Below are positions 1 to 22,934 of a stretch of DNA of 22,934 bases, one piece after another. Position 1 is the stretch's first letter. Every line of letters starts with the position of its first letter. Source of the stretch: Trypethelium eluteriae (lineage: Eukaryota); assembly GCA_051942245.1 (NCBI GenBank), contig JAVECL010000036.1, positions 62,001 through 84,934 of the forward strand. The letters are read 5' to 3'. Position numbers and translations under genes: made by a program. The notes beneath the pieces are model-generated. The model was given only the letters and a program-made list of their open reading frames with translations, was not told the DNA's origin and did no database searches.

Positions 1-877
1 ATCGGTCTTCAATTCCTCAATGGTGGAGTTGAAAAATGATGCATGATTAGCGAAACGAGAACCTTCGGGAATACCGTCGTTGTATTTTCCAGTCAAGAGG
101 CCAGAAGCAAGAGGTGACCAGATCGTAGTACCGTATTGATATTGCTTGTATAATGGGTCATATTCGACTTCAAAGCGCTCCCGGTGAAACATGTTGTATT
201 GAGGCTGTTCAGCGATTGGCGCAATGAGATTGTATTTCTCCGCAACAAGGTTGGCTTCACTGATTTGTTGAGCTGACCATTCCGACGTACCCCAGTAATA
301 GGCAAGATTTTGATTGCGGATCACCTGTGTGAAACCCTCAACAATCTCCTTCATGGGAGTTGCGTAATCAGGACGGTGAGCAAGCACAATGTCGACGTAT
401 GGTTGTTGTAATCGCTTTAGGGAAGATTTCAGTCCCTCGACAACATGTTTCTTGGACAAGCCTCGGGTATTGGGTTCTTTACGTGAGGTACCGAAGAAAA
501 TCTTGGTTGCGAGGACGTATTCGTCTCTTGGCCAAGCAAGTTCCTTGAGTGCTTGGCCCATCTCAATTTCGCATTGGCCCGAAGCATAGACCTCAGCCGT
601 GTCGAAAAAATTGATTCCATTATCCCAAGCAGCTTGCAGACATTCTTTCACGATATTACCCTTCTGAGTGCCGCCATAAGTAAGCCATCCACCGAGAGAG
701 AAGACGGAGACTTTGAGACCTGAAGGGCCCAAGTGGCGAAAGATCTGGGGACTTAGAATTAGCGAACATGATTTACTCGTAGAGTAACGTTACACTCTCT
801 CGTAGTTTACTTGAGACTGACGCGGGCGGTTTGAGACATACCATATCCTTGGGATCATACTTGGATTCGACAGCCAT
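1..877 (-). CDS. Aldo-keto reductase, voltage-gated K+ channel beta-subunit-like (AKR6-like); 3' end runs off the window
   Basis: Manual translation (absent from the ORF track). Exon 1 877-842 ([12 protein letters not shown]); intron 841-745 (GTATGT...GCTAAT...CAG); exon 2 744-1 open to the edge: [24 protein letters not shown]...[11 protein letters not shown]...ATKIFFG...[32 protein letters not shown]...YWGTSEWSA...[12 protein letters not shown]...[13 protein letters not shown]. These are Kv-beta/AKR hallmark motifs. Confidence 0.95.
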
Positions 878-1754
878 TGTCGCAAAGCTCTATGAATTGA
901 GTACTGGGACAACAAGAAATAGAATCAATGGAAGAACTGCAGCTGGGAATATGGCCGGGTGGTATGATCAAGACGAGAGCGAGAGATCTGAAAGAAAAGA
1001 AAAAGAGGCTTTTGGAAGGACCTGTGCTCTTTAAGTACACAATGTGATTGGTAAAGTTATAGGAAGGTTGACATACAATTGCGGGGCAATTAACTACCGT
1101 TGCAACCCCTGTGAGGCAAAAAACATGCATCATACTACGTACGGTACCCACCAGTACCTTTCTTTCGATCCATGACGCAAGGGCCGAGCCTATGAGAAGC
1201 CCCACGCGGGACGTTCTAAGCTAGCACGGGAAGGCATCTCCACACCGCTCTGCAGGTATCACTGCTCGTGGAAGTGTTGGTGGGCCGCGGAAATAACGAG
1301 AGAAGGAAAGTTTTGCATCGAAAGATTGGAGAATTCATCCTCTCAACGCTCAAGTGTCTCGGTCTCGGGAAAGTGCAAGGCTCTTCATCCTTCTACCTCA
1401 CTCAAATGTCTGTGAGATGCGCACCTTCTTGCAGACCAGGCGAAAGAGAGGTAATTAGGTAGTTATTCGGTGTATTGCTCCAGTGTTATCTGCAGGAACC
1501 CGAAAGTACCTGTACTCTAAATCAGCAAGGCCCTTTGACCGCCCTGGCAGAACGCTGTCCGTGCTTGCAGGAGGAAATAAGTCCTTTATGCGACCTTGAC
1601 CATTCCAAACCTGAGAAGTCCACTTTTCTGATCCCGTGTACATACTCAGATACTCTCGAATCGTCTCAAATTCCTACTTCAAGGTGTTATTCGGCTCTTT
1701 GGTGGATAATCCTTTTGGTAATGCTCTGTCACCTTCCTAGTCAACTGCAGCAAA

Positions 1755-2702
1755 ATGGCCCCAACCGCAGCGCAAGATGAAGAGGACGACTACATGACTA
1801 TGCTCATTCCCGATGATGCCGTTCCAAGAAATGAAACCTCTATCCAACGCCGTGCTCGAAAACAACGGGAAGCTGAACAGCGCGCACATCCAAAAACCAA
1901 ATCCGAACTCGAACGTGAGGCTCGTGAGACTCGAGACTCTGCCCTATCCTCCTCTATTCTGACTTCCAACCCCGATAACAAAGGTGCGAAGATGATGGCC
2001 AAGCTGGGGTACAAAACGGGGCCTCTAGGTGCTGGTGGAGATCCCAATGCAAGGATGGAACCAATAAGTCTAGCAATGAAGGAGGATAAGAGTGGTATCG
2101 GGCATATCAGTGAGGCGAAGAGAAAGTTTAGAGAGGAAGCCGAAGCACTTAAGATAGATATGAAGAAAAGAAAAGTCAATGAGGAGGAGTTTCAAGAGAG
2201 GGTGAGAGCCGAGCAGCAAGAGAAGAGGATGGAAGGCCAGCTCTGGGCCGCTATGAAGATTGCAGAGAAACTTGAAGGGCCAGAGGAAAGTGTGCGGGAG
2301 GAAGAGAAGCCAGGATCCGACGATGAATCGAAGTTGAGGCCACTCACGAGCATCCCTGTCGTTTGGCGAGAGCTGGTAAGACGTGGGATTGAACAAGACC
2401 GCCAGAACCATGCTCAGCGGATGATGAGAGAATCTCTTCCTCAGGCTCGCCTCTCGGTCTCCAACAACCTAGATGAAGATGAAGACGAAGATGATGCACA
2501 AGCGTTTGGCACCGTGGAAGAAGAGATAGAGGAAGAGGATCCGGAATTAGACCAGTTCAACGCTCTGTATGTGGGCGACAGGTTAGATAAGGTCATTGCT
2601 TATCTACGGGAGAAGAATCGATACTGCTTCTGGTGTAAATACCAATATCCGAACGAGGAAATGGAGGGTTGCCCGGGTTTGACCGAAGACGAACACGGCT
2701 AG
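1755..2702 (+). CDS. G-patch domain protein with C-terminal DUF4187-type Cys motif (GPATCH11/CCDC75-like), 315 aa, intronless
   Basis: G-patch NKGAKMMAKLGYKTGPLGAGG...EPISLAMKEDKSGIG; N-terminal EEDDYM; coiled-coil and acidic segments; C-terminal YLREKNRYCFWCKYQY...CPGLTEDEH. Confidence 0.92.
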   Translation: MAPTAAQDEEDDYMTMLIPDDAVPRNETSIQRRARKQREAEQRAHPKTKSELEREARETRDSALSSSILTSNPDNKGAKMMAKLGYKTGPLGAGGDPNARMEPISLAMKEDKSGIGHISEAKRKFREEAEALKIDMKKRKVNEEEFQERVRAEQQEKRMEGQLWAAMKIAEKLEGPEESVREEEKPGSDDESKLRPLTSIPVVWRELVRRGIEQDRQNHAQRMMRESLPQARLSVSNNLDEDEDEDDAQAFGTVEEEIEEEDPELDQFNALYVGDRLDKVIAYLREKNRYCFWCKYQYPNEEMEGCPGLTEDEHG

Positions 2703-3395
2703 GATGAGTTGTGATTTTCAACTTATACTTTCTTCTTGACCAATCATGCCATATGCTATTCAGCGGCAGTGAACTCGAGGCTTTAGATACTTGAGGTCTC
2801 TTGAGGTTGGGCATGCATCTTGGTAAGGACACTGAGGCTTCTGCTGTTCCCGAAAAGCCCGATCCTCGAGCCCAGCTTTTACTGTCAGCAGAGACGTTAT
2901 GTTTCGTCTATGTCGTGCGCTTAATTTTGCAAAAGTCATTTTCTTCATTGAGATTCACAGGCTGGAGCCCGCCTCCCTTGCTTATGTGAATCCTAGTTCT
3001 TGATGGCATGAAATAAACCGATAATATGCTCTGTTTACCAAAAGCTTTGGTTCATTCCTCAATGGAATCCTCTCAGAGAAATATGAATACATACGAGGGC
3101 GCCCCCAGGTCTGTTGACACATTAGATATGGACGCAGGCGACTGTTGGTACAAGGCAAATAGCCCAAAGCCCGTGTCTCAAGATGTGGGAAACGTTCAAA
3201 GCTTGGGCTTTATTGATCAAGAGTCGAGGATGTGACGTTGAGTGGTTCACGGAAAAGATTGGCTCGATGCTGTCATGTGTTTAAGACCTTTCATACAGGA
3301 TCTTCTCCCTTTCGCACTAATTGCAACATTTGCACAATCACCATCATCGAAGGCTTTCGAGGTATCAAAGACATGTATATCAGCTCTCAACTACA

Positions 3396-4492
3396 CTACG
3401 ATGCAGCTAATTGGTTGGCAAGTTGTGCCCCACTCGCGTTGTGTACAGGAAAGACTGGATGCAAGGTGTTCAACCAGAAGTACTCCTGGACCGGAATTCC
3501 GCAGCTCGGATCTAGGTAGTCCTCTGTCGGTGTCCCATTTTCGTAGGCTGTACAGTAGTTTGTCGTATTTAATATGCCGCTGCTTTGGGTATACGTTTTG
3601 GGGTTCTTGATAATATTCTCAAACACATTGTGGATATCAAAGACAAATGTAGTGGCATCGCTGTGGTTGGCAGTAAAATTAGACGCCAGTCCTGAAATCT
3701 TATTATTGAAGTACGAGATCCATGTGTTCTCCTGTTGCGAAGCCGAAGAACCATAAGTAATAGCGGTTCCGGGTGAAAGATCGACAGGTGGGACGTTGAG
3801 GAAGAGGAAGTTGCGTCCGCCGGTTTGGTAAATCTGTGAAGTATTCAGTGAGCATGAAATGGACAATCTACGAAACCTGTCGTCAGAAAACACACCTTCT
3901 CAACAAGGCCAGCATATTCTGAGATGATTACATCGTAAAGAGTTGCGTTTTGGTTATAGTATGAGTTCCCAATATCATTGATGCCAAAGAAGAAGGAGAA
4001 AATGCTATTCGATGAAGTCCAGCCCACAGTATTATTTGATCCAGTATATATTGGTAGATATTCTTGGTTCACCTGATCGATGAAGGAGAGCACCGTCGAC
4101 TCGTATGGTGCTACAAGGCTCGCATCTACAGTGGCACCTCCGTATGCTAGATTGTAAACATCGATGAAGCTTTCGTTGTACGTTGTAGTCACGAAATCGA
4201 GCCAGTTCGGTCCATTGGAAGATGTGTAACCGGGGTAAGCCGGATTCCCGAATGGATTGCTAGGACTTGGTTGTGCACCTGTGGGGACGAAGCCAGTCTG
4301 TGTATATGAATCACCACTACAGTTCTTAGCTTGTGGAGAAAATCTCTGATCAATGAACAATTCCTACAAAGAAAACCATTTCTGCACGCCTTTGAAGCCG
4401 CTCCAATACTTAGCACGACGTTGTACCGGACTTGACGATACCGATGACGCGAGCAATAGTAGCGTAATACTGAAGCTTGATAGAGAATGCAT
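3396..4492 (-). CDS. Secreted SGNH/GDSL hydrolase, carbohydrate esterase family 16 (acetylesterase)-like, about 327 aa, 3 exons
   Basis: Exons 4492-4368, 4316-3896, 3833-3396. Introns 4367-4317 (GTAGGA...GCTAAG...TAG) and 3895-3834 (GTGTGT...CAG). Signal peptide MHSLSSFSITLLLLASSVSS; splicing creates block I FSFGDSYT; also SNGPNW, NLAYGGATVD, FFGINDI, GGRNFLFLNVPP and FWLNTLHP. Confidence 0.92.
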
Positions 4493-4663
4493 TTTTGCAA
4501 AGAAAAGACCGAATGTCAAACGCAAGTAGAATGGATCGAATGATTAAAGAAATTGCAATTGCGAGGGCTTAAGATATCTTTTCACACTTACTCTGCCTAT
4601 ATCATCCCGGTTTAATGCCGTCCAATCTTAACATATTGCGGCTATGGAAATGCATTCTGGACA

Positions 4664-4880
4664 TTAGCCCTGTGCGATGGACTGGTCAGGAGGACGTAAC
4701 AAGAATTAACAGAAGAAAAGAGTTTTCTTCCAGAGCGAAGGGTCGGAAGACGAACAATTCCTCCAATCGGAGTGCTCATCTCAAACCCCTGTCTCCATCG
4801 CAATCCGTCTAACCGTTCAACCGTAAATGAAGCCCTACACTTCGTAAGGCTAGAATGTTCAAGTGTAAGGCATTTACCCG
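4664..4880 (-). promoter_or_regulatory. Candidate XlnR/AraR-type and other Zn2Cys6 sites upstream of the CE16 esterase
   Basis: GGCTAA (- strand, 4664-4669), GGCTAG (+, 4848-4853), CGGGTAAA (- strand, 4873-4880; fits CGGNTAAW) and three CCGT units at 8-bp period (4805, 4813, 4821). Motif match only, but consistent with a hemicellulose-acting gene. Confidence 0.4.
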
Positions 4881-4892
4881 TTAGCAATGCAG

Positions 4893-5229
4893 GTGCAATG
4901 TGGAGTGCGTCCGCCACAAAAGATCGGCTCGGAATTTTGGGAACCCTACAGAACTTGTGCATTGAAGTGGCATACTGGTGTTGCCAATTGGTTTGCAGAG
5001 CGTGTGCTCCTGTGACTCAATCTGATAGAAGTTCAGAGGCCTCCAAGGTATTTTCTCTATGTTTGAATCTAAGAATACTGGAACAGACCATACTGTTGAA
5101 GATCCGGTCGAAGACAGTACTAGAGATCCGGAGAACATGCCAATCTAGTATCTCCTCGTATTCCTTTGTTCGACAACGCGAGAAGTACTGAATATTATGT
5201 CTCAAAATTCCACTAGGTGTCGTGTCATA
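4893..5229 (-). pseudogene. Possible decayed BTB/POZ-domain gene fragment
   Basis: One frame reads YDTTPSGILRHNIQ...EEILDWHVLRISSTVFDRIFNS...ELLSD*...SMHKFCRVPKIPSRSFVADALHIA. By eye this resembles the fungal BTB pattern DPxGDLxLxV...FxVsxxVLxxxSPVFxxMF...LxxD...HxxxxxVP. In-frame TGA at 5017-5019. Pattern recognition only. Confidence 0.3.
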
Positions 5230-5930
5230 CTGGAGATCATCGGCGCTGTGTAGAGTGATATTGGTAGGATTAGAGTCTTCGGCTCGTTTGGACTTCTGTA
5301 GCTTTCTCATTTATGATCCTAGTTGGCACGAATGTACCACACTCAAAGTTTCCTCAAGATTTTCCATATGCCCATCAGGTCCTCAGCTGTCTCTTTGTCT
5401 ACCTATGGTTCTCGAGTTGGAAATCTGTCGCTGTATAGGAGTCTTCGGTCTTATCTCGGGGCGCGAGGAGTTTTGTTGCCATCTCCGAGAGCATCAAATG
5501 AAACTGAAGTTCAATACTGTCGTTTCCGTACAACTTGTATCCTGCTTTGAGGTAGAATTATCTTTATGCTGATGGATATATGACCCGGCCGATCTGATTT
5601 AAGAGCCCTAAGACTGAGCCTGATGATGCTGAAGCAATATCCAAGAAATCTTTATCCCCGAGCCTTCGGAGAAGTCACTTCGGCCGAGATGATCAAACCG
5701 CGCAATGGTTGCTACCTAGACAAGACAAATTTAGCACTGCCTATATAATCGGGGCTTTCGGTATTTCCTCGTCTTCTTCCTGAGTAGACCGGATTTTATA
5801 TCATCGAATTCGCATGAGTACTAAGTTCTATATCTTCTCTTACAAAGATTTGATCGAAGATTACATCTCCTGTTCGTCCTGTTTTCCCAAATACGAAGTA
5901 CTCACTTGAAAATCTCAAGATCTCAGCCAA

Positions 5931-6461
5931 ATGCCTGGAGCGGCATCTTTTACGGATCATTATTGTGTCATCCTCAATATTCTCACCAATCTTGCCTACA
6001 CTCAAGATAGCCTTGACATGAGTCTCTGCAAGTCGCTCTTCATTCAGGACTCCCCAGTCTTCTACGATACATCTGATCATACCGGCTCTCACGATTCGTA
6101 TTCCATGCTTGCTGTAGACTTTGTAGAGCATGTGTGGATGGCTTTGCGCGAGTTCGATGCCACACAACACGTGTTGAGTAGCCCTCAGATCAACATCGAT
6201 AAATCAGGAATGGCGGCTCAGGCAAAGGTCGCCGTAGATGTGTTTCACCTTTTGAGGCCCAGCGAGGCATGGAAATGTGACTACATGATGATGAATGTGA
6301 CATGGAGTGTTGGTTTGATCAGAGAGGGAGAAAGGTTGTTGATCAAAAGCGTCCTTGTCGAAAAACCATTTCCACTTGAAGAGGACCCGAGCTTGCATGT
6401 GGCATCCCATCCAAAAGTCATAGCAGGTGACGTTCGGGAAAGTTCAAGCACAGAATTCTGA
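5931..6461 (+). CDS. SnoaL-like / NTF2-fold protein (dehydratase/cyclase-like), 176 aa, intronless
   Basis: Clean ORF with AAAATG-like context; TATA-like CTATATAA at 5740-5747. The pattern LAYTQDSLD...LF...FDATQHVLSSPQINID...A.AKVAV..FH...L.R.G...LIK matches SnoaL_4/scytalone-dehydratase-like proteins from memory. Confidence 0.65.
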   Translation: MPGAASFTDHYCVILNILTNLAYTQDSLDMSLCKSLFIQDSPVFYDTSDHTGSHDSYSMLAVDFVEHVWMALREFDATQHVLSSPQINIDKSGMAAQAKVAVDVFHLLRPSEAWKCDYMMMNVTWSVGLIREGERLLIKSVLVEKPFPLEEDPSLHVASHPKVIAGDVRESSSTEF

Positions 6462-7288
6462 TAAACTACAAACAAGAAGTTCAGTCCTTGGTCGGAGTTG
6501 AATGAAGGTCGAGCATAGTGACTGTACTGCAGCCATACGACTGGACACCAACTAAATAACCAACTGCTCCTTACGCTGACCACCGATATCTCGGTCGTAT
6601 TCTTCGTCCGTATCATCGCCGACCATGCTATCAGCTGCTCAGCTGGAAACTCCGTCTTGCTCCTCTTAAGTCCTGGGATACTTGGGAGGCAGGTTCCGAC
6701 AGCGTTTTGGTGGGTGGTGGCACCCTCGGTAATAAATTCTGGCATGGCCGCCAGCGAGTTCTTCACATTTGTGCTCAGTTGTTCACCATGCTGTTCAATG
6801 GGATTCTGGGTCGGGGTAACCTTCATTGGAGGAGGCACGAGTGACGAAACAGATCTGCGATTTTATCCCTAGCCTATACGAGGCTGTCAACACTCTTGTC
6901 AAGCTATGCATGATACAGCATTACAAAAGGATGCTTTGGCCTTCGAACCCGACTCACACATGCAACTCGGACCCAGTCAAGACCCTGTTTCGAAAAAGAC
7001 GTTGATCTGGTCATCAAAGCGTTCCAGCGAGACGGCTCTGTAGGACTGCGAATGGCGGCTTCTGGAGGTCCGTTACCGAGCATCATGGCGCTCATCATCC
7101 GTTGATCAATCTCCTTCATGTTCACGGAGAAGACATGCTACGGTGATTTTGGACTTGTGTACGGCATTTGGAAAGGGATTGATCTTGGTTCGCGTGTATT
7201 GGATATGGCGATGCTCAATATGTTTGCAATTGACCCGGTGGTCGATACGAGAAAGCCTCCTTTCGCACTCTTCAAACATTATGGAGTG

Positions 7289-8119
7289 CTAGTATTTTTG
7301 CCGTTGTATTGAATGAAAAAACAGATCATACACAACGAGAAAGTAGTTCATCCCGGCGAAGATTACGAAGACTGTGAGGAAAATTGCAATCTGCCATTTG
7401 TCATTAGCTAGGTCTGGGAAGGATTCCGTGAGTTTTACCTTTTGACTATCACTATCGAGGTTGAAGTTCGCGTTTGCGGCATCTTCCCAGGCCTGTGCCA
7501 GCAGCCCAATTAGATAGAGAACGACGCTGAGCTTGAGTAACATTGCAGGCATGCCCCAAATCAATGGCTGAAAAGTTCTCGGGAGCCATCTTCGTGTAAT
7601 ATGACTGTCGTCGGAAGGGAGCGATTTTTCTTTACCAATGGTATGCAACACATTAGTGCAAACTGAAGGGCTACATTTTAGTCGAAGTAATGCGGAGCTC
7701 TGCAGTGCAGTCGTCATGCATGTCATCAAGGAAAGGGCGAGTGCGCTGAGCCAGGTCGCTTTAGTGATCCAGATAACAGTCGGTATATTGTACCAGGAGT
7801 AAGAACTAGCAACGACTCCTGCAATCAGAGCACCCTAAAGAGATTCTCAGCCTTGATAGATCTGTTAATGAAACAAAAGTTAGAAAAAGGGAGAAGATAC
7901 ACTTAACCCAACAGTCTTGAGATTCGACAACATCGTCCTCATGTAAGTTTGAACCATTTGCTCCTGTCTAATCTTATCTGGTTCATTGAGAAGATCGTTG
8001 ATAGTTCCGTATAACCAACTCCAGGGAACGATTAGGTCAACTCCAAAGCGGAAGGCTGAGGTTGCGAAATTGACCATTGAACTTGACAATTGGACTGAAA
8101 AGCCCTTCAGCTTATCCAT
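7289..8119 (-). CDS. Uncharacterised fungal integral membrane protein, about 238 aa, about 4 TM segments, 3 exons
   Basis: Exons 8119-7901, 7834-7439, 7390-7289. Introns 7900-7835 (GTATCT...TTTAG, weak donor) and 7438-7391 (GTAAAA...GCTAAT...CAG). The spliced frame stays open: ...LKTVGLS|GALIAGVVASSYSW...ATWLSALALSLMTC...IWGMPAMLLKLSVVLYLIGLLA...SQK|IAIFLTVFVIFAGMNYFLVV. TATA-like sequence at about 8143-8149. Confidence 0.75.
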
Positions 8120-8698
8120 TCTTGGGAATTAGGAAGGTTTTGATATATAAGTCGTGAAGAAATGAAATAGGTTAACACTGAATCTCTCAAAATTGTATTA
8201 ATTCTGCGATTGAATGTTAAATGCAAGCTGCCGTCAGTACCTACCTACACATGGTGCTTCGTCATCGCCTAGGCAGCAAGCAAGCATTGAATCAGAGGCT
8301 GAATTTCGAGATAGATCAGCCAATAAGGTCCAATAGCCTCGTTGGTATCTTACACAACTGGTACGTGAAAGAAGCAAAGCATATGTTGGTGGTGCATTGT
8401 GCCTGGCCCCACCGCTGCTACCACTTTTGTGACTGCTGGTAATTCGACTGCTTAAGCTCGGGCCCGATCCTAATTGCGGGCTGAAGCGAGACATAAGTCG
8501 CTATTGTGAGCTTGGTAGCTACGCAGGAAATAAGTAGGTACAGTATCCAAGTCCTTTCAGGGTCAGGCGGCTGCACCGTTGATAAGAACGTGTTCTGTCT
8601 CAAGTTTCCCCGCAATTCGTCATTGTGCAACGGCTTGGCCTGCCGCCGTCGTTGTCCCTGCTTTTCATGCAACTGCAAACGAAGGTTTCTGCCATACT

Positions 8699-10539
8699 AT
8701 GGCCGATTCACTAAAGACCCCAACGGCAGAGGAGCTACGTGAGATTGCTGCGAAGCAAGATGCTAGACGACGCGAGATCGAGGACGCGCGGAGGGCAAAA
8801 GAAGATGGTGAGGAGGAGCAGGCGGCGGAAATGATCCAACGCAATTACAGAGGTTACCGAGCAAGGAGACAGCTCAAGGGAATGGGTCTGGATTCATCTA
8901 CACGTTGGATAGAAGTAAGTTCTCTCATTCTGCCGATGCTATCTCGCAAAGAACCGTGACTAATATCTCGGATAGGCAGTCAAAGAAGGTACCGGAGCTC
9001 GAAGAACATGTCCTGTCTGTGTAAAGTTCTAAAGGAATCTCAGCACAATACCGAAGTCGGATCCAGCCAAAATCAACACGAAAACATGCCGCAGTATCTC
9101 CTTCAACCATTGCAGATAAGAGCTCGCCTGATCCTTCACAACGTTACCGCAGTTCCTCGGATGCGCTGCAGCATTGGAAAAAAGCTACTACAATTGCGAA
9201 ACACGCTGGCTCAGATGATACGTCAGACACTAGTGGTGAGGAGGGTATGACCGAATCACAACTCCAAGAACATCGATCCAAGAAGCGCGAACGTAAGCGG
9301 GAACGCGAGAAATGGGCCAAGATGATGGATCTACAATACTTTCTAGAAATGGTAGATCAGAAACATCGGTATGGAAGTAATTTACGAGCATATCATGCAG
9401 AATGGAAGAAAGCCGACACAAATGAGAATTTCTTTTACTGGCTTGACGAAGGTGCTGGACGTAATGTTGAACTTCCTACAGTTTCTCGGGAACGACTGGA
9501 CAGAGAGCAAGTCAGATACCTTTCTAGAGAAGAGCGGCAACAGTATCTAGTGTCTGTCAATAAAGAGGGACTACTTTGTTGGGCCAAGAATGGGGAAAGA
9601 ATCAGTACAACAGTCGACTTTAAGGATAGCGTGCATGGAATCGTTGATAAGAATGATTCGACGCCGACATATAGGGAAGCTACTGGAGAGAATCATCCTG
9701 ATTCTTCAGACGATGAGGATACGGAATCGGAAGCTGGAAGTAGTGTGGTTTCACATGAAGGCGACCATTACGTGAATCATGAATTGGAGGAAGCAAAAGG
9801 ACTTCACAAGGTGCAACATGTCTCAGCTTCTACCATCATGAATCATCTCTTACGGAAATCCGTCAAACCAAATAGCTGGATCTTCGTTGCCGATACATCA
9901 TTTCGTTTGTACGTCGGCATAAAGCAATCCGGTGCATTTCAGCACTCAAGTTTCCTTCAAGGTAATCGTCCTGTGACTGAATTGCTTTCGATGTAATTAC
10001 TCTACTAACAATCGAACTTTCTAGGCCAACGCCTCCTGGCTGCGGGTCTTATTAAAATCAAGTCTGGTCAACTCCGTCGTCTTTCTCCTCTTTCCGGACA
10101 TTATCGACCTCCGACCTCCAACTTTCGCGCATTTGTTCATGCGTTGAAGGAAGAAGGTGTTGACATGAGTCATGTCTCCATCTCGCGCTCCTATGCTATC
10201 CTTGTTGGTCTCGAGGCTTATGTCAAAACACGCAAGAAGGTCAAACATGGAGTCAGTAAGATTGAAGAGAAGAAGGAAGAAGTCCTCCACCCAGAAGAAG
10301 TGGCAAAACAAAGGGAGAAGGAAAGAGATAAAACAAAAAGTGCCGAGAAGGAAAGAAAAGTCTTGGAGGAAAAGAGAAAGAAGGATGAAGAAGAGAAAAG
10401 GAAGAGAAGTTGGAGTGTGAGATTGAAGAATCGACTGGGTATTGGAGGTGAGAAAAGCAAAGATGAAGGTCCCGTGAGAATAGATAAGAAAGAAGGTGAA
10501 GATATTGAAGATGGTATTGCACCAGATGGAAAGAGATAA
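8699..10539 (+). CDS. IQ calmodulin-binding motif protein (homologous to the plant IQM family), about 553 aa, 4 exons
   Basis: Exons 8699-8914, 8976-8988 (13 nt), 9044-9961, 10025-10539; all introns GT-AG. IQ motif AAEMIQRNYRGYRARRQL. IQM-like core LQYFLEMVDQKHRYGSNLRAYH...FFYWLDEGAG...YLSREER, then WIFVAD...FQHSSFLQGQRLLAAG...LSPLSGHYRP. Lys/Glu-rich tail. Confidence 0.92.
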
Positions 10540-11434
10540 TGACGGCTTCACTTTATGCAGAGGCGTTGCTGATATTCGATACCTATCGATTCCCAGGAGT
10601 TCTACAGGGTAGGCTATTTGGACTACGTCTACGAGTTCTAATCTCTTATAATACAGCAGCTCAGCATCTAACCCTACTCTCAATGGTCCAAAGAAAACTA
10701 GCCTGCTTCCGCTTCCTGAGATCGAAAATCCCTCTTATCAAGACTTTTGGTGACATCTTATGAACGATAACACATTCAATAACCCATCCAGAAAGATGGA
10801 GAGCTTGAATGCCTTGGAATACTTACGTCTTTACTTCTTCGTACCCTTCAACCCTCGTACCCTTCTACCGTCGCCCTCAAGAGCCTTATCGCCTATGTAT
10901 GGATATCTAGTGTTGTAACGGGTCTTGCGCTTGTGCTGGTCGTTGCTTTCCATGAAAAGACTAAGAATCTACGTTCATGACCGAGTATCAATTCTCGATC
11001 TGAACGAGTTCACACTATTTTACGACGGTCTGAGAGTCCTCATCACCACTTCTGAAACAAAGTTGACATTGGTTTAACTTCCACGCCTGCCAACGACACG
11101 ACAGGCCGTCTCGGTAATGTCATATCATATGGTCAGAGAGCTTTGCTCCATTGCGAAAGTCAGCAATCCTAATTAATGCTTGACAGCCTTCACTCCCGTT
11201 GAATGGGTCGACTTGTCTGAACAACCACAATTTGACGATCGGAGCAATACCCTGGAAAAGCAATGACCGTCCGCACTTCCCTCCATGAGCTGGCTCCGAG
11301 AGGCGAGATACTATTTTAAATTGGTTGCCAGATCCGATTGCTCTTCAATACGCAATCAATGATTGTACTTTCATCCAGGAATGCGCTACGCTGAAACCGT
11401 AAGAGTTGACTGATTATCAAGGGTCTCCCCATGA

Positions 11435-13112
11435 TCAGATCTTCGCCGCACTCGTAGACGATGGAGGCGGCGAGGCGGTGTCTCTTCTGACCTTCTTGTC
11501 ACCTAATGATACTCCGATTCTTCGCACTACGAGCCAAGCAGGTAGAAGAGAAATGGCCCATAACCCGAAGTTGAGATACACGCCTCCTACGGAAGCCATG
11601 ACCGCAACACTATTCACTCCATACTGTTTCCGTCAGCACTTTGTGGTAAAGCTAGGATGAATAGCTATCTTTGCCGTACACTAATAGCTTGCCAGGCAGA
11701 CTCAACACCACGCAAAAGTCCTGCAGTTCTGACAACTTCGGCTGAGGTATCTGCTAGATTGCTGATTACGAAGTACCTTGTTTTGGTATTAGCACACAAA
11801 CCAAATGAAGGTGTCTCCTACTCACAAATACAGGTAGTTCACCTGAAATCCCAAGACCAAGAACAGAAACAATGCAAATGCTTTCCCGAATCCAGCGTCT
11901 GTCCAATCACAAGTCGGATGAGTCTTATGAAAGTCTGATACTAGCACTGTTGCCCATATCCACCAAGCACCTTGTAACGTGAGAATGACAAAGAAAGCAG
12001 TTCTAGCACGAGTCTTCAATAACAGTCCAGTTCGATCGAGGAATCCTCCAAGCAGATTACCGGCAATGATTGCCACGATTCCGGACAAAAACGAACCCAG
12101 AGAACGAGCGCGAACACTGAACCAGAGAGATTCATAAGTGAACATGACCGCTTCGGCGTATACTCCTTGTCCAATGAGTGTCACAATCAACAGGAAATCT
12201 TTACTGAAGAAAAGTTTCGCCGTAAGCAGGAATTCCTGTCTGATGGAGTTCGTAATCCTCATATCTACGCGAGCGTTGTCTTTGCGCTGGACCTTTTCGG
12301 GTCTGTTAAGAAGTAAGCCTGCGACTGGACCCAGGGCTTGAAGTGCTATGAAGGCCTGATAGACATGATAAGAAACCTTGCCGGCTTGATTGTTTTTGGC
12401 ATTGAGTCCAAGGTTTATGGACTACACTGCTGTCAATACTGACGTCTATTGAATCGAAGACAAGCTTGCCGCATACGCCACCCAACACTTGACCGCCTAC
12501 TCGAAAGCTCAACCAAAATCCCAGGAATCGGCCTTGATTGTATGGTTCTGGGTATGAGAGAGCTATCGCAGCCTCTGCCATCCAGAATATGCCTGCAGAG
12601 ATACCACATAAAGCCGCACCGAAGAGAACAAGCCATTCTGTTCCGAATCGGTTGTTGGTATATAGTCCAGCTGCATAGGGAGCATAGCCCATAGTTCCAA
12701 CGATCAAACTCCATTCAATACCGATATAGCAGACAATGACACTGCTGAAGCTACAAGAGACAACCATCAGGCAGAAAGTTAGAGCATTGGCACCGTTGAC
12801 AAGATATGGTTTTTCTTCACCACCAGCTCCGAGAGAGTTCATTGCTATGGGCTTTGTCTTTAGCATTCCTCACTTCACGGCTAGACGAGATTGTTACCTC
12901 CCCATATTCCAGGAGCAAGAAAATTGTACACTCCTAGTATCAATGCGTTGTACATGGTCGATCGATACCATTTCACTACACTTTCTTTAATTTTGATATT
13001 GTGGAGACGACTTTCTTTAAGCTACATTACCTTTGGCTTCGGGAAGATTGTCTGGACCTTCCCGTCTGCCCGCAGATACCTCTACATCTGATTTGTCTTC
13101 GGATTTATCCAT
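11435..13112 (-). CDS. UNC-93-like major facilitator superfamily transporter (DUF895-type), about 469 aa, 6 exons
   Basis: Exons 13112-13031, 12975-12898, 12844-12477, 12421-11826, 11776-11680, 11623-11435. Introns are 49-56 nt, GT...AG, and the spliced frame is continuous. Family motifs: KWYRSTMYNALILG..NFLAPGIWGAMNSLGAGG, YAPYAAGLY, GAALCGISAGIFWMAEAAIALSYPE...GRF, WFSVRARSLGS, GLLRGVESAWQAISYG. Confidence 0.9.
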
Positions 13113-13303
13113 TTTGGAGTTATATCTTGCCAAAGGTGATTGTTTTGATACCTAATGCCAATCTGTGACATGGTGGATTTATGTACTAGCTCTGCTATCT
13201 ACAGTACCAGCTAAAGATGCTATCTCTTTGGCGCGCTATTGCGTCTCCTCCGCTCCGCGACAGCGAATCAGTGGTCTTGGCCCTCAGGACGTTGAGAAAA
13301 ATC

Positions 13304-13340
13304 TGCGGAACATATTTTGTGCTGTCCGCTTGGACCCGCA
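13304..13340. promoter_or_regulatory. Inverted element TGCGG-N27-CCGCA in the transporter promoter (copy A)
   Basis: TGCGGAACATATTTTGTGCTGTCCGCTTGGACCCGCA, about 190-230 bp upstream of the transporter ATG. Same ends and same 37-bp length as copy B at 15229-15265. CGG triplets are typical Zn2Cys6 half-sites. Confidence 0.5.
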
Positions 13341-13486
13341 TTGTGCACGCTGACGTGCTCGCACGGAATTGCGCCTAGGTATTGCATGCTTTGAGCTTGG
13401 GCCTGTGGAGTAAAAGCTCTGCATTTAAACCGAATTGCATTGAATCTTGAGCAAGATTACAGTCTGTACATTGATCATACGCCTTT

Positions 13487-14926
13487 TTAGGAGCCATTTA
13501 GGCTTGCTGGCTGTTCCTCTCCTGCTTTCCAGGAATACTTCGCGCCAGGATGCGACTTGGATAATCTGTTTTGACTTTTCTGACCAAGATAATTCTCTCT
13601 CAGTGATCCTCCAGGTACTGCATAATCCTCCCAAAACAAACCGCGCTTCCTGAGTTCTGGCAGTAGTAGAGTGACAATATCCCGGAAGGTCTCGGGAACA
13701 GATGCGTAGCTAAAATTGAAACCATCAACATCCGCAACCTCGACCCATCTCTCCAGTTCGTTTGCGACAGTGATTGGACTTCCGATCAGTTTGGCGCCAT
13801 TTCCACCTAGGATGAGCCACTCTGCGATTGTCTTTTTATTCCATGTAAGGCCTTGTGGACTCACTTGTGCCCAATGGTTCACCATGCTCCTAACAGCTGG
13901 CGGAGCTGACTCGCTGAACCTGAAATCTTCGTCATCAGCATATTTGCTGAGATCATAAGCAGACCATCCACCGAACAAGGCAAGCGCTCCTTCATGATCA
14001 CCGTAGGAAGCTAGCTCCTTATACTTCTCCTGTGCTGCTTCATCCGTCTCAGCGACAATAACCAGAAGTCCTGTGACTATCTTGATACTCTGTGGATCTC
14101 GTCCCAAATCTGCGGCTTGTTTTCTGATGCTCTCTACTGAGGGTTTGACCAACCCCGGGGTATGTCCATTGAGAAAAATAGCCTCCGCATGCGTTGCAGC
14201 AAAGGTACGACCTGCAGTTGAAGTCCCGGCTTGAAAAAGGAACGGTGTACGTTGCCGAGAAGGTTCACAGAGATGAGGACCGGGAACATTGAAGTACTTT
14301 CCCTTATGATGAATCTCTCTCACGCTTTTGGGATCGGCATATGCACCTTGAGGATTGCCGGGTGGAAGAACAGCATCATCTCGCCACGAGCCTTCCCACA
14401 ATTTGTAAACAACTTCCATGTATTCATTCGCAATACGATAACGCTCATCGTGTTCAATTTGAGCATTCAAAGAAAAATTCCTAGCTGCTGAATCCAGATA
14501 TGAGGTCACAATATTCCAGGCAACCCTACCATTACTCAATTGGTCGACCGTTGAGAACCTTCTTGCCATCGCATATGGTGCTTCATAGGTGGTAGATGCT
14601 GTCACGCCGAATCCAATGCTTTCAGTCACTGCAGCCATGGCCGGAATGGTATATAGAGGATCGTTAATTGGAAATTGACTGGCCGCAGGTATAGTTGGTT
14701 CAAGGTTAGCAGGGCCTTTGTACACATCGTAACCACCAAGAACATCCGCGAAGAAGATAGCATGGAATTTGGCTTCTTCTAACTCTTTTGCTAATTCCAT
14801 CCAATGATGTATCGAATTGTACTTGCGGCCTTCATCTTTGGGGTATTTGAAGAGACCTGGATTTAAGTGACCAGGTGCCTGCATAGCAAAGGCGTTGATT
14901 ATGTATTGCTTTTTTGTTCCCGCCAT
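13487..14926 (-). CDS. Bacterial luciferase-like FMNH2-dependent monooxygenase, NtaA/SnaA/DszA family (LadA/DmoA-like subgroup), 479 aa, intronless
   Basis: ATG at 14926 (MAGTKKQYIINAF; the TTG start in the ORF track is not appropriate for a fungus). Motifs FHAIFFADVLGGYDVY, QFPINDP, TASTTYEAPYAMARRFST.D.LSNGRVAWNIVTS, EHDERY..A.EY.EV.YKLWEGSW, HKGKYFNVPGPHLCEPSRQRTP.LFQAG.S, VDGFN, LLPELRKRG, GSLRE. These closely follow Geobacillus LadA / DmoA-type sequences as I recall them. Confidence 0.95.
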   Translation of the reverse strand: MAGTKKQYIINAFAMQAPGHLNPGLFKYPKDEGRKYNSIHHWMELAKELEEAKFHAIFFADVLGGYDVYKGPANLEPTIPAASQFPINDPLYTIPAMAAVTESIGFGVTASTTYEAPYAMARRFSTVDQLSNGRVAWNIVTSYLDSAARNFSLNAQIEHDERYRIANEYMEVVYKLWEGSWRDDAVLPPGNPQGAYADPKSVREIHHKGKYFNVPGPHLCEPSRQRTPFLFQAGTSTAGRTFAATHAEAIFLNGHTPGLVKPSVESIRKQAADLGRDPQSIKIVTGLLVIVAETDEAAQEKYKELASYGDHEGALALFGGWSAYDLSKYADDEDFRFSESAPPAVRSMVNHWAQVSPQGLTWNKKTIAEWLILGGNGAKLIGSPITVANELERWVEVADVDGFNFSYASVPETFRDIVTLLLPELRKRGLFWEDYAVPGGSLRENYLGQKSQNRLSKSHPGAKYSWKAGEEQPASLNGS

Positions 14927-15228
14927 GTCATATGCAGCGCGATTCAAATCTGGCAATAGACGCAATGAAAAATGAATACAAAGTCTCCGTCAAGTTGTGA
15001 ATGGAGACGTTTGCTGAACATGCCTTTTGGCCTGGCACTCGAATTGGAACATAAGGTATTCGTGTCGACGTAACTCAAGGGCCGAACGAATCATGTTTGC
15101 AACTCTGTGCAAGGCTTTCTACCCCCGTGGACGCATTGCAGGCCCAAGCGTGACGATGATTGAGTCTCGATGGCGTAAGAGCTCGTTTTGGGGTAAGTTC
15201 TTGCACTATGCCATGATAAGATATTCGA

Positions 15229-15265
15229 TGCGGAATATTTTGACGTCTGCATACATCGTCCCGCA
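15229..15265. promoter_or_regulatory. Inverted element TGCGG-N27-CCGCA in the divergent monooxygenase promoter (copy B)
   Basis: TGCGGAATATTTTGACGTCTGCATACATCGTCCCGCA, extending to a 7-bp inverted repeat GATGCGG...CCGCATC. It lies in the 546-bp gap between the ATGs at 14926 and 15473 and is flanked by opposed GATA sites (TGATAA 15214-15219, TTATCT 15288-15293). Confidence 0.5.
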
Positions 15266-15472
15266 TCATTTCCCCCTCAACGAAGCCTTATCTCGGAAAT
15301 TTCGTCATCGCAAAGCTCATGACAAATTTGTTTCGCGGGAAGAGAATGTCCAAAATTACAGAGGAGATGACTCGCTGGCCATCAGACATGCTCAAATCAC
15401 ACGTGTTAGGAAGGGGGCGGCGAAGAGCAGGGCTATTTGATCCAACAAGAAAACCACTTCAGGAGTGTCAAC

Positions 15473-17417
15473 ATGTCACAAGAAGTGCCTCTTCTGCACA
15501 TTCTTCCTAAAACTGTGAATGAGAATTCTGCGGTAGTCTCTGATCTGTCCACTCGGCCCGATGGTCTCATCCCAGGAACGGCGATCCAATCCGATCTTGA
15601 CATCGGTGCGAAGCATGGAGGTTTTGCATTGGAAGAGCACTCCATAGATGCAACGCCTGATTTGAAGGTTCTCCAGATTCAAGTCGGAATTGTTCTTCGG
15701 CAAATCTGATTCTCTCTGCATATACAGGTTGCCGCTATTGGTGCGGGGATTTCTGGCATCGTTGCTTCAGTCCTCTTACCCATAAAGGTTCCGGGTATCC
15801 AGCTCACCGTTATTGAGAAGAACTCTGATGTGGTAAGCTTAGCTTCTCCTGCTCCTACTTCAACCGTTCTCATGTCAAGCTCAGGGAGGCACATGGTTCG
15901 AAAATGTCTACCCCGGAATTCGTTGCGATATTCCTGCCCACGTATACCAATCGACCTTCGAACCCAATACCCAATGGAGTGAGGAATATGCACAAGGCAG
16001 GGAAATACGTGATTATTGGCAGCGTATTGCAAGGAAATATGACATATACAAGTATTTGCGTACCAATACAAAGGTCCTCGAGGCAGGATGGAAAGAAATG
16101 GCCGCACAATGGACCCTAAGCTTGGAGAATACCAAGACTGGCTCAAAATATGAAGACTCCTTCGATGTGGTTGTTACAGCCATCGGGAGGTTCAATGATT
16201 GGAAGCTTCCTGATTATCCAGGCATCAAAACATTTGCTGGACATCTGCGACATGCCAGCAACTGGGATCCGACTTTCAATCCGGAAGGCAAGACTGTTGC
16301 AGTAATTGGAAATGGTGCAAGTGGACTTCAAGTCGTGCCAAATTTACAGAAGATTGTCAAGAGACTTGATCACTATGCAAGAAGCCCTACGTGGATTGCT
16401 GGTTCCTTTGCTGGAGAAGGTGAAGGTAGAAAACTTGAACCGAACTACTTTTCCGAGGAGCAATTGAGGACCTTTGGAGATCCCTTCGAATATCTGAAAT
16501 ACCGCAGACGACTGGAAGCGAAGTTCTTCCGAAGGTTCGAGACCGTCTTCAGAGGTTCAGACGCAAATAAGAATTTGACTCGGCAATTCAGTACAGCAAT
16601 GGCTGATCGATTGAAACGGAAACCAGAAATACTTGATTATATATTGCCAAGCTTTTCTCCAAATTGCAGACGACTTACTCCAGGACCTGGATATCTCGAA
16701 GCACTCACGGAAGACAATGTCAACTTTATTCCGACGCCGATATCGGAGTTTACCAAAGATGGCATAGTGACAGCAGACAAAATCGAACGAAAGGTAGAAG
16801 CCGTCATCTGCTGTACCGGCGCCAATATTGACATGCTTCCCCCCTTTCCCATCAAAAGTCAAGCGGGAACACTTCAAGATACATGGAAGCCAGATCCCTA
16901 TACATATATTGGAATAGCGACACCGAATTTTCCGAATCTTCTCTTCATCCAGGGACCAAATGGCACTGGTGTCAGTGGTACTGTCCCGAATCAGATTGAA
17001 ACTCAGGTCACTTATATCGCTCAATTACTGAGGAAGGTCAAACAACAGAGCATCAAAACTTTTAGTCCACTGAAAGAGGCAGCCGATGACTTTGTGGAAT
17101 ACAGTGATGCATTCTTTGCGCGAACTGTCTGGACAGATCAATGCAAGTCATGGGCGAATAGTGGAAAACCCGGAGGAAGGATACATGGGCATTGGCCGGG
17201 AAGTGCATCCCAACTCAACATTGTACGCCGCAGCCCAAGATGGGAGGACTGGGAATGGACCTATCGCTCGGAGACTGGAAACCGATTTGCGTACTTTGGC
17301 AATGGCTGGACGACAAAAGAAGAAATCCCTAGCGAAGACTCAGATCTTGTGCAATATCTGCAGCAGCCACATGCTGTTGACTTGAGGATTTATCATGAAG
17401 AATGGTTTAGTGTTTAG
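15473..17417 (+). CDS. Type I Baeyer-Villiger monooxygenase (class B flavoprotein monooxygenase; StcW/MoxY-like family), about 610 aa, 3 exons
   Basis: Exons 15473-15667, 15728-15832, 15885-17417; introns 15668-15727 and 15833-15884. FAD Rossmann motif AIGAGISG; BVMO fingerprints GGTWFENVYPGIRCD and FAGHLRHASNWD; NADPH Rossmann motif VIGNGASG; CRRLTPGPGYL; ICCTG. Confidence 0.94.
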
Positions 17418-17600
17418 AATGTCATCATGAGTGATAGTGACTTTATGAAGTATGATGACCTTTCAACGCATCCAATCTACAAACATGTCCCCGGCAGGTA
17501 TCTTGACTATTTGTTGAACCAGAGGACATGGAAACCCCCAGTGCATATTCTCTGCTAATTGTGGCTCTTGTAGGATTGTGCGTCCATGCTGGAGAAAGGA

Positions 17601-18358
17601 CTATGTACAGAAAGGCTCTAAACCGGTTCTAATGAACTCTTCAATTTTGGCTAATCCATACAGGTTATTTTCACGCCGCGCAAACTTGAATTGATCTTTC
17701 GTCCAGCCGCCTGTCCCTGCCTTGAGCCCAAGCTTTTCTCCTTCTGATGTACTTGAGTCGAAGTCTCCAATAACCCAGCTGTTGCCATGAGAGTAAATGT
17801 TATGTGGATTGATGTCGCAATGAATGATACCAAGTTTGTGAAGGTGCTCAATTCCCGATCGTATCTCTTTCAAGCATGATAGTCTGTCAAAAGGCTCAGA
17901 GGCCTTGACTCTTGAGCCAAATTGGCTCCATATCTCAGGAAACATAGCCTTGTGATTCTGCCGCCGTCAACCACACACCCGAGGTATTGAGCAATATTTG
18001 GATGTGGACATTTCCTCAAAGTCTCACAAATTTGCGCCTCATGAAGTACGAGTGTACTTATCTCAGTGGATGTCTTACTATCACCATAGGATAGTGAAGA
18101 GGGACGTTTGACGTAAAGATTTTGCAGCAGTGGTTCTGGTGCTCGTGTAAAGCTTGTCGGAAACTCTGGCCAAATATCTGAGGTGCGCATTGGAATACAG
18201 GTAAGCTCGGAAGGATCGATCTCGTCGATGCTACGGAAACGGCGATGAGTAACGGCGTAATGGTATTCGGAGTCTCCTTTGAGGATAACCTTGGTATGAG
18301 AAAATTCAAGGTCGTCGTTCCTTCCCACAAACACTTCGCAGCTCTCTAAAATCTCCAT
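17601..18358 (-). pseudogene. Small fungal protein-kinase-like gene with a 1-nt frameshift (pseudogene or sequencing error); about 252 aa if repaired
   Basis: N-lobe YVKRP...EAQICETLRKCPHPNIAQYLGCVV is in one frame; C-lobe GIEHLHKLGIIHCDINPHNI...VIGDFDS...GTGGW is in another. The junction TTG GCT CAA GAG TC is repaired by one extra A (CAA AGA GTC) at about 17912-17913. No room or signals for an intron there. Confidence 0.8.
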
Positions 18359-18361
18359 CAC

Positions 18362-18604
18362 CTATATTGATTAGCTGCCAAATATTATGAAAGGTCATTG
18401 ATATAACATACTTTTACAAGAGTGTTCCCCGAGCGAACGGAAGCGTACCTGGAAGAAAATGCCATCTGCAACCTGGAATCGTAGATCACAGTCGTCAAAG
18501 ACGTATTTGGGTTTGGATACACGACTGTTTACGCTCCGAACTGACACAAGTACAGTTACAAGTACAGTCACAATATACAACGGGAGCACGTCGCTAAGAG
18601 ACAT
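18362..18604 (-). other. Putative upstream exon plus intron spliced in frame to the kinase-like gene; the exon end resembles the start of a BTB domain
   Basis: CAG|GTACGC donor at 18448, GCTAAT branch point, TAG acceptor at 18362 (87 nt). This joins ...KYVFDDCDLRFQVADGIFFQ to VMEILESCE in phase 0. Candidate ATG at 18604 (or 18688). Confidence 0.45.
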
Positions 18605-20477
18605 TCCAGCATTATAAAAGCTACATGTACACTTTATTGAGGAATTTAAAGTTGCTTCAGAGGACCTTGAGATGGAATTACGTTCCATGGGTTGACATTA
18701 CCTCACTAATATTAATGCATGTATCAATTTATACCTTCCTCTCTCTCAACTTATCGTGAGCGAAGCTGTATCTGTGGAAATACATGTGGGATTGGGTTCC
18801 ATCATAGTTGTCACCACGTTCGCTCTGATGTATATAGTCATCTTCACAATCCTCCGGAAACTCAGACCTTAAATCTAAAATCAACGGCTATTCATTCCAC
18901 AGACTCAACAACTTGAAGTTCTACAACACAACACTCTATTTAGCTCCAAATTCAGCCACAGATTTGGGTAGAAGCTTACACGCGTCAAAGCGAGCAAAAG
19001 TGTGTGTCCGTTCAGCGCAGAAAGCGAGTAGAACTGCACTCGTATCAAGAAAAGATAGGGATGTGGCACGAGGTATATAGCAAGCGAGGCTAATGTAATT
19101 CGACCGTGGGATAGAAGAACGCATTCAGTCAGGCTGCGACCACCAAGCGAATAATAAAATAAATGAAGTAGTCTTTACAAACGATCTCAAATGCTGTGAA
19201 CCGGTGGCCGTCTTCAAGGTGAGGAAAAAGCCACAACAATGAGCATCGCACTCTTGGAACTTTAACTATTCTGCAGCCTATTTATACTCTCCCGAATGAC
19301 CGCGAAGCACTTTGGGGCTAGCCGCATTACTGTATGTGTTTGCATCGATAATAGCAAACCCGGTGGGTTCCAAGGGCAATGTAACCAACAGCATTTCAAG
19401 AAACTTGAGACTGACAACCGGCACGACAAATAGTAAAGGTGATTGACCCGCTCATAACACACATTTGCGAGACGGCGGCATCTGTAGTCTTTTGGGGAAA
19501 TGGAATTCGGTAGGTACGGCTAAGTTCGAAGCTGATCAGCTTGCGTGCCAAGTCTTCGCACAGCCACAAGCCTGATAGCCACCGGGAGTAAATTACACCA
19601 TGACTTGATCTGTGGCTGAGTATAATTGCAGAAGCTTTCCACCATCCGCCACCTGAGACTGTAATCCTCGTAGCATGTGCGAGAGCTTGGCGCGAAGCAA
19701 TGAGAGAGACAAAATCAGAAATGTACAATCCTTCTTGAGAGTTGCTGACAGCAATGCCGGTTATCGTGGCATCACAATTTTCCTGGTGCACCAAGCGATT
19801 CTCTTCATCTTAACGAATCAGTTAAATGCAAAGCTCACGACACCTCCGTTTCTGGAAAGTAGAGTAAGTTAGAACTTAAACTTTAGGCGTCATGCAAATG
19901 CGGTAGATACGGATGGGTGTCAATATTTTGGCTGTCCAGTTATGTTCGATTTGATCGATCCCCGACCGGTTTTTGATCACAACGGTCAGTCGGAGCGGTT
20001 ATCTCCCATCTGTTGCTTTTTCCTTGAAACATAACCGTTTAAGTGGAGCGAATACAAGGTCTTGATTGGTAACTTCGGAACTTCTGGAACAGCGAACACC
20101 GAAATTGGGATTCTTGCGATTAGGAACTTGGATCATTAATAGGCATTCGACGCTGGTCCACGAGGCATTGGGGTTCGCAGTCCCGAAAGTTTGTTACTAA
20201 AGCGTCTGATTGTGAACGGGACTTCCGACTACGTACAAGAGCACATGGCACACTAGGTATTCTTGAACTCTAATAATCGATCAAAGTTGCGGACTGTTTC
20301 GCGTCATCCACATATCCAGTAACAGCCTTCATCGTTTATCAAATCCCGAAGTGGATACCTTTGGCAGCCTCTTTATTAAACGAAAACCTCCGATTACACA
20401 AACAGAATTCGACATCAAATTCCAAAAGCTTTAGTTCTTTGTGTTCTTGCGACCTGGATAATCCAATCTCGGTCATC

Positions 20478-22378
20478 ATGTCGTCTCACTCAGTAGAAAG
20501 CCATGACATTCAGACAGATGTGCTGATTGTTGGTGCTGGCCCGGCTGCGGCGTCGCTTGCCTGTTTTCTTGGATATCATGGTATTACGGGTGTTATGATT
20601 TCTAGCAATTCTACGACAGCCCTACAGCCTCGTGCCCACTTTACAAACAGTGCTGCATTCGGTTTGTGTCTGACGAATATCGCTTTTTATAATATAGGAT
20701 ACTGATTACTGCTTAGAATGTCTTCGAGATATAGGTCTTGAAAAGGATTTCCGTGATGTCTCGTTGAGCAACTCATACTATGGTTACTATCGTTTTTGCC
20801 ATCGTTTGACGGGGCCTGATTTCGTTCGATACCATTCTTTTGGGAAACATCCAGACAGATTAGTGGGATAGTTTCATCCAGGCGGCTTATGTATCTACTA
20901 ACTGTACCAAGGGTGACTACGAAAAAATCTCTCCTTGTGAGCACGCCGATGTCTCTCAAAACGTAGGAGAACCAATTCTTCTCAAATATGCTACACAACA
21001 CGGATTTCAAGCTCGCTTTGACTACAAATTTCTCGAATACAACAAAGATTCAACTTCAGGATTGATCACGAGCACCGTCGAGGACCAAATTAGCAAGCGA
21101 ACAATCCGCATTGTTTCAAGATACCTCTGTGGTGGAGATGGCGCAGGCAGCTCTGTTGTTCGCCAGACCGGACTTCCATTCCATGATACAACAGTGCCTG
21201 GAGCTCTCGCTCTGAATGTGTGGTATGAAGCAGATCTAACCGACATTTATCGATTGAATCCCGGCCTCCTTCATGCGATCGCGACGCCTGAGATTGACGG
21301 GCCTCCCTGGGGACTTGTAGCAATTAATCGTATAGTCCGACCTTATACCGAGTTCCTGATGATCATGATTGGTACACCGGGAGTTTCAAACAAAGTGAGC
21401 GAAGTAGAGATCAGAAATCGTCTGAGAGATTTTCTCGGAAATGACAGTATCAATATCAAGATTAAAGGAGTTTCTCGATGGCGAATCAATGAGGCCTATG
21501 CGGAAAAAATAAGTGATGGAAATATCTTCGGTTTAGGAGATGCTATTCACAGACATCCCCCGGGTAATGGCCTGGGCAGCAATACTTCTTTTCAAGACTC
21601 GTATAACTTGGCTTGGAAAATTGCTTATGTGATACAAGGGCGTGCTGATCCTTCGCTTCTGGAAAGTTACAACGCCGAAAGACAGCCAGTGGGTAAACGC
21701 ATCGTCAGAATCGCCAATGACACCCTCCGAAATCATAATGCATTTTATCAAGCATTGGGAATAACTCTTTCCACTATTGAAGAGAGACTGTCGGCGCTTC
21801 AGGAGTTAGAACAAGACAGTCCGGCTGGTGCGGAGCGAAGGGCTAAACTCAAAAACGCATATCAAGCTCTCGAAGCAGAGACCGAAGGACTTGGGGCGGA
21901 AATGAATCAGAAATATGTGTCAAGTGCCGTGTATCTTGATGATGAAATGGATACCGGTCCCAAGTGGGAGGAAACAGCATTAGGAACTCGATTCCATGTT
22001 GTTAGCACTTTTCCTGGCTCACGACTGCCGCATGCTTGGCTTGGAACTAAGAAACTCGGCGAAAAGTTGTCAACTCACGATCTTGCGGGACACGGAGAGT
22101 TCACCATTTTCACTGGAATAGGAGGCAAAGCCGCCTGGGAAAAGGCTGCAGACGATGTTATGGCAGTCTTCAAGATCAAGATCAACGTGTACAGCATCGG
22201 ACGTGGACAAGATTACCAGGACACGTTCTATATGTGGGAGGATCGAAGAGAAGTTGATGACAATGGTGCGGTTCTGGTTAGGCCTGACAGAAGCATTGCA
22301 TGGCGTAGCAAAGATTCATCGCACGCGGGAAAGCTATCTGATGTCACGCAGAGACTATTAGGATTTGAAAGCCGCTAG
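20478..22378 (+). CDS. Class A FAD-dependent aromatic hydroxylase (PheA/TfdB family, 2,4-dichlorophenol 6-monooxygenase-like), about 598 aa, 3 exons
   Basis: Exons 20478-20661, 20717-20862, 20912-22378. Introns 20662-20716 (GTTTGT...CTGAT...TAG) and 20863-20911 (GTGGGA...CTAAC...AAG). Motifs DVLIVGAGPAA, PRAH..N..A.ECLRDIG, YLCGGDGAGS, GDAIHRHPPGNGLGSNTSFQDSYNLAWK, LLESYNAERQPVG, PGSRLPHAWL, VLVRPD. Confidence 0.94.
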
Positions 22379-22934
22379 ATTTTGTATTGAGAGTTTGATC
22401 GCAGTAGAAAGTTCGCCAGAAGAGTAGCAGCCACGAGCCAGTTTCAATCCTCATCTGATTATTTAGAAGAGATACGAGTAAGGTTCCAAGGTACGAACCC
22501 TAGTGTGTCTTGTAAGCATTTCGGATTGGTTATAAACTGATTGTCGATGCTTTACCGACACCAAGCCAAGAAGTAAGTTGGGATGTGACGGGGTTTTTGG
22601 CCCTATCAGACACCGCTGTGTTGTTTACTGTGGTCGGTGTTTCGAGAGTCCAGCTGTCGGATACGACAAAACTTCTGGCTGGGCCTCTTAACTTGTCTAT
22701 TGTTCATCCAGATTGTAATGCTAGCTACCTATAAGGACCTTCAAAGCAGCTGAAACAGTTTAACATTGGTATGCACAAATATCTAAACCCGAAAGTGATG
22801 ATGTTCATGATGTTCTTCATGAAGTTGATCCAATCAACCTAGCCTACCGCGTAATCTCGCTATGCTCTACACGAGGGTCAATGCGCGAGATTCTCGAACC
22901 TACTACGTAGGTCCTCATTTTACTAGTTAATTAG

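What the first reader, a model, noticed from the sequence alone, without database searches (positions are those of the whole stretch)
11435..17417. Candidate undescribed fungal catabolic cluster: UNC-93-like transporter + LadA/DszA-type monooxygenase + divergent BVMO
Seen: three tightly packed genes (gaps of 374 and 546 bp), the two oxygenases head-to-head, and a shared promoter element. Known: NtaA/DszA/DmoA/CmoJ-family enzymes use FMNH2 and O2 to cleave C-S or C-N bonds (LadA hydroxylates long alkanes), and type I BVMOs oxidise thioethers to sulfoxides/sulfones as well as ketones to esters. In the Bacillus S-alkylcysteine salvage pathway, a sulfoxidation step precedes C-S cleavage by a DszA-family enzyme. 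Inference: this is an uptake -> S-oxidation (BVMO) -> C-S cleavage (luciferase-like enzyme) module for scavenging sulfur from organosulfur compounds. Alternatives are alkane/ketone catabolism or C-N cleavage for nitrogen. I know of no characterised fungal pathway with this trio.
Basis: partly seen in the sequence, partly recalled or inferred. Interest (0 to 1): 0.7.

Follow-up and report, generated by a model that had tools for sequence, protein, structure and literature searches.

The report
Conserved fungal sulfur-scavenging gene trio
A lichen-type fungus carries a transporter and two flavin enzymes that sit together in many moulds and most likely let the fungus pull sulfur out of an unidentified organic compound when sulfate runs short, a job whose fungal enzymes appear untested.

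Summary
The three genes, both gaps (374, 546 bp) and the head-to-head layout are real. The LLM is an NtaA/DmoA-family enzyme with DmoA-like, not LadA-like, pocket residues. The BVMO is an ordinary type I BVMO of 610 aa. The transporter is a DUF895/UNC-93 MFS protein. Linkage recurs across four fungal classes: LLM and BVMO are adjacent in 10 of 13 lineages checked, and the transporter is within five genes of an oxygenase in 11 of 13. The sulfur reading has three supports. (1) Neurospora NCU05885/86/88, annotated as the same three families, are CYS-3-bound and induced over 100-fold by sulfur starvation; orthology is inferred, not tested by sequence. (2) Both oxygenases are Cys/Met-poor (1.3-1.5% against 3.6%). 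(3) One CYS-3-like site lies in the divergent promoter (weak). The likeliest candidate for the 'shared promoter element' is at chance level, and the transporter promoter lacks the CYS-3 motif. Substrate and reaction order are unknown, and no flavin reductase is in the cluster. This scan already noted a similar cluster in Podospora (e1-7124316). Verdict: a real, conserved, biochemically uncharacterised sulfur-starvation module that works like bacterial organosulfur-scavenging operons.

The parts
11435..13112 (-). DUF895/UNC-93-family MFS transporter, about 469 aa, probably six exons (13112-13031, 12975-12898, 12844-12475, 12421-11826, 11776-11680, 11622-11435). The first intron is my reading by eye; the database model (435 aa) starts at 12955.
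13487..14926 (-). Intronless NtaA/DmoA-family FMNH2-dependent luciferase-like monooxygenase (fungal clade A), 479 aa, Cys+Met 1.46%
15473..17417 (+). Type I Baeyer-Villiger-family FAD monooxygenase, 610 aa, exons 15473-15667, 15728-15832, 15885-17417; Cys+Met 1.31%
14927..15472 (.). 546-bp divergent promoter shared by LLM and BVMO
15169..15179 (-). CYS-3/MetR-like site, 10 of 11 match to the Neurospora DAP-seq consensus; about 245 bp from the LLM start and 295 bp from the BVMO start. Weak alone (shuffle P about 0.10).
13113..13486 (.). 374-bp gap between LLM stop and transporter start; no CYS-3-like site at up to 2 mismatches; holds one copy of the chance-level 13-mer (13304-13316; other copy 15229-15241)

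Best explanation
A sulfur-starvation module, probably under the fungal bZIP activator CYS-3/MetR, that scavenges sulfur from a small polar organosulfur compound. Inferred working order: the DUF895 transporter imports a thioether or sulfoxide (an S-alkylcysteine or methionine derivative, or a thio-sugar); the NADPH/FAD BVMO oxidises the sulfur; the DmoA-like LLM, given FMNH2 by a reductase encoded elsewhere (a flavin reductase or the zinc-type MDR oxidoreductase seen beside related clusters), cleaves the C-S bond to an aldehyde plus a thiol, sulfenate or sulfinate; other regulon enzymes such as the SfnG-like LLM and TauD dioxygenases of the same genome carry it on to sulfite. Shown here: genes, families, conserved linkage, sulfur-poor composition. 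Shown in Neurospora for presumed counterparts: CYS-3 binding and induction. Inferred: orthology to those genes, regulation in this species, substrate, order. About 0.8 for the sulfur module; about half of that for this particular order.
For: Linkage: LLM and BVMO consecutive in 10 of 13 lineages; transporter consecutive or merged with an oxygenase in 9 of 13, within five genes in 11 of 13; full trio in Bathelium, Phialocephala, Scytalidium and Corynascus. Neurospora NCU05885 (flavin-binding monooxygenase), NCU05886 (DUF895), NCU05888 (DszA-type) are CYS-3-bound, log2 induction 7.3, 8.4, 8.1, and silent in the cys-3 mutant; a second DUF895 gene, NCU10512, is also a direct target (PMC8550094 supplements). 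Corynascus, in the same order as Neurospora (taxonomy recalled), has BVMO-DUF895-LLM in that order, with BVMO 56-57% and transporter 65-66% identical to the window's, against at most about 35% and 40% for the long matches to this genome's own paralogues. Four DszA-type genes are methionine-repressed in T. reesei (PMC4536894). An amino-acid permease named methionine permease lies between LLM and transporter in A. alliaceus. Cys+Met: LLM 1.46% (P 0.005), BVMO 1.31% (P 0.0006) against 3.55% in 20 background ORFs; BVMO against ten own-genome paralogue loci pooled at 3.58%, P 0.001; five bacterial LLM relatives 2.8-3.6%; homologue means 1.15% and 1.39% (119 each). Best solved relative is dimethyl-sulfide monooxygenase (434 bits; LadA 409) with DmoA residues at LadA positions 138, 311 and 315.
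Against: No Neurospora sequence could be obtained, so orthology rests on annotation and synteny. The Corynascus trio uses the paralogous LLM clade B (54-55% to the window's LLM), so which Neurospora LLM, if either, is the true orthologue is open. The CYS-3-like site is weak (P about 0.10), the transporter promoter has none, and the homologous divergent promoter in L009 has only 2-mismatch sites. The transporter is not significantly sulfur-poor (2.76%, P 0.23); 3 of 10 BVMO paralogue loci and the neighbouring FAD monooxygenase are also low (1.6-1.9%), and the ATP sulfurylase exon, a true sulfur gene, is not (4.3%). Linkage is broken in Bogoriella (BVMO), Xylona and one Mollisiaceae genome (transporter), and orientation varies (divergent, convergent, tandem). 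The pairs looked up were partly chosen because they shared a contig length, which inflates the fractions. No reductase is in the cluster. No enzyme of this clade has a known substrate in what I read.
Confidence: 0.8

Rival explanations
1. Nested within the sulfur reading: the genes are co-regulated sulfur-scavenging tools but not one BVMO-then-LLM pathway. The LLM cleaves a thioether directly, as DmoA does, and the BVMO oxidises the released thiol or sulfinate, the carbon part, or a different substrate.
For: The LLM is closer to DmoA (434 bits), which cleaves a sulfide, than to YtnJ/MoxC (220; recalled as CmoJ) or DszA (230). Partners are exchanged between genomes: either LLM clade, and BVMO, transporter, permease, MDR or SSF symporter in varying sets. 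In several Aspergillus genomes LLM and transporter are linked, but no linked BVMO was seen in the lists read.
Against: LLM-BVMO adjacency is the most frequent link (10 of 13 lineages) and occurs with both LLM clades, which fits handling of a shared intermediate.
Confidence: 0.4
2. Alkane or ketone catabolism: LadA-type terminal hydroxylation plus Baeyer-Villiger cleavage for carbon.
For: LadA is the second-best solved relative (409 bits); A. flavus LadA homologues were proposed in silico as alkane monooxygenases (PMC9468676); one of five A. parasiticus homologues rose on long-chain alkane relative to hexadecane (bioRxiv 2024.12.16.628742).
Against: LadA pocket His138 and His311 are Tyr143 and Leu317 here; LadA's alkane activity could not be reproduced in vitro (PMC12449030); an MFS importer is not expected for alkanes (inference); sulfur-poor composition and CYS-3 control are not predicted by this reading.
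Confidence: 0.05
3. C-N cleavage for nitrogen scavenging (NtaA or EDTA-monooxygenase-like).
For: Same HMM family; an SSF-family symporter flanks the related cluster L016; UNC-93 is mentioned in a paper on the GlcNAc importer Ngt1 (search listing only).
Against: Nitrilotriacetate and EDTA monooxygenases score far lower (172 and 110 bits); GATA-type sites are not enriched (4 against 2.7 expected); similar urea/Na+-type transporters are methionine-repressed in T. reesei.
Confidence: 0.06
4. Chance neighbours in a compact genome.
For: Gaps of a few hundred bases are common in fungi (general knowledge); the shared element is chance.
Against: Linkage kept across Dothideomycetes, Leotiomycetes, Lecanoromycetes, Eurotiomycetes and Sordariomycetes with changed order and orientation, and none of the window's other flanking proteins tested (FAD monooxygenase, kinase-like, IQ-like, SnoaL-like) hit the 14 metagenome loci.
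Confidence: 0.02

Closest known systems
Neurospora crassa CYS-3 target genes NCU05883-NCU05888 (Huberman et al. 2021, PMC8550094)
   Same: Neighbouring genes annotated flavin-binding monooxygenase, DUF895 protein and DszA-type enzyme, in the order seen in Corynascus; sulfur-starvation induced and CYS-3-bound.
   Different: Six genes rather than three (adds a Seo1 MFS, an oxidoreductase and a second 'xenobiotic compound monooxygenase'); the passages seen do not treat them as a cluster or pathway; orthology to the window's genes was not tested by sequence.
DmoA dimethyl-sulfide monooxygenase (PDB 6ak1)
   Same: Best solved relative, E 6e-129 over residues 5-465; shares Tyr, Leu and Trp at LadA positions 138, 311, 315.
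   Different: No cognate flavin reductase (DmoB, recalled) beside it; linked to a BVMO and an importer, which suggests a polar substrate rather than volatile DMS; activity untested.
Bacillus S-alkylcysteine salvage pathway CmoO/CmoJ (PMC10863075)
   Same: Logic of sulfoxidation followed by flavin-dependent C-S cleavage; the LLM is a homologue of YtnJ/MoxC (220 bits; identity with CmoJ recalled).
   Different: The putative sulfoxidase is a type I BVMO, not CmoO; no acetyltransferase seen nearby; the LLM is much closer to DmoA and LadA than to CmoJ.
LadA and the A. flavus LadA-alpha-3 homologues (PDB 3b9n; PMC9468676)
   Same: Same subfamily, E 2e-121; most FMN-site residues kept (Asp58, Thr104, Asn133, His154, Tyr158, Ala227 equivalents).
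   Different: His138, His311, Tyr312 and Gly315 are replaced; the alkane role of LadA itself was not reproduced (PMC12449030).
Type I BVMOs (PAMO, CHMO; fungal StcW-like labels)
   Same: Fingerprints present; best PDB matches E about 1e-45, FMOs only 1e-12.
   Different: A distinct fungal orthogroup, sulfur-poor, with no characterised member found.

Membership tests
NtaA/DmoA-family FMN-dependent monooxygenase (TIGR03860) | Score above the curated cut-off over the whole model | tested here: met
   478.7 bits against 279.7, positions 2-422 of 422
NtaA/DmoA-family FMN-dependent monooxygenase (TIGR03860) | Two-component system with a cognate flavin reductase encoded alongside | tested here: not met
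   None among the 18 window ORFs scanned; four Flavin_Reduct matches lie on other contigs
LadA long-chain alkane monooxygenase | Pocket residues His138 and His311 | tested here: not met
   Tyr143 and Leu317 in the alignment (residue list from PMC9468676)
DmoA dimethyl-sulfide monooxygenase | Closest solved relative with matching pocket substitutions | tested here: met
   434 bits, best of 21 matches
DmoA dimethyl-sulfide monooxygenase | Cleaves dimethyl sulfide with FMNH2 and O2 | not testable with these tools
   Needs an enzyme assay
SsuD / SfnG / RutA | Score above each equivalog cut-off | tested here: not met
   89 of 518, 84 of 383, 70 of 498 bits; the genome's SfnG-like gene is on another contig
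CmoO/CmoJ S-alkylcysteine salvage pathway | Acetyltransferase and CmoO-type sulfoxidase encoded with the C-S cleaving enzyme | tested here: not met
   Neither among the window ORFs scanned; the neighbour is a BVMO
Type I Baeyer-Villiger monooxygenase | Two GxGxxG motifs flanking FxGxxxHxxxW(P/D), plus the [A/G]GxWxxxx[F/Y]P[G/M]xxxD motif (motifs recalled) | tested here: met
   All read by eye in the translations; PDB ranking BVMO far above FMO
Type I Baeyer-Villiger monooxygenase | Ketone-to-ester or sulfoxidation activity | not testable with these tools
   Needs an enzyme assay
UNC-93/DUF895 MFS transporter | Pfam PF05978 above gathering score | tested here: met
   35.7 bits against 22.9; atlas neighbours agree
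CYS-3/MetR sulfur-starvation regulon | Sequence orthology to NCU05885, NCU05886, NCU05888 or NCU05883 | not testable with these tools
   No Neurospora protein appeared; inferred from Corynascus synteny
CYS-3/MetR sulfur-starvation regulon | CYS-3 site in the promoters | tested here: inconclusive
   One 10-of-11 site in the divergent promoter (P about 0.10), none for the transporter; hand count 5 of 8 control sulfur genes against 7 hits in about 100 kb
CYS-3/MetR sulfur-starvation regulon | Cys/Met-poor enzymes (sulfur sparing; principle recalled) | tested here: met
   Both oxygenases about 40% of background, P 0.005 and 0.0006; transporter not significant
CYS-3/MetR sulfur-starvation regulon | Induction by sulfur starvation in this organism | not testable with these tools
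   Needs RNA data under sulfur limitation

The most novel reading that the evidence does not exclude
Filamentous ascomycetes share an old, mobile organosulfur-salvage pathway in which a single-component BVMO takes the place of the bacterial two-component sulfoxidase, a DmoA-like enzyme then cuts the C-S bond, a non-classical MDR oxidoreductase supplies reduced FMN, and DUF895/UNC-93 proteins are a so far unassigned class of organosulfur importers (thio-sugars or S-alkyl amino acids).
Probability: 0.3. Interest if true: 0.65.

Novelty: new variant of a known kind. Interest (0 to 1): 0.45.

Why it matters
Fungi induce many uncharacterised oxygenases and transporters when sulfur is short, also inside plant hosts (R. 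lauricola, PMC7441637), yet which organic sulfur compounds they use is largely open. A conserved importer-plus-two-oxygenase unit gives a small, testable set: Neurospora counterparts have expression and binding data, and orthologues are named in Botrytis, Sclerotinia and Aspergillus. It would reassign fungal 'LadA alkane monooxygenases' of this clade to sulfur metabolism, give a first substrate class to a DUF895 subfamily, and could yield a new sulfoxidising BVMO. It is not a surprise in kind: bacteria have analogous operons and the Neurospora regulation is published.

Tried and rejected
Shared promoter 13-mer: chance level and not conserved. Exact CYS-3 footprint consensus, Cbf1-type and FarA motifs: no match in either gap; GATA and CreA-type sites near expectation. 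My first BVMO model (one intron, wrong boundary) was wrong; the database protein gives two introns and 610 aa. RNA runs: no RNA holder listed. Neurospora sequences: none surfaced in three homologue searches and three cluster look-ups; the L011 LLM was not in the collection. A. fumigatus metR supplement: 0 hits for five annotation terms, so the orthologue could not be traced. Botrytis and Sclerotinia gene IDs: no paper listed for the LLM or BVMO; two listed for neighbour SS1G_14237, not read. R. lauricola DUF895 gene RL4_JR_01697 is up in planta (log2 5.8) but its six neighbours read are not oxygenases of this kind, and 5 of the 7 DUF895 places were not viewed. The two TauD-Pfam genes beside this genome's transporter paralogues do not match the taurine-dioxygenase model, so that context is weak; one is very sulfur-poor (0.25%). 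Bacterial neighbours of distant LLM relatives gave no sulfur signal (12 proteins). A scripted promoter-set enrichment test was not obtained; only a hand count stands. C. albicans single mutants of related monooxygenases had no taurine phenotype, a warning about redundancy. No fold, complex or representative-library job was sent, as none would settle the substrate. Earlier-findings look-ups by relatives, by sequence and by the first word set gave nothing relevant.
Full report
Observation. The window lies on contig C36 of a 29-Mb fungal assembly. The BVMO exon searched and the transporter exon searched are 100% identical to proteins that the database names Viridothelium virens, and the next named relatives are Bathelium and Bogoriella; that these are lichen-forming Trypetheliales is recalled. 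The gaps are 374 and 546 bp and the oxygenases are head-to-head. The database transporter model lacks an N-terminal stretch that orthologues have; a 55-nt intron at 13030-12976 would restore it and give about 469 aa (read by eye, not checked against transcripts).

Families. The LLM passes TIGR03860 (478.7 against 279.7) and fails SsuD, SfnG and RutA. Among 21 solved relatives the order is dimethyl-sulfide monooxygenase 434 bits, LadA 409, hexachlorobenzene dehalogenase 281, riboflavin lyase 240, DszA 230, YtnJ/MoxC 220, nitrilotriacetate monooxygenase 172. Against the LadA pocket list in PMC9468676 (passage), the FMN-site residues are mostly kept, but His138, His311 and Gly315 become Tyr143, Leu317 and Trp321, as in DmoA. 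The BVMO has the type I fingerprints (recalled motifs, read by eye) and ranks with PAMO and CHMO at about 1e-45, FMOs at 1e-12. All three proteins have abundant ascomycete homologues: 70-90% for the best 119 LLM hits, 57-79% for the BVMO, 61-79% for the transporter exon.

Promoters. The likeliest 'shared element' (13304 and 15229) matches at 11 of 13 bases; 57 of 60 shuffled pairs do as well. A different site, at 15169-15179, matches the Neurospora CYS-3 DAP-seq consensus at 10 of 11 (shuffle P about 0.10); the transporter gap has none at two mismatches. By hand, with start codons placed by eye, a site with at most one mismatch lies within 1 kb upstream of 5 of 8 control sulfur genes of this genome (PAPS reductase, ATP sulfurylase, two taurine dioxygenases and the SfnG-like gene yes; a sulfate permease and two TauD genes no). 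Adding the three other TauD-Pfam genes fetched makes it 5 of 11. Background is 7 hits in about 100 kb. So the motif seems to be used in this species, and the site is modest support only.

Linkage. Using consecutive locus tags or accessions as a proxy for adjacency, LLM and BVMO are neighbours in 10 of 13 lineages where both identifiers were seen (Bathelium, Bacidia, Varicellaria, Helicocarpus, a Mollisiaceae genome, Mollisia, Phialocephala, Acephala, Scytalidium, and Sclerotiniaceae counted once), five apart in Aplosporella, and not near in Xylona and Bogoriella. The transporter is consecutive or merged with an oxygenase in 9 of 13 (Bathelium, Phialocephala, Scytalidium, Bogoriella, Venturia inaequalis, Rhizodiscina, Coniochaeta, Corynascus, Achaetomium), two to five apart in Aspergillus section Flavi and Malbranchea, eleven tags apart in V. 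effusa, and on another contig in the Mollisiaceae genome. I looked up 30 proteins, chosen partly for shared contig length, so the fractions are biased upward. Of 14 metagenome loci, four carry a BVMO homologue (L009 divergent, L011 and L012 convergent and apparently the same sequence, L016 tandem), two carry a UNC-93 gene (L018, L020), three are bacterial-like and five short contigs show no partner. A 28-row tree splits fungal LLMs into clade A (window; 100/100) and clade B (this genome's lone paralogue on C337, Corynascus, L016, L018, L019; 100/97); it is midpoint-rooted, several rows are single exons, and only five bacterial rows were included, so it says nothing on donor or order of events. 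Both clades pair with the BVMO and with the transporter.

Regulation elsewhere. I recalled a Neurospora cluster and checked it in PMC8550094 (main-text passages; supplement rows). NCU05884 (Seo1 MFS), NCU05885 (flavin-binding monooxygenase), NCU05886 (DUF895), NCU05887 (oxidoreductase) and NCU05888 (DszA-type) are CYS-3-bound and induced by log2 6.7, 7.3, 8.4, 10.3 and 8.1, and flat in the cys-3 mutant. NCU05883 (xenobiotic compound monooxygenase) rises from below 0.5 to 141-376 FPKM and is bound, though marked not confirmed by their filter. The word 'cluster' occurs twice in the main text, neither time for these genes. Corynascus has the order BVMO, DUF895, LLM, like NCU05885-86-88, with orthogroup-level identity for BVMO and transporter and a clade-B LLM. 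This is synteny-based inference. In T. reesei four DszA-type genes are methionine-repressed (PMC4536894, passages with Table 1; not mapped to my clades).

Composition. Cys+Met is 1.46% in the LLM and 1.31% in the BVMO against 3.55% in 20 background ORFs (P 0.005 and 0.0006) and 3.58% in ten own-genome BVMO/FMO paralogue loci (P 0.001); five bacterial LLM relatives have 2.8-3.6%. Four of five known-type sulfur controls are low (0-1.7%) and the ATP sulfurylase exon is not (4.3%). Three paralogue loci and three background ORFs are also at or below about 2.2%, and the transporter (2.76%) is not significant. That sulfur-assimilation enzymes are sulfur-poor is recalled; one search gave a listing only.

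Mechanism. The evidence points to a sulfur-starvation module (about 0.8). The importer argues for a polar substrate rather than DMS (inference); a methionine-permease-like gene inside the A. alliaceus cluster points to an amino-acid derivative, and UNC-93 kinship with the GlcNAc importer Ngt1 (listing only; otherwise recalled) to a thio-sugar. BVMO sulfoxidation followed by LLM cleavage copies the CmoO/CmoJ logic (PMC10863075, passages) and fits the tight LLM-BVMO link, but direct DmoA-like cleavage with a later or parallel BVMO step is equally open. FMNH2 must come from outside the cluster: four flavin-reductase-family matches lie elsewhere, and an MDR oxidoreductase sits near this genome's SfnG-like gene and, at 50% identity, upstream of the BVMO-LLM pair in L016, echoing NCU05887. 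The alkane reading is weak: the pocket differs, and LadA activity was not reproduced (PMC12449030: abstract, most of Results), although one A. parasiticus homologue rose on long-chain alkane (bioRxiv 2024.12.16.628742, passages; its supplements are closed, so the clade is unknown).

Novelty. Ten literature searches of an open-access library found no paper describing this trio as a pathway or an enzyme of either clade with a tested substrate; subscription journals are mostly not covered. The regulation of the presumed Neurospora counterparts is published, and this scan has already reported a similar cluster in Podospora and related yeast clusters. I file it as a new variant of a known kind: it works like bacterial sulfur-starvation organosulfur operons, it is a member of the NtaA/DmoA, type I BVMO and UNC-93 families, and it is not a member of LadA, SsuD, SfnG or the CmoO/CmoJ pathway as defined. 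Interest 0.45.

Noticed in passing
G000:C80:33162-36046 (L035) and G000:C73:11965-14220 (L036): Both detected paralogues of the transporter lie head-to-head with a TauD-Pfam dioxygenase gene; neither matches the taurine-dioxygenase model, but the C80 one has only 1 Cys/Met in 394 aa.
   Followed up: partly
G000:C14 (L042:4076-8150): An SfnG-like LLM with an MDR oxidoreductase upstream, each with a CYS-3-like site; the MDR is 50% identical to the gene upstream of BVMO and LLM in L016.
   Followed up: partly
G000:C337:8738-10261 (L006/L007): Intron-containing clade-B LLM paralogue (55%) with no BVMO or UNC-93 gene in the 20 kb fetched.
   Followed up: partly
window 20277-22378 (+): FAD_binding_3 aromatic-hydroxylase-type monooxygenase 3 kb from the BVMO; also Cys/Met-poor (1.8%) but not seen in the related loci.
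   Followed up: partly
window 17601-18361 (-): Kinase-like gene in two overlapping frames (Pfam Pkinase E 5e-7, below cut-off); intron or frameshift not resolved.
   Followed up: no
proteins P0250, P0480, P0488, P0451, P0461: Database models that merge cluster genes (LLM+transporter, BVMO+transporter+LLM, permease+transporter); probably annotation merges of tandem genes, true fusions not excluded.
   Followed up: partly
proteins P0441, P0454: In Aspergillus the transporter is flanked by a gene labelled 7alpha-cephem-methoxylase P8-related and by an amino-acid permease; possible extra pathway members absent from this window.
   Followed up: partly
G000:C642:12300-15682 (L039): PAPS reductase and ATP sulfurylase genes are adjacent, each with a CYS-3-like site upstream.
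   Followed up: partly
window 1722-2702, 3396-4363, 5910-6458: G-patch/DUF4187 gene, GDSL lipase-like gene and SnoaL-like ORF; ordinary and unrelated to the trio.
   Followed up: no
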